This document shows positions 1-64,000 of a stretch of 64,000 nucleotides of DNA, piece after piece; the stretch's first letter is position 1, and every line of letters begins with the position of its first letter. The notes beneath the pieces are model-generated. The model saw only the letters and a program-made list of their open reading frames with translations. It searched no databases and had not been told where the DNA came from. Origin of the DNA: Archangium sp. (GTDB lineage: Bacteria; Myxococcota; Myxococcia; Myxococcales; Myxococcaceae); the NCBI GenBank assembly GCA_047600485.1, contig JASGKS010000001.1, positions 6,784,259 to 6,848,258 on the forward strand, written 5' to 3'. The translations under genes were made by a program, and so were the position numbers.

Positions 1-1118
1 AGACGCTCGACGCAAAGAAGCTGCTCGAGGCGAAGCCCGAACCGGCTCCCGTGAAGCGCGCCGTACTCAACCAGTCGGTTGAATACGCGAAGCAGCGCCT
101 CGACTGGTTCTGGGACGAGAACGAGGGCAGCTGGGGTCTGAAGCGCAAGACGCCGGTGGGCATGAACGTGCAGTGGTCGCTCGCCGAAGGCTCGAAGGAG
201 TCACTCGCGCGCGCCGACTTCACGCTCGGCAAACAGCGCGCGCTCATCGACCCGGTGTGGGGCGGCCTCTCGCAGTACAGCGGCGCCACCGACTGGAACT
301 CGCCGCACTTCGAGAAGTTGATCAGCTACCAGGCGGCCAACCTCGTCGCGTACTCGCAGGGCTACGAAGCCACGAAGAAGCAGCAGCACCTCGACGACGC
401 GCGCGCGCTGTACCGCTACGTCACGACCTTCCTGCGTTCACCCGAGGGCGACTTCTACGTGAACCAGGACGCCGACTTGAACGCGCACGACCGCAGCAAG
501 CCGTTCGTCGACGGTCACACGTACTACGCGCTCGACGATGCGCAGCGGCGCAAGCTCGGCGTTCCGTGGGTCGACACGCACGTCTACGCCTCGGAGAACG
601 GCAAGGCATTGCTCGGGCTCATCGCGTTCGCGAAGGCGAGTGGTGACGCGACGGTGCTCGACGCCGCGCGGAAAGCGGCCGACCGGCTCGCGCAGACCCA
701 CGTGCTCGCCGACGGCAGCGTGAAGCACGAGGCGAAGAGCAGCGAGAAGGGCCCATTCTTGCTCGAGGACGCCGCGTGGCTCGGGCTCGCGTACGCCCAA
801 CTCGGCGCGGCGACGAATGACGCGAAGTACGTCGACCTGAGCCGCCGAATTGCGGCGCGCATGGTGGCGCAATTCGGTGACGCCAGAGCCGGGTTCTTCG
901 AACACACGGTCGATGCCGACGCGGTCGGCGTCTTCGCGCGGCGCTCGCACCCGTTCGCGTCGAACGTGACGGCAGCGCGGCTGCTCGCGGCGGTCGGCCA
1001 GCAGGACGCGGGGCGAAACGTCCTCGCGGCGGTGAGCGCGAAGGAACGGCTCGAAGGTGAGTTCGCGTGGTTGGGCGACTACCTGCTCGCCGCGAAGGAA
1101 CTCGGACTGACGAAGTGA
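1..1118 (+). CDS. DUF255/YyaL-like thioredoxin-domain protein, C-terminal six-hairpin part. Truncated at its 5' end by the window edge.
   Basis: The reading frame is open from nt 3 upstream of the listed Met, so the gene starts outside the window. Composition is protein-like. The DUF255/YyaL resemblance is recalled from memory, not searched. Confidence 0.45.
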   Translation, partial: TLDAKKLLEAKPEPAPVKRAVLNQSVEYAKQRLDWFWDENEGSWGLKRKTPVGMNVQWSLAEGSKESLARADFTLGKQRALIDPVWGGLSQYSGATDWNSPHFEKLISYQAANLVAYSQGYEATKKQQHLDDARALYRYVTTFLRSPEGDFYVNQDADLNAHDRSKPFVDGHTYYALDDAQRRKLGVPWVDTHVYASENGKALLGLIAFAKASGDATVLDAARKAADRLAQTHVLADGSVKHEAKSSEKGPFLLEDAAWLGLAYAQLGAATNDAKYVDLSRRIAARMVAQFGDARAGFFEHTVDADAVGVFARRSHPFASNVTAARLLAAVGQQDAGRNVLAAVSAKERLEGEFAWLGDYLLAAKELGLTK

Positions 1119-1718
1119 ATGTCGCAGTCGCACGCACGTCGCGAGGGCGTGCTTTCGCTCGCGCTCGCCGTGGTGGTTTCGCAGCTCCACCCCATTCCCG
1201 TGCAGGTGGAGCCGCCGGAAGCAGTCGCCGTGCGCTCGTTCATCGATGATCACCTCGTCACCTTCGAGGCCTTCAACGCGCCGCGCCGCATTCGCCAGGG
1301 CAGCCGCACCTTCAACGTCGACGACGACGATTTCCCGAGCGCGTTCTCGCTGCTCCCCGAGCTCCACACGCTCGCGGGCTCGGTGCAGGACAACTACCGC
1401 AGTGGCATGCGGTGGACGGCCATCGGTACCGTCGTCGAACTCACCGGAGCGCTCACCGTTGGAATCCTGCCGGTCATCAACCTCGCGGTCGGCATCTCCA
1501 CCACGGTGATGATCGCCGCGATGATTGCAGCGTCGGCCGTCACGGTGGTCGGGCTGGTCATCACCTTCATCGGCCTGCCGGCGTTGATCAAATCGCAGGT
1601 GCAGATGTTCGAGCTGGTGTCCCGCTACAACCACGAGCTCACGCGACGGCCCATCACCGTGCTGCCGACCGCGCCGCAGCCCGCGAGCGTCGCGCCGGTG
1701 TTGCAGTTGGAGATTTGA
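1119..1718 (+). CDS. hypothetical membrane protein
   Basis: ATG lies directly after the upstream stop. The C-terminal half has a long hydrophobic stretch (two to three predicted TM helices). The 3' end overlaps the convergent AraC gene. Confidence 0.3.
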   Translation: MSQSHARREGVLSLALAVVVSQLHPIPVQVEPPEAVAVRSFIDDHLVTFEAFNAPRRIRQGSRTFNVDDDDFPSAFSLLPELHTLAGSVQDNYRSGMRWTAIGTVVELTGALTVGILPVINLAVGISTTVMIAAMIAASAVTVVGLVITFIGLPALIKSQVQMFELVSRYNHELTRRPITVLPTAPQPASVAPVLQLEI

Positions 1719-2583
1719 CCACCGCGAGCTGGACCCGCAGCTCGAAGTGCTCGTTTCCGTGCTCGAACGGCAAGCCGTCCCACGCTTCGAACGCGGGTTG
1801 ATGCGCGGGCACCCGGCCACTCTTCGGCAGCCATTCGCCGTACAGCCACTCGAACGCGCGAATTTCCTTCTCGAGTGAGCCAGAGAACTTCAGCTCCGCC
1901 ACCGTCATCGCCGGGAAGCGCGTCTCGCTGACCGGCTCGTCGAGCACTACGTCTTCCGCGATTTCGAGCCCCACGTCGTAGCGGCACTTCTCGAGCGGCA
2001 CGAGCTCGGGCTCTTCCCACTGGTAGCCGAGCCACTGCTGACGCTCGAGCTTCCGTTTGCGAGCCCACGCGACCATCTGCGACGCGGCCTTCTCGACGCG
2101 ACCGGGCTCGAACGGGCGGAAGACGCGCACGTACGCCACGCGCCGCGCTGGAAGCTCGCGCAGCCGCACCGAAAACCCGTCGTCGTGCTTCGCGAGCGGC
2201 ACCTTCGTCAACTTCGCGCGGCCGTCCTCACGCCACTTCTGCAGGTCGAAGCGGCGTGGCGGCGTTCCGAAGTGCGCCTTGAAGCTGCGCGAGAAATCAC
2301 TGCTCGACGCGAAGCCCAGTTCGAGCGCGATGTCGGTCATCGACCGTTTGGTGTGCGAGAGCAGATACAGCGCGCGTTCGAGCCGGGTTCGCTTGACGAA
2401 GTCGTGCAGCGTTTCGCCGACCTGCGTGCGGAAGATGCGGTGGAAATGAAACGGAGAGAACGCCGCGAGCTTCGAGAGTTCTTCGAGCTTGAGCGGCTCG
2501 TCGAGGTGCCGCGTCACGTGGTCGATGACGCGATTGATTCGGCTCGCGTAGTCGAGATTCGCAAGATCCGACAAGTCGCCCAT
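1654..2583 (-). CDS. AraC-family transcriptional regulator with a GyrI-like effector-binding domain
   Basis: N-terminal HTH_AraC signature (SPFHFHRIFRTQVGETLHDFVKRTRLERALYLL...DIALELGFASSSDFSRSFKAHFG). The C-terminal about 150 aa resemble a GyrI/SbmC-like domain. Confidence 0.85.
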   Translation of the reverse strand: MGDLSDLANLDYASRINRVIDHVTRHLDEPLKLEELSKLAAFSPFHFHRIFRTQVGETLHDFVKRTRLERALYLLSHTKRSMTDIALELGFASSSDFSRSFKAHFGTPPRRFDLQKWREDGRAKLTKVPLAKHDDGFSVRLRELPARRVAYVRVFRPFEPGRVEKAASQMVAWARKRKLERQQWLGYQWEEPELVPLEKCRYDVGLEIAEDVVLDEPVSETRFPAMTVAELKFSGSLEKEIRAFEWLYGEWLPKSGRVPAHQPAFEAWDGLPFEHGNEHFELRVQLAVVKSPTATPARRSRAAARSAAR

Positions 2584-2609
2584 GCCGCGCGAAACGTAGA
2601 AGCGCCCGC

Positions 2610-2978
2610 ATGAACCTTGGAAACTTTTCGCTGAGTCTGGTGGTGAAGGACCTCGACGCCTCGCGCGCGTTCTATTCGAAGCTCGGCTTCGTGCCCGGCA
2701 ACGGAGACGGCAAGGCGTGGCTCGTGATGCAGAACGGCACGACGAAGATTGGCCTCTTCAAAGGGATGTTCGAGCGCAACATGCTCACCTTCAACCCGGG
2801 CTGGGACGCGAACGGAAAGACGCTGCCGTCGTTCACCGACGTGCGTGAGCTGCAGAAGGAAGCAAAGCGTGCGGGGCTGGCTCCGAGTCCGGCAGCTGAT
2901 GAGTCGAGCCAGGGGCCCGCTCACTTCATGTTGATCGACCCTGATGGGAACCCGATTTTGATCGATCAACACGTGTGA
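2610..2978 (+). CDS. VOC / glyoxalase-bleomycin-resistance family protein
   Basis: 122 aa. The N-terminal motif LSLVVKDLDASRAFYSKLGF is typical of the glyoxalase/VOC fold. It is divergent from the AraC regulator with only a 26-bp spacer. Confidence 0.7.
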   Translation: MNLGNFSLSLVVKDLDASRAFYSKLGFVPGNGDGKAWLVMQNGTTKIGLFKGMFERNMLTFNPGWDANGKTLPSFTDVRELQKEAKRAGLAPSPAADESSQGPAHFMLIDPDGNPILIDQHV

Positions 2979-3381
2979 GCCGCACCAGCGTGCCGAGGCC
3001 CACTCCGATTGCACTCAGGCCCACGAGCCAGACCAGACCTTCGACGAGCAGCTCGACCGAGAACGTCGGCACGTAGTCGGTGTGGGCTCCCTCGGGCAGT
3101 CGGAGCAGGCAGAGCGAGGCGGCCATCACCGCGCCCGACGTGAGCAGACCCTCGCGCGTACTTCGCGTCGAGGTGAGCAGCGGCGGCAGCACGTACGCGA
3201 GACAGGCGAGGAGCCACAGCGTGCGCACGTCGTCATTGCGCAGGTGAAAGAGGAACGCCGCGAGCATCGGCACCGGCACCGGGCCGTCGTCGGGAATTCC
3301 GTCGAAGTCGGCGGCGTAGAGCACAGCCGCCGCTCCGAGCAGCAGAACGAAGGCGACGGCAGCGGCGACGCGGAGCTTCAA
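2926..3381 (-). CDS. hypothetical membrane protein
   Basis: Signal/TM-like N-terminus and several hydrophobic segments. No recognisable family. Confidence 0.3.
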   Translation of the reverse strand: MKLRVAAAVAFVLLLGAAAVLYAADFDGIPDDGPVPVPMLAAFLFHLRNDDVRTLWLLACLAYVLPPLLTSTRSTREGLLTSGAVMAASLCLLRLPEGAHTDYVPTFSVELLVEGLVWLVGLSAIGVGLGTLVRLTRVDRSKSGSHQGRST

Positions 3382-3391
3382 CGAACTCAGG

Positions 3392-3982
3392 TTATCGACC
3401 CGCGACGTCCGACGCGGCCGCTTTGCGAGCGGTTGCGACGAAGGTCTGCGAATCGGTCGTCAGCGACGCGATGTCGGCTTCGAGCGAACCGACGAAGGTG
3501 CGCGCCGAGGCCGAGGTGATGCCGCTCGAGCCGCAGAACGCCGCGTACTTCTCCATCACCGCCGAGTAGCGGTTGATGCCCGCCACGTAGGTCTCCATCA
3601 GCGGCGGCACCGCCTTCATCGGCTCCAGGTATTCCTTCGCGAGCGACTGCTGGTACTGCGCTTCCTTCGCCTCGCGTTCGGCCGAAGACGAGTGCTTGAG
3701 CTGATGCGCGGCCTCGATGCGCTGGCGGACGCTCTCGAGCGAGCGGCGGACCGATTCGGCTTCGCGGCGGCCCTTCTCGAGCTGACGGCGGGAACTCTCG
3801 AGGCGAGCGAGCGCTCCTTCGAACTCGTACTGGAGCTTCCCGTTCTTGCACTGGGCGAAGTGTTCCTGCGCGGTCTTGAGTGAAGCGGCCGCGGCGGTCA
3901 GCGCAGGACCTTCAGCGCGCGCGGCGAAAGAGGAGAGGACGAACAGCGACACGACCAGGGTGCTGCGAGGTGAGGAGAGCAT
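3392..3982 (-). CDS. hypothetical secreted protein
   Basis: Met at MLSSPRSTLVVSLFVLSSFAARAEG gives a classic signal peptide. The rest is mostly coiled-coil or alpha-helical. Confidence 0.4.
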   Translation of the reverse strand: MLSSPRSTLVVSLFVLSSFAARAEGPALTAAAASLKTAQEHFAQCKNGKLQYEFEGALARLESSRRQLEKGRREAESVRRSLESVRQRIEAAHQLKHSSSAEREAKEAQYQQSLAKEYLEPMKAVPPLMETYVAGINRYSAVMEKYAAFCGSSGITSASARTFVGSLEADIASLTTDSQTFVATARKAAASDVAGR

Positions 3983-4101
3983 GGGTGGCTCGCGCACATG
4001 CAGCCGCAGTGCCGAGGTTGATCAGCCGCAGAAATCGACTCGACCCTTCACCCGACCCGCTCCGCGTTTCGCGAGGAGCGGGAGTTCAGCCACAGCTGTG
4101 T

Positions 4102-5322
4102 TCAGCCGCCCGCGTAGAGCGTGACGTCGGTCGCCGCGGCGAAGCTCATCTTGTACGCCTCGTCCCAGTTCGGGTGGCGCACCATGAGGTGTCCGTCGCT
4201 CAACAACGTCTGCTTCCAGTTTCGGCGCTGCGTCCCGGGCCGCAGCAGCTGCTCCTCGACCACCCAGTCACCGAACCGCCGCAGGTACTCGCGCAATCCC
4301 GTGATGCGGGTGATGCGGCCCTGGCCGAGCGCGCGCTTGAAGATGATTCCCGCGTTGTATTTGCGCCTGGTGCTCGCCTCGAACGAGCGCCAGCAGGCGA
4401 CGCGCGCCCACTCGCGGAACAGGTCGATGTCGCCGGTGTAGTTCATCTGGTCGACGAGGTGCGCCCCGCCCGGCCGGCACCCAATCTCGCCGAACACCGC
4501 CTCGCCCTTGTTGGTGAGGTACCACTCCATGTGGGTGAAGCCGTCGCCCATCTCGAGCGCCTTCAAGACCTTGCGGCCCAGCGTGATGCCCGCGCGGAGT
4601 TTGGGCTGCTCGATGTCGCGCACCGTGATGATGACCGGCGAAATCCACTCTTCGCTGCGGGCGATGAGGGGCTTGGGCAGGTACGCGGCGACGTTTTCGT
4701 ACGCCGGCTTCCCGCCGATGGAGACCGTGTCGTAGGTGAATTCCTCGCCGTCGATGTATTCCTCGCAGCTGGCGACCTCGACGTGCCGCATGGCCGCGAT
4801 GGCCGATTCGAGCTCGGGCTTGCTGCTCACCTTGTAGGTGTCGGCGCTGCCTGCTCCGGCGATGGGCTTCAAGATGAGCGGGTAGCCAATGCGCTCGGCG
4901 GCCTCGCGAATCTCGCGCTCGGTCTTCACCTTGAACGCGTAGGGCACGCGCAACCCGGCCGCCTTCACGCGGTCCTTCATCAGCTGCTTGTCGCGAAAGC
5001 CGGTGACCTGGTCGACCGTCATGCCCGGCAGGCCAAAACGCTCACGCAGTCTGGCGGCGAGGATGACGAGCGGCTCCCAGTTGCTGAGCACGCGGTCGAT
5101 TTGGCGGCCGCGCAGCCACGCCGAGACGCGCTTGATGACGTCGTTCTCGTCCATGATGCGCGGCACCTGCAGGTAATCGGCGAGGTGCGGCTTCAACGAC
5201 TGCGGGAGCCCCCGGCGCGGCGTATCGCCCACACCGAAGACGTTCGCGCCGACCTCCGCGAGGCCGCGCGTGTACTGCTGCATTTCGGGGGGGTAACTCG
5301 GCGCCAGGAAGACGACGTTCAT
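4102..5322 (-). CDS. ATP-grasp domain protein (carboxylate-amine ligase-like), paralogue 1
   Basis: 406 aa. Central ATP-grasp signature (GYPLILKPIAGAGSADTYKV...EEYIDGEEFTYDT...GFTHMEWYL...FGEIGCRPGG). Its start overlaps the stop of the upstream gene at 5319-5322 (ATGA). Confidence 0.8.
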   Translation of the reverse strand: MNVVFLAPSYPPEMQQYTRGLAEVGANVFGVGDTPRRGLPQSLKPHLADYLQVPRIMDENDVIKRVSAWLRGRQIDRVLSNWEPLVILAARLRERFGLPGMTVDQVTGFRDKQLMKDRVKAAGLRVPYAFKVKTEREIREAAERIGYPLILKPIAGAGSADTYKVSSKPELESAIAAMRHVEVASCEEYIDGEEFTYDTVSIGGKPAYENVAAYLPKPLIARSEEWISPVIITVRDIEQPKLRAGITLGRKVLKALEMGDGFTHMEWYLTNKGEAVFGEIGCRPGGAHLVDQMNYTGDIDLFREWARVACWRSFEASTRRKYNAGIIFKRALGQGRITRITGLREYLRRFGDWVVEEQLLRPGTQRRNWKQTLLSDGHLMVRHPNWDEAYKMSFAAATDVTLYAGG

Positions 5323-6185
5323 TGGGGCGCGACGTTACCCTCGCCCGCTTCCAGCTCCTTCAACATCTCGTCGTACGCCTTCTGGTCTTCCTCGCTCATC
5401 GGCTCGGGCGGAGGCGCCGGCATCGGCCCCTGCCCCAACGACAGCACCATCTCGTTGCTCGTCGCGATGGAGTCGCGAGCGATGCGCGACACCGAACCTT
5501 CGGGCCCCAGACAGTCACCACGATGCACCAGATAGAAATTGCCCTTGTCGTCACGCACCACGGCCGCGGGTTTCGCGTCCCCACTCATCACCGCGCGCAA
5601 CGTGAACGAGCCCTGCGCCGCCTTCATCGACTTGCACGGCGGCACGTTCGGCAGCATCGGCATCAGGCGGCCGCGCGCTTCGTCGCCCTTCGCGGTGAGT
5701 TCGGTCGCCAGCTGCGCGATGAAATCGACGGGAAGGTTCGACCAGCGCACGGTGAGCGTGCCGTCGCTTCCATTCGGCACCTGCAGCTCGCGGTCTTCGA
5801 GCAGCGCCGCGACTTCGTCGAACGTCGCGCCGGCAGTCGTGAGGTTGAGCTTCTTCCCTTTGCTCTTCATCGGCGCGCGCTTCGCCAACTTCTCTTCGGT
5901 GTCGACCAGCACCAGATTGCCGCCGCGTCTCGTCGCGAGCCCCGCGCGCTTCACGACGTCGTCGAACACGAGGTCCCACGGTTTGTCCTTCACCTCGAGG
6001 TCGAACGCCGTGCGCCGCGAGCGATCGAGCACCACGACGTTGAGATGCGCGACCGTGCCGAGCAGCGTCAGCACCTGCTCCGCGGTGACGCCGCGCAGCG
6101 AGAGCGTGACGGGCTTGCCCTTGCCCGAAGGTGTCGGCGGAGCGGCGAGCAACAGGGTCGCGGCGACGAGTGAAGCGAACATCAC
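5319..6185 (-). CDS. hypothetical secreted protein
   Basis: Signal peptide MMFASLVAATLLLAAPPTPSG. Translationally coupled to the ATP-grasp gene and lies downstream of the hybrid kinase. Confidence 0.45.
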   Translation of the reverse strand: MMFASLVAATLLLAAPPTPSGKGKPVTLSLRGVTAEQVLTLLGTVAHLNVVVLDRSRRTAFDLEVKDKPWDLVFDDVVKRAGLATRRGGNLVLVDTEEKLAKRAPMKSKGKKLNLTTAGATFDEVAALLEDRELQVPNGSDGTLTVRWSNLPVDFIAQLATELTAKGDEARGRLMPMLPNVPPCKSMKAAQGSFTLRAVMSGDAKPAAVVRDDKGNFYLVHRGDCLGPEGSVSRIARDSIATSNEMVLSLGQGPMPAPPPEPMSEEDQKAYDEMLKELEAGEGNVAPQ

Positions 6186-6221
6186 CGCACGGTGACACCT
6201 TCGTCCTGACTCGTCACGAAG

Positions 6222-7943
6222 TCAGGCCGCGGCGGCGCTCGGCTCGACGGAGTTCAACGCCTCGTGCAGATGATCGACCCGCAGCGGCTTGGTCAGCACG
6301 CGGTTCATGCCGGAGCGCAGACACTCCGCCTGGTCTTCGAACGAAACGGCGGCAGTGAGCGCGAAGATGGGAATCGTCAGGCCGCGCGCGCGCAGTTGCC
6401 GTGTGGCCTCGTAGCCGTCCATCACGGGCATGTGGCAGTCCATCAGCACGAGGTCGAACGGTCGCTGCTGAACGACGCGCAGCGCCTCGGCGCCGTCGTT
6501 GGCCACCGTGACCTCGTGCCCCAGGCGCTGCAGCAGCCGCTGCGCGACGAGCTGATTCACGGTGTTGTCGTCGACCACCAGAATCGAGAGCCGCGCGGTG
6601 CGCTGGGCGTTCGAAGCGCGAGGCGTCGGGCTCTCACACACCACCACTGGCAACAGCACGGTGAAGGTGCTGCCTGCTCCGGGAGTGCTCGCGATGCGCA
6701 GCTCTCCGCCCATCGCGTCAATGAGCCGCCGCGTGATGACGAGGCCGAGCCCTGTGCCGCCATGACGACGCGTGGTCGAGGCGTCGGCTTGCACGAACGG
6801 AGCTCCGATGCGCGCCAGCACTTCGGGCGTCATGCCCTCGCCGGTGTCCTTCACGTCGAGCCGCACGCGCTCACCTTCCATCGTGAGCAGCAGCTGAATC
6901 AGACCGCCCTCGGTGAACTTCACCGCGTTGCCGACGAGGTTGAGGACGATTTGGCGCAGACGCGTCGGGTCGCCGCGCAACCACTCCGGCACCTCGGGCG
7001 CGATGCGCAGCGCGAGGGTGTTGCGGCGTTGCTCGGCGCTCACGCGGAACAGCTCGACCACCGAGGTGGCTTCGGCAGCGACCGACAGTGGAATCGACTC
7101 GAGCGAGAGACGGCCAGCTTCGATCTTCGAGAAGTCGAGCACGTCGTCGATGACCGCGAGCAACGTGTCGGCGCTGGTGCGCACGATGCGCAGACCTTCT
7201 TCGAGGCGCTCGGGGCGACGCTCGTCGGCGAGCGCGGCGGCCATGCCGATGAGCCCGTTGAGCGGCGTGCGCAGCTCGTGGCTGATGGTCGCGAGGAACT
7301 GGTTCTTGGCGAGCGTGGCGCGCTCTGATTCCTGCTGCGCGGCGATGAGCTTCAAGTTCTTCGAGCGCAGCGCCTCGATGGCCTTCTCGGTTTCGATTTC
7401 GTACGCGCGCGCCACGAGGAAGATGGCGGTGCACACGAAGAAGACGGTGGTGATGCGGCGATTGAGCGGGTGGGCCTCGAGCGCGGCAGCGGGAACGACG
7501 TCGCGGTCCATCAACATCAACACCGCGGTCGAGACGACGATGGCCGCGACCAGCGTGGCCCAGCCGGCCTTGCGCCCTGACGTCGCCAACGCCAGCAGCG
7601 GAGCGACCGGCATCCACATCAGCGAGCCGATGCCTTCACGCCCGGCGGCGAGCGCCATCGCTCCACACACACCGATGCCGATGGTGATGACGATGGAGAC
7701 GATGAGCGCGCGCGACACGCCCCGGCGATGACCGATGAGCGCGAGCATGCACACCAACAACATGCCCAGCGTGCCACCCGCGGCGAAGGCGAGGCCCTGG
7801 AACGCCTGCACCACGAGTGACGCCGCACACACCACACACAACGTCAGCAGCAAGGCGATGAGCTTGCGCCCGCGGCTGTCCGCTTCATGAGGCGGCAAGA
7901 AGGTGTTCCACACCCATTGCCCAAGGCGACCTGGGAACGACAC
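6222..7943 (-). CDS. hybrid sensor histidine kinase/response regulator (membrane N-terminus, HisKA, HATPase_c, REC)
   Basis: H-box ISHELRTPLNGLIGM, G-boxes GGTGLGLVITRRL...GAGSTF, and a C-terminal receiver (ILVVDDNTVNQLV...DLVLMDCHMPVMDG). Four to five N-terminal TM helices. Confidence 0.9.
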   Translation of the reverse strand: MSFPGRLGQWVWNTFLPPHEADSRGRKLIALLLTLCVVCAASLVVQAFQGLAFAAGGTLGMLLVCMLALIGHRRGVSRALIVSIVITIGIGVCGAMALAAGREGIGSLMWMPVAPLLALATSGRKAGWATLVAAIVVSTAVLMLMDRDVVPAAALEAHPLNRRITTVFFVCTAIFLVARAYEIETEKAIEALRSKNLKLIAAQQESERATLAKNQFLATISHELRTPLNGLIGMAAALADERRPERLEEGLRIVRTSADTLLAVIDDVLDFSKIEAGRLSLESIPLSVAAEATSVVELFRVSAEQRRNTLALRIAPEVPEWLRGDPTRLRQIVLNLVGNAVKFTEGGLIQLLLTMEGERVRLDVKDTGEGMTPEVLARIGAPFVQADASTTRRHGGTGLGLVITRRLIDAMGGELRIASTPGAGSTFTVLLPVVVCESPTPRASNAQRTARLSILVVDDNTVNQLVAQRLLQRLGHEVTVANDGAEALRVVQQRPFDLVLMDCHMPVMDGYEATRQLRARGLTIPIFALTAAVSFEDQAECLRSGMNRVLTKPLRVDHLHEALNSVEPSAAAA

Positions 7944-7982
7944 GTGGATCAGCTAACGCGCCACGTGCGGCGCGAACTCGTG

Positions 7983-9467
7983 TCAGTTCTCTGACGCGGG
8001 CCGCTCGACGACGAGCGTCAGCAGACTGCCGTTGGCAGCGGCAGCGGCGGCTCCGTTGGCGAGGGACGCGATGTCTGACTTCCACTCGCAGCGCGCGGGG
8101 GCAAGGTCGATGAGCGTGAACGGCGAGGGGCTTTGCGGCGGCGAGAAGGTCTTCACCGGTTGATCAACCCGCGCCAGCTCGACGCCTCCGCTGATCAACG
8201 TCGCCACGTCGACGGGCTTCGTCTCGTCGTCGAAGTGCAGCTTCACCGGCGCGTAGCTTTCGGTGTCGGCAAAGAGCGCGAAGAACGGGCGCAGGAGTGC
8301 GGGGAAGTCTTTCGGCATGACGCGCGGCGGGCCCGCGCCCACGAGAATGACGGCCGAGTACCCGCGCGCGTGCGCCGCGGAGAACGCGCAGAGCAACTGC
8401 TCTCGTGTGAGCGAGGCTTCCAGCGCGATGCCGAGTGAAGAATTGGGGCCGCCCATTTCGATGTCGGCGTGCCGGTCGATCGCCTCGGCGATTTCGGCGC
8501 AGCTCCTGCCGCTCAAGTACTGCGGGTAGCCGTACCCCTCGGGACGCGAGAGACCCGCGAGCCGCACGAGTGGATCCGTGGTGGCGAGCACGCTGTTCAA
8601 GTCAGCCGAGCTCAGCGTTCGCTCGGTGAGGAGCAGCACGCCGCGAAACCCGACCGCGGTGACGAGCAGCGCAGCCGCCGCGAGAATGCCGGCGCGACGT
8701 TCGCGCTGCGCGACGACCACTCCACCGACCACCGCGAGGCCGATGGCCGCGAGCGTGCCGAGGGCGCCGAAGCGATCGAAGCGAGACGCTTCCAGCGCCA
8801 CCTGGAAGAGGACTTCGGCTTTCTGATCAGGCGACACCATGGCGACCGCGCGGAAGCCCTCGCGCAGCTCGACCGCGGTCAGCAGCGAACCGCCCATCGA
8901 CACCGTGAGCGCCAGGAAGCCGAGCGCGCCGAGCATGGCGGCCAGACGATTCGGACCACCGAGGACCGCGAGGCCTTGACCGAGCGCGACAGACAAGCAC
9001 GCCATCAGACAGACGCTCGACGCGAGCAATTGCAGCGAGAGCAACTCGCTGATGCTCCCCGCGAGAATCGTCGCGCGATCGGCCGGAGAGACCGCGCTCA
9101 TCGCCGCCATCACCGCGTCGAGGCTGCTCTTCGCGCCGAGGAACGAGACGAGCAGCACCAGCAGCCACACCAGGCCGCTCGCGGTCGCGGGGAAGGTGCC
9201 GCGTCGCGCTCCGAGGAACGCCACGACGGCCGACGCGATGGTGGCGACGATGCCCGCGAGCAGCACGCCGTAGCTGAAGCCGCCGCCCTCGACGAACATC
9301 TCGGCCAGGCCGCTCAAGCCTCCGCGACGCAGCAAGAAGAAGAGCAGCGCGAGCGCGAAGGGCATCGGTCCGACCATCAACAGCGCGCTCCCCACCGCGA
9401 CCCACGCTGGCGCAGGTTTCGCGCTCGCGTCGTTCGGCTGCTGCGCGGAGAGCATTGGTTCGATCAT
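7983..9467 (-). CDS. hypothetical polytopic membrane protein
   Basis: Many hydrophobic helices in the N-terminal two thirds, then a soluble C-terminal domain. Divergent from ATP-grasp paralogue 2. Confidence 0.4.
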   Translation of the reverse strand: MIEPMLSAQQPNDASAKPAPAWVAVGSALLMVGPMPFALALLFFLLRRGGLSGLAEMFVEGGGFSYGVLLAGIVATIASAVVAFLGARRGTFPATASGLVWLLVLLVSFLGAKSSLDAVMAAMSAVSPADRATILAGSISELLSLQLLASSVCLMACLSVALGQGLAVLGGPNRLAAMLGALGFLALTVSMGGSLLTAVELREGFRAVAMVSPDQKAEVLFQVALEASRFDRFGALGTLAAIGLAVVGGVVVAQRERRAGILAAAALLVTAVGFRGVLLLTERTLSSADLNSVLATTDPLVRLAGLSRPEGYGYPQYLSGRSCAEIAEAIDRHADIEMGGPNSSLGIALEASLTREQLLCAFSAAHARGYSAVILVGAGPPRVMPKDFPALLRPFFALFADTESYAPVKLHFDDETKPVDVATLISGGVELARVDQPVKTFSPPQSPSPFTLIDLAPARCEWKSDIASLANGAAAAAANGSLLTLVVERPASEN

Positions 9468-9493
9468 GCGCGCACTGTAGTAGTCACCGCGGC

Positions 9494-10706
9494 ATGCGCA
9501 CCGTCGTCTTCGTCGTGCCCTACCCCGCCGAAGCTTCGATTCGCTTCGCCCGCGCGTTCTCGGAATTGAAGGCGGTGCGGCTCATCGGCCTCGTGCAGAA
9601 GCCGCCCACTGGCGCCGCGGCGAAACCGTTCGCGAACTTCGTGAAGGTGCAGGACGCGTTCGATTCGCGGCAGATCATCGAAGGCTGCGAGAAGGTGCGA
9701 AAGAAGTACGGCGGGCTTCATCAAATCGTCGGCGTGCTCGAGCCGCTGCAGGTGCCGCTCGCCGAGGCGCGCGCGCACTTCAAGATTCCCGGGACCGACG
9801 CGAAGACCGCCGATTCTGTTTCGCGACAAGGGCCGCATGAAGGACGCGCTGCGCGCTTCGGGTCTTCCGTGCGCGCGCCACAAGGTCATCACCTCGCTGG
9901 CCGACGCGATTTCGTTCGTGCAGCAGGTCGGCTTCCCCATCGTCATCAAGCCGCCCGCGGGCGCCGGCACCAAGGCGACGTGGCGCATCAAGAACCTCGA
10001 AGAGCTGCAGGGCGTCATCGCCGCGATTCATCCGCGGCCCGACAACCCCACGCTCGGCGAAGAGTTCCTCAAAGGGCGCGAGTACTGCTTCGACACCATC
10101 ACGGTGCGCGGCAAGGTGTTGTTCGAGAACGTGAGCCGCTACTACCCGGGCCCGCTCGAGGTGATCGAGAACCCGTGGATCCAGTGGGCGGTGGTGCAGC
10201 CGCGGCAGCTGACTCCGGACCTCGACGACGCGCGCGCGATGGGGCGGCAGGCCATCAAGGCGCTCGGGCTCGCGACCGGCTTCACGCACATGGAATGGTT
10301 CCGTCGCGACGACGGCTCACTGGCCATCGGTGAAATCGCCGCGCGTCCTCCGGGCGCCAACTTCGTCGAGATGATGGGCTTCGGGCACGACGCCGACATG
10401 TACCGGGCGTGGGCGCGCGCCATCACCGACAACGCGTTCGATGGTCCCTTCGAGCGGAAATACGCGGTCGGCTGCGCGTACCTGCGCGGCATCGGTCGCG
10501 GTCGCGTGCAGCGCGTGAGTGGAGTCGCCGAAGCCAACGCGCGCGTCGGCAAGCTGGCGGTGAAGTCGAAGTTGCCGAAGGTGGGCCAGCCGAAGTCGGA
10601 CCACTACGAGGGCGAGGGCTACGTCATCGTGCGGCACCCCGACACCGACGTGGTGAAGGCGGCGGTGAAGACCATCATCGAGACCATTCGCATCGAGTAC
10701 GCCTGA
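9494..10706 (+). pseudogene. ATP-grasp domain protein, paralogue 2, interrupted by a frameshift near nt 9811-9818
   Basis: The N-terminal 106 aa (MRTVVFVVPYPAE...KIPGTDAKTAD) are in the 9455 frame and the remaining ~298 aa in the 9837 frame. Both halves align colinearly with paralogue 1 (about 40% identity; e.g. FRDKGRMKDALRASGL matches FRDKQLMKDRVKAAGL). Rejoining needs a 1-nt shift inside gccgattctgtttcgcgac. Confidence 0.75.
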
Positions 10707-10707
10707 C

Positions 10708-11613
10708 ATGCCGACACCGAAGATTCCGAGCAGCATCGAAGGCGTGGTGGAGATCGAAGTGTTCCGCAGCATGGAGCACCGCTACTGGCTCCTCATCGAG
10801 ATTCCCCACGGAGCGACGCGCCGGTCCGAATACGACGCCGTCGCGCGCAAGCTGAAGAGCCCGCTGCCCGCGCAGCTCGAGCACTTCTTCTACGTCAACA
10901 CCGACATCGGCACGCCCGAGGGCGCGAGGTGGATCGGCAAGACGCTCGGAGCGCATCGCGTGAACGTGGTGGTGGCGCGCTGTCTGGTGCCGCGCACGTT
11001 CATCGACACCAATCGCGTGCTCGGCGGCCAGGCGGGTGAAGGCCTCACCGGCTCGATGCCGACGTACATCACCGATTCGAACGACGCGACGTACCTGCAG
11101 GGGCTCCACACGCAGTACCACCGCGTGGTCGACGGGCTGTACCAGGAGATTTGCCGCAACTCCGACGGGCTCGCGCTGCAGCTGCACTCGTACGCGCCGC
11201 GCTCGGTGGGCATCGAGACGGTCGACGCGAACATCGTGAAGGCGCTCCACGTGGCGTACGAGCCGGCGAACTATTCGCGCTGGCCCGAGCGGCCCGCGGT
11301 CGACCTCATCTGCTCGACGAAGGACGGAAAGTTTCACGCGGCGCCGCGACTGGTGTCGGCCGCGGTGCAGGCGTGGAAGGAAGCCGGCGTCACCGCGACC
11401 GAGAACGGCACGTACCACCTGCACCCGGTGACGATGGGCATGACCTACGCGCAGGCGTTCCCGCATCAGGTGGTGTGCGTCGAGATGAACCGCGGCCTCA
11501 TCGCCGACCCGTTCGTGCCGTTCGGCGAGTCGCCCATCAGCGAGGCGAAGGTCGGGCAGCTCGTCGCTCCGCTCGCGCGCGTGCTGCATTCGGCGCTGTC
11601 GGAGCCGGTGTGA
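10708..11613 (+). CDS. putative N-formylglutamate amidohydrolase (FGase)-family zinc hydrolase
   Basis: 301 aa. Begins 2 nt after the ATP-grasp stop. The FGase-like assignment is from memory of that family and is uncertain. Confidence 0.4.
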   Translation: MPTPKIPSSIEGVVEIEVFRSMEHRYWLLIEIPHGATRRSEYDAVARKLKSPLPAQLEHFFYVNTDIGTPEGARWIGKTLGAHRVNVVVARCLVPRTFIDTNRVLGGQAGEGLTGSMPTYITDSNDATYLQGLHTQYHRVVDGLYQEICRNSDGLALQLHSYAPRSVGIETVDANIVKALHVAYEPANYSRWPERPAVDLICSTKDGKFHAAPRLVSAAVQAWKEAGVTATENGTYHLHPVTMGMTYAQAFPHQVVCVEMNRGLIADPFVPFGESPISEAKVGQLVAPLARVLHSALSEPV

Positions 11614-12356
11614 AGCAGGCGCTCGTCGCGTTGTTGTTCGTTTCGGGTTGCGCGAGCTCGACACGCTTCGCGCGGCCCGATGGCCTCGAGGTCATCACCA
11701 TCACGCACGACAGCACCAACGTGCACGTCGTGAAGAAGGACGCCGCGGTCTTTCTGTTCGACAGCGGGTACGAGAAGAACGGCCCGCAGCTCGAGGCCGA
11801 CCTGCGCGCGCTGGGCATCGACCCTGCTTCGGTGAAGGCCGTGGTGGTGAGCCACGCGCACGCCGACCACGCCGGTGCTGCGCGTTTCTTTCACACGCAT
11901 TTTGGAACGCCGGTGGTGCTGGGCTCGGGTGACGAGCCGATGTTCCTCGCGGGCCAGAACGAGCCGCTGTGTCCGCAGGGGCTCATCGCCAACCTGCGCT
12001 GGCGGGAAGATCAGAGCGGCCACTACACGGGCTCGAATGCTGACGTCATCGTGACTGGTGAGCTCGACTTGAAGCCGCTGACGGGAATCGACGCGCGCGC
12101 GGTGCTGGTGCCGGGTCACACGCGCGGGAGCGTGGTGGTGGTCGCGGGCGACGTGCTGCTGGTGGGCGATTTGTTTCGCGGCAGCATCGTCGGCTCAGGC
12201 GCGGAGACGCACCTGTTCATGTGCGACCTCGAAGAGAACAAGCGGAACATCGCGCGCGTGATGAAGGAGATCGCGCCGCAAGCGAAGCAGGTCTTCACCG
12301 GTCACTTCGGGCCCGTCACGCCAGAATCGGTCCGCGAACACTTCGAAGTGAAATGA
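11610..12356 (+). CDS. MBL-fold metallo-hydrolase lipoprotein
   Basis: The GTG start overlaps the upstream stop (GTGTGA). Lipoprotein signal LVALLFVSGCA and metallo-beta-lactamase motif VVSHAHADH. Confidence 0.7.
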   Translation: MKQALVALLFVSGCASSTRFARPDGLEVITITHDSTNVHVVKKDAAVFLFDSGYEKNGPQLEADLRALGIDPASVKAVVVSHAHADHAGAARFFHTHFGTPVVLGSGDEPMFLAGQNEPLCPQGLIANLRWREDQSGHYTGSNADVIVTGELDLKPLTGIDARAVLVPGHTRGSVVVVAGDVLLVGDLFRGSIVGSGAETHLFMCDLEENKRNIARVMKEIAPQAKQVFTGHFGPVTPESVREHFEVK

Positions 12357-12363
12357 ACAAACC

Positions 12364-12402
12364 CCCCTCTCCCGCGAGGGAGAGGGTCGGGGTGAGGGTG
12401 AA
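12364..12402. repeat. GC-rich palindromic REP-like element (copy A)
   Basis: ccctctcccgcgagggagagggtcggggtgagggtg. It is the inverse of copy B about 90 bp away, so the pair can form a long stem. Confidence 0.7.
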
Positions 12403-12493
12403 ACGCGAAGCACGGCGGCCGTGCTGATCCTCGACACGAGTGATCACCGAGCCTCGAGCGTGCGTGCCCTCTCAGGCGCAGCGTCGTGCGGCT

Positions 12494-12533
12494 TTCACCC
12501 TCACCCTGACCCTCTCCCTCGCGGGAGAGGGGA
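12494..12533. repeat. GC-rich palindromic REP-like element (copy B)
   Basis: tcaccctcaccctgaccctctccctcgcgggagaggg. It is the reverse complement of copy A. Confidence 0.7.
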
Positions 12534-12536
12534 GCT

Positions 12537-14018
12537 TTATTCCTCGGGCTCTTTCGGCGGCGGAGTACCGCGCTCTTCATCGAGCGCCTTCAACGCCGCG
12601 TCAGCCTTCTCGAGCTCAGTCGCCGCTTTCTCCATCTCACGCTCCAGCGGAGCACGCTTCGCCTCGAGCGCCGACGTGTCACCGCGCGCCGACTCAATCT
12701 TCGCCTGCAGCTTCTCGAGCTTCGCGTTGATGGAGTCGTAGCGCGCCTGCGCCTTCGCCACGCGCTTCTGCAACCCGACCCGCTCACCATCGACGAGCTT
12801 CACGTCGACCGTGGTGGGCTTCGGCACGTTCTTGAGCGTCTTCGTCAACGTGGTGTGGTTCTCGGCGCTGAAGCTCAGCTCATGCTTCTTCTTCGGCTCG
12901 AGCCACACGTCGAGCGGCGTGCTCCCGACCGCGAGCCCATCGACGGTGACCGCCGCCACCGGAGTCGACTTGAGCGTCACCTTCGTGCCCTTCACCAACG
13001 TGAACTGCAGTTCGTTCTCTCCGGCCGAAAGCAGCTTCCGCTCGCTCGCCGCCTGATACCCGTCAAGCGTGACCACCACGTCGGTGACGTCAGCGTCGAG
13101 CAGACTCGTGGTGCCCGGCGTCTTCGCGAGCACTTCCTTCCCACCGACCAACACACGCGCGCCCTCGGGCTCCGAGGTGACCTTCACCGTCGCGCCGCGC
13201 TTCAGCGTGAAGCTCAACGTGAAGTGCTCGTTCGCGTTCGGCGTGCGCTCGACGGAATCAGGGAAGAAGCCCGCCTGCTCGACGCGAATGACGTTTCGCT
13301 CGGTGGCGTTGAGCGGCGTGTCGAGCGGGCTCGTGCCTCGCTTCTCGCCGTTGACGAACACCGTCGCGCCCGGCGGCTCGGTGGTGATGTTCGAGAGCGG
13401 GTGGAGCCCGAGCGGATCATCCTTCCCCGTGGGCACCGACTTCACCGGCGCTTCCTTCGGCGGCGGCTTGCCGGCCTGACACGCGGTGCGCGTGGTCTCG
13501 AGCCACTTCGCGAGCGAGCGCTGCTGCAGGTCGAACGCGAGTTCCTTGCGATCTGAATCGTCGAGCGTCTTCGCGTTCTGCACGATGCACGCGCACACCT
13601 CTTTATCCGTGCCTGCCGCGGTGCAGCGGCGCATGAAGCCCTCTTCGAAGAGCACGCGGCGGTCTTCAGCGCTCAACGGAGCGGTCATCGAGCGCGTGAT
13701 GGCTCCCGCGAACAGCACCACTCCGATTCCCGCGACGAACGCGAGGACCTGCAGAATCGCCAGAATCAGCGCCACCCAGCGCGAGCCGGTGCCGAGGTCT
13801 TCGTCCTTCCAGATGAACCAGCCGAAGAGCCCGGGAAAAATCGCGGCGCCGAACGCGCGCAACCAGTCCGCTCCGCCCGCGCGGAAAATCCACACCAGGA
13901 TGCCGACCCAGATGAGCGAGCAGCAGCTGCTCCCGCCGGTGCGTTGGCGGTCAGCCGCGAGCGCGACGGTGCTGCCGAGCACCACGAAAGCGATGAACCA
14001 CCACGGAGTGCGCTTCAT
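12537..14018 (-). CDS. PEGA-domain membrane protein with a C-terminal coiled coil
   Basis: N-terminal TM helices. Repeated PEGA-like motifs (TTEPPGATVFVNGEKRGTSPL and VTSEPEGARVLVGGKEV). Start taken as MKRTPWW, which overlaps the stop of the upstream lipoprotein gene (ATGA). Confidence 0.65.
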   Translation of the reverse strand: MKRTPWWFIAFVVLGSTVALAADRQRTGGSSCCSLIWVGILVWIFRAGGADWLRAFGAAIFPGLFGWFIWKDEDLGTGSRWVALILAILQVLAFVAGIGVVLFAGAITRSMTAPLSAEDRRVLFEEGFMRRCTAAGTDKEVCACIVQNAKTLDDSDRKELAFDLQQRSLAKWLETTRTACQAGKPPPKEAPVKSVPTGKDDPLGLHPLSNITTEPPGATVFVNGEKRGTSPLDTPLNATERNVIRVEQAGFFPDSVERTPNANEHFTLSFTLKRGATVKVTSEPEGARVLVGGKEVLAKTPGTTSLLDADVTDVVVTLDGYQAASERKLLSAGENELQFTLVKGTKVTLKSTPVAAVTVDGLAVGSTPLDVWLEPKKKHELSFSAENHTTLTKTLKNVPKPTTVDVKLVDGERVGLQKRVAKAQARYDSINAKLEKLQAKIESARGDTSALEAKRAPLEREMEKAATELEKADAALKALDEERGTPPPKEPEE

Positions 14019-14464
14019 CGTTGGCTCTGACAGCGCGTGACTATTGAGGAGAATTCGACAGGGAGTGGTCGGCCCTGCTGGTAGCGCTCGACCACGTCCC
14101 ACAGCGCGTCGCCTTCGAAGCCGTCGTACAGCCCTTCGATGACGCACACGCAGGCCTTCTTGCCTTCGCACTGCGCGACCGAGAGCGGCTTCAGACACGA
14201 CGCGCCGCGCCGGCGAATCAGCACCTGCATCTCTTCACCCGTGAAGAAGTTCGCGTCGGACGCGAGCGCACGCAGCTCGCCTTCGGTGAAGTCGCCCGTG
14301 ATGGCAGGAATGAGGCAACCGCAGTCGAGCTTGCTCTCGAGGCCGGTCTTGCCCTTCTTGCCTTCGTCGCAGCTGCGCTCGAGCGCGCGCACGATGGCCG
14401 GTCGTCCGGTGAGGGAATCGCAGCCCGACAGGATGATCAGAGTCAGCGCCGCCCAACGCTGCAT
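14015..14464 (-). CDS. Cys-rich lipoprotein, hypothetical
   Basis: Lipobox LIILSGCDS, about 10 Cys residues. Translationally coupled to the PEGA gene. Confidence 0.45.
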   Translation of the reverse strand: MQRWAALTLIILSGCDSLTGRPAIVRALERSCDEGKKGKTGLESKLDCGCLIPAITGDFTEGELRALASDANFFTGEEMQVLIRRRGASCLKPLSVAQCEGKKACVCVIEGLYDGFEGDALWDVVERYQQGRPLPVEFSSIVTRCQSQR

Positions 14465-14574
14465 GCGCGGGAGCGTACGTCAGGGTTGCGCAACTTGCGC
14501 AGGTCATGGCTCTGTCAGCGCCCAGGGACGACGCGAGGATGCGGGGGCGCGGCGGTTGCTCCTGCTCGGGCGGC

Positions 14575-15291
14575 ATGAACCCAACCATGCTGCTGCTGGC
14601 TTTTCATCTCGTGAGTGGAGCGACTTCACCGCAACCGACGTGCAGCGAAGAAGAATGGTCACGCGAAAATGAAGACATCTGCGCGGAGAACCGGGCGCTC
14701 AAAGTCTACGGCCGCACGCACGGCGAGGTCTCGTTCGGTTACCTCGGCCAATGGAGCAACGAGAGCAACCGCGCGCTCGAATTGAAGCCCTCGCAGGCGG
14801 GCGACCCTCCGTTCGCCGGGAGCATCACCGAGCCGTTCCTCGGCAATCCGTTCTCGGGGACGTTGTTGTCGGGCGCGACGCTCGAGAGTCGCGTGGTCTA
14901 CGACGGCATTCGCATCACCGCGGGTCTGCGCTTTCCGTTCATGAACTACCGGCCGAGTGACACCGCGCAGGTGGTCAACGTCGGTGGCGTGCCGCGCGAG
15001 GTGTTGGTGCGCTCCGTGTCGCTGTGGGACGTGCGCACCGGCATCGGGTTCGAGTTCGCGACGCGTCGGGTGACTCCGTACTTCGACGTGCTCGGTGATT
15101 TTCAGAACATCAGCACGCAGTTGGTCGTCGATGGCCAGCCGGCGAAATACCAGGGCACCGCGTTCTCGCTCGGCGGTCGGCTGGGCATGCGAATTCAGAT
15201 GCAGCATGCGTTCATCGCGTTGAGCGCGGAAGCGACGGCGCTCGGGCCGCTGCGTGTCGGTGGTTCGGCTCAGCTCGGCTTCGCGTTCTGA
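14575..15291 (+). CDS. hypothetical secreted beta-rich protein, possibly outer-membrane
   Basis: Signal peptide MNPTMLLLAFHLVSGATS. Alternating beta-strand-like pattern and a C-terminal aromatic residue. Confidence 0.4.
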   Translation: MNPTMLLLAFHLVSGATSPQPTCSEEEWSRENEDICAENRALKVYGRTHGEVSFGYLGQWSNESNRALELKPSQAGDPPFAGSITEPFLGNPFSGTLLSGATLESRVVYDGIRITAGLRFPFMNYRPSDTAQVVNVGGVPREVLVRSVSLWDVRTGIGFEFATRRVTPYFDVLGDFQNISTQLVVDGQPAKYQGTAFSLGGRLGMRIQMQHAFIALSAEATALGPLRVGGSAQLGFAF

Positions 15292-15298
15292 TCAGCGC

Positions 15299-15727
15299 TC
15301 ACTCGAGATCCCACGAGCGTTGGTCACTGATCAACGCCTCGAGTGCGGTCGGCACCGTCGCGAAGAGCGGCGACGGGAGCGCGTCGAGCGAGAACCACGC
15401 CCACGACTCGACCTTGTCCGGTTCCTTCACCGTCGGCTCACCGCTCGCCCAGTCGGCCGCGAACGCGAGATCGACGTAGTGCCTGGGCGCGTACTGCACG
15501 GTGTTGAGCACGCGAAGGAATCGCACGTTGGCGATTTCGCAACCGGTCTCCTCGAGCACTTCACGCGCCGCGCACGCCGCGAACGATTCGAGGTGCTCGA
15601 GGTGGCCGCCGGGTGAGGCGTACTCGCCTGCTCCGTGCGAGCCGCGGCGTTTTCCGAGCAGCAGCTTGCCGTCCTTGAAGACGAACACTCCGATGCCGAC
15701 GCGTGGACGTTCCTGCATGACGGTCAT
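15299..15727 (-). CDS. NUDIX hydrolase
   Basis: Nudix box GKRRGSHGAGEYASPGGHLEHLESFAACAAREVLEETG. The start overlaps the cyclase stop (ATGA). Confidence 0.8.
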   Translation of the reverse strand: MTVMQERPRVGIGVFVFKDGKLLLGKRRGSHGAGEYASPGGHLEHLESFAACAAREVLEETGCEIANVRFLRVLNTVQYAPRHYVDLAFAADWASGEPTVKEPDKVESWAWFSLDALPSPLFATVPTALEALISDQRSWDLE

Positions 15728-16890
15728 TGTGGCTCGAAGAGCTCGGTTTGGCCGGTGATGCCCTTCAGTTCGAACGCACCGACGGACTTCGCGGGCGTCT
15801 CCAGCACGTTGGCCACCGGAGCGCTCACCAGCACCTGCTTCCCCAACTTGCCGGTCATGCTCTCGATGCGACTGGCGAGATTCACCGCGGGCCCGATGGC
15901 CGTGAAGTCGAGCCGCGAGCTGCCGCCGATGTTGCCGTACGCGACCTCGCCCAGATGCAACGCGACGCCGAACGCGAGCGGACCCTCTTTCCGTTCTCCA
16001 CGTTTCACGTTCAACGCCGTCAACGCATCGAACGCACGACGGGTGGCCTTCACCGCGTTCTGCGCGACACCCTTCGCGTCGCCCTTCACGGGGAAAATCG
16101 CGAGCAGCCCGTCGCCGATGAACTTCAGCACCTGGCCGCCGTGGCTCTCGATGGCCGGCACCTGGCACTCGAAGAACTCGTTCAGCACCGCGATGATTTC
16201 TTTCGGCTGCCGCTCTCCGCTCAACGACGTGAAGCCGCGCAGGTCGGAGAACCAGATGACGCAATCGATGAGGTCGGTGTCGCCGCGCTGAATGCGACCC
16301 TTCAAGATGCGCTCGCCAGCGTCGTTGCCGACGTACGCGTTGAGCAAGTTCACCGCGGTGCGCATCAGCGCCAGCGTTTCGGCGACCCGAGAGAGCGGCC
16401 GCACCACGTGCTTGATGGAGTCGAGCTGATCAGCCGTGAAGCCTCCCGGCGCGCGCGTCGCGAAGCTGATGGCGTGACAGGTGCCGCCCATGAAGTGCAG
16501 CGGACAAAACAAGATGTCGGTGTAGCCCTGCGTCTTCAGCTCGAGCAGGTCGGGCGAGCTCACCTTCTCGTCGAGCACGTGCCGCACGTACTGACCGTCT
16601 TCGAACACGCGCGCGATGAAGCTGCGCTTGAAAATCTCCGACTGCAGAAATTCCCACGACGCCTCACCGACCTGCGTCTTGCCGTCGCTGGCGTTCCACA
16701 CGAAGCGACGGCCCATGATGGAAGGGTGAAGCGTGCGCACGAACGCGGCCATGCGCTCGACGGGGACGCCCGCGGCACGCAGCTCAGGACCCATGCGCTC
16801 CAGCACCGCCATGGGAGTGGGCGCACCGGGCGCTCCATCGACCAGCCAATCGAAGATCGCCTGCACCGAAGCCAGGGGCATGGCGCGCAT
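15724..16890 (-). CDS. class III adenylate/guanylate cyclase with an N-terminal sensor-like domain
   Basis: CHD signature (VIWFSDLRGFTSL...LKFIGDGLLAIFP...GVALHLGEVAYGNIGG...DFTAIGPAVNLASRIE). The start is uncertain: the frame is open to 17037 and the first Met options are at about 16890 or 16881. Confidence 0.75.
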   Translation of the reverse strand: MRAMPLASVQAIFDWLVDGAPGAPTPMAVLERMGPELRAAGVPVERMAAFVRTLHPSIMGRRFVWNASDGKTQVGEASWEFLQSEIFKRSFIARVFEDGQYVRHVLDEKVSSPDLLELKTQGYTDILFCPLHFMGGTCHAISFATRAPGGFTADQLDSIKHVVRPLSRVAETLALMRTAVNLLNAYVGNDAGERILKGRIQRGDTDLIDCVIWFSDLRGFTSLSGERQPKEIIAVLNEFFECQVPAIESHGGQVLKFIGDGLLAIFPVKGDAKGVAQNAVKATRRAFDALTALNVKRGERKEGPLAFGVALHLGEVAYGNIGGSSRLDFTAIGPAVNLASRIESMTGKLGKQVLVSAPVANVLETPAKSVGAFELKGITGQTELFEPQ

Positions 16891-17473
16891 GATGCCAGTC
16901 CTGCTTTCGTGGGTCGCTGTGAGTCCGAGCGGGGGACCCCAACAGCTCGTGTACGACGTCGGCGTCGAGAGCCTCTTCCGCGGCATCGGAGAGAAGCTCA
17001 CGCCCGAGCTGCGGCTGCGCGTTCGCAAGCTCGGCATCGACCTCGATCAAAAGCTCCTGCCCGGCTACCCGAAAGACGTCTGGGTGCGCGTCGTCGACGA
17101 GGTGGCGCGCGAGTTCAGCGCGAACAGCGACCTCGCTGCGGCGCGCAAAGAATTGGGGCACGCCATTTCGCGTGGCTTCGCTGATTCGACGATGGGCAAG
17201 CTGATGGCGCCCGGAGTGCGGCTGATGGGTGTGCGGCGCATGCTGCTGCGACTCCCGAAGAGCCTCACCATGAGCAACAACTTCATGCGCGTCGCCGTCA
17301 CGCAGACCGGCTCGAACCTCGTGCGCGTCGAGATGAACGAGCCCGTGCCGTCGTCGGAATTTCTCGCGGGCGTGATCGAAGCCATCATCACGTACTCGGG
17401 TGGAAAGTCGTCGACCATTACGTGGGCCGCGGAAGGGCCGTTGACGGTGTTCAGCGTGGCCTGGGCCGACTGA
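16880..17473 (+). CDS. TIGR02265/DUF2378-family protein (expanded in myxobacteria)
   Basis: About 197 aa. Family membership recalled from the GIGEKLTPELRLRVRKLGIDLDQ... pattern. The start options overlap the divergent cyclase start. Confidence 0.45.
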   Translation: MARMMPVLLSWVAVSPSGGPQQLVYDVGVESLFRGIGEKLTPELRLRVRKLGIDLDQKLLPGYPKDVWVRVVDEVAREFSANSDLAAARKELGHAISRGFADSTMGKLMAPGVRLMGVRRMLLRLPKSLTMSNNFMRVAVTQTGSNLVRVEMNEPVPSSEFLAGVIEAIITYSGGKSSTITWAAEGPLTVFSVAWAD

Positions 17474-17543
17474 GGGCAACCCAGCAACACAGCTCAACAG
17501 GCAGGAACTTTTGGGCCGGCTTTCTGGTTAAAACGGAAGCCCA

Positions 17544-20500
17544 GTGTTCGAGCCGTCCGCACCGTCTCCGGGACCCGCTCCCGAGCCCACGCCGCTCCCC
17601 AAAGACTCGCAGTCTCAAGGCCGTGCGCTGCGGCTGCTGCGTGAGGTTCGAGCGGCGCAGGCGCGCGCGCTGCTGACCACCGGTCTGCTCCTCGGAGTCA
17701 TCAGCTTCCTCGTGTTCCTCATCGCGGGCGCGTGGGTGGCCAGCGTGCACCCGCGCCCGGGCTTCGCGCTGATCATCGGCGGCGCGGCGTCGATTCTGAT
17801 CTTCCTCGTCGTGTTCGGGCTCGTGCTCCCGCGCCGCCGCGTAGGTGACGACGAGCGCACCGCGAAGCTGCTCGCCGCGCGGCTGCCCGAGCTGAACCTC
17901 GATCTCCTCGCGGCCGTCGAGCTCAGCCGCGCCATCGGCAAGCCGGGCCAGGACTTCTCTCCCGACCTCGCGCGCGCGTTCTTGCGCGACGTCGATGCGC
18001 GCGCCGCGAAGCTCACCGTCAGCAAGCTGATTGATCAGAAGCCCGTGCAGCGCGCGTCGATGGCGCTCGTCGCGACGGTCTTCGTGGTGCTGGCGTTGAT
18101 GGTGACGCAAGGCAAGACGCTGCGCGCGGGGCTCACCGCGGCCCTCACTCCGGCGGAGAAAGCCGAGCCCACGCGACGTCAGCCCATCACCGGCGACATC
18201 GAGCTCACCTACCGTTACCCCGCGCACACCGCGCTCGAGCCGCGCGTCATCAGCGGCAGCACGGGCGACGTGAGCGCGCCGACGGGCACCGAGGTGACGC
18301 TCAAGACACGCGCCGATCGCGACGTCGAGAACGCGGCGTTGATCTTCGGCGAAGGCAAAGACGCCAAACGCGTGCCGCTGCGCGTCGAGAAGCGCGAGCT
18401 GAGCGGCTCGTTCGTCATCAACGAGAGCGGCGTGTTCCACGTCGCGTTCCTCGACGGGAATGAGCTCGTCGCCGAAGGGCCTGATCAGTCCATCACCGCC
18501 GAAGCTGATCAGCCGCCGCGCGCACGACTCACCGCGCCGGTCGACGATCTCGAGATCGACCCGAAGAAGCAGGCCGTCACGCTCAAGTTCGAAGCGAGTG
18601 ACGACTACGGCCTCGCGGCGCTCGACCTCGTCTTCACGCCGATGGGCGGCGCGCCGCAGCGCATCTCGCTCAAGCCCGACGACGGCCGCACCACGCGCGG
18701 GAGCTACCAGTGGGACCTCTCGCCGCTCGCGCTCACGCCCGGCCAAATCGTCACGTACTCGCTCGAGGCGACCGACAACGACGCGGTGAAGGGGCCGAAG
18801 AAGGGCACCTCGAGCGTGCAGCGCCTCAAGCTCTACAGCTCGGCGGAGCACCGTCGTGAAGCGCTGCAGAAGGCCGAAGCGCTGTGGCTGCGGCTCATCG
18901 ACCACCTCGCCGACCGGATGGAAGGGCCGGACCGCGAGTCGAAGACGGTCGACGACGCGGTGACGGGCAAGGCCGCCGACGAGCGCGGCAAGGTGCTCGC
19001 GGACGACATCCTCCAGCTGGGGCACGAGCTGAACGACGATCAAGATCCACCCGTCGAGTTGATGTCGGCGCTGATCAACATCGGCAACGAGCTGAAGACC
19101 GACGTGGGCCAGGTGAAGACCACGCGCGAATTCCTGCTCCGCATCACCGGTCGCATCGCGGGCACGGCGGGCAAGACGCAGTTCGTCGATCCGCGCGCCG
19201 GGAGCTACACGCAAGACCTCCAGCGCCGCCTCGCCATCACCATCGTCACCGACATGCGGCACTCCGAGAAGAACGTGCTGTATCTCGAGGCGCTGCTCGA
19301 CCGCGCGCGGCTCGACGCGATTCGCGAGCTCGCCAAGCAGCTGCGTGAAGACCGCAAGGAACTGAGCCGGCTGCTCGACGAGTACAAGGCCGCTCCCGAT
19401 TCGGAGAAGCAGAAGCAGCTGCTCGATCAAATGCAGGCGCTCAAGCAGCGCATGCTCGAGCTGCAGCAGCGCATGCTCGAGCTGAGCAAGAACATCCGCG
19501 ACGACTTCATGAACGCCGAGGCGCTCGACGAGATGCAGGAGGAATTCGGCCTGCAGAACAAGCTCGACGACGTCGAGAAGCTCATCCGCGAGGGCAAGAC
19601 CGACGAGGCGTTGAAGAAGATGCAGGAGCTGTCGATGGACATGGACGACTTCCTCGACAGTCTCGACAAGGCCAGTGACAAGGCCGACGAGCAGATGGAC
19701 CCCGAGCTCGTGAAGCAGTTCAACGACTTCAACGACAACCTCGACGACGCCATCAAGAAGCAGGACGCGTTGAGTGAGAAGACGCGCGCGCTGCGCGACA
19801 AATATCGTCAGCAGCAGAAGGAACGCATCGCGAAGCAGGGCGAGGCGCTCAAGAAGGAATTGAAGGACAAGCTCGATGAGCTCGAGAAGAACTGGCAGCA
19901 GTTCGACTCCACGCCCTATCGCAATACCGACGAGAAGCTGCGTGACGCGCAGGCCGCTCGCAACGCGGTGGAGCAGGCGCTCGACGCCAACGACTTCGAT
20001 CTCGCCAGCGAAGCGGCTGATCAGATGGAGAACGCCGCCCAGCAAATGCAGTCGAACTTCGAGAGCGACCGCTACGTCGCCGAGCAGCTCGGTTCACGTG
20101 ACCCGCGCCAGATTCGCCAGGACGCTGATCGCCTCTCGCGCGACACGAAGAAGGCCGAAGAGGTCGCGCGCAAGCTGCGTGACCTGTTCCCGCAGTCCGG
20201 TCAGCAGATGAGCGACCAGGACCGCCAGCAGATGAACGAGTACGCGCGGCAGCAACGGCAGCTGCAGCAGCAGGGGCAACAACTGCAGGAGCAGATGGAC
20301 TCGCTCAACGAACGCGCTCCGCTGTTCAACGAAGAGGCGCAGCAGCAGATGCAGCAAGCCGGGCAGCGCATGCAGGGCGCGGGAGATCGTCTGCAGAGCA
20401 AAGACGCGAACCGCGGCTACGGCGAACAGCAGGGCGCGCTGCAGTCACTGCGCGGGTTGCAACAGTCGATGGGCGAGTCGGGCAAGGGCAAGGGCAAGGG

Positions 20501-20690
20501 CATGCCGATGCCGCTGCGTCAGCGCTTCGGCGGGCGTCGCAACAGCAACGAGAAGGTCGAGATTCAAGACGAAGACCCGGCGGCCGGTCAGCGCGAGTTC
20601 CGCAAGGACGTGATGGACGCGATGAAGCAGGGCCAGCCCGACCGCTACAAGGAACAGAACAAGAAGTACTACGAGGAGCTCGTGAAGTGA
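17544..20690 (+). CDS. DUF4175-like membrane protein with a long coiled-coil, Q/E-rich C-terminal region
   Basis: Two to three N-terminal TM helices, about 500 aa of coiled coil, and a conserved-looking C-terminal tail (FRKDVMDAMKQGQPDRYKEQNKKYYEELVK). Confidence 0.6.
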   Translation: MFEPSAPSPGPAPEPTPLPKDSQSQGRALRLLREVRAAQARALLTTGLLLGVISFLVFLIAGAWVASVHPRPGFALIIGGAASILIFLVVFGLVLPRRRVGDDERTAKLLAARLPELNLDLLAAVELSRAIGKPGQDFSPDLARAFLRDVDARAAKLTVSKLIDQKPVQRASMALVATVFVVLALMVTQGKTLRAGLTAALTPAEKAEPTRRQPITGDIELTYRYPAHTALEPRVISGSTGDVSAPTGTEVTLKTRADRDVENAALIFGEGKDAKRVPLRVEKRELSGSFVINESGVFHVAFLDGNELVAEGPDQSITAEADQPPRARLTAPVDDLEIDPKKQAVTLKFEASDDYGLAALDLVFTPMGGAPQRISLKPDDGRTTRGSYQWDLSPLALTPGQIVTYSLEATDNDAVKGPKKGTSSVQRLKLYSSAEHRREALQKAEALWLRLIDHLADRMEGPDRESKTVDDAVTGKAADERGKVLADDILQLGHELNDDQDPPVELMSALINIGNELKTDVGQVKTTREFLLRITGRIAGTAGKTQFVDPRAGSYTQDLQRRLAITIVTDMRHSEKNVLYLEALLDRARLDAIRELAKQLREDRKELSRLLDEYKAAPDSEKQKQLLDQMQALKQRMLELQQRMLELSKNIRDDFMNAEALDEMQEEFGLQNKLDDVEKLIREGKTDEALKKMQELSMDMDDFLDSLDKASDKADEQMDPELVKQFNDFNDNLDDAIKKQDALSEKTRALRDKYRQQQKERIAKQGEALKKELKDKLDELEKNWQQFDSTPYRNTDEKLRDAQAARNAVEQALDANDFDLASEAADQMENAAQQMQSNFESDRYVAEQLGSRDPRQIRQDADRLSRDTKKAEEVARKLRDLFPQSGQQMSDQDRQQMNEYARQQRQLQQQGQQLQEQMDSLNERAPLFNEEAQQQMQQAGQRMQGAGDRLQSKDANRGYGEQQGALQSLRGLQQSMGESGKGKGKGMPMPLRQRFGGRRNSNEKVEIQDEDPAAGQREFRKDVMDAMKQGQPDRYKEQNKKYYEELVK

Positions 20691-22417
20691 GCCGCTCCGT
20701 CGTCTTTGCGCTCGCCGCGCTCGTCTCGTCTGTCGCCTTCGCGCAAGAAGAACCCGACCTCACCGCCATCAAGGGCGAAGCGCGCGCGCGCATTCAGAAC
20801 ATCGACCAGTACCTCGACGACTGGGACCTCGAGTCGGCGAAGACCGAGCTGGCCGCGCTCGAGAAAATCGCTCCCGCCGACGTCGAGCCGCTCGCCTACT
20901 ACCAGGGCCGCATCGCGTTCGAAGAAGGCCGCTACGAAGACGCGTCGAAGCTGCTCGAGAAGGCCGGCCTCACCGACAAGCCGGCGAGCTGGGTGCGCCT
21001 CGCAAAGGAGACCGGCCAAATCGTCGCCAACTACGCGAAGGCCGAGAGCGACCACTTCATCTTCCTGTACCCGAAGGGCCGCGACGAAGTGATGGTGCCG
21101 TACGCGCTCGAGGCGCTCGAGAACGCGCGCGCCGCGCTCGAGAAGGACCTGGGCTACGCGCCGCCCAACAAGGTGCGCGTGGAAGTGGTGTCGACCGCCG
21201 GTGAGCTCGCCAAGGTCTCGACGCTCACGCGTGAAGCGATTCGCACCACCGGCACCATCGCCATCTGCAAGTTCAACAAGCTGATGGTGACCAGCCCGCG
21301 CGCGCTCACCTTCGGCTACGACTGGCTCGATACGCTCTCACACGAGTACGTGCACCTCGTCGTCAGCCGCAAGTCGCGCAACACCGTGCCCATCTGGATG
21401 CACGAGGGCCTCGCGAAGTACCTCGAGTCGCGTTGGCGCGGGCCGGCGGGCGGAGCGATGACGCCTCCCACGCTCGCGCTGCTCGGTCTGCGCGTGAAGA
21501 AGAACACCCTGGTGCCCTTCGAGAAGATGCACCCCTCGATGGCGTTGCTGCCGACGGCCGAAGACGCGGCGACGGCCTTCGCGGAAGTCTTCTTCGCGCT
21601 GAAGCTCATCGACCTCGAGGGCGGGCCGCAGGCGCTGGAGCGGTTGCTCGACGAGATGGCCAAGGGCGTGAGCGACCGCGCAGCCGTCGAGCACGTGATG
21701 AAGCGCAAGTGGCCCGCGTTCGAGACGAGCTGGATGGCGTTCTTGAAGAAGCAGCCCTTCCCGCGCGAGCTGATTCCGCCGTCGTCCTTCGAGAAGAAGG
21801 AACTCACCGAGAACGTGAACGCGGAAAAGAAGAAGAAGAACCGCGAGGTGAGCTTCGGAGACTTCGTCGAAGTGGCGGAAACCGACGCGCGCCGCGACGC
21901 GCACCTCGGTGAGCTGCTGCGTGAACGTCAGCACATGAAGTCGGCGGCCGAGATGTACGGACGCGCCTACAAGGCGGTCGGCGACAAGTACGAGTCGGTC
22001 TCGAACAAGTACGCGCTCACGCTGCTCGAGCTTCAGAAGTTCGACGAGGCGGCGAAGGTGCTCGAGGCGAGCCTCACCATGCACCCCGGGTCGGCGCCGA
22101 CCAGCGTGCACCTCGGCCGGATCTATTTGCGCGCCAAGAAGTGGGAAGCCGCGCGCACGTCGTATCTCGCGGCGAACGCGGTGAACCCGTTCGACCCCGA
22201 AGTGCACGTCGCGCTGTATGCGATTGCGACCGAACTCAACGACGCGAAGCTGCAGGCGCGCGCGAAGGATGCGGTGGTGCTGCTGCTCAAGGTCGAGCCC
22301 GCGGTGGTGCCGGTGTTGGCCAAACGCTTCGCCGCGTCGAGTGACCTGGCGAACGTCGACTTGTCTGCGAATGGCCCGCCGCCAGCCGCTGCCGTCAAAC
22401 CCGACGCTGGAGGTTGA
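20687..22417 (+). CDS. secreted TPR-repeat protein with an HExxH zincin-like (MA-clan peptidase-like) module
   Basis: Signal peptide ALAALVSSVAFAQE. HEYVH followed downstream by HEGLAKY. TPR-like helical repeats at both ends. The start overlaps the DUF4175 stop (ATGA). Confidence 0.6.
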   Translation: MSRSVVFALAALVSSVAFAQEEPDLTAIKGEARARIQNIDQYLDDWDLESAKTELAALEKIAPADVEPLAYYQGRIAFEEGRYEDASKLLEKAGLTDKPASWVRLAKETGQIVANYAKAESDHFIFLYPKGRDEVMVPYALEALENARAALEKDLGYAPPNKVRVEVVSTAGELAKVSTLTREAIRTTGTIAICKFNKLMVTSPRALTFGYDWLDTLSHEYVHLVVSRKSRNTVPIWMHEGLAKYLESRWRGPAGGAMTPPTLALLGLRVKKNTLVPFEKMHPSMALLPTAEDAATAFAEVFFALKLIDLEGGPQALERLLDEMAKGVSDRAAVEHVMKRKWPAFETSWMAFLKKQPFPRELIPPSSFEKKELTENVNAEKKKKNREVSFGDFVEVAETDARRDAHLGELLRERQHMKSAAEMYGRAYKAVGDKYESVSNKYALTLLELQKFDEAAKVLEASLTMHPGSAPTSVHLGRIYLRAKKWEAARTSYLAANAVNPFDPEVHVALYAIATELNDAKLQARAKDAVVLLLKVEPAVVPVLAKRFAASSDLANVDLSANGPPPAAAVKPDAGG

Positions 22418-22419
22418 AC

Positions 22420-22686
22420 GTGCTGCTCTCGCTGCTCGCGATGTTGGTGGTCAGTGACGTGCCTCCGGCTCCCGCTCCCGTCGATGCGGGGACGCCGGCC
22501 GTCTCGTGTCGCACGGTGAATGACTGCTGGCTCGCTCCTGATGGGAAGGCGATTCCGCGGCCACCGAAGCTCAAGTGGCGCGCAATTCCCAAAGGCGATT
22601 GCGGCAAGAACCTGCTGTGGCTGCGACACGAGCTGAAGTGCGAAGAGAATCAGTGCGTGTCGAAGTTCCGCGGCGACATGTGCTGA
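22420..22686 (+). CDS. small secreted Cys-rich protein
   Basis: GGAGG (22407-22411) sits 7 nt before GTG at 22420. Signal peptide, then 6 Cys residues. It is the last gene of the operon. Confidence 0.4.
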   Translation: MLLSLLAMLVVSDVPPAPAPVDAGTPAVSCRTVNDCWLAPDGKAIPRPPKLKWRAIPKGDCGKNLLWLRHELKCEENQCVSKFRGDMC

Positions 22687-22687
22687 T

Positions 22688-23962
22688 TCACCCGCCCATC
22701 GCGCGACGCAGCTGCACCCGAGCGAGCGCTTGCTGGTAGCGCGAACGCACGAGGTTCAACTTCGCCTGCGTGAGCGCTGACTGAGAGTCGAGCAAGTCGG
22801 TCGTCGTGCCGCTGCCCGCCTGCACCACCGCCGCCGTCACGCGATACGCCTCCTCGGCGCTCGAGAGCGCAGTCTTCGCGACGTCGATGGCCGAGGTCGC
22901 CGCGCGGAGTTGATCCATCCGAACCGAGACGTCGCTGCGCACCTGCAGCGTCAGGTCGTTGGTCAGCAGACGTGCCGCTTGGGCCTGATGCTCGGCTGAA
23001 CGATGCGCGTACCACTGCGTGCCCCACAGCCAGAACGCCCACGACGCGCGAACGCCGATGTACGCCGCGTTCTGCTGCGCGAGCGTTTGCCCGTCGACGC
23101 GCACGTAGGCGGCGGTCAAGTCGATGTCGGGCAGCAGCGCGGCGAGCCGCGAACGCGAGGTCGCTTCGGCCGCGTCGAGCAACCGCACCTGCTGCTGCAA
23201 GTCACTGCGCGTCGAGAGCGCGGTCGAGGTCGCGTCGGCAACCGACGGCACGGGCTTGTCCGCTTCGGCTTCCAGGGTGAGGGGAGCAGCGAAGTCGACG
23301 TCAGCGTCGAGCGGAAAACCGAGCATCGTCAGCAGCGACGCGCGCGCCGCGGATTCCTGCACGCCGGCCTGCAGTTCCTGCTGCTGAATGTTCGCGCGCG
23401 CCACTTCGACGCGGAGCACGTCAGCGTTGGTCATTGCGCCCGCCTCAACGCGCGCCTTCGACACCACGAGCTGTTCCGCCAGCTGCTTCTGCGAGGCCTG
23501 CGCCACTTCGCGTGCCGCGCGCGCCTCGTAGAGCCGCAGGTAGTTGGTCTCGACCGCCTCACGAGCTGCGCGCTCCGTCGCCACCACCACCGCATCGGCC
23601 GCCTCGGTGTTGGCGTTTGCGGCCACGAAGTCCTGCGAGAGCTTGAGCAAGCCGACCACGGGCTGGCGCGCCGAGAGCGCGAGCGTGTTCACATTCTGGT
23701 CGCGCACCGTGAGCATCTGCGGCCCGAACGAGACCTGAAACGGACCGTCGTAGTGCTGCAGCTCGTCGCTCACCCCGAGCGCGGGCAACATCTGTCCACG
23801 CACCGAGCGCGCCCCGTCGGCCGCGGCCTCCCTTCGCTCCCGCGCCGCCTCCATCTGCAAGTTCAACTCGATGGCGCGCTTCACTGCGTCCTCGACCGTG
23901 AGCGTCTCCGTCGCGGAAGCCACGCTCGCCACCGCCACCACTGCGAAAATCAGGGAACGCAT
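22688..23962 (-). CDS. TolC-family outer-membrane efflux protein
   Basis: Signal peptide and two TolC-like coiled-coil/beta repeats. Last gene of the tetR-MFS-HlyD-TolC operon. Confidence 0.8.
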   Translation of the reverse strand: MRSLIFAVVAVASVASATETLTVEDAVKRAIELNLQMEAARERREAAADGARSVRGQMLPALGVSDELQHYDGPFQVSFGPQMLTVRDQNVNTLALSARQPVVGLLKLSQDFVAANANTEAADAVVVATERAAREAVETNYLRLYEARAAREVAQASQKQLAEQLVVSKARVEAGAMTNADVLRVEVARANIQQQELQAGVQESAARASLLTMLGFPLDADVDFAAPLTLEAEADKPVPSVADATSTALSTRSDLQQQVRLLDAAEATSRSRLAALLPDIDLTAAYVRVDGQTLAQQNAAYIGVRASWAFWLWGTQWYAHRSAEHQAQAARLLTNDLTLQVRSDVSVRMDQLRAATSAIDVAKTALSSAEEAYRVTAAVVQAGSGTTTDLLDSQSALTQAKLNLVRSRYQQALARVQLRRAMGG

Positions 23963-23963
23963 G

Positions 23964-25241
23964 TCACGACTCCGGAGCCTGCTTCGCCGACGCTGAACCA
24001 GCCGTGTCGGTGCGCACCGTCACCACCGCCGACATGCCCGCGCGAACGGCGACGTTCGGCTTGTCCGCCCAGCGAATGCGCACCGGCACGCGCTGCACGA
24101 CCTTCACGAAGTTGCCCGACGCGTTGTCGGGCGGGAGCAGCGAGAAGCGCGAGCCCGTGCCGCCCGAGAGACTCTCGACCACGCCGCGGAACTTCTGGCC
24201 GTCGAACGCGTCGATTTCGATTTCGACTTCCTGGCCGGGCTTCATCTCGCCGATCTGCGTCTCCTTGAAGTTGGCCACCACGTACGAGTCCTGCGGCACC
24301 AGCGTGGCGATGGCCATGCCCGGAGCAATCAGCTGACCGACGCGCGCGCCCAGCTTCGACACCACGCCGTCGCTCGGAGCGGTCACCGTCGCGTACGAGA
24401 GATTCAACTTCGCGAGCTCGAGCGCCGCTTCCATCGTCGTCACGCGAGCAAGCGCGAGGTCGGCATTCGCGCGAGCCGCCGCGACCTTCGCGTCGACCGG
24501 CGTGTTGGTGTCGAGCATGCCGTTCGCTTCGGCCACGCGGCTCTGCGCCACGCGCCGCGACTCTTCCGCCGAGCGGAGCTGCGCTTCAGCCGCCGCCAGC
24601 GCCGCGCTCGACGCGTCGAACGCCGCCTGCGCGTTGTCGAGTCGTTCCTGCGGCAGCGCGTTCGCCTGACGCAGCTGGCGCGTGCGCTCGAGGTCGGTCG
24701 TCACGCGCCGCACATCAGCCTGCGCGCGAATCAAACCGGCCTTGGCCTGCGCGATGTTCGCGTCGGCGCTGCTCACCTGCGCGAGCGAGGTCGAGACCTG
24801 CGCCTTCGCCGACGAGAGACCGCCCTTCGCGCCGGCTTCCGACACGCTCGCCTGCGCTTCAGCCGCCGCGGCCTGCGCCTTCGCCGCCGCGAGGTCACCT
24901 TCGGCCTGCTTCACCTTCGCGCGAAGATCAGCAGTGTCGAGTTCGACGAGCACGTCGCCCTTCTTCACCAGCGCGTTCTCGCTCACCTTCACCGCCACGA
25001 CCGGGCCACCGACGCGCGCCGCGAGCGGCACCACGTCAGCTTCAATCTGCGCGTCGTCGGTCGTCTGGCGATGCGCGCCGAGCGTGTGCATTACGAAGTA
25101 ACCGGCGATGACGACCGCGCCGACACCGAGGAGCACGAAGGCGCGCTTGCGCCCTCCCGCTGCACGAGCGGTCGCCGCGCTCTCGGCCTTGCTTGCTTCG
25201 TTCACCACTTCAGGGGCTGCAGTGCTGGTGCTCATGGTCAC
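23964..25241 (-). CDS. HlyD/EmrA-family membrane fusion protein
   Basis: Single N-terminal TM helix, a long Ala-rich coiled coil, and a C-terminal beta-barrel/lipoyl-like region. Confidence 0.85.
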   Translation of the reverse strand: MTMSTSTAAPEVVNEASKAESAATARAAGGRKRAFVLLGVGAVVIAGYFVMHTLGAHRQTTDDAQIEADVVPLAARVGGPVVAVKVSENALVKKGDVLVELDTADLRAKVKQAEGDLAAAKAQAAAAEAQASVSEAGAKGGLSSAKAQVSTSLAQVSSADANIAQAKAGLIRAQADVRRVTTDLERTRQLRQANALPQERLDNAQAAFDASSAALAAAEAQLRSAEESRRVAQSRVAEANGMLDTNTPVDAKVAAARANADLALARVTTMEAALELAKLNLSYATVTAPSDGVVSKLGARVGQLIAPGMAIATLVPQDSYVVANFKETQIGEMKPGQEVEIEIDAFDGQKFRGVVESLSGGTGSRFSLLPPDNASGNFVKVVQRVPVRIRWADKPNVAVRAGMSAVVTVRTDTAGSASAKQAPES

Positions 25242-26863
25242 TCCATTTCGACGTGTGCGGGGGCGCCGGCTGCGGCTGCTTGTGCAGGCCGGCGGAGAAG
25301 AAGAATTGCGGGGAGAATGGCGACGAAGCAGAGCGCGCCGATGACGAAGAGATGGTCGAAGGCGATGACCATTCCCTGCCGCGCGACGCGACCTGCGAAC
25401 TGCATCAATGCCATCGAGTGCGCAGTCGCCGCGTCCATGCCGCGCGCGAGCAGACCGTTCTCGGTGGCCGCGAGCCGCGACGCGACCTCGGGCCGGTCAG
25501 CCGTGAGGTGCGCGCGAACTCCCGCCGACGCGATGATGGCGTGCCGCGAGAGAATGGTGGCGAACGCCGCGACGCCGACCGAGCCGCCAATCTGGCGCAT
25601 CAGCGAGCTCAGACCCGTCGCGTCCGACATGCGTTCGCGCGGAACGTTCGAGAGCGCCACCGTCTGCAGCGGCACCATCATCAAGCTCATGCCGAGGCCC
25701 TGGAACAGCAGCGACGACATGATGGCGCTCGACGAACTCTCGAGCGTGAGCCCCGAGAGCATGAACTGACCGAAGGCCGTGATGATGAGACCCGTGCCCG
25801 CCATCACCGCGGGGCTGAGCCGCCGGTACAACATTCCGGCGATGGGCATGCAGGCCATCATCGCCAGCGTGCGCGGCATCAACGCGAGACCCGATTGCGT
25901 GGCGGTGAAGCCGAGCAACTCCTGCATGAACAGCGGCAGGAGGAACATGCCGCTCATCATCACCGCGAACATTCCCGCGGCGGCGAGCGTGCCCGACGCG
26001 AAGGTGCGGTCCTGGAAGAGGCGCAGGTTCACCGCGGGCGCTTCAGCGGTCAGCTCGCGAATCACGAACGCGATGAACGCGAACACCGTGAGGATGGTGA
26101 CGCTCACGATGAGCGGCGACTCGAACCAGTCAGCGGCCTGACCTTCTTCGAGCAGGTACTGCAGCGAGATGAGCGCGGTCCACAGCAGCGCGATGCCCAT
26201 CCAGTCCATGTGCTTGCGCTGCTTCTCGGCTTCCTTGCGCGCGGCTTCCTTCAGGTCTTCGGGCTCGTGCACGAAGCGCGAGACCATGAAGAACCCGAGA
26301 ATGCCGACCGGCACGTTGATGAAGAAAATCCACGACCAGTGGAAGTTGTCGACGATGAGGCCGCCGAGCGTGGGGCCGAGCGCGGGGCCGACCATCACCG
26401 CCATCGCGAACAACGCCATCGCGGTGCCCTGTTCTTTGGGCGGGAACGTCTGGCGCAGAATCGCCTGCTCGGTGGGCTGCAGCGCGCCTGCGCCGAAACC
26501 CTGAATCGCGCGGAAGATGATGAGCGACGGCAGGTTCCACGCGAGCCCGCAGAGGAACGAGCCGGCGACGAACAACAACAGACACGCGAGGTACACGTTC
26601 TTCTGGCCGAAGAGCCGGCCGAAGAAACCGGTGAGCGGCATCACCATCACCGTGGCGATGGCGAAGCCGGTGCTGATCCACGTGATTTCCTGCACCGTGG
26701 CGCCCACCGCTCCGCGAATCTGCGAGAGCGCGACGTTCACGATGGAAGCGTCGATGGCGCCCATCAACGTGCCGAACGTCACCGAGACCGCCACGAGCCA
26801 CTTGTTGCTCTTGGGCTTCGCGGGCGCGGCGAACGCCGGCATGGGCATCGCTGCGGCAGTCAC
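25238..26863 (-). CDS. MFS transporter, DHA2 (EmrB/QacA, 14-TMS) family
   Basis: About 14 hydrophobic helices, with motif A-like GRLFGQKNVY and IQGFGAGAL. Both ends overlap neighbouring genes by 4 nt. Confidence 0.9.
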   Translation of the reverse strand: MTAAAMPMPAFAAPAKPKSNKWLVAVSVTFGTLMGAIDASIVNVALSQIRGAVGATVQEITWISTGFAIATVMVMPLTGFFGRLFGQKNVYLACLLLFVAGSFLCGLAWNLPSLIIFRAIQGFGAGALQPTEQAILRQTFPPKEQGTAMALFAMAVMVGPALGPTLGGLIVDNFHWSWIFFINVPVGILGFFMVSRFVHEPEDLKEAARKEAEKQRKHMDWMGIALLWTALISLQYLLEEGQAADWFESPLIVSVTILTVFAFIAFVIRELTAEAPAVNLRLFQDRTFASGTLAAAGMFAVMMSGMFLLPLFMQELLGFTATQSGLALMPRTLAMMACMPIAGMLYRRLSPAVMAGTGLIITAFGQFMLSGLTLESSSSAIMSSLLFQGLGMSLMMVPLQTVALSNVPRERMSDATGLSSLMRQIGGSVGVAAFATILSRHAIIASAGVRAHLTADRPEVASRLAATENGLLARGMDAATAHSMALMQFAGRVARQGMVIAFDHLFVIGALCFVAILPAILLLRRPAQAAAAGAPAHVEME

Positions 26864-27501
26864 GGCTTGCTCTTTCTGGAGCCAGTGCCGGCACCCTGCA
26901 GGAAGAAGTCGACCACCTGCACCACCGCGACCTCGGGCGCCAACACGTGCGGAGAATCAGCCGCCACCGAGAACAACCCCTGCACCAGCCCCTGCATCGC
27001 GAACGCCTGCACGCCGTGCGGGTCGGGCGCGATGGAGCCCTGCTTGCGGCCGCGCTCCAACACGCGCTCGAACATCTTGGTGAAGCGCTCGCGCATTTCG
27101 GCGCGCTTCTTCGCGTCGGGCATCGCCTCGCCCTGCTTGATGACCAGATAGATGCGCGCCCAGCGCGACTGCAGCGGCGTCAGCATCGCCAGCAACTGCT
27201 CACGCACCGGCAAGTGCTGCGACGCGGCTTCGGCTTCCTTCACGTCAGTGAACAACTTCTCGCGGTGCGAGCTGAGCAGCGAATCGACCAACTGCCGGCG
27301 GTCGGAGAAGTGGTTGTAGAGCGTGCCCACCGCCACTCCGGCGCGCGCGGCGATGACTTCCATCGGCGCCTGCATGCCCTGCTCGACCAGCACTTCCTGC
27401 GCCGCCTCGAGGATGGCCGCCGCCGTCGCTTCGCGCAGCCGTTCCTTCAGGCGAACCGGCTTCGGCTGAGCCTTCCTTCTGTTCGGTGAATCCACATTCA
27501 T
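26860..27501 (-). CDS. TetR/AcrR-family transcriptional regulator
   Basis: HTH in LEAAQEVLVEQGMQAPMEVIAARAGVAVGTLYNHF. The start is either ATG (MNVDSP) at 27501 or TTG at 27522. Confidence 0.85.
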   Translation of the reverse strand: MNVDSPNRRKAQPKPVRLKERLREATAAAILEAAQEVLVEQGMQAPMEVIAARAGVAVGTLYNHFSDRRQLVDSLLSSHREKLFTDVKEAEAASQHLPVREQLLAMLTPLQSRWARIYLVIKQGEAMPDAKKRAEMRERFTKMFERVLERGRKQGSIAPDPHGVQAFAMQGLVQGLFSVAADSPHVLAPEVAVVQVVDFFLQGAGTGSRKSKP

Positions 27502-27514
27502 GCACTGATGAATG
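27495..27514. promoter_or_regulatory. putative TetR operator palindrome
   Basis: CATTCATGCACTGATGAATG: perfect 7-bp arms around a 6-bp spacer, overlapping the tetR initiation codon. Confidence 0.45.
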
Positions 27515-27574
27515 CTCTTCAAACACTGACTTGTCGAGTCAACTTGCGTGAAGTGGAGATCTGCCCCGCGCGCT

Positions 27575-38737: not shown

Positions 38738-39568
38738 TCACTGCGCGCTGGGCGGCGGCAACGGCGGCGGTGAGTCACCCGCCGGCGGCAGCGGCAACGG
38801 CATCGGCGCAGGCGCAGGCGCGGGCGGCTCGACGGGACGCTCGTACGAATTCTGCGAGCCGAACAACACGCCGAGCCCCGCCTGGAAGATGAACCCGCCG
38901 ACGCCCACCGCGCTCGCGCCCGTCGCGCCGCTGACGACACCCGAGGCGAAGAACGGCACCACGAAGCTCACCTCCGGCATCAAGCGCAGCGGTCCGACGT
39001 TGAGTGCGATGCCGACCGACGCTCCGGCGCTGAGCAAGTCGACCGCGGCCGTGCCAGTACCGCTCGAGGTGGTGATGCCCACGAGGAAGAGCTGGTTGAG
39101 CAGCTTCGGGCCGAACACCAGCTCGTGCCCCGCGAAGTCGATGCCCATCAGCACCGGCAGCTGCGCCGAGAGATTGCCCGCGAAGAGCCCCGCGACGCCG
39201 AGCCCGAAGAAGCCGACCTGAGGCGCGATGGACAAGTTGAAGCCCGAGTCCATCGTCGGCGAACGGAGGATGGCGAACTTTCCTTCCAGCCCGATGCCGC
39301 TGAAGCCGAGCCGCGCGCCGAGCTCCGCGTGGTCCGACACGCCGACGCGCACGCCGCCTTCAATCATCGGGTAGCCGGTGCCGGTCGTTCCCGTGGGGAC
39401 GCCGGTCGGAGTGCTCGCCGTGGTGTTGGCGGTGATGATGCCGCCGCCCTCGCCTGCGACCCAGCCCTGCACCGCGCCGCGATTGAGCGTGCGTGCCAGA
39501 CCCATCGTCGACGTCGAGACACACCCCATCGACGTCACCGCCAACAACGCCATCACATGAACTCGCAC
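38738..39568 (-). CDS. Gly/Ala-rich lipoprotein, hypothetical
   Basis: Lipobox LLAVTSMGC. Gly-rich beta-like body and a Pro-rich C-terminus. Confidence 0.45.
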   Translation of the reverse strand: MRVHVMALLAVTSMGCVSTSTMGLARTLNRGAVQGWVAGEGGGIITANTTASTPTGVPTGTTGTGYPMIEGGVRVGVSDHAELGARLGFSGIGLEGKFAILRSPTMDSGFNLSIAPQVGFFGLGVAGLFAGNLSAQLPVLMGIDFAGHELVFGPKLLNQLFLVGITTSSGTGTAAVDLLSAGASVGIALNVGPLRLMPEVSFVVPFFASGVVSGATGASAVGVGGFIFQAGLGVLFGSQNSYERPVEPPAPAPAPMPLPLPPAGDSPPPLPPPSAQ

Positions 39569-39608
39569 GGGCTTCTCCTCCCCAGGAATGAGGGACGGCG
39601 AAGCTAGT

Positions 39609-42600
39609 TCATTCCTCGTCGTCGTCGTTGCTGCGGAAGAGGGGCTGGCCCGTCACCGGCCTCCACTTCGGCGAGTGCACGATGGAGAACTCGCCACTGC
39701 CCGGCACGTCGACCAGCTGCGAGCTGATTTCCAGCTTCGAGCCGGTCTTCGACTCTCGCACCACGAGCAGCGTCCACTTTCCGCTCGGCACCTTCTGCGC
39801 CACGCCGTCGCGCACCTCGATGAGGTTCCACTCGTCGATGAGCTGCGCCATGTCGCTGAGCGCCGTCTTGTCGCCCGACACCAGCGCCATGCCGCGCTCG
39901 TCTCCGCCGTCGACCTTCACCTTCACGTCGATGCCGTCAGTCGCCTCTCGCAGCTCGACGTTCACCGTGCCCGAGCCCGCGACGTCGATCTCCAACGGAC
40001 GCCAGACGCGCTTGCGGTCGTACCGCACCATCAACACCCACTTGCCCGGCGCGAGGCCCTTCGCGAGCTGCGAGCCGTCGTTCGAAGGAGCGGCGTTGAA
40101 GTTCTTCACGTCGCGGCCCTTCACCGCCTGCAGCCCGACGCGCGGCAACAACGTGCCCTTCACGTCCATCACGCGCGCAATGACCACGCCGCCCGCCTTC
40201 ACCGTCACGTCCTGCTTCGTGGCCGACGGAGCGAGCGGCACGATGGTCATCAAGTAATCAGGGTGCGTGACGACGAGCTGCGTGACCTCGGGGTCGACGC
40301 GCTGCAACCGGTAGCGGCCCTGCGGGTCGGTCTTCGTGCTGCTCACTTCCGACAGCACGTTGTTCGCCGGCACTTCTCCGGCAATGACGTCGACCGTCGC
40401 GTTGGGAATCGGGTTGCGCGTGGCTTCGTCGAGCACCACGCCCGACACCGAGCGGCCGCGCGTGAGCTTCACGTCGGGCACCTCGTTGGGCCCTTCCTTC
40501 GCGACGAACGTCAAGCTGCGCGGCGCGAAGCCGGTCGCTTCGAAGAGCAGCTCGTTGTTGCCCTTGTTGGCGTTGACCTCGAACTTTCCGTCGAGCGTGT
40601 CGAACGGCTGTCGCCCCGCGCGGAACGCCTTCACCGGCGCTCCGGTGTCGTCGATGACGCGGCCGGAGATGGTCGTCTCGCGTTTGAGCTTCAGCACGAT
40701 GCGGTCGTCGGGCGCGGTGATGGGCTTCGCGGCGCGCATGCGTTCGACCATCACGCTCACCTGCGCCTTGCCCGCGGGGAGTGTGTCGATGACGAAGCGG
40801 CCCTCGGTGTCGGTCGCGGCTCCACCGATGGCGCGCGACTCGCCTTCGAACGACACCGCGGTGACCTCGGCCTTCGGCACCGGTTTGCCCGACCAGTCGA
40901 GCACCACGCCCGCGACCTTCACGCCCTTCACCGGCTGCAACGTCACGGTGGTGAGCTCGCCCTCTTTCAGCGTGACCTTCTTCTCCACGCTCCACAGCGG
41001 CATGCCCGACTCGAAGCGCGCCATCGCGCTCACGATGTCGTCTTCTCCCCGCGGCGTGAGTCCCTCGAACGCGAAGCGGCCCTGCTCGTCGGTGCGTTTG
41101 GGCGCCACTCCCGGAGCGAGCACGTCGACGTCTTTCGCTGGAACGCCGTCGAAGCCGAGCACCTGGCCGCTGAGCCGTGCGCCGCGCTTCATGGTCACCA
41201 CCACGTCGCTCGACGGAGCCACCACCGGCTCGAGCGTCGTCACCGCGTAGCCTTCGGCGTCGACGCGCAGCGTGAACTTCCCGGGCTTCACGTCGAGCGA
41301 GAACGTGCCGTCCTTGGAGTCGGTGTTGTCGGCGATGCCGTCGGTCTCGATTTCGTCCATCGCGTCTTCGTCGCGCTCGGCGAACGCGTCCATCGACTCG
41401 GCGACGATGGTGAATTCCTTGAGCAGCACGCCCGGAGCGGTCTCGACGCGCCCGGTGATGTTCACCGCGCTCTTCAACACCAGCTTCACGTCACGCTCGG
41501 TGGTGTCGATGGTCTTCGCGAAGTAGCCGCGCTTGCGCGCCGTGAACGAGTGCTCGCCGGGCCGCACCACCGCGAGTGCGAAGTGGCCTTCGGCGTCGCT
41601 CTTCAACTTGTGCCACTCCTCGCCGTCGTACATCGACACCTCGACGTCGGGAATCGGGTTGCCCTTCTCGTCGGTGACGCTGCCGCTCATCGGCTCGCCG
41701 CGCTGCAGCTCGATGGTGACGCCGCTCTGGTCTTCGCTGCTGCCGACCATCACCTCCGCGGTGCCGATGGCGTCCTTCGATTCGGCGTACACCTGGTAGC
41801 GCCCGCTCGAGATGCGCTTGAAGGTGAACGTGCCGTCGCCCGCGGTGACGACCTCGCGCTTGTGACCGCGGCTGTCGATGCGCACCTTCGCGCCCGAGAC
41901 CGGATCTCCGTCGAGCACCACGCCGCTCATCATGCGCGGAGCGGAGAGCTCGAACTCCAGCTTGCGGTCGCCGGCCTGCATCACGTCGGCGAGCTCGGGC
42001 ATCAGATCTTCGTGCATCGCGACCACGGTGAAGTGGCCTTCCGCCATCGGCCCGAGCTTGAAGGCGCCCTGGTCATCGAGCACCACTTCGTAGAAGCGCG
42101 CGCGCTCGTCACTGACCGCGGTGACGAGAATGCCTTTGGGGCTCGCCTTGTCGAAGCGCTTCACCGTGCCTTCGATGTAGTGGGCGAGCTGCAGCTCGAG
42201 GTTCAGCTTCGTCTCGTCGCGCGTGACGTTCTCGCGCACCGCGACGAAGCCTTCGCCGTCGGCCCACACCGTGAGCACCGAGTCGTCGAGGCCTTGAAGT
42301 TGGAACGTGCCGTCGAGCTCGGTGGTGGTGCGGGCGAGTGGAACGGCTTCTCCGGCGCGCGAGGCGACCCAGTCGGCGACCTGCGTGAGGCGCTCGTCGC
42401 AGCGGTAGCCGTTCAACTTCTCGTCAGGGCCGTCTTCGCTCTGACAGGGCGTGGTGGCGAGCGTCTCCACGCCTTGCGTCGCGAGCGCGGTGACGACGAT
42501 GCCGCCTGCTGGCGCGCCGTTGCGCGTGACGATTCCAGAGAGCGTGCGTTCGCCGCGCGGGGCGATGGGAGCCGTCCACTTCGACTCGCGCACCAGCGCT

Positions 42601-42719
42601 CGCTGTTCGTCGAGCGGCATGCGCGGCTGCGGAACGGTGACGGGAGTTCGAGACCACAGCCAGAAGCCGATGGCCGAGGCGAGGATGAGGACGACCGTGA
42701 CACTGACCACGCGTTTCAT
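39609..42719 (-). CDS. large membrane-anchored protein with tandem carboxypeptidase-regulatory-like (CarboxypepD_reg / Ig-like) domains
   Basis: N-terminal TM helix. About 10 repeats with D/TxxGxF hallmarks (ELDGTFQL, GDGTFTF, DAEGHFAL, DEQGRFAF, DTEGRFVI, DPQGRYRL). Confidence 0.65.
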   Translation of the reverse strand: MKRVVSVTVVLILASAIGFWLWSRTPVTVPQPRMPLDEQRALVRESKWTAPIAPRGERTLSGIVTRNGAPAGGIVVTALATQGVETLATTPCQSEDGPDEKLNGYRCDERLTQVADWVASRAGEAVPLARTTTELDGTFQLQGLDDSVLTVWADGEGFVAVRENVTRDETKLNLELQLAHYIEGTVKRFDKASPKGILVTAVSDERARFYEVVLDDQGAFKLGPMAEGHFTVVAMHEDLMPELADVMQAGDRKLEFELSAPRMMSGVVLDGDPVSGAKVRIDSRGHKREVVTAGDGTFTFKRISSGRYQVYAESKDAIGTAEVMVGSSEDQSGVTIELQRGEPMSGSVTDEKGNPIPDVEVSMYDGEEWHKLKSDAEGHFALAVVRPGEHSFTARKRGYFAKTIDTTERDVKLVLKSAVNITGRVETAPGVLLKEFTIVAESMDAFAERDEDAMDEIETDGIADNTDSKDGTFSLDVKPGKFTLRVDAEGYAVTTLEPVVAPSSDVVVTMKRGARLSGQVLGFDGVPAKDVDVLAPGVAPKRTDEQGRFAFEGLTPRGEDDIVSAMARFESGMPLWSVEKKVTLKEGELTTVTLQPVKGVKVAGVVLDWSGKPVPKAEVTAVSFEGESRAIGGAATDTEGRFVIDTLPAGKAQVSVMVERMRAAKPITAPDDRIVLKLKRETTISGRVIDDTGAPVKAFRAGRQPFDTLDGKFEVNANKGNNELLFEATGFAPRSLTFVAKEGPNEVPDVKLTRGRSVSGVVLDEATRNPIPNATVDVIAGEVPANNVLSEVSSTKTDPQGRYRLQRVDPEVTQLVVTHPDYLMTIVPLAPSATKQDVTVKAGGVVIARVMDVKGTLLPRVGLQAVKGRDVKNFNAAPSNDGSQLAKGLAPGKWVLMVRYDRKRVWRPLEIDVAGSGTVNVELREATDGIDVKVKVDGGDERGMALVSGDKTALSDMAQLIDEWNLIEVRDGVAQKVPSGKWTLLVVRESKTGSKLEISSQLVDVPGSGEFSIVHSPKWRPVTGQPLFRSNDDDEE

Positions 42720-42754
42720 GCGCGAGGAGAGCTTATGCTCGCGCGCACTCCGCC

Positions 42755-43642
42755 ATGCTCCTCTTGATCGAAGGCCCGTTGGACAGTGACCGAGCGGACA
42801 ACGACCGTCTTGGGTTGCGAAGCGCAGCGCGAGCGATGGGTCACCGCACGCTCGAACTTCCGCTCGAAGCCACGCTCACCGAGACCGACCGGCGCGTGCC
42901 GGGGCTGGAGCGCGGTGACTTCGAGTGGGGTTTTCTGTGCGGAGACATTCCCTCGCCCGAGCGCTACCGCCGCATTCACGACGAAGCGCGCGCGGCGAAC
43001 GTGACGTTGCTCAACGACCCCGTGCAGCACCTCGACGCCGTCGAACTGCATCGCACCGTGAAGCGGCTCGACGGACTCACCGCGCGCACGGCGGTCATCG
43101 AGAACGCTGATCAACTGAGTGGCGCGCTCGCCGAAATCAAACCGCCGGTGTTCTTGAAGAGCACCATTCACTCGCGCAAATGGTTCGGGTGGAAGGCGTG
43201 TGTCGCGGACGATTTGCAGCACGCGACCGAGCTGACGCGCACGCTGTTCAATCAGAAGTCGACGTCGCGAGAGCGCGTGCTGGTGCGCGAGCTGTTGCCA
43301 CTGCGACGCACCGGGAGCGAGTACGAAGGCTTCCCCATCGCGCGCGAGTACCGCTTGTTCGTGCTCGATGCCGACGTGGTGGGCATGGGTTTCTATTGGC
43401 CGTTCGGCGACCCGTTCGGCGCGCCGACGGAGCGAGAAGAACGCGAGATGCGTCAGCTCGCGCACGAGGTCGCGCGGCGCACGCGCGTGCCGTGGCTGTG
43501 TGTCGACGTTGGGCAGCTCGAAGACGGCGAGTGGAAAGTCATCGAGACCGGAGACCCGTGTTGCTCGGGGCTCGCGACGGTCGATGCGAAGGTGCTGATT
43601 GGCGCGGTGGCGCACGCGCTCGAGCTACGCGCCGGGTGCTGA
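42755..43642 (+). CDS. ATP-grasp-like domain protein (uncertain)
   Basis: Resembles small stand-alone ATP-grasp proteins (PPVFLKSTIHSRKW...EYRLFVLDADVVGMGFYW). Assigned from memory. Confidence 0.35.
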   Translation: MLLLIEGPLDSDRADNDRLGLRSAARAMGHRTLELPLEATLTETDRRVPGLERGDFEWGFLCGDIPSPERYRRIHDEARAANVTLLNDPVQHLDAVELHRTVKRLDGLTARTAVIENADQLSGALAEIKPPVFLKSTIHSRKWFGWKACVADDLQHATELTRTLFNQKSTSRERVLVRELLPLRRTGSEYEGFPIAREYRLFVLDADVVGMGFYWPFGDPFGAPTEREEREMRQLAHEVARRTRVPWLCVDVGQLEDGEWKVIETGDPCCSGLATVDAKVLIGAVAHALELRAGC

Positions 43643-43741
43643 CTCTCCCCGACAGCTGCTGACTTCGCCCCACATCTTCGTCGCGCAAGCTCGCGATGCG
43701 TCTTGGCGCGCGCGCGGTGTTGGCGTTGCATCACCACTCCT

Positions 43742-45481
43742 ATGTTTCGTGTCTTGCTGATCAGCGCGCTCTGTCTTTCGGGGCTCGCGCACGCGCAGAA
43801 CCAATGCACCAAGCCGCCGCCTTCGACCGACCCACCGAAGGACGCGCTGAGCGACACGCGCGTGCTGCGTCGTGCGTCCATCGCTCTCACCGGCACCACG
43901 CCTTCCGCTGCTCGCTACGAAGCCATCGCTGCGCTGCCGGTTGATCAACGCGCGGCTGCAATCGATGCCGAAATCGACACGCTGCTCGCGTCACCGAAGT
44001 TCTACGAGCACATGGTGCGCTTCGGTCACGACTGGCTCGCGGTGCCCGCGTACACGAAGGGCGCGCAGGGCGACGCGTACCAGGGAGACATGTCGGGCCA
44101 CCTCTTCCGCTGCGGTGGCTCGTCGATGCACCCCAACGCGTTCTACGCGGTCGGAGAAAACGGCAGCCCGCAGATGCAGTGCGATTCTTCCTCCGTGCTC
44201 GTCACGTCCGTCGAGCCGTGGTGGGCGCCGGGCACGACGGTCGACGTGCTCGGGCAGGCGGGCACCAACGTCTCCACCGTCGTCGACTCGATGGGCCGCA
44301 CGCGCGACTGCGGCCTCGCGAGCGGCGGCTACTACGACCCCGAGCTCGCCGCGGGCTGCGGGTGCGGGCCCAACCTCGTGTGGTGCGCTCCGCTGGTCGG
44401 TTTGAATTCGGGCAGCAACCACGACCTCTTCAGCTCGCAGCGCCGTCACCCGTTCGAAGAACCGGCGCGGCTCTTCGCGCATCTCGCGTGGCACGACCGA
44501 CCGCTGTCAGACCTCATCGTCGGCAACTACTCGGTGGGCACGAACTGGCTGCGCGCGCTCTACGTGCGCCAGGGCCGCCAGCAGGGAGCGACCGATGTTC
44601 CCGTCAACTGGTGGAAGGCGAGCGCCGACACGTCGCCGAGAGATCCGCTGCATCCGGTTCCCGAAGATCCGCAGGCGTGGCGTGAGTTCACCGTGCAGAC
44701 GCTGAACCCGTTCCTGCTCTCGCGGCGCGACTACCAATACGACCCGCGCACCACGACCATGCCGCCCGACGGTCTGCCCGCCGCCGGAGTGCTCACCATG
44801 ATGGGCTCGCTGTCTGCGTTTCCACGCGAGCGTGTTCGTGCCGCGCGCTTCCTCGAGATGTTCGCGTGCTCGTCGTTCAACCCGCCGCCCGCGGGCCAGA
44901 CGTTTCCTCCGTACGCGGGTGACCCGGCGACTGGCGGAACGTGTCTGCACTGTCACCGCGCGCTCGACCCCGCGGCCATCTATTTCAAGCGGTGGGATTT
45001 CGGCGCCGAGAGCTACTACGTGCCGTGGCCGTTCATGCCCGGCGTCGGTCGCTGGCGCATCAGCGCGGCGTGGGTGAGCGGCATGTATCCGCACTCCGCG
45101 GCGGACAACTCGCCGGGCTTCCGCTGGCGCAACGCGTTCAAGCCGGGAACCATCATGACGCCGACCACGCAGGCCGAGGCGACGGCGAACCCCGAGGCGC
45201 TGCTGCTCGACACCATGCCCGCGTCGTATTCGCTGCTCGGCGCGCAGGGCGACGGCACCATGGGCCCGCTCGGGTTCGGCAAGCTGCTGCTCAACTCCGG
45301 GCAGTTCGACAAATGCGCGGTGCGGAAGATGTACTCGCGCTTCATCGGGCGTGACCTCGACCCTGCTGCAGAGGCTGCGTACGTCGACGCGCTCGCTCGG
45401 GAATTCGTAGCGAGAGATCGCAAGATGAAGCCGTTCATCAAGTTCCTCTTCACGCAGCCCGAGTTCCGGAGGGGCTTGTGA
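43742..45481 (+). CDS. secreted DUF1800-like protein with a CxxCH motif (partner of a DUF1501 protein)
   Basis: Signal peptide MFRVLLISALCLSGLAHAQ. CLHCH heme-binding-type motif. The family call is inferred from the conserved DUF1800 + DUF1501 pairing. Confidence 0.45.
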   Translation: MFRVLLISALCLSGLAHAQNQCTKPPPSTDPPKDALSDTRVLRRASIALTGTTPSAARYEAIAALPVDQRAAAIDAEIDTLLASPKFYEHMVRFGHDWLAVPAYTKGAQGDAYQGDMSGHLFRCGGSSMHPNAFYAVGENGSPQMQCDSSSVLVTSVEPWWAPGTTVDVLGQAGTNVSTVVDSMGRTRDCGLASGGYYDPELAAGCGCGPNLVWCAPLVGLNSGSNHDLFSSQRRHPFEEPARLFAHLAWHDRPLSDLIVGNYSVGTNWLRALYVRQGRQQGATDVPVNWWKASADTSPRDPLHPVPEDPQAWREFTVQTLNPFLLSRRDYQYDPRTTTMPPDGLPAAGVLTMMGSLSAFPRERVRAARFLEMFACSSFNPPPAGQTFPPYAGDPATGGTCLHCHRALDPAAIYFKRWDFGAESYYVPWPFMPGVGRWRISAAWVSGMYPHSAADNSPGFRWRNAFKPGTIMTPTTQAEATANPEALLLDTMPASYSLLGAQGDGTMGPLGFGKLLLNSGQFDKCAVRKMYSRFIGRDLDPAAEAAYVDALAREFVARDRKMKPFIKFLFTQPEFRRGL

Positions 45482-46512
45482 TGAAGCGGCTCTCTCTCTT
45501 GTTGGTCCTCCTCGCCGGTTGCGAGGGAATCTTCGGGCGTCCCGGAGATGGAACCGACGCTGGCGGCTCAGGCTCGATGGACGATGCGGGTTGTCCTCCC
45601 GAGGGAAAGAACGACGAGATTCGGCTCGCGCTTTCTCCCGCGTGCGGCAGCTGTCACTCGGTCGGCAACAAGCCGTACTTCGCGTCGCTGTCGGCGTTCG
45701 AGAACGGCATCGTGTACGACGAGAAGTGGGTGAAGCGCGGCGACCCCGACGGCTCGGCGTTGATCAAGCTGCTGCAGGGCACCAACGTCGGGAGCTACCC
45801 GCAGATGCCTCCGGGCGAGACGTACGCCGCGGTGCTCTCGAGTGGCCGCGTGCACATCACCATCGACGAACTCAAAGAGTGGATTCGCGATTTGCCGCCG
45901 CGCGGTGCGGTGAACGAAGGGCCCGCTCCCGAGGCGTTCAACGTTCGCCGGCTGCGCGCCGACGAGATGGTGCTCTCGCTGATGGACCAGATTGGTCTCA
46001 CCGTCGAAGACTTCGTCGACACCTCGCGGCCCACGTGGCGCGAGGAGGAATACACCGCGCGCGGCGGAAGATTGTTCGTGTGGCCGACCGACTGGGCGCC
46101 GGGAATCAGCGGGCAATACGTGTCCGACGCGCGCACCACGGAGCGCTACGAAACGCTCGGTGGGCCGGTGGTGCTGCAAGGCCGCAAGCCCGACGTCTCG
46201 CTCGGACCCGCGGCGATGCAGACGCTGGTTCAGATGAGCCAGGCGTGGTGCAAGTTGGCGGTCGAGAAGCAGGGCAACACCGCGGTGCTGCGCGGCGTGA
46301 CGCTCACCGACACCAGCGCGACGAAGGCGACCGAAATCAAAGCGAACATCGCGCAACTCCATTTGCGCATGCTCGGAGAGGTCGCGACGAGCGCCGACGT
46401 CGACGAAATCTATTCGCAGGTCTACCTCCCGCTCGAACCTGGCAGCACGAAGACCGCGTGGATCGCGGTGTGCGCGTCGTTCGTTCGTCACCCGAAGTGG
46501 CTCTCGTACTGA
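45478..46512 (+). CDS. lipoprotein with a CxxCH motif (possible c-type cytochrome-like)
   Basis: Lipobox LLVLLAGCEG and a CGSCHS motif. The start overlaps the upstream stop. Confidence 0.5.
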   Translation: MMKRLSLLLVLLAGCEGIFGRPGDGTDAGGSGSMDDAGCPPEGKNDEIRLALSPACGSCHSVGNKPYFASLSAFENGIVYDEKWVKRGDPDGSALIKLLQGTNVGSYPQMPPGETYAAVLSSGRVHITIDELKEWIRDLPPRGAVNEGPAPEAFNVRRLRADEMVLSLMDQIGLTVEDFVDTSRPTWREEEYTARGGRLFVWPTDWAPGISGQYVSDARTTERYETLGGPVVLQGRKPDVSLGPAAMQTLVQMSQAWCKLAVEKQGNTAVLRGVTLTDTSATKATEIKANIAQLHLRMLGEVATSADVDEIYSQVYLPLEPGSTKTAWIAVCASFVRHPKWLSY

Positions 46513-46515
46513 CCC

Positions 46516-48069
46516 ATGAATTCTTCACGACGCACGATGCTGAAGTGGGCGCTCGGAGCGGGACAGCTCGCGCTGCTCGACAAGTTCAACCTGTTGCGCA
46601 GCGGCACGGCGCGCGCGGCGTCACCTGACGCGCCGTCGCGGCTGTGCGTCATCTACCTGCCCGGTGGTTTCCGCCCGCAGTACTACTTCTGGCCGATGGA
46701 GGACGCCGACGTCGATTCGGTCGTCCCTCCGCCCGGAGATTTCATCGGAGAGCCCGTCTTCTTCCGCGCCAATCAGCTGGTCGACCTCGCGCCGGCGAAC
46801 GGCAACTACAAGCCGCTGCGCCTCTGGCAGTCGTGGGACCCGATGAACCCCGCGAATCGCGCGAGCGGGTTCTCTCCATCGATGTACGGCTTCACGCACT
46901 TCGGGCTCGCGAATCAGATGTCTGTTTTGCACGGAGTCGACCAGGGCACGGCCGACCACGGCAGCGCGTTCGTCTCGGCGATGTGCGGTGTGGCCTCGCC
47001 TGACTTCCGCGCGCCGGCGCTGCACTCGGTGGCCGCGAACTTCCTGCACGCGCGCTACGCGTCGTCGCGACCGCTGCCGTTCGTGGTGGTGACGAGTGAG
47101 CGCGGTACTCCGGTGGCGCAGGGGCTGCCGTCGCACGCCGCGCCGATTCGCGTGCCGTCGATTCAGGCGCTCACTCCGCAGATGAGTGACAACCCCGCCG
47201 ACAACCCGTGGTGGGACAAGTTGAACGTGCGCACCGAAGCGCCCGAGCTCGACGTGCGCGGCATGCCGATGAGCACGATGCTCAAGACCACCACGCTCGA
47301 GCGCCACACGCTGAATCAGCCGGGGAAATTTCTCGGCCGCTCGACGACGAAGGTCGACGGTTTCCTCGAGGGGCTGCACGGCTCGTTGCGCAGCGTGAGT
47401 CGCGTGCTCGCGGCAGACGTCGTCTCGGTGCTCGAAGCGCAGAAGGGCATCGACTACCTGACGACCAATCGCGCGCCGTACCTCTCGAACTACTTCATGA
47501 ACGAGTTCGGGTATTCGTTCGGCGCGGCGAACTTCCACATGACGACGCTCGAGCCGCGCATGGACATGGCGCTGCGGCTCTTGAAGTCAGACCTCACGTC
47601 GGCGGTGCACCTCGCGCTCAACCTCGACTTCGACACGCACAACGGGCTCGGCCACGCGTTCAGCTGCGCTCACGGCCGCGCGCACATGGACCTCATCGCG
47701 CGCTTCTGCGGTGAGCTGAAGAACACGCCGGCGCCGGGCTTGCCGGGCAAGACGTTGTTCGACGACACGCTGGTCGTGGTGCTCTCCGAATTCGGCCGCA
47801 GCTGGTACCAGGGCAGCGACGACCATCACCCGTATACGAGCGTGATGTACCTGGGCGGCAACGTCGCGGGGAACCGCAGCATCGGCACCTACGACCGCGG
47901 CGGCTTCGGTCAGCCGGTGAATCTCATCGAAGAGAACGGTCAGCCTTCGATGCGCGTGCCGCGCTCGGCGGACGCGGTGACGACGGCGATGCGCATCATG
48001 GGGCTCGAGTTCCACGAGTTCTTCATTCCCGGCGGGTATGGAGAAGTCGAAGGCCTGCGGAAGAGCTGA
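46516..48069 (+). CDS. DUF1501-family protein (sulfatase/alkaline-phosphatase-like) with a Tat signal
   Basis: Twin-arginine signal SRRTMLKWALGAG. Family call from memory of the DUF1501 N-terminus and its partnership with the upstream protein. Confidence 0.55.
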   Translation: MNSSRRTMLKWALGAGQLALLDKFNLLRSGTARAASPDAPSRLCVIYLPGGFRPQYYFWPMEDADVDSVVPPPGDFIGEPVFFRANQLVDLAPANGNYKPLRLWQSWDPMNPANRASGFSPSMYGFTHFGLANQMSVLHGVDQGTADHGSAFVSAMCGVASPDFRAPALHSVAANFLHARYASSRPLPFVVVTSERGTPVAQGLPSHAAPIRVPSIQALTPQMSDNPADNPWWDKLNVRTEAPELDVRGMPMSTMLKTTTLERHTLNQPGKFLGRSTTKVDGFLEGLHGSLRSVSRVLAADVVSVLEAQKGIDYLTTNRAPYLSNYFMNEFGYSFGAANFHMTTLEPRMDMALRLLKSDLTSAVHLALNLDFDTHNGLGHAFSCAHGRAHMDLIARFCGELKNTPAPGLPGKTLFDDTLVVVLSEFGRSWYQGSDDHHPYTSVMYLGGNVAGNRSIGTYDRGGFGQPVNLIEENGQPSMRVPRSADAVTTAMRIMGLEFHEFFIPGGYGEVEGLRKS

Positions 48070-48080
48070 TCAGTGATGCG

Positions 48081-48986
48081 TTGGTCTTACTGAACGTGCT
48101 GCGACGACTCCTCACCGGACTCACGGCGATGCCCGCGCTCCTGCGCCGCATGCGCACCAACGGCGACTTGTGGCGCGCGTACCTCGGCCTCACGCTCAAG
48201 CGCAGTGTGGTGGTGCTGATTCTCGCGTCGCCGTTCATCGCGCTGCGCGTGGAAGACCTGCGCGACGGCGATGACGATGACGACGAGGAAGAGCGCGTGA
48301 CCGGAGTGGTCGGCACCACCTGGAACTGGGCCGTCTCGCTCGCCGGTCCGCTCATCGCCGCGCAGTGGCTCGTCGTCGCCTTCACGCGCGAGTTCGACGA
48401 CCGCATCTCCGACACGCTGGCTCGCACCGCGGGCGTCACTCCCGAAGAAGCGGAGCCGCCGAAGAGCCCGCCGCAGCTTCGCCTCGAGTGGAAGTGGCTG
48501 CGCAAGCGCATGCGGCGCCGTCTGCAGGTCTTCCTCGCCGCCCTGCCCGGCTTCATTCTGATCAGCTTCTTCTTCGGGCTCTTTCCCGAGGACTTCATGC
48601 TGCGCGCCATCACCTCGGCCGTCGGCGCACTGTGGACGTTCTATTGGCTGGTGGTCGGAACGGTGAGCAAGTCAGCGAGCGGTTGGACGACCGAAGGTGC
48701 GGCGCCACCACTCCTCTTCATTCGCGGCATCGCGAAGGTTCCGTTCATCGGCTGGCTCGCGAAGATGTGGACCCGCATGGCGAAGGCGATGTTTCCGCCG
48801 GCGGAGATGGTCGAGAGACACCCGCTCGAGCTCGCTGGCCTCACGCTGCTGCGCCTGACGGGCGTTGTCCCCTTCGTTGCGTTGGTGTGGCGTCCGATCG
48901 TTCCGGTCGCTGTGAGCTCGATCGTTCAGCCCGTCCTCTCGTCACACGCTGAGTCAACGCGAGCAACGTCGTCGCAAGACTCCTGA
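48081..48986 (+). CDS. hypothetical membrane protein
   Basis: Several TM helices and an acidic DGDDDDDEEE loop. Confidence 0.4.
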   Translation: MVLLNVLRRLLTGLTAMPALLRRMRTNGDLWRAYLGLTLKRSVVVLILASPFIALRVEDLRDGDDDDDEEERVTGVVGTTWNWAVSLAGPLIAAQWLVVAFTREFDDRISDTLARTAGVTPEEAEPPKSPPQLRLEWKWLRKRMRRRLQVFLAALPGFILISFFFGLFPEDFMLRAITSAVGALWTFYWLVVGTVSKSASGWTTEGAAPPLLFIRGIAKVPFIGWLAKMWTRMAKAMFPPAEMVERHPLELAGLTLLRLTGVVPFVALVWRPIVPVAVSSIVQPVLSSHAESTRATSSQDS

Positions 48987-49020
48987 GGTCGGCGAGCCGA
49001 CGACCTCGAGGAAACTGGGC

Positions 49021-49058
49021 CCTCTCCCCGACCCTCTCCCCTATCGGGAGAGAGGGAG
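49021..49058. repeat. GC-rich palindromic REP-like element (copy D)
   Basis: cctctccccgaccctctcccctatcgggagagaggg. Confidence 0.6.
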
Positions 49059-49112
49059 CTCCTCCGATTCCGGCAGCGCGCGTTGCGCGATGACGTGCCA
49101 CGCTGACGTCGC

Positions 49113-51857
49113 TTGGCCGAGCTGACGTCTTCCACCAGCGCATCGATTCACACCGCGACGCTGCTCGGGCGATTGCGGGGAACTCCGGGGCTGTGGCTCT
49201 TCGTGGTGCTGGCGTTGCTCGCGCCGGTCATCCTCTGGCTCGAGTGGATGGTGGTGCGCGCCGAAGCGAGCGCTCCTGATATCGGCTTCGATATTCAGCG
49301 CACCTCGCAGCTGCGAACCAAGGTCGCCTTCGCCGACGCGCGCTGGCCCGGCGTGAAGACCGGCGACACCGTGAACTCGGTCAACGGCGTGCCGATGACG
49401 GCGCAGAATTTCTGGCAGTACCGCGTGGCGCTGAAGCCCGGCCCCATCGACGTCGAGTTCGAGCGCGACGGCGTTCCGTTCGTCCTCCACGCCGAAACCG
49501 GGCCGCCGCTGTGGAGCATCACCGCGGCGTACGTCGCTCGCATGGTGACCGGCGCGCTGTTGTTGCTGATTGCGCTCGGCGCGTTCTTGATGCGACCGGG
49601 CGGAGCGGTGAGCTGGTTCTTCCTGCTCTTCGTCTACTCGCTCGCGCCGCTGACGATGATCACCGCCGGCTTTCTGCCCGACGCGCTGATTCTCTACTTC
49701 GTCGTCTACTCGCTGCTCTCGCTCTCGCCGACCATCGGGCTGCTGCTCTTCACCGTCTTCCCGAAGAGGCTCGATGTGAAGTGGTGGCACTACGCGCTGA
49801 TGGCGGTGCCGGCGCTGTGCTTCGCGCTCTCGCACCCGCTGCGAATTCTCGTGGGAGACCGAGAAGGCTCTTCGTTCGGCTTCGAACTCGCGACACGCAC
49901 GTGGGCGGGCGTGTGTTGTCTCGCGCTCCTCATCGGCCAGAGCGTTCAGGCACGTCGCGCACGCAAAGCGGGAGATGCGCGGCTCGCGTCGCTCTACCGC
50001 ACGCTCGTTCTCGCGACGTTCCTCGGCCTGCTCGCGCCGGTGGTGCTGTCGTCGATTGCGCGCGCGCTGCGGCTCGACGGCTCACTCGCGTCGGAGCTCA
50101 CCGCCACGCTGGTGCTCGCGTTCGCCGTGATGATGGCGTGGGTGTTGATTCGTCACAATCCGCTCGCGGTCGACCGCTATGCGGCGTCGGTCGTCGGCTA
50201 CGTGGTGACGGTCGGCACGCTCGGCGTGGTGCTCGCCATCGGTCTTCTCGGAATTCCCATCGCCGCCAGCCGGCTCGGGCTCGCGCAGAGCTCCGAAGCG
50301 CTGGTGGCTGTCACCGCCGCGGTGAGCATCTCGGTCGGCCCCGTGTACCGACGGCTGCGCAAACGCGTCGACCGCTATTTCTCCGAAGAACAGGCCGACG
50401 TGATGCAGACCGCCGAAGTGCTGCGCAACGTCGCCGAGGCCGTGCTGCGCAAGCCGCAGAACCAGGCGCTCACCTTCATCGTCGAATCGGCGCGCGTGCT
50501 CGGAGCGGACCACGCCGCGCTGTGGCAGCTCGATTCGAGCGGCAAGGGCCTGCAGCGCGCCTTCGTGCTCGGCGCGAAGGTCGAAGACGTGCCGCGACTC
50601 GCGCGCGAGAAGCAGACGGTCGAGCTGCTCGAGCGCGCGGGCGGTGTGAGCGGGCTGACGCCGACCATCGCGTCCGAAGCCGCGCAGCAGGTGTTGTGGC
50701 AGCTCAACCTCGTGCTCTCGGTGCCCGTTCGCGCGCACGGCGTGGCCGTTGGTTTCCTCGGAGTCGGGCGGCGGCCTTCCGGCTTCGGCTACCGCGAAGA
50801 AGACGAAGCGTTTCTCTCGGCGCTCGCGAGTGAAGCGGGCGTGGCGCTCGAGCGTGGAGACCACATCACCACCATCGGTCGCTATCGCGTCGAGCGGCGG
50901 CTCGCCTCGGGCGGCATGGCGGAGATTTTCGTCGCGTGGCAGCTCGGGCCCGGCGGCTTCGAACGCAAGGTGGCGTTGAAGCGATTGTTGCCCGAGCTCG
51001 CGGAAGACCCGCGCCACGCGGCGTCACTGCTCGATGAAGCGGCGGTGTCCGCGCGGCTGTCGCATCGAAACATCGCGCAGGTGTTCGAGGTCGGGCTCGA
51101 GGGCGGCCAGCACTTCATCGCGATGGAGTTCGTCGACGGGCCTCCGCTGCGCGCGCTGCTGGCGGCCGCGAGACGTGTGGGCGCGCCGATGCCGTTGAAC
51201 GTGTTCCTCACGCTGAGCGGTGCGTTGCTCGCGGCGCTGCATCACGCGCACACCGTCACCGACGCGCAGGGAAAACCGCTCGGCGTCGTGCATCGCGACG
51301 TGACGCCCGCCAACGTGCTGCTCACCAAGCTCGGAGAGGTGAAGCTCGTCGACTTCGGCCTCGTGCTCGCGAACGCGCGGTTGTTCCGCACGCAGACCGG
51401 CGTGGCGCGCGGCACGTTGCCGTACATGTCTCCGGAGCAGGCGAGCGGCGACGCAGCGACCGTCGACTTGCGCACCGACATCTATTCGGCGGCGGCGACA
51501 CTCTATGAAGCGCTCACGCTGGTTCGCGCGTTTCCCGAAGGGCCCTTCACTTCGCGACCTGCGCTCGCGAGCACCGCGCGGACTGATTTGCCAGAAGCGC
51601 TCGACGCGGTGTTCGAGCGGGCGCTCTCGCTGACTCCAGGAGCGCGGTTCGACAGCGCGCAGGATTTTTCGCAAGCGTTGGTGAAGGCAGCTGGAGTGGC
51701 GGCCGCGAGCGAGAATGAGCTTGGCGCCTGGGTCGAGTCGCTCGCGAAGGAAGTGGGGACCAATCCCGAGATGCCGAAGCGGACTCCGGGCGCGCATGAG
51801 GCGACGGCTTCGCTCGAACGGACGACGATTCCGCATCATGAGGAACGTAAAGCTTGA
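49113..51857 (+). CDS. membrane receptor Ser/Thr protein kinase (multi-TM N-terminus, GAF-like middle, C-terminal kinase)
   Basis: About 8 TM helices. Kinase motifs (LASGGMAEIFVA...KVALKRL...HRDVTPANVLL...DFGLV...YMSPEQ). Confidence 0.8.
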   Translation: MAELTSSTSASIHTATLLGRLRGTPGLWLFVVLALLAPVILWLEWMVVRAEASAPDIGFDIQRTSQLRTKVAFADARWPGVKTGDTVNSVNGVPMTAQNFWQYRVALKPGPIDVEFERDGVPFVLHAETGPPLWSITAAYVARMVTGALLLLIALGAFLMRPGGAVSWFFLLFVYSLAPLTMITAGFLPDALILYFVVYSLLSLSPTIGLLLFTVFPKRLDVKWWHYALMAVPALCFALSHPLRILVGDREGSSFGFELATRTWAGVCCLALLIGQSVQARRARKAGDARLASLYRTLVLATFLGLLAPVVLSSIARALRLDGSLASELTATLVLAFAVMMAWVLIRHNPLAVDRYAASVVGYVVTVGTLGVVLAIGLLGIPIAASRLGLAQSSEALVAVTAAVSISVGPVYRRLRKRVDRYFSEEQADVMQTAEVLRNVAEAVLRKPQNQALTFIVESARVLGADHAALWQLDSSGKGLQRAFVLGAKVEDVPRLAREKQTVELLERAGGVSGLTPTIASEAAQQVLWQLNLVLSVPVRAHGVAVGFLGVGRRPSGFGYREEDEAFLSALASEAGVALERGDHITTIGRYRVERRLASGGMAEIFVAWQLGPGGFERKVALKRLLPELAEDPRHAASLLDEAAVSARLSHRNIAQVFEVGLEGGQHFIAMEFVDGPPLRALLAAARRVGAPMPLNVFLTLSGALLAALHHAHTVTDAQGKPLGVVHRDVTPANVLLTKLGEVKLVDFGLVLANARLFRTQTGVARGTLPYMSPEQASGDAATVDLRTDIYSAAATLYEALTLVRAFPEGPFTSRPALASTARTDLPEALDAVFERALSLTPGARFDSAQDFSQALVKAAGVAAASENELGAWVESLAKEVGTNPEMPKRTPGAHEATASLERTTIPHHEERKA

Positions 51858-51862
51858 ACGGC

Positions 51863-51900
51863 CCCTCACCCCGACCCTCTCCCCGCTTTGCAGGGAGAGG
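51863..51900. repeat. GC-rich palindromic REP-like element (copy E)
   Basis: ccctcaccccgaccctctccccgctttgcagggagagg. Confidence 0.6.
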
Positions 51901-51935
51901 CAGATCAGATTCTCGATTTCGGGCAACACAGAACC

Positions 51936-52682
51936 ATGCGACTGACGCTTCTGGCCGGTTTGATTTCGTGTGCAGCACTTGCGCAGGAAGCTGCGCAGGA
52001 GACGCCTCCTCCGCTCGAGCCTGCGACGGTTGCGAATGCTCCGCTCGACGCTCCGGTGGCTGCACCGGCTCCGGTGGAAGAAGTGAGCGTCGACCCGGGC
52101 GGGCGCGTTCGCTGGGGACTCGGCGGTGGCATCGGCTGGCACTCTCCGTACGGCGCGTTCGGGCTCAACCTCGAAGGCCGCATCGGCACGCAGTTGGGCA
52201 GCGTGGTCTCGGCGTATCTCGCCATCGGCGCGCACATCGGCGTCGGCGCGAGCGCGGGCGTCACCGGCCTCGGAGGAGCCGCCACCGGCACGCTCATCGG
52301 CCACTTCACGATGGGCGCGCTCGTCGAGCTGCTCTTCGCCAATCACTTCAGCGTCGCTGGCGGCCCCGCGTTCGGGCTCGGCGCGATGGGGCTCGGCGGT
52401 CTGGGCATCGCGGTGAACGGAGGCACCATCACCGGCGTCAGCGCCGCGGGCTTCAAGCCGGGCTTCGACTTGCGGCTGGGCTGGGGCTTTCACTCGCCGA
52501 ACCCGCGCACGCACAAACGTCGCGGCTTCAACATCGGCGTCGACGTGCTGACCTTGCTGCACCCCAACGGCACGCAGACCGAAGTGACGACCGACTTCAA
52601 CGGCGCGCAGACTACGGTGCAGAAGACGAGCACGCTGGTGACGGTCACGCCGATGCTCACGCTCAGCTACGAGTCGCGTTGA
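51936..52682 (+). CDS. Gly-rich secreted / outer-membrane-like protein, hypothetical
   Basis: Signal peptide MRLTLLAGLISCAALAQ. Gly-rich beta-like repeats (GGGIGWHSPYGAFGLNLEG...). Confidence 0.45.
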   Translation: MRLTLLAGLISCAALAQEAAQETPPPLEPATVANAPLDAPVAAPAPVEEVSVDPGGRVRWGLGGGIGWHSPYGAFGLNLEGRIGTQLGSVVSAYLAIGAHIGVGASAGVTGLGGAATGTLIGHFTMGALVELLFANHFSVAGGPAFGLGAMGLGGLGIAVNGGTITGVSAAGFKPGFDLRLGWGFHSPNPRTHKRRGFNIGVDVLTLLHPNGTQTEVTTDFNGAQTTVQKTSTLVTVTPMLTLSYESR

Positions 52683-52703
52683 TCTCATGACAGTCTGCGC
52701 GGC

Positions 52704-53615
52704 GTGACTCCTTCAGTTGATTCGATGCGTCTGCGCGCGCTGGCGCTCGAGGTCTTGAAATCGGTTTCGAAGAAGGGCGACTGCATCGCCATCACCGGCT
52801 CGGTCGCTCGGGGAAATGCGACGCGCGACTCCGAGCTCGACTTGTGGATTCTCGGCTCGCGCAGCGGCCGCTTCACGAAGAACGTGCACGGCACCAACGT
52901 GCAGCTGCTCTGTCAGCGCCCCGAAGAAGCGGTGGCGTTCGACAACCTCTGTCTCTTCGAGGTCGACGACCTGCTGTTGCTCGACGACCGCGCGGGCGCC
53001 TTCGAAGCGCTACGCCGCGTGTGGAAGAAGCAGCGCCGCCGCGTGCGCGCCGAGGTGATTCGCGGCACGCAGAAGCAGACCGAGCTCGAGCTCGCGCGCG
53101 GCCAGCAGGGCAGCGAATGGCACCGCGCGACGTTCCTGCGGCTCGCGGCGTGGCGGTTGTTGTGTCTGCGGGTGTTCATCGACCACGGGTGGCGCGTGCC
53201 GCGACTGCATGCGCTGCGTGCGTCGTTGCCCAAACCGCTCAGCAAGCGGCTCGACGAAGTGCTCGCGCTCCCCAAGCCGGCGAACGCGCGCGCGGCGGTG
53301 AAGCTGATGAAGGGCGTCGAGCGTGAAGCGCGTCAGCACGTCGACCTGGGCGACTACGCGTTGCCGCACGCGCTCGACGCGAAGGTGAAGACGGCGCCCG
53401 ACGAGGCAGCATTCCTCGCGCGACAAGAGCTGGTGAGCGACCTTCTCCCCGCGGTCTTCAACACCTGGGGCATCACCGACGTGCGTGGCGTGGAGCTGCT
53501 GGGTCGCGTCGCACCCAACACCGCGAAGGCATTTCAGCTGCTCGAGCCCCGCCCGAAGAAGGGTGACGTGAAGAAGCTTCAAGCACACGTCGCGGCGATT
53601 CAGCGCGCGTTGTGA
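52704..53615 (+). CDS. nucleotidyltransferase-domain protein (Pol-beta superfamily; ANT/KNTase-like or minimal NTase)
   Basis: Motif ITGSVARGNATRDSELDLWIL, i.e. GS-x9-D-x-D, then an alpha-helical C-terminal domain. Confidence 0.6.
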   Translation: MTPSVDSMRLRALALEVLKSVSKKGDCIAITGSVARGNATRDSELDLWILGSRSGRFTKNVHGTNVQLLCQRPEEAVAFDNLCLFEVDDLLLLDDRAGAFEALRRVWKKQRRRVRAEVIRGTQKQTELELARGQQGSEWHRATFLRLAAWRLLCLRVFIDHGWRVPRLHALRASLPKPLSKRLDEVLALPKPANARAAVKLMKGVEREARQHVDLGDYALPHALDAKVKTAPDEAAFLARQELVSDLLPAVFNTWGITDVRGVELLGRVAPNTAKAFQLLEPRPKKGDVKKLQAHVAAIQRAL

Positions 53616-53639
53616 AGCGCGTCATGACACGAAGCGCCC

Positions 53640-54635
53640 ATGCCTGAGACTCCGAAGCCCCCCGCTGCCCCGAAGGCCCCCGCTGCCCCGCCCGCGCCCG
53701 CTCCCAAGCCGGTGCCCGTCGCGTTCACCCACACCAAGCAACCCGACTGGGGCGTTGGGCTGGTGCTCAAGAACGAGCCCGAAGATTGGATTCTGTTCTT
53801 CGAGAACGGCGGCGAGAAGAAGCTGAAGAAGAAGTTCGCCAACGACATGCTCACGCCGGCGACGCTGGCTCCCGACGCACTCGCGGCGCTGACGGCGCGC
53901 GCGCACGGCCGCAAGGTGAAGGCCGCTCCGAAGCCGAGCGCAGGTCTGTTGCCCAAGGCGCGCGTGAAGACCGGCCCGACCGCGCGCTTCGCGACGTTCA
54001 AGGAACAGCAGGTGCTCTTCGAGAAGCTCTTCGTCGGCGGCTTCAAGGGCGAGACGTACGTGAAGGAAGAGCGTGAATCGAAGGACGCGGCCATCGAGCT
54101 CGCGCAGCGCACGCTGAGCAAAGAGGCGTTCGAGAAGGGCACCACCGATTCGCTCTTCGAAGCGGCGCGCGCGGTGCTGGCCGCGACCAACCTGGTGTTC
54201 CCCATCGAGGGGCCGATTCCGTTCCGTCAGCTCGCGGGCGCCGACCGTGAGGCGGCCATCGCGGGCCTGAAGAACCTGCTGCACGGCAAGGAGGCGTACG
54301 GTGACCGCCTCGCGAAGTTCGCCGGCGCCCTCAACCTGAAGGACGGCAAGTCGGAGCCCAAGAAGGTCTCGTGGACGCTCGCGACCTACTTCGGCGCGCT
54401 GTTCGACCCGAAGCAGTACATCTGCGTGAAGCCGACCGCGTTCGCGAATCAGGCGCTCACGTACAAGCTGCCGGCCGACAAGTCGGCGCCCATCGACGCC
54501 GCGGGCTACGGCCAGTTCCTCGCGGTGGTCGAGAAGACGAAGACGCTGCTCGCGGAAGCCGGCCACGAGGCGCGCGATCTGCTCGACGTCTACACGTTCA
54601 TCTGGCGCACGCAGGGCTACAAGGCCGAGGCCTGA
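53640..54635 (+). CDS. hypothetical protein
   Basis: N-terminus is a Pro/Ala/Lys-rich linker. No family recognised. Begins 24 nt after the NTase gene. Confidence 0.4.
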   Translation: MPETPKPPAAPKAPAAPPAPAPKPVPVAFTHTKQPDWGVGLVLKNEPEDWILFFENGGEKKLKKKFANDMLTPATLAPDALAALTARAHGRKVKAAPKPSAGLLPKARVKTGPTARFATFKEQQVLFEKLFVGGFKGETYVKEERESKDAAIELAQRTLSKEAFEKGTTDSLFEAARAVLAATNLVFPIEGPIPFRQLAGADREAAIAGLKNLLHGKEAYGDRLAKFAGALNLKDGKSEPKKVSWTLATYFGALFDPKQYICVKPTAFANQALTYKLPADKSAPIDAAGYGQFLAVVEKTKTLLAEAGHEARDLLDVYTFIWRTQGYKAEA

Positions 54636-54638
54636 ACC

Positions 54639-56576
54639 TCACGGCGGTTTGACGGACGCGACCTCGGGCGCCGCAGCAACCGGTGCCTGAGCCGCGCGCG
54701 CCGCGATTTCTTCGCGCAGTGACTCGTTGTTCCAACCCGGGTCTTTTTCCCGGTGCTGGCCGTCGAGCTCGTTCTTCATCGACTTCTCGAAGTTCTCGAG
54801 CGCCTTGCGCGCTTCGTTGAACCAGACGTCCTGGCCCTTATCGAGGTACTGCAGCATCTCCTCGATGGCCGCCTCGTCGTGCTCCTTCCACTTCTGTGCG
54901 ATGCGATGCGCGGTGTGCGCGCGCACGCCGACCTGCTTGAGCGCGGCCTGACCCATCTCGAGCGAGCTGCCCATGGTCTCGCGGAAGATGCGCGTGATGC
55001 CGAGCCGCCGCAGCGCGTAGTAGTGCTGACGGTTTCTCGCGCGCGCGACGATGGGCAATTTGGGGAAGTGGCGGTGCACCAACTCCGCGACCTCGATTGA
55101 TTTTTCCGGGTCGTCGATGGCGAGCACGAAGAGCTTCGCGTTCGCGCAGCCGGCGGCCATCAGCAGATCGAGTCGCGACGCGTCGCCGTAATAGACCTTC
55201 GAGCCGAGGCGCCGGAGCATGTCGACGATGGCCGGGTCCAAATCGAGAACCGTCACGCCGTAGCCCGACATTCTCAACATGCGACCGACGACCTGACCGA
55301 CGCGACCGAAACCGGCCATCACCACGTCGGCTCCGTCGTGCGCCACTTCGTCGTGCGCGCGCTTCGGCCCACCATCGGCGACGCGCGGAAGAATCACGCG
55401 CTCGAGCAACATGAAGAGACCTGGCGTGGCGAGCATCGACAACGCGGTCACCGCGATGAGCGGCCGCGAGACGTCGTGCGTCCACACCTTGTTCTGCTCG
55501 CCGAAGCTGATCAGCACGAAGGCGAACTCGCCGACCTGCGCGAGACCGATGGCCGTCAACCAGCGCGCGGGACGGTCGAGTTTGAAGAAGCGACCGAGGC
55601 CGTAGAGCACCGCGCTCTTCGCGAGCATCACGCCGAAGAGCAGCCCCGCGATGAGCAGCGGGCTTTCGATGATGAGCTTGAAGTCGATTTCGGCGCCCAC
55701 CGAGATGAAGAACAGACCGAGCAGCAGACCCTTGAACGGCTCGATGTCGCTCTCGAGCTCGTGGCGGTATTCGGAATCGGCGAGCACCACACCGGCGAGG
55801 AACGTGCCGAGCGCGGGAGAGAGACCGACCGTCTCCATCAGCCACGCGATGCCGACGACGAGGAAGAGCGCGAACGCGGTGAAGACCTCGCGCAATCGCG
55901 TCTCGGCGAGAATGCGGAACGCGGGGCGAATCACGAAGCGGCCGGCGAGCACGATGATGCCGACCGCTCCGATGACGAGCAGGCCCTGCACCCAACCCGG
56001 CCGCGCGCCGACCACCGTCTCGCTCGCGTGCTCGACTTGCACCGGCGCCGTGACGCCACCAATCGCGAGCAGCGGGAAGATGGCGAGAATCGGAATGACC
56101 GAGAGGTCCTGGAAGAGCAGCACCGAGAACGACGCCTGACCGCCCGAGGTCTTGAGCAGGCCGCGTTCACCGAGGCTCTGCAGCACGATGGCGGTCGACG
56201 ACATCGCGAACACGCAACCGACGGCGAGCGAGAGACGCCAGTCGACTCCGGCGATGACTCCGACGAGCGTGACGACGGCGGCGGTGCCCGCGACCTGCAG
56301 GCCACCCAACCCGAAAATCGGTTTGCGCAATTCCCACAACAGCGACGGCTTCAATTCGAGGCCGACGAGGAAGAGCATCATCACCACGCCGAACTCGGCG
56401 AAGTGCATGACGTTGGCGCCCTCGCCTCCGACGAGCTTGAGGACGTTGGGGCCGATGATGACGCCGGCGAGCAGGTACCCGAGCACGCTGCCCAAGCCGA
56501 GGCGCTTGGCGATGGGCACGCAGGTGACGGCGGCCACTAAATAGATGAGTGCCTGGAAGAGGATGGAGCTGCTCAC
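54639..56576 (-). CDS. kefC: glutathione-regulated K+-efflux system protein (KefB/KefC-type CPA2 antiporter with a TrkA-N/KTN domain)
   Basis: About 13 TM helices, then a Rossmann KTN domain (VVMAGFGRVGQVVGRML). Operon partner of the KefG/KefF-like gene. Confidence 0.85.
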   Translation of the reverse strand: MSSSILFQALIYLVAAVTCVPIAKRLGLGSVLGYLLAGVIIGPNVLKLVGGEGANVMHFAEFGVVMMLFLVGLELKPSLLWELRKPIFGLGGLQVAGTAAVVTLVGVIAGVDWRLSLAVGCVFAMSSTAIVLQSLGERGLLKTSGGQASFSVLLFQDLSVIPILAIFPLLAIGGVTAPVQVEHASETVVGARPGWVQGLLVIGAVGIIVLAGRFVIRPAFRILAETRLREVFTAFALFLVVGIAWLMETVGLSPALGTFLAGVVLADSEYRHELESDIEPFKGLLLGLFFISVGAEIDFKLIIESPLLIAGLLFGVMLAKSAVLYGLGRFFKLDRPARWLTAIGLAQVGEFAFVLISFGEQNKVWTHDVSRPLIAVTALSMLATPGLFMLLERVILPRVADGGPKRAHDEVAHDGADVVMAGFGRVGQVVGRMLRMSGYGVTVLDLDPAIVDMLRRLGSKVYYGDASRLDLLMAAGCANAKLFVLAIDDPEKSIEVAELVHRHFPKLPIVARARNRQHYYALRRLGITRIFRETMGSSLEMGQAALKQVGVRAHTAHRIAQKWKEHDEAAIEEMLQYLDKGQDVWFNEARKALENFEKSMKNELDGQHREKDPGWNNESLREEIAARAAQAPVAAAPEVASVKPP

Positions 56577-57223
56577 GCGCGCGCCTCCTTCGGGTTCAGC
56601 GGCGGCGGAGCGTCGCCGCGCAACACGGCATCGAGCGGGAAGTTGATGCGCTCGGCCTTCGAAGCGCGTTCCAAGTCGAGGTGGTCGTCGCGCAGCGCAG
56701 CGAGCAACCGTCGATAGTCGTGCGCGAACGGAGCGACGTGTTCGTCATTGTCGAGCCGCAGCGCGCTGTGCACCACGAACGGCGCGAGGAACTTCATGCC
56801 GCACAGGTGCGCGGTCTGGTCCCACGGGCTGAGCAGCGTGCGAATCGAGAACCGGTTGAAGCCTTCCGGGTTGTACGCAGCCTCCGGGCCGCCGGTGCTG
56901 ATGACGTTGACGGTGAGCTTGCCCTTGAGGTGGTGGCCCTTCGAGCCGTACGCCCAGTTGTGCTCGAGCACGAGGTCCTGCCACTCCTTCAAGATGGCGG
57001 GCACCGAGTACCAATAGAACGGGTGCTGAAAGACGATGACGTCGTGCTCGAGCAACAGCTGCTGCTCGCGCTTCACGTTGATGCGCAGGTCCGGGTACGT
57101 CTCGTAGAGGTCGTGCACGCGAACGCCGTCGACGTCTTTCGCGGCGTCGGCGAGGCGACGGTTGACGCGAGAACGTTCGAGAACCGGGTGCGCGAGCAGG
57201 ACCAGAATGCGGCGTGGCGCCAT
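56573..57223 (-). CDS. kefG: KefG/KefF-type flavodoxin-like NAD(P)H:quinone oxidoreductase (Kef ancillary subunit)
   Basis: ILVLLAHP...DLYETYPD...FQHPFYWYSVPAILKEWQD pattern. Overlaps kefC by 4 nt. Confidence 0.75.
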   Translation of the reverse strand: MAPRRILVLLAHPVLERSRVNRRLADAAKDVDGVRVHDLYETYPDLRINVKREQQLLLEHDVIVFQHPFYWYSVPAILKEWQDLVLEHNWAYGSKGHHLKGKLTVNVISTGGPEAAYNPEGFNRFSIRTLLSPWDQTAHLCGMKFLAPFVVHSALRLDNDEHVAPFAHDYRRLLAALRDDHLDLERASKAERINFPLDAVLRGDAPPPLNPKEARA

Positions 57224-57371
57224 CGCGCGAACCTAGCCGCGCGAGCCGCGCTCACCCACGGAATCGAGAGCGGCTGATCCGCCGAACGCCCGGTTTTTTC
57301 CGATGTGCGCTTCGAGCGCCACTACGCTGCCGCGCCGGAACTTCAACGCCGTCTCAGACGTCGAGGACCTC

Positions 57372-60260
57372 ATGCGCTTGCTCCTGATCAGCCTGTTGCT
57401 GTCACTCCCCGCAGTGGCCGCTGAAGATGCGCCGGTCTCGCTCACCGCGAGCGACGGCACGGGCCTGAAGCTCACCAAATTCCAGGCGCGCGGCGTGGTG
57501 TCCGACCCGCTGGCCTTCACCGAGCTCACCCTCACCTTCCAGAACCCGCTCGACCGCGTGCTCGAAGGTCAGTTCAAGGTGACGCTGCCTCCGGGCGCGA
57601 CGGTGAGCCGCTTCGCGATGAAGCTCGATGGCCGCTGGCAGGAAGGCGAAGTCGTCGAGCGTCAGGCCGCGCGTCGCGCGTACGAAGATTTCCTCCACCG
57701 CCGGCAGGACCCCGCGCTGCTCGAGCAGAGCGGCGGCAACGAGTTCACCGCGAAGGTGTTCCCCATTCCCGCGAAGGGCGTGAAGGAAGTCGTCATCTCG
57801 TACTCGCACGACCTGGTGCAGAAGAACTCGACGTATGTGTTGCCTTTGAAGGGCATGCCGGAAATCGGCGAGCTCGACGTGAAGGTGACGGGCGTCGATG
57901 GCGACGGCGTGCTGAGCAAGAAGTCGTTCGTTCCCAACGCTGACTTCGTCGGAGTGCCGAAGCGCAATCAGCTCGGCGTTCGTTCCGGTGACCTCGTCGC
58001 GGCGCGCGTGATTCCCGTCGACGCCACCGATGCCGATGCGCTCACCAACTTCACGCTGCTCGTCGATTCGTCGGGCTCGCGCGCGCTGGGGTGGAAGGAG
58101 CAGACGCAGCTGGTGCAGAAGCTGCTCGCCGCGGTGCCGACCGCGACGGTGAACGTGCTGGCGTTCGACCAGGAAGTCGCTGCGATTTATTCGGGCGTCG
58201 CGTCGGGCTTCGGTGACGCGCAGGCGAAGACGCTGCGTGACCGCAAGGCGCTCGGCGCGTCGAACATCGAGCTGGCGTTGAAGGCGGTGGCTGCCAAGCC
58301 GACTCCGCGCGTGGTGGTGCTGGCCGACGGCGTGTTCACCGCCGGAGTCATCGAAGGTCCGAACCTCACGGCGCAGGTGCTGAAGCTGAAAGCAGCCGGC
58401 GTGAAGCGGCTCGACGCCATCGCGGTCGGTGGTCTGCGTGACGAAGGTGCGCTCGCGCGAATCGCGCAGGGCTCGCTCGAGCGCGACGGCGCGGTGCTCG
58501 ATGGCTCCTTGCCGGCGACTGAGCTCGCGCGTCGTCTCGGGCTGTCGACGAAATCGAAGCTCGAGGTGAAGCTCGATGGAGCGACCGCAGTGTGGCCTCG
58601 CATCGTGAGCGGCATTCAGGCCGGCGACGCGGTGCTGGTGTACGCGCAGCTGCCGGCGAACGCTCCGTTCAAGGGCACCATCGGGGGCAAGGCGATGGCG
58701 GTCGGTGACGGTCAGCTCGCTTCCATCGAGCGGCCGTTGCTCGAGCGCGCGTGGGCGAAGGCGCGCATCGATTCGCTGCAGGACCAGCTGGCGAACGCCG
58801 ACGGTGCTCCGCAGCGCGAGGCGTTGAAGAAGGAAATCGTTCAGGTCTCGACGCAGAACCGCGTGCTGTCGTCGCTCACCGCGTTGCTCGTGCTCGAGAC
58901 CGAGAATGACTACGCGCGCTTCAACATCGATCGCAAAGCGCTGACCGACATCCTCGTGGTGGAGAACGGAGTGGTGAAGCGCAGCAAGCGCACGGCCGAC
59001 ACCATCGTCGTCGCGCGCGTCGAGAAGCTGCCTCCGCCGAAGAAGCCCGAGCCCGTCGCGAAGGAAGCGAAGGCCGAGGCGAAGAAGATGAAGCGTGACG
59101 AGAGCGACGACTTCAAGTCGTCCGACGGCAAAGAAGAAGAAGCCGAGAAGAACATGCCCGACGCGAAGCCGGCGCCGATGGAAGTCGCGGCCAACACCAC
59201 GCCGACCGTCGAGCGTCCGCCGCCTTCGCCGGCTCCTGCTCCTGCGCCGCCGCCTCCTCCTCCGCCCGCGACGCAGGCGCCTGAAGCCTCGCGACGCTCG
59301 ATGGACTCCGCGGGCCCGAGCGGTGGTCAGGCGATGCAGAAGGGCAGCGACCCGTACACCGGCAAGTTCAAGGAAGTGATGGTCGCGCTCGAGACCGACA
59401 AGAAGAAGGGCGTGGCGCTCGCGACCGGTTGGCACGAAGAGCAGCCCGGCGACATTCTCGCGCTCGTCGCGATGGGCACCGCGCTCGAGGCGGCCGGTGA
59501 CCTCGCCACCGCCGCGCGCGCGTACGGCAGCATCATCGACTTGTTCCCCGCGCGTGCGGACCTGCGTCGCTTCGCGGGCGTTCGTCTCGAGACCATCGCG
59601 GCGGCGCTCGAGCTCGCCATCGATTCGTTCGCGAAGGCGGCGGAGCAGCGAGCCGACCACCCCGCGTCGCACCGCCTGCTCGCGTTCGCGTTGCTGCGCG
59701 CGGGAAAGCCGGAGAAGGCGTTCGAAGCCATCAGCAAGGGCATCGCGCAGCGTTACCCGGAGGGCCGCTTCTCGGGCGTGGACCGCATTCTGCGCGAGGA
59801 CGCGGGCCTCATCGCCGCCGCGTGGATCAAGGCCGAGCCGTCACGCAAAGGTGAAATCGAAGGGAAGCTGAAGGCGGCCGGCGGTTGGGCCGAGAGCGAG
59901 CCGTCGCTGCGCTTCGTGTTGAACTGGGAGACCGACGCGAACGACGTCGACTTCCACATCACCGACGCCAGGGGCGGGCACGCGTACTACTCGCAGAAGG
60001 TGCTCGCGAGCGGTGGCGAGCTCTACGCCGACGTGACGACCGGCTACGGCCCGGAGTGCTTCACCATTCGGCTCCCGAAGGGCCGTCGCGCGGCGCCGTA
60101 CACGCTGCAGGCGCACTACTACTCCATCGGTCCGATGGGCGCGGGCATGGGCAAGCTGGAGATCATCGAGCACGACGGCAAGGGCGGGCTCACGTTCGAG
60201 CAGCGTCCGTACGTGGTGATGGTGAACCAGGCGTACGTCGATCTCGGCGTCGTGAAATGA
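57372..60260 (+). CDS. secreted VIT-domain + von Willebrand factor A-domain protein with a TPR-like region and a C-terminal DUF2135-like domain
   Basis: Signal peptide MRLLLISLLLSLPAVAAE. VIT-like N-terminus, vWA MIDAS motif (LLVDSSGS), a Pro-rich linker, and a C-terminal beta domain. Confidence 0.7.
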   Translation: MRLLLISLLLSLPAVAAEDAPVSLTASDGTGLKLTKFQARGVVSDPLAFTELTLTFQNPLDRVLEGQFKVTLPPGATVSRFAMKLDGRWQEGEVVERQAARRAYEDFLHRRQDPALLEQSGGNEFTAKVFPIPAKGVKEVVISYSHDLVQKNSTYVLPLKGMPEIGELDVKVTGVDGDGVLSKKSFVPNADFVGVPKRNQLGVRSGDLVAARVIPVDATDADALTNFTLLVDSSGSRALGWKEQTQLVQKLLAAVPTATVNVLAFDQEVAAIYSGVASGFGDAQAKTLRDRKALGASNIELALKAVAAKPTPRVVVLADGVFTAGVIEGPNLTAQVLKLKAAGVKRLDAIAVGGLRDEGALARIAQGSLERDGAVLDGSLPATELARRLGLSTKSKLEVKLDGATAVWPRIVSGIQAGDAVLVYAQLPANAPFKGTIGGKAMAVGDGQLASIERPLLERAWAKARIDSLQDQLANADGAPQREALKKEIVQVSTQNRVLSSLTALLVLETENDYARFNIDRKALTDILVVENGVVKRSKRTADTIVVARVEKLPPPKKPEPVAKEAKAEAKKMKRDESDDFKSSDGKEEEAEKNMPDAKPAPMEVAANTTPTVERPPPSPAPAPAPPPPPPPATQAPEASRRSMDSAGPSGGQAMQKGSDPYTGKFKEVMVALETDKKKGVALATGWHEEQPGDILALVAMGTALEAAGDLATAARAYGSIIDLFPARADLRRFAGVRLETIAAALELAIDSFAKAAEQRADHPASHRLLAFALLRAGKPEKAFEAISKGIAQRYPEGRFSGVDRILREDAGLIAAAWIKAEPSRKGEIEGKLKAAGGWAESEPSLRFVLNWETDANDVDFHITDARGGHAYYSQKVLASGGELYADVTTGYGPECFTIRLPKGRRAAPYTLQAHYYSIGPMGAGMGKLEIIEHDGKGGLTFEQRPYVVMVNQAYVDLGVVK

Positions 60261-61123
60261 ACGTCGCCATCGCGGTGCTCTCGCTCGCGCTCGCGGGCGA
60301 GCCGCTGGTGGTGAAGGGCCGCCAGGGGAACATCACGTTCCCGCTCGGGGAGGTGTCGTTCGCCGACGAGGTCGTCGCGCAGGACTTCGGCAAGAAGGGC
60401 CTCAGCGAGAAGTACCAGCGGCCGACCTCGGAGCTGCTGGGCAAACCAGACAAGAAATCATTCACGCTCGGGTGCGGTGGAAGCATCACCGTGCGCTTCA
60501 CCGACAACGCGGTGGTCGATTTGCCGAACGCTCCCGACCTCTACATCTTCGAAGACGGCCCGAAGGTCGAAGCGACGGAGCTCGAGCTGTCGGTCGATGG
60601 CGTGAGCTGGGTGAAGGTCGGTCGCATCGAAGGTGGCACCGCGGAGATCGACCTCGCGGGCAAAGTGCCGAGCGAAGAAATCTACCAGTGGGCGCGACTC
60701 ACCGATTTGGAGTCAGCGTGCAACGCGCAGTGGCCCGGAGCGGACATCGATGCCATCGGCGCGATGGGCTCGGCGTACCGGCTGCAGCTGGGCACGGAGG
60801 TGCTGTTCGATTCGGGCAAGTCGGTGCTGCGCGACCTGTCGCGAAACGAGCTGCACGCGCTCGCGCAGAAGATCACCACGATGGGCAAGGTGCGCATTCG
60901 CGTCGATGGTCACACCGATTCGCAGGGCGCCGACGCGTGGAATCGGAAGTTGTCGCAGGCGCGCGCTGAAGCGGTCGCGGCGTATTTGAAGATCGAGCTC
61001 GAGGGCGTGCGCATCGACGCGGTGGGGCACGGCGAGTCGCGGCCGGTCGCTCCGAATGACAGCGAAGAAGGTCGTCAGCGCAATCGGCGCGTGGAGCTGC
61101 TCGTCGTGCCTCTGCCGCCTTGA
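60257..61123 (+). CDS. OmpA-family (OmpA_C-like peptidoglycan-binding) protein
   Basis: The start overlaps the upstream stop (ATGA). C-terminal OmpA-like signature FDSGKSVLRD...VDGHTDSQGADAWNRKLSQARAEAV. Confidence 0.75.
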   Translation: MNVAIAVLSLALAGEPLVVKGRQGNITFPLGEVSFADEVVAQDFGKKGLSEKYQRPTSELLGKPDKKSFTLGCGGSITVRFTDNAVVDLPNAPDLYIFEDGPKVEATELELSVDGVSWVKVGRIEGGTAEIDLAGKVPSEEIYQWARLTDLESACNAQWPGADIDAIGAMGSAYRLQLGTEVLFDSGKSVLRDLSRNELHALAQKITTMGKVRIRVDGHTDSQGADAWNRKLSQARAEAVAAYLKIELEGVRIDAVGHGESRPVAPNDSEEGRQRNRRVELLVVPLPP

Positions 61124-61168
61124 GCTCGACCCGATGACGTGACCTCGGGCGCACACACAGCGCCTGAA

Positions 61169-61420
61169 TGAGCGAGCTGGTGGCGTGTGACGCGCGCTGC
61201 CCATCGCACGCGAGCCCCTCGACCTCGAGCGACTGGCTCGCAAGCCGTGTGCTCCTCACGAGTTTGGTCGCAAGGGGGGTCGGGCGGTTTTAGGCTAGCC
61301 GGCTGGCCGTTTTCGGACCGACCCCGCGTGTTGCGAGCAAACGGTCTGCGACCAGTCGCCCAAGGTCGAGGGGCTCGCGTGCGATGAGCAGTGCGCGTCA
61401 CACCGCCACCAGCTCGCTCA
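61169..61420. repeat. large nested palindrome: ~68-bp imperfect inverted-repeat arms around a ~115-bp internally palindromic core
   Basis: Arm 1 (61169-61236) is the reverse complement of arm 2 (61352-61420) with few mismatches. The core contains gtcgcaaggggggtcgg / ccgaccccgcgtgttgcgag. It sits between convergent genes. Confidence 0.75.
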
Positions 61421-61448
61421 TTCCGGCCGCTGCGCAGTGCGCGACCTT

Positions 61449-62135
61449 TCAGCGCACCTTCTTGCGGCGCGCGCGCGATTCGTTGATGGACTTCTGCTTG
61501 AGCCGTGAGAAGCGCAGGCCTGCCGCGCCCATCACGGTCTCGATTTCTTCGGCGTCGAGATCCTTGAACGCCAGCTCTTCCTGAATCTCGCCGTCGTCGA
61601 CGCCTTCAGACTTGAGCTGCTTCGCGAGCGCGTACGGAGAATCGGGCCGTACGGGCGACACGTAGTCACCCTCGCCCTCGCTCTCCTCTTCTTCTTCGAT
61701 CCGCGCCGACTTCTTTCGCGCAACGCGCTTCTTCGGCGCCATCGCATCGACTCCGCCCCGCTCGAAGACTTCGGCCTCGAGCGACCAGCACACCCACAGC
61801 GCGAACGCGCCGTACGCCGTGCCGAGCGGGAAGTTCGCCAGCGCGAGCACCGCGAAGACCGTCTGCAGCCCGCGCCCGCGCCCCTTCTCGATGACGTACC
61901 CGAGGTACGCCGACGGAGCGGCGCACAGCATCACCACCGCGCCGATGAGCGCGAAGATGTGAAACGGCATGTGCTCGCCCATCATGATGCCGACGACGAT
62001 GAGCAACGCCACGTAGAGCGCCGCCATCAGCCAGTTCAGGGTCGAGAGGATTCCGAGCACGGCCGTGATGCTCGCACGCGGGAGAAACCACTGCGCGCGA
62101 AGGGTGGTGTCACTGAACCCGGACGGCCCCATAGA
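61449..62135 (-). CDS. hypothetical membrane protein
   Basis: Three to four TM helices after MGPSGFSD, with an acidic/basic C-terminal tail. Confidence 0.4.
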   Translation of the reverse strand, partial: SMGPSGFSDTTLRAQWFLPRASITAVLGILSTLNWLMAALYVALLIVVGIMMGEHMPFHIFALIGAVVMLCAAPSAYLGYVIEKGRGRGLQTVFAVLALANFPLGTAYGAFALWVCWSLEAEVFERGGVDAMAPKKRVARKKSARIEEEEESEGEGDYVSPVRPDSPYALAKQLKSEGVDDGEIQEELAFKDLDAEEIETVMGAAGLRFSRLKQKSINESRARRKKVR

Positions 62136-62177
62136 AACCAGTGGCCGCGAAATCGCGTCACGTGTAGCCAACACGTC

Positions 62178-62537
62178 ATGCAGTCCCTCGAAGAGAAGAC
62201 GTTGTTGCAGACCGCGCTGACGATGTGCCCCATCTCCGATGACCCGGAGCGCGCGTGGGCTTTCCTCGTGTTCTGCGGCCTGGTCGAGACCCGGGCGCAC
62301 GCCGACTTCATCCGCCTCGCGAACGAGCAGTCGGGAAAAATCACGGCGCTCGGCGACTCGCTGCTCGACTTCGTCACCCGCCGCGCCGAGATGGTCGACC
62401 CGGGCTCAGCGCTCGCGCAGAAGTTGTGGACGTATTTTCAGGTCGGCTCGTCGCTCGAGCCTGAGCCGCAGCTCGGCTCGGAGATGGACGAGGGCACTCA
62501 GCCCGGCATCACCGGCCCGGTGCTCGTCGAGTCGTGA
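62178..62537 (+). CDS. small hypothetical protein
   Basis: 119 aa. The stop overlaps the GTG start of the next gene (GTGA). Confidence 0.3.
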   Translation: MQSLEEKTLLQTALTMCPISDDPERAWAFLVFCGLVETRAHADFIRLANEQSGKITALGDSLLDFVTRRAEMVDPGSALAQKLWTYFQVGSSLEPEPQLGSEMDEGTQPGITGPVLVES

Positions 62538-63865
62538 CCGAGCGCCGGGCGCGCGGGAATCTCTGGCTGCTGCTGGCGATTCTTCCGCTCGTCTCGGTGT
62601 CCTGCTGGTTCTGCTTGCGCGAAGACGACAGCGTTGAGTCGTCGCCGCCTCCTGCACTCGCGCCCACTGACGTCGCGCAACCAGAGCCCACACCACTCGA
62701 ACCGCTCACCATGCCCGACGGCGGCTTGGGCGACGGCGGCTCCGATGACGCAGGCGTCGACGGTGGTGTCGATGCGGGCCAGCCCCGCCGGCGTGGTGAG
62801 CCGACCGACGCTGAAATCGCGGCGTACGTCGCGCGGTGGAAGGAAGCGCTCGCTCCGGTGCTCGGTTCGTTCAAGCCGCAGCCGCCCAAAGCGCTCCTCG
62901 CGCGCGCGAGCGAACTCAACGAAGTGAAGGACCCGACGGAAAAGAAGAACGAGACGCCCGAGGTCGTCGACGCCGGCTGCCAGAGCGGTCAGCACTCGCT
63001 GATGCTCGCCGCGCGCGCGCCGGTCGACATCGTGGTGGCGGTCGACACCTCGGGCTCGATGTTCGTGGGAGGCCTCGATGCCGCGGCCGCATTTCTCGCG
63101 CGGCTCGAGTACCGCCTCGTCGAGGGCCGGGTCGACTACCAGCTGCTCGTGCTCGCCGAACCATCGCAGCTTCGACTGACGACCGACGCGGGCGTGACGA
63201 ACGCGGCGGTCGCCTCGAATGACGGGCTCGACGTGCTCTTGCGCACTGCGACGCAGTTCACGCCGGGGTGGCTGCGTTTCATTCGCCCCGAGGTCGAGCT
63301 GCGCATGGTGCTCGTCACCGACGACGCGCCGTATTTCCGCAACACGGCCGCCAGCTTCATCAAGCGAATCGAAACCACCTTCCCCGGGAAGAAGGTGAAC
63401 TTCACTGTGCTGGGCGGCTTCGGGCCCGTCGACCGCGACACCGTGCTCAACCCGAACGATCCAATCGCATCCAACGTCTGCACCAGCGTCGACCGTCCCG
63501 CGCTGGTCGGCGTGAACGCGGGCACGACGTACCAGTCGGTCGCGATGCAGACCGGCGGGCTGCGCGGTTCGCTGTGCAGCCAACTGTCGGGAGCACGACT
63601 GGCTGACGTGCTCGCAGGCGCGAGGCCGACGTCGAGGTGCGAGTGGCCGCTCCACCCCGCGATGCGGGTGCGCAACGCGCACGCGGTCGACTTTCGCGGC
63701 GCGTACATCTCGCTCATCGAGGAGTGGAAATACGAGAACTGCGGCTCGCAGCGGCGCAGCTATTTCCTGCGACCGGGCGGACTGGCGCTGTGCCCCGACA
63801 CGTGCACCGAGCTCGAGTCGCGGCGCGTGCAAGACGTGCTCATCGACGTCGACTGCATTCCGTAG
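62534..63865 (+). CDS. membrane-anchored protein with a vWA-like (MIDAS DxSxS) domain
   Basis: N-terminal TM helix, acidic Gly/Asp linker, and VDIVVAVDTSGSM. Confidence 0.45.
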   Translation: MTERRARGNLWLLLAILPLVSVSCWFCLREDDSVESSPPPALAPTDVAQPEPTPLEPLTMPDGGLGDGGSDDAGVDGGVDAGQPRRRGEPTDAEIAAYVARWKEALAPVLGSFKPQPPKALLARASELNEVKDPTEKKNETPEVVDAGCQSGQHSLMLAARAPVDIVVAVDTSGSMFVGGLDAAAAFLARLEYRLVEGRVDYQLLVLAEPSQLRLTTDAGVTNAAVASNDGLDVLLRTATQFTPGWLRFIRPEVELRMVLVTDDAPYFRNTAASFIKRIETTFPGKKVNFTVLGGFGPVDRDTVLNPNDPIASNVCTSVDRPALVGVNAGTTYQSVAMQTGGLRGSLCSQLSGARLADVLAGARPTSRCEWPLHPAMRVRNAHAVDFRGAYISLIEEWKYENCGSQRRSYFLRPGGLALCPDTCTELESRRVQDVLIDVDCIP

Positions 63866-63867
63866 TC

Positions 63868-64000
63868 ACAGCTCAATCTGACTCCCCAGCTCGACCACGC
63901 GATTGGGAGGCAACCGGAAGTACGCCGTCGCCGGCCGCGCGTTCTTCGACATCCACCCGAAGAGCGCCTTGCGCCACGTCGAGAGTCCACTGCGCGAGGT
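63868..64000 (-). CDS. kup: potassium transporter Kup, C-terminal end. The rest of the gene lies beyond the window.
   Basis: The minus-strand translation ...ARPATAYFRLPPNRVVELGSQIEL-stop looks like the C-terminus of Kup/HAK/KT transporters, as recalled. Confidence 0.4.

Follow-up and report, generated by a model that had tools for sequence, protein, structure and literature searches.

The window, a 64-kb stretch of DNA, carries three tightly packed genes on the forward strand: an ATP-grasp ligase gene (9494-10706), a gene for an FGase-fold metallo-amidohydrolase (10708-11613, 301 aa, MFT3712087.1) and a gene for an MBL-fold lipoprotein (11610-12356, 248 aa, MFT3712088.1), exactly where the original prediction had placed them. 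The source record is an NCBI MAG, 'Archangium sp.', made of a single 9,422,076-bp contig and, by inference, of long-read type. The tight packing proposed earlier holds for all three genes, including the GTGTGA overlap, in which a 4-nt GTGA is shared and the GTG start of the MBL gene lies over the FGase stop; the gap between ligase and FGase, given as 2 nt, is in fact a single nucleotide (c at 10707).

The ligase gene shows one frame change within its 403 codons. Codons 1-107 are read in frame 1 (9494-9814, forward strand), where translation from the ATG at 9494 yields MRTVVF...GTDAKTAD, 75-93% identical to the N-terminal regions of orthologous proteins, followed by nonsense. Codons 108-403 and the stop are found in frame 2 (9816-10706, forward strand), whose translation passes through ...LFRDKGRMKDAL... 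up to the stop at 10704-10706 and is recognised by Pfam PF02222 and by PDB profiles. The two halves meet at a forward-strand TT dinucleotide (9814-9815), and a DNA alignment with eight orthologous loci identified one of these as an extra, frame-shifting T (GAT-T-CTG, within gcc gaT Tctg ttt) and as the sole inserted base: the corresponding site reads GAY-CTN in all eight orthologous DNAs, and the single-column insertion is present in the window only. This position falls inside the interval of about 9811-9818 to which the frame switch had been assigned.

Deleting the extra T gives a 403-aa protein, the most frequent length among the ligase orthologues, and regains the conserved TADLFRDK motif. 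The repaired protein shares up to 93% identity with its homologues. All 120 homologues listed are uninterrupted ORFs, about 110 of them full-length (401-416 aa), while the shorter entries, mostly on short contigs, look like truncations at contig ends. As written, the gene encodes 107 native residues followed by 172 that are out of frame, with a stop at 10331-10333. The NCBI annotation retains only the part from an ATG at 9837 to 10706 (289 aa, MFT3712086.1, a 100% match to P0243), so that a conserved 403-aa enzyme is broken up in the public record, where a fragment of 289 aa stands as a protein. It is chiefly for annotation that the finding is of consequence.

A log-likelihood frame scan based on codon usage over all 64 kb independently marked the 9814/9815 site and returned it as the only intragenic frame switch. 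Candidate second frame breaks near 62.2-62.8 kb and 29.6-30.4 kb were rejected as ordinary gene boundaries. Gene lengths in the window agree with those of the syntenic locus L007, and the large genes show full-length domain matches.

The repaired ligase belongs to the ATP-grasp superfamily, scoring 43.2 bits against PF02222 (gathering score 27) and keeping the invariant ATP-grasp columns. Its PDB profile matches are RizA (4wd3, E 4.5e-24), BL00235 (3vot, 6e-18) and BacD/YwfE (3vmm, ~1e-15), L-amino acid ligases that are the closest relatives of solved structure both for this enzyme and for a second ligase at 4102-5322. The common ground is a three-domain size of about 400 aa and, presumably, the formation of an acyl-phosphate intermediate and then an amide bond. 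The relationship is nonetheless remote: the C-terminal LAL_C2 match is weak, at 17.7 bits where 29.4 is the gathering score, and all NCBIfam equivalogs fall far short of their cut-offs, the BacD model for instance reaching 29 where 850 is required. The setting also differs from the bac and riz antibiotic gene clusters, since here a divergent pair of ligases is conserved, together with up to two further paralogues.

For the product of 10708-11613, assignment to the FGase family was upheld by both profile and fold. The protein scores 35.3 bits against PF05013 (gathering score 28.9), with residues 28-265 covering profile positions 3-218 of 219, and its AlphaFold model (pLDDT 91.6) retrieves the FGase structures 2q7s and 2odf as the best Foldseek PDB folds (E 3e-11 to 5e-08, with moderate TM scores of 0.50-0.66), followed by M14 carboxypeptidases, PGA hydrolases and AstE. 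With respect to the PDB, information came from the fold search alone, no sequence-level match appearing even at E<=1; likewise, no NCBIfam match was obtained at E<=0.01. The PHG, NTD, DxNR, HS and E259 motifs are kept and are invariant in 31 homologues. The likeness to the N-formylglutamate amidohydrolases, HutG among them, comprises profile score, fold and the PHG/D/DxNR/HS/E motifs, but identity to the FGase structures is only about 16-17%. A true HutG was considered and discarded: besides the missing NCBIfam match, the flanking ORFs scanned (3392-9467 and 12537-14198) contained no Pfam family of hut type. Since the gene adjoins ATP-grasp ligases rather than the hut genes of histidine utilisation, N-formylglutamate is an unlikely substrate.

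The third gene product contains a Lactamase_B domain (PF00753, 72 bits versus 22.7) with the metal motif HAHADH (in SHAHADHAG) and later PGH and TGH motifs, which places it in the MBL fold. Its N-terminus, VKQALVALLFVSGC, read directly from the sequence, was judged by eye to be a signal peptide that closes with a lipobox (LFVSGC, compared with the pattern [LVI][ASTVI][GAS]C), as in a lipoprotein. Classification as a subclass B3 metallo-beta-lactamase was rejected, the NF033105 score of 60 bits being far under the cut-off of 240.

Comparison of neighbourhoods across genomes gave different pictures for the two junctions. The FGase gene lies 3-42 nt after the ligase in all 13 loci of sufficient extent with a ligase of 66% identity or more, and in the rearranged Polyangia locus L091 the FGase stays with the same ATP-grasp cluster, so the pairing of ligase and amidohydrolase proposed originally is well founded. 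Conservation of the order ligase then FGase is confined to the Archangium-like clade, and in 62 loci of greater distance the ligase has no FGase beside it. The three genes, on the other hand, do not form a conserved unit: the MBL gene occurs only in the window and in two near relatives, L007 and L087.

The ligase has a conserved divergent partner, the second L-amino-acid-ligase-like ATP-grasp gene (4102-5322, reverse strand, 406 aa, MFT3712081.1), whose best PDB match is again RizA (7.5e-21). It had been described as an intact paralogue; it is a distinct member of the family, neither recent nor redundant: the two proteins share only 31% identity, and the genes are divergently adjacent in 71 of 83 loci, in 57 of them within 150 bp. 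In the window, an inserted 288-aa gene, a hybrid histidine kinase and a 494-aa membrane protein separate them. In other Myxococcota the pair belongs to a more extensive cluster encoding amide ligases and hydrolases. Its variable accessories include a third or fourth ATP-grasp paralogue, a GCS2+CBS carboxylate-amine ligase, a cyanophycinase-like S51 protein, two esterase-family proteins, a GlgA-like glycosyltransferase and an AstE/AspA-type amidohydrolase, some loci having an FGase-type enzyme additionally or instead. This large accessory cluster is present nowhere in the 64-kb window.

The insertion of this single base is ordinary and not programmed, and in all other respects the gene is indistinguishable from its functional orthologues. 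A programmed +1 ribosomal frameshift or transcriptional slippage would also restore the full-length ligase, and the perfect conservation of both halves, offset by one nucleotide, is the sole observation in its favour. We consider this extremely improbable, in practice rejected and nearly refuted. The shift is carried by none of the eight orthologous DNAs, and all homologous proteins listed are single ORFs. The site itself (GCC GAT TCT GTT) has no slippery or homopolymeric run; the two T residues fall well short of the homopolymeric A/T run of about 7 or more that served as our criterion for a transcriptional slippage site. Neither an in-frame stop nor a pause at rare codons is present, and another 172 codons follow before the 0 frame closes; shuffled controls are more structured than the RNA downstream (z = +2.3), and Rfam gave no match at the site. 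The likeness to the programmed frameshift of prfB ends with the frame being restorable by a +1 shift; the in-frame stop, upstream Shine-Dalgarno-like stimulator, slippery codon and conservation of that system all lack a counterpart here. The original ranking, which put a pseudogene or sequencing indel ahead of programmed frameshifting, is borne out. A functional split gene, in which the 289-aa C-terminal ORF would be active alone or with the N-terminal fragment, is very unlikely as well. NCBI does annotate 9837-10706 as a protein, and this ORF keeps the central and C-terminal ATP-grasp domains; it nevertheless lacks residues 1-114 and with them the FRDK motif and invariant positions of the N-domain, the N-terminal fragment is burdened with the 172 out-of-frame residues, and the 120 proteins listed include no split homologues.

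What has to be weighed, then, is whether the inserted T belongs to the organism or to the assembly. The reading we prefer, at roughly even chances for the whole, joins a ligase/FGase operon to a T insertion that we lean slightly towards regarding as a consensus (assembly) indel; the ligase gene is probably intact in the organism. Residual indels occur in long-read MAG consensus sequences, and this general knowledge of their rates is the reason for the lean. Such indels concentrate in long homopolymers, and here the insertion site lies outside any, which speaks against an artefact, as does the T-to-TT duplication, a change just as characteristic of true replication errors. A loss-of-function or population-dominant variant that is genuine and very recent, with the FGase-like, MBL and partner ligase genes still intact, is almost as likely as a consensus indel, with a probability somewhat short of one half. 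It would account for the simple duplication, and a young event would leave no further decay. The rest of the window is free of other indels or frame breaks, so the assembly is not generally error-ridden and looks clean. The cluster is moreover fluid in this clade, with genes inserted between the ligases and the large accessory cluster missing from the window. Against a real mutation stand purifying selection on the ligase, which has until now matched that on its orthologues in strength, and the conservation of the ligase pair across Myxococcota, which would make its loss unusual; the source is also the consensus of a single-contig MAG with no independent assembly. An old, decaying pseudogene is contradicted by the single lesion, by a dN/dS versus L007 of 0.135 (0.06 for the N-terminal part, 0.17 for the C-terminal part) that resembles the value of about 0.18 in two orthologue-orthologue control pairs, and by the fact that every column invariant in 31 close orthologues is free of private substitutions.

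The site was also looked for in independent DNA of the same species. Exact look-up found neither the repaired 403-aa product nor the broken 279-aa product elsewhere, and that of the FGase product led to no contig. The closest contigs, L087, L007 and L088, share 84-88% DNA identity with the window, and L087 ends 193 codons from the ligase end, leaving the frameshift site uncovered. Metagenome pattern scans across the site, run in exact and degenerate form and with 0 or 1 extra base allowed, recovered no contig of the same species; they returned either no match or two distant orthologues, both intact.

Established ATP-grasp and FGase/carboxypeptidase-fold mechanisms suggest a chemistry for the two enzymes. 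The ligase would activate a carboxylate as an acyl-phosphate and join it to an amine, producing an amide bond. It would be translationally coupled, in one operon, to the FGase-fold zinc amidohydrolase, which may hydrolyse an N-acyl or peptide-like amide corresponding to the ligase product or to a precursor. The ligase would act in the context of the second, divergently transcribed ligase at 4102-5322. In this species group only, the MBL-fold lipoprotein, probably exported, follows the amidohydrolase.

Examples of modules that add and remove a group are RimK with an AstE-like peptidase and LysX/LysK of the LysW pathway. Comparative genomics by Iyer et al. in 2009 reportedly described such 'add and remove' modules of a ligase and a peptidase. 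The arrangement reported here shares with them an ATP-grasp amide ligase genetically coupled to a carboxypeptidase-fold amidohydrolase; in other Myxococcota the cluster hydrolases include an AstE/AspA enzyme or S51-like peptidase in place of FGase. It differs in that the ligases are of the Lal type and not of the RimK type, and in that neither a LysW-like nor an S6-like carrier or target protein was identified. No paper combining ATP-grasp with N-formylglutamate amidohydrolase turned up in a full-text search of the literature. Tentatively, and with considerable doubt, we suggest that the Myxococcota-wide neighbourhood, with the divergent Lal-like pair as its core, might make and recycle an undescribed peptide-like metabolite or storage polymer.

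Because the frameshift comes without evidence of recoding, it has no bearing on translation biology. A single base decides whether the organism has this ligase. If the extra T is real, an Archangium-like lineage would have been caught losing one step. Of more use, as a by-product, is the genomic setting: a Myxococcota-wide Lal-type ATP-grasp pair with changing sets of amidohydrolases. No characterised member of this pair surfaced in the searches made, which makes the ligases a reasonable target for enzyme discovery.

Two features flank the three genes. Upstream, the 494-aa multi-pass membrane protein (7983-9467, reverse strand), an ORF without a Pfam family, is divergent from the ligase, with 26 bp between the start codons. 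Counterparts with 30-34% identity lie at the same position in L001-L004, L007 and L010, and the protein is a possible accessory. Downstream, the convergent gap after the MBL gene holds two inverted copies of a 56-nt repeat (12359-12537), to which a sub-threshold Rfam match to the microRNA mir-2545 (12368-12528) was traced as a long inverted repeat and dismissed. Each copy contains a hairpin, CCCTCTCCC-N4-GGGAGAGGG, and the hairpins probably terminate both of the transcription units that converge here. A scan for terminator-like sites returned 6 against 1.8 expected, and a third copy of the repeat lies at 29250.

Read from its ATG at 9494 in frame 1, the ligase gene (9494–10706, + strand) makes a good N-terminus for an ATP-grasp protein as far as ...GTDAKTAD, followed by arginine-rich nonsense to a stop at 10331–10333, and frame 2 reads sensibly from ...LFRDKGRMKDAL to the stop at 10704–10706. 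Alignment with eight orthologous DNAs revealed one inserted column, present in the window only (gcc gaT Tctg ttt vs GCC GAY CTN TTY), so the lesion is a single extra T at 9814/9815, right where the original prediction had the ligase frame switch. Deleting it gives exactly 403 aa. Homologues of this repaired protein number in the thousands; the 120 matches listed are all uninterrupted ORFs, up to 92–93% identical and about 110 of them full-length (401–416 aa, mostly 403–404 aa), that read GTDPKTADLFRDK over the junction. A codon-usage log-likelihood scan of the six frames over 64 kb returned 9814/9815 as the sole site with the coding signal switching frame within a gene; two further candidate switches were rejected as normal gene boundaries.

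Programmed frameshifting is effectively ruled out on site, conservation, RNA-fold and Rfam evidence. There is neither a slippery codon nor a homopolymer at 9814/9815 (TT only). Nor is there a pause or an in-frame stop, and the 0 frame is open for 172 further codons. None of the orthologues shows the shift, a 111-nt stretch spanning the site and extending downstream folds worse than shuffled sequence (z = +2.3), and an Rfam search at the site gave no match. With no evidence of recoding, placing this option behind a pseudogene or a sequencing indel was a sensible ordering. The source assembly is a public MAG (‘Archangium sp.’) in one contig of 9,422,076 bp, which implies long-read assembly, whose hallmark error is the residual one-base indel; we give a consensus error an even chance. 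Against it, the indel lies outside any long homopolymer and the remainder of the window is clean, with gene lengths matching those of the syntenic close relative L007 and full-length domain matches for the large genes sampled.

A genuine recent null allele of the ligase is a serious possibility, a little short of even. The ligase gene showed no sign of relaxed constraint, and the lesion, if real, must therefore be very young: across 31 close orthologues the window ligase has 0 private substitutions at otherwise invariant columns (other sequences, 0–7), and its dN/dS against L007 (0.135; 0.06 before the shift and 0.17 after) is no higher than that of two orthologue–orthologue control pairs (~0.18) or the neighbouring FGase gene (0.17–0.22). 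No second sequence of the same species was found, the nearest contigs being 84–88% identical in DNA, and the sole near relative in JGI data stops short of the site. What has happened to the gene, a further member of known enzyme families, is an ordinary interruption by a single base.

The repaired site is itself a GATC (GCC GAT CTG), a word that is strongly depleted in the window (110 observed, whereas trinucleotide frequencies predict 264; O/E 0.42); CTAG has an O/E of 0.16, and G+C is 65–69%. The GATC scarcity could arise if the word is avoided as a restriction or methylation motif, and GATC methylation, if present, might be relevant to nanopore base-calling.

Downstream, the genes are translationally coupled: 1 nt separates the ligase from the FGase ORF (10708–11613, +, 301 aa), whose stop shares GTGA with the GTG start of the MBL ORF (11610–12356, +, 248 aa). 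In Pfam, the repaired ligase matches ATP-grasp PF02222 (43 bits) and, weakly, LAL_C2; the second gene is FGase PF05013 (35.3 bits vs a gathering score of 28.9, full-length profile covered) and the third Lactamase_B (72 bits). The MBL protein carries a lipoprotein-type N-terminal signal (LFVSGC), keeps HxHxDH and falls well under the NCBIfam beta-lactamase cut-offs. Public annotation lists the FGase as MFT3712087.1, the MBL as MFT3712088.1, the partner ligase (4102–5322, −) as MFT3712081.1 and the broken ligase as MFT3712086.1, 289 aa and 100% identical to 9837–10706. Because accessions over 9455–10706 run from MFT3712084 (membrane protein) through 085 to 086, the record probably also holds the N-terminal ligase fragment as its own protein instead of one flagged frameshifted pseudogene.

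The FGase-like protein has no sequence-level relative in PDB or NCBIfam. Its model is confident (pLDDT 91.6), and the best fold matches are two FGase structures, 2q7s (E 3e-11) and 2odf (TM up to 0.66), followed by M14 carboxypeptidases, poly-gamma-glutamate hydrolases (YndL, phage PghP) and succinylglutamate desuccinylase. Residues invariant in 31 homologues include PHG(33–35), N64-T65-D66, D100-x-N102-R103, H160, E259 and R262, with S161, right after H160, nearly so; set against the family motifs, they are consistent with an active metallo-amidohydrolase.

The gene at 4102–5322, originally seen as an intact paralogue of the ligase, is a partner and not a back-up. The two proteins are 31% identical and share L-amino acid ligases (RizA, BL00235, BacD) as nearest solved structures, and in 71 of 83 non-redundant loci, drawn from species-representative genomes and metagenome contigs, the partner lies upstream and divergent of the ligase (within 150 bp in 57). 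The two genes adjoin in most genomes; in the window lineage they are separated by three inserted genes (5319–9467, −), which encode a 288-aa protein, a hybrid histidine kinase/response regulator (6222–7943) and a 494-aa membrane protein. Start codons of the membrane protein and the ligase are just 26 bp apart, and their divergent promoters must in consequence lie partly within coding sequence.

Nor is the three-gene unit conserved. The FGase follows the ligase by 3–42 nt in all 13 loci with a ligase at least 66% identical and enough sequence and in 0 of 62 more distant ones, and the MBL gene occurs in the window and two close relatives (L007, L087) only. Among the more distant Myxococcota, the ligase pair lies directly beside a recurring cluster (L005, 10001–21215; the Polyangia locus L091; L013, L015, L020, L025, L035, L061) of one more ATP-grasp paralogue (the third or fourth), an S51-like (cyanophycinase-family) protein, a GCS2+CBS ligase, two PF00756 esterase-family proteins, one enterochelin-esterase-like, and a 414-aa protein, outside Pfam families and weakly similar to ATP-grasp, that is a probable divergent ATP-grasp member, sometimes with an AstE/AspA hydrolase and a GlgA-like glycosyltransferase. 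The window holds no component of this cluster. Cluster and FGase are both present in L013 and L015, and the Polyangia MAG (L091) has the FGase gene within a rearranged cluster. Over the loci as a whole, amide ligases with amidohydrolases are thus a robust recurring theme, though the triad is not. The remaining interest lies in this uncharacterised Myxococcota ligase/hydrolase neighbourhood more than in the frameshift.

Mechanistically, family chemistry suggests that the ligase(s) would spend ATP on activating a carboxylate as an acyl-phosphate and then join it to an amine, with amino acids as the most likely substrates. In turn, the FGase-fold enzyme would hydrolyse a small N-acyl or peptide amide, either recycling the ligase product or deblocking a substrate, and the lipoprotein MBL hydrolase would be a lineage-specific add-on.

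Some cluster carriers come from bins classed as Xanthomonadales-type MAGs (L039, L057, L061, L065) or Planctomycetota (L081), which suggests horizontal transfer or mis-binning, and L005 has, 3 kb from the cluster, a canonical set of cyanophycin synthetase, cyanophycinase and amidohydrolase. The convergent gap that follows the MBL gene contains a 56-nt repeat in two inverted copies (12359–12414 and 12482–12537, 86% complementary), each carrying the hairpin CCCTCTCCC-N4-GGGAGAGGG followed by TCGGGGTGAGGGTGA; with a third hairpin copy at 29250–29271 there are 3 matches, none being expected by chance. The repeat looks like a dispersed REP-like intergenic element doubling as a terminator, and produced a spurious sub-threshold Rfam mir-2545 match. 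Elsewhere, a 724-aa protein (30932–33106, −) matches the shoulder domain of the major vault protein strongly (PF11978, 1.6e-31), identifying it as a bacterial MVP homologue, and a VIT+VWA protein is encoded at 57237–60260.

What the first reader, a model, noticed from the sequence alone, without database searches (positions are those of the whole stretch)
61169..61420. Approximately 250-bp nested palindrome between convergent OmpA-like and membrane-protein genes
Two ~68-bp arms (61169-61236 and 61352-61420) are near-perfect reverse complements, and the ~115-bp core between them is itself palindromic. This is far larger than a typical rho-independent terminator. It resembles a MITE or foldback element, a cruciform-forming site, or a structured ncRNA. 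Its position behind the VIT-vWA/OmpA operon could insulate convergent transcription.
Basis: seen in the sequence. Interest (0 to 1): 0.5.

Follow-up and report, generated by a model that had tools for sequence, protein, structure and literature searches.

The report
Solitary 294-bp palindrome between convergent genes
A real, very stable 294-base DNA palindrome fills the gap between two genes that face each other in an Archangium (myxobacterium) genome; the nearest sequenced relative lacks it and no other copy was found, so it looks like a recent non-coding insertion with no shown function.

Summary
The palindrome is real. Arms 61162-61236 and 61352-61427 pair at 71 of 75 positions, with one 1-nt bulge. 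Looser pairing extends to 61149/61442 (294 bp). Fold z-scores are -16 to -19. The 115-nt core is only weakly self-complementary (z -2.9) and shares the same axis, so it is one long imperfect hairpin, not a nested palindrome.

It fills nearly all of the 325-bp spacer between the OmpA-family gene and a convergent membrane-protein gene. In the closest relative (Archangium sp. MAG, L001) the two stop codons abut (TGA-TCA), so the palindrome is absent there. The arms differ by 0.055-0.084 substitutions per site, against 0.43-0.60 at fourfold sites of the orthologous genes. The arms are therefore probably younger than the split.

No Rfam match, tRNA, coding signal, U-tract terminator, transposase or reverse transcriptase was found. 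No second copy turned up in the window, GTDB species representatives, JGI metagenomes, IMG/VR, plasmids or phages. The source genome is not in those collections, so its copy number is untested.

Best reading (confidence 0.45): a recently inserted MITE-like or foldback non-coding element. It would passively place a long hairpin in both 3' UTRs. Membership of the MITE class is not shown, and insulation of transcription is untested. Interest is low to moderate.

The parts
61149..61442 (.). Whole imperfect palindrome (294 bp), from GCGCAC... to ...GTGCGC. It fills most of the 325-bp spacer between the two stop codons.
   Evidence: self reverse-complement alignment. Folds (z -16 to -19).
61162..61236 (.). 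Left arm (75 nt), the well-paired part.
   Evidence: I1 and I2; 4 substitutions, all transitions, plus a 1-nt indel against the right arm.
61352..61427 (.). Right arm (76 nt), the reverse complement of the left arm with one extra G.
61237..61351 (.). Core (115 nt). It is weakly self-complementary and shares the axis of the arms. It includes an 8-bp stem GGGGTCGG (61276-61283) / CCGACCCC (61318-61325).
   Evidence: MFE -57.7 kcal/mol, z -2.9. (I4, 19 nt at 74%). for coordinates.
61293..61314 (+). Apex: GGCTAG-CCGG-CTGGCC mini-hairpin followed by GTTTTC. It contains GGCTAGCC, which holds one of only four CTAG in the window. It is a sub-threshold terminator-like motif on the + strand only.
   Evidence: Read. 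The terminator scan did not call it.
61141..61145 (.). GACCT, the left copy of a possible 5-bp flanking direct repeat. It is separated from the palindrome end by CGG.
   Evidence: Weak: by my rough estimate the chance probability is about 0.04-0.1.
61443..61447 (.). GACCT, the right copy of the possible flanking direct repeat. It abuts the palindrome end.
60257..61123 (+). OmpA-family gene (288 aa). Its stop codon TGA is at 61121-61123, 25 nt before the palindrome.
   Evidence: 100% identity to an 'OmpA family protein [Archangium sp.]' MAG protein.
61449..62132 (-). Convergent gene for a hydrophobic protein of unknown family (227 aa if it starts at the ATG at 62132). Its stop codon is at 61449-61451, 6 nt after the palindrome.
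   Evidence: 56% aa identity to the L001 orthologue.
57303..60260 (+). VIT/vWA/TPR protein gene. Its stop overlaps the OmpA gene start, so the two probably form an operon that reads into the palindrome.

Best explanation
The feature is a non-coding, lineage-specific insertion with a foldback (MITE-like) layout. Two near-identical inverted arms of about 76-90 nt flank a 115-nt poorly palindromic core. It landed between the stop codons of two convergent chromosomal genes after this Archangium lineage split from its nearest sequenced relative.

Shown: it is real, it is absent from the orthologous site in the relative, it has no coding or known-RNA signature, and its arms are much less diverged than neutral sites between the two genomes.

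Inferred: the DNA came from elsewhere, by transposition in trans or another insertion route, and was not built from local sequence. Any effect is probably passive. Both convergent mRNAs that read into it would carry a hairpin with an almost perfect 75-bp stem in the 3' UTR. By analogy with Correia, ERIC and REP elements, such a hairpin could block 3' exonucleases or be cut by RNase III. It lacks the U-tract of a canonical intrinsic terminator.
For: (1) Empty site. In L001 (Archangium sp. GCA_016792935.1; OmpA gene 83% nt identity, membrane protein 56% aa identity) the two stop codons abut...CGCTGA|TCAGCC.... The window has 325 bp there.
(2) No local source. Neither arm resembles anything else in the 64-kb window or in the orthologous loci. 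A purely local inverted duplication therefore has no visible template.
(3) Age. The arms differ by 0.055-0.084 substitutions per site, against 0.43-0.60 at fourfold-degenerate sites of the flanking orthologues.
(4) Layout. The arms pair well and the core pairs poorly. That fits a TIR-plus-core element better than a decayed perfect palindrome.
(5) Not a gene. There is no Rfam hit and no tRNA. Translated frames have no protein or Pfam relatives.
(6) MITEs are described as small, TIR-bearing, transposase-less elements of up to about 400 bp that fold into long hairpins (PMC3184786). Co-transcribed MITE hairpins are reported to affect mRNA through RNase III or altered stability (PMC2229807).
Against: No second copy was found in the window. 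Exact-word scans of 185,579 species-representative genomes and of JGI metagenomes gave only chance hits of 19-32 nt with no palindrome around them. IMG/VR, plasmids and phages gave nothing.

The candidate target-site duplication (GACCT) is out of register by 3 nt. No transposase, integrase or reverse transcriptase is encoded anywhere in the window.

Only two lineages carry both flanking genes, so loss in L001 cannot be strictly excluded. Exact-word scans miss diverged copies. The source genome itself is not in the searched collections, since neither arm was recovered from it. The key MITE criterion, multiple copies in the same genome, is therefore untested and not refuted.
Confidence: 0.45

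Rival explanations
1. The palindrome was made on the spot. An inverted duplication arose from a template switch or hairpin-capped break repair during replication, using a stretch of about 150 bp of DNA. The centre was later remodelled, because long perfect palindromes are unstable. On this reading it is unique in the genome and was never mobile.
For: No other copy was found anywhere. The target-site duplication is not convincing. The arms are young. No transposase lies in the 64 kb.
Against: An inverted duplication needs a template, and the relative has zero intergenic bases at this site. Nothing in the window or the orthologous loci resembles either arm. The core pairs much worse than the arms. 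Neutral decay of an initially perfect palindrome would not produce that contrast.
Confidence: 0.25
2. Whatever its origin, the hairpin is kept by selection as a two-way 3'-end element. It would stop or pause RNA polymerase coming from either convergent gene, or set mRNA 3' ends and stability. This would relieve the transcriptional collision implied by abutting stop codons in the relative.
For: It sits exactly between the two stop codons and fills the spacer. The predicted RNA hairpin is extremely stable on both strands. All four arm mismatches are transitions, so each is a G-U pair on one strand. The apex carries a small hairpin followed by UUUU on the + strand. [quoted passage not shown]
Against: No U-tract follows the long hairpin on either strand, and the scan called no terminator-like site. 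The element is not conserved: the closest relative manages with no spacer at all, and more distant relatives have gaps of 3-13 bp. Four transitions out of four is not statistically unusual. There are no transcript data.
Confidence: 0.15
3. It is a gene for a structured non-coding RNA, or a retron-like msr/msd unit, transcribed on its own.
For: Only the very stable fold supports this.
Against: There is no Rfam match even at E<=1 and none at gathering score across the window. No sigma-70-like promoter was found. No homologue exists anywhere, so there is no conservation or covariation. No reverse transcriptase lies nearby. It is absent in the closest relative.
Confidence: 0.05
4. It is an assembly artefact: a foldback or chimeric long read built into the MAG.
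For: The source is a metagenome-assembled genome with a 9.4-Mb contig. No independent assembly of the same locus could be retrieved.
Against: Artefactual foldbacks are usually perfect, large and at contig ends. This one is imperfect: 7 substitutions and 3 gap columns across the full 88/91-nt arm alignment (61149-61236 vs 61352-61442), with a non-palindromic core. It is internal and sits precisely between two intact genes.
Confidence: 0.03

Closest known systems
Bacterial MITEs that fold into long hairpins (Correia/NEMIS of Neisseria, ERIC/IRU and YPAL of enterobacteria, RPE of Rickettsia, the 288-bp IMU)
   Same: It is small (294 bp) and non-coding, has terminal inverted repeats, and folds along its whole length into a long hairpin. 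It is intergenic, sits beside gene 3' ends, and is present or absent between relatives. The size is within the range quoted for MITEs (generally <200 bp, some about 400 bp; PMC3184786).
   Different: No second copy is known. No clean target-site duplication and no TA ends were seen. It is GC-rich (68%), whereas MITEs are usually A+T-rich (PMC2229807). The well-paired arms (about 76-90 nt) are much longer than typical TIRs. No partner IS was identified. No sequence similarity to any described element was detected.
REP / BIME elements
   Same: They are GC-rich extragenic palindromes found between convergent genes, and they can act as 3'-UTR hairpins that affect mRNA stability (PMC3184786).
   Different: By general knowledge REP units are roughly 20-40 nt and occur in hundreds of copies. 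This hairpin has a stem of about 75-90 bp and occurs once in 64 kb. Another palindrome in the window (12359-12537) looks far more REP-like.
Bidirectional intrinsic (Rho-independent) terminators between convergent genes
   Same: It has the same position, centred between two convergent stop codons, and a hairpin that is symmetric on both strands.
   Different: The stem is an order of magnitude longer than a terminator stem. No U-tract follows it on either strand, and the terminator scan called nothing.
Long DNA palindromes or cruciform-forming inverted repeats made by inverted duplication
   Same: The arms are near-perfect and the centre is asymmetric. Asymmetric centres are known to stabilise long palindromes in bacteria (general knowledge, not tested here).
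   Different: No template for the duplication can be found, and the ancestral site appears to have had no spacer.

Membership tests
MITE (defined in PMC3184786 and PMC2229807) | Small (generally <200 bp, up to about 400 bp) and lacking a transposase gene | tested here: met
   It is 294 bp. Translated frames have no protein or Pfam relatives.
MITE | Terminal inverted repeats straddling a core, with the whole element able to fold into a long hairpin | tested here: met
   Arms pair at 92-96%. Fold z-scores are -16 to -19.
MITE | Flanking target-site duplication (direct repeat) | tested here: inconclusive
   GACCT occurs at 61141-61145 and at 61443-61447. The left copy lies 3 nt away from the palindrome end. 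The empty site in L001 is too diverged to define the target.
MITE | Multiple copies in the same genome or in related genomes (a repeat family) | tested here: inconclusive
   No copy was found in the 64-kb window, in GTDB representatives with an exact 23-mer, in JGI metagenomes with an exact 19-mer, or in IMG/VR, plasmids and phages. The source genome is not in these collections, and exact words miss diverged copies.
MITE | Presence/absence polymorphism at orthologous sites (evidence of past mobility) | tested here: met
   It is absent in L001, where the stop codons abut. It is also absent in L002-L005.
MITE | A partner IS whose inverted repeats match the element's ends | not testable with these tools
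   No IS or transposase is in the window. No IS end library is available and the rest of the genome cannot be reached.
REP/BIME | Short (about 20-40 nt) GC-rich imperfect palindromic unit present in many copies | tested here: not met
   The paired arms are 75-90 nt, and there is one copy in 64 kb.
Intrinsic / bidirectional terminator | Short GC-rich stem-loop followed directly by a U-tract (and preceded by an A-tract if bidirectional) | tested here: not met
   The scan called no terminator-like site in 60800-61800. The flanks are ...CCTCGG and GACCTTTCA.... Only the apex mini-hairpin plus UUUU comes close, and only on the + strand.
Any Rfam RNA family | Covariance-model match | tested here: not met
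   There are 0 matches at E<=1 in 60800-61800 and 0 at gathering score in the whole window.
Retron (msr-msd plus reverse transcriptase) | Adjacent reverse-transcriptase gene | tested here: not met
   The neighbouring genes are VIT/vWA, OmpA, a membrane protein and two proteins of unknown family. No RVT domain was found in the window.

The most novel reading that the evidence does not exclude
The palindrome is the first recognised copy of an undescribed long-TIR foldback element family in Archangium-type myxobacteria. Alternatively, it is a newly born structure kept by selection because its roughly 75-bp duplex gives both convergent mRNAs a shared two-way 3'-end or RNase III processing signal, replacing the stop-to-stop gene junction seen in the relative.
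Probability: 0.12. Interest if true: 0.45.

Novelty: new member of a known kind. Interest (0 to 1): 0.25.

Why it matters
If it proves to be a repeat family, it would add a long-arm, GC-rich MITE-like element to myxobacterial genomes. I found no description of such elements in this group: two literature searches returned nothing relevant. It would also give a dated example of an insertion that turns a zero-spacer convergent gene junction into one carrying a large shared 3' hairpin. If it is unique, it is a curiosity of genome instability with little wider consequence. Either way no function is shown, and the element is not conserved.

Tried and rejected
- Rfam, on the local region at E<=1 and on the whole window at gathering score: nothing.
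- tRNA/tmRNA scan: nothing.
- Promoter and terminator scan: nothing.
- Second copies in the window, by pattern with 3 mismatches, blastn with word size 7, and nhmmer with a two-arm profile: only the element itself. The weak nhmmer hits at 37.9-38.1 kb (E 1-2) fall on an unrelated inverted repeat and were rejected as chance.
- Genome-contig scan with the 23-mer core: 2 hits (Solibacteraceae, Nitrospirae). Each matches only 23-25 nt with no palindrome, so they are chance.
- Metagenome-contig scan with the 19-mer terminal block: 23 hits, all single and 19-32 nt. Those inspected are coding, for example a C-terminal '...DRMSELVARV' in L014.
- IMG/VR (two patterns), plasmids and phages (blastn, distant mode): nothing.
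- Protein-level search for ORFs called across hidden copies, in three frames: nothing, or a translated CRISPR array and a low-complexity giant protein. This test is weak, because not even the source locus returned a self hit.
- Pfam on all frames of the element: nothing.
- Coding-remnant idea: the arms show period-3 GC (p about 0.02 by hand), but no homologue backs it, so it is left unexplained.
- Attempts to reach the source genome or the same-population contigs through exact proteins failed.
- Retron idea: rejected, because no reverse transcriptase is present.
- IS-end junction idea (tips at the centre): rejected, because pairing is best at the outside and worst at the centre.

Full report
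**Observation**

The sequence at 61149-61442 is a single long imperfect palindrome.
- The repeat finder reports arms 61185-61236/61352-61403 (52 nt, 92% complementary) and 61162-61185/61404-61427 (24 nt, 96%). The two pairs are contiguous except for one extra G in the right arm.
- With looser pairing the symmetry runs out to GCGCAC at 61149 and GTGCGC at 61442. That gives 81 identical columns of 91.
- As RNA the region folds into one hairpin: -227.8 kcal/mol on the + strand (z -16.7) and -235.5 kcal/mol on the - strand (z -18.9). As DNA the value is -143.5 kcal/mol (z -16.1). No shuffle reached these values.
The 115-nt middle (61237-61351) has weak self-complementarity on the same axis (19 nt at 74%; z -2.9 when folded alone). 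It is the degenerate centre of one hairpin.
- The apex is GGCTAG-CCGG-CTGGCC followed by GTTTTC (61293-61314).

**Context**

- The palindrome occupies almost the whole 325-bp spacer between two stop codons.
- Upstream on the + strand lie a VIT/vWA/TPR protein gene (57303-60260) and an overlapping OmpA-family gene (60257-61123). The convergent gene (61449-62132, -) encodes a hydrophobic protein with no Pfam family.
- The OmpA protein is 100% identical to a protein of an Archangium sp. MAG with a 9.4-Mb contig.
- A Pfam scan of about 45 ORFs across the 64 kb found ordinary chromosomal genes. No transposase, integrase or reverse transcriptase was found.
- There is no Rfam match, no tRNA, and no sigma-70-type promoter or U-tract terminator.

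**Comparison with relatives**

- In the closest relative available (L001, Archangium sp. GCA_016792935.1) the OmpA gene is 83% identical in DNA. The convergent membrane-protein gene is present (56% aa identity). The genes downstream are collinear.
- There the two stop codons touch...CGC TGA|TCA GCC.... About 315 bp present in the window are missing.
- A second lineage, metagenome contigs L002-L005, lacks both the palindrome and the membrane-protein gene.
- More distant OmpA orthologues have other downstream genes and gaps of 3-13 bp.
- Nothing in any of these loci or in the rest of the window resembles the arms.
- The arms differ from each other by 0.055-0.084 substitutions per site. Fourfold-degenerate sites of the flanking orthologues differ by 0.43-0.60. 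If the arms evolve neutrally, they became identical well after the two lineages split. That fits a gain in the window's lineage.

**Search for other copies**

| Where searched | Method | Result |
|---|---|---|
| 64-kb window | pattern with 3 mismatches, blastn word 7, nhmmer arm profile | only the element itself |
| 185,579 species-representative genomes | exact 23-mer from the arm core | two chance hits of 23-25 nt |
| JGI metagenomes | exact 19-mer from the outer arm | 23 single hits of 19-32 nt, coding where inspected |
| IMG/VR | two exact patterns | nothing |
| Plasmids, phages | blastn, distant mode | nothing |
| Protein databases | ORFs translated through the palindrome, three frames | nothing meaningful |
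| Pfam | all frames of the element | nothing |

There is an important limit. Neither arm of the source locus was recovered by the genome scan, and exact-protein look-ups for this window fail. The source genome is therefore not in the searchable collections. Copy number within that genome, which is the decisive MITE criterion, could not be tested.

**Interpretation**

- The best-supported account is a recent insertion of non-coding foldback DNA with a MITE-like layout: long inverted ends, a non-palindromic core and no coding capacity.
- The empty site, the young arms and the lack of any local template favour an insertion from elsewhere over a local inverted duplication.
- The lack of other copies, the out-of-register GACCT repeat (61141-61145 and 61443-61447) and the absence of any transposase keep this from being more than a plurality view. 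I put it at 0.45.
- A one-off replication or repair accident is the main rival (0.25).
- A selected role as a two-way 3'-end element is possible but unsupported (0.15). The hairpin has no U-tract, and the closest relative functions with no spacer at all.
- By analogy with Correia, ERIC and REP elements (PMC2229807; PMC3184786), the likeliest consequence is passive. Both convergent mRNAs would acquire a long duplex in the 3' UTR that could block exonucleases or attract RNase III. This step is inference only.
- A stand-alone ncRNA (0.05) and an assembly artefact (0.03) are unlikely.

**Comparison with known kinds**

It behaves most like a hairpin-forming bacterial MITE. Of the MITE criteria:
- Met: size, lack of a transposase, terminal inverted repeats, and presence/absence polymorphism.
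- Inconclusive: target-site duplication and multiplicity.
- Not testable: a partner IS.

It is not a REP unit, because the arms are too long. It is not an intrinsic terminator, because there is no U-tract. It matches no Rfam family, and it is not a retron, because no reverse transcriptase is present.

**Verdict**

The feature is real and statistically extreme, but it is solitary, unconserved and without evidence of function. I file it provisionally as a new member of a known kind (intergenic foldback or MITE-like insertion). Interest is 0.25.

Noticed in passing
window 12359-12537: This is a second long palindrome (arms 56 nt, 86% complementary, 67 nt apart) of unrelated sequence. Each arm is a CCCTCTCCC-GCGA-GGGAGAGGG hairpin plus TCGGGGTGAGGGTGAAA. 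It starts right at the stop of the minus-strand PEGA-domain gene 12537-14234. It looks REP/BIME-like.
   Followed up: partly
window 37241-38290: This is a non-coding tract of about 1 kb. It has a 61-bp unit x3.3 (37241-37438) and a 21-bp unit GGCTTCGCGAGCGTGCGTAGT x21 (37424-37869). Two direct copies of a unit of about 100 nt follow (37941-38043 and 38175-38272, sharing ...GCTCACGTTGGGGGTG...AATCTGTACATGCCCGGGCAG...GAGCCACGAGTTGGACCC). All of this lies upstream of a + strand ORF beginning near 38316. No Rfam family reaches gathering score. The paired units could be small RNA or regulatory units.
   Followed up: partly
window 61114-62132 vs L002-L005: Metagenome relatives (80-90% nt identity in the flanking genes) lack the whole 1020-bp stretch, which is the palindrome plus the membrane-protein gene. 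The OmpA gene there is followed after 67 bp by the homologue of window 62133 onward. The site downstream of this OmpA gene is therefore an indel hotspot.
   Followed up: partly
window 61293-61300, and the whole window: CTAG is strongly avoided in the window: 4 observed against 24.9 expected from a Markov model. One of the four lies in the 8-bp perfect palindrome GGCTAGCC, within 1-3 nt of the symmetry centre of the large palindrome.
   Followed up: no
window 61162-61236 and 61352-61427: The arms show a codon-like period-3 GC pattern (0.52/0.72/0.88, mirrored in the other arm), as if copied from coding DNA read outward from the centre. The p-value is about 0.02 by a hand chi-square. No protein relative was found in any frame tested.
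   Followed up: partly
window 30935-33187 (-) and 57303-60260 (+): One protein has a major-vault-protein shoulder domain (PF11978, 1.8e-31). A separate protein has VIT (vault inter-alpha-trypsin), vWA and TPR domains. The two lie about 25 kb apart.
   Followed up: no
L002 958-1010: In the relative that lacks the palindrome, the OmpA stop is followed by GAGCCCCTCGTTTT and then a GAGTTTCTT...AAGAAACTC hairpin. The 10-mer GAGCCCCTCG also occurs in both arms of the window palindrome. I judged this to be chance (not significant in the BLAST).
   Followed up: partly
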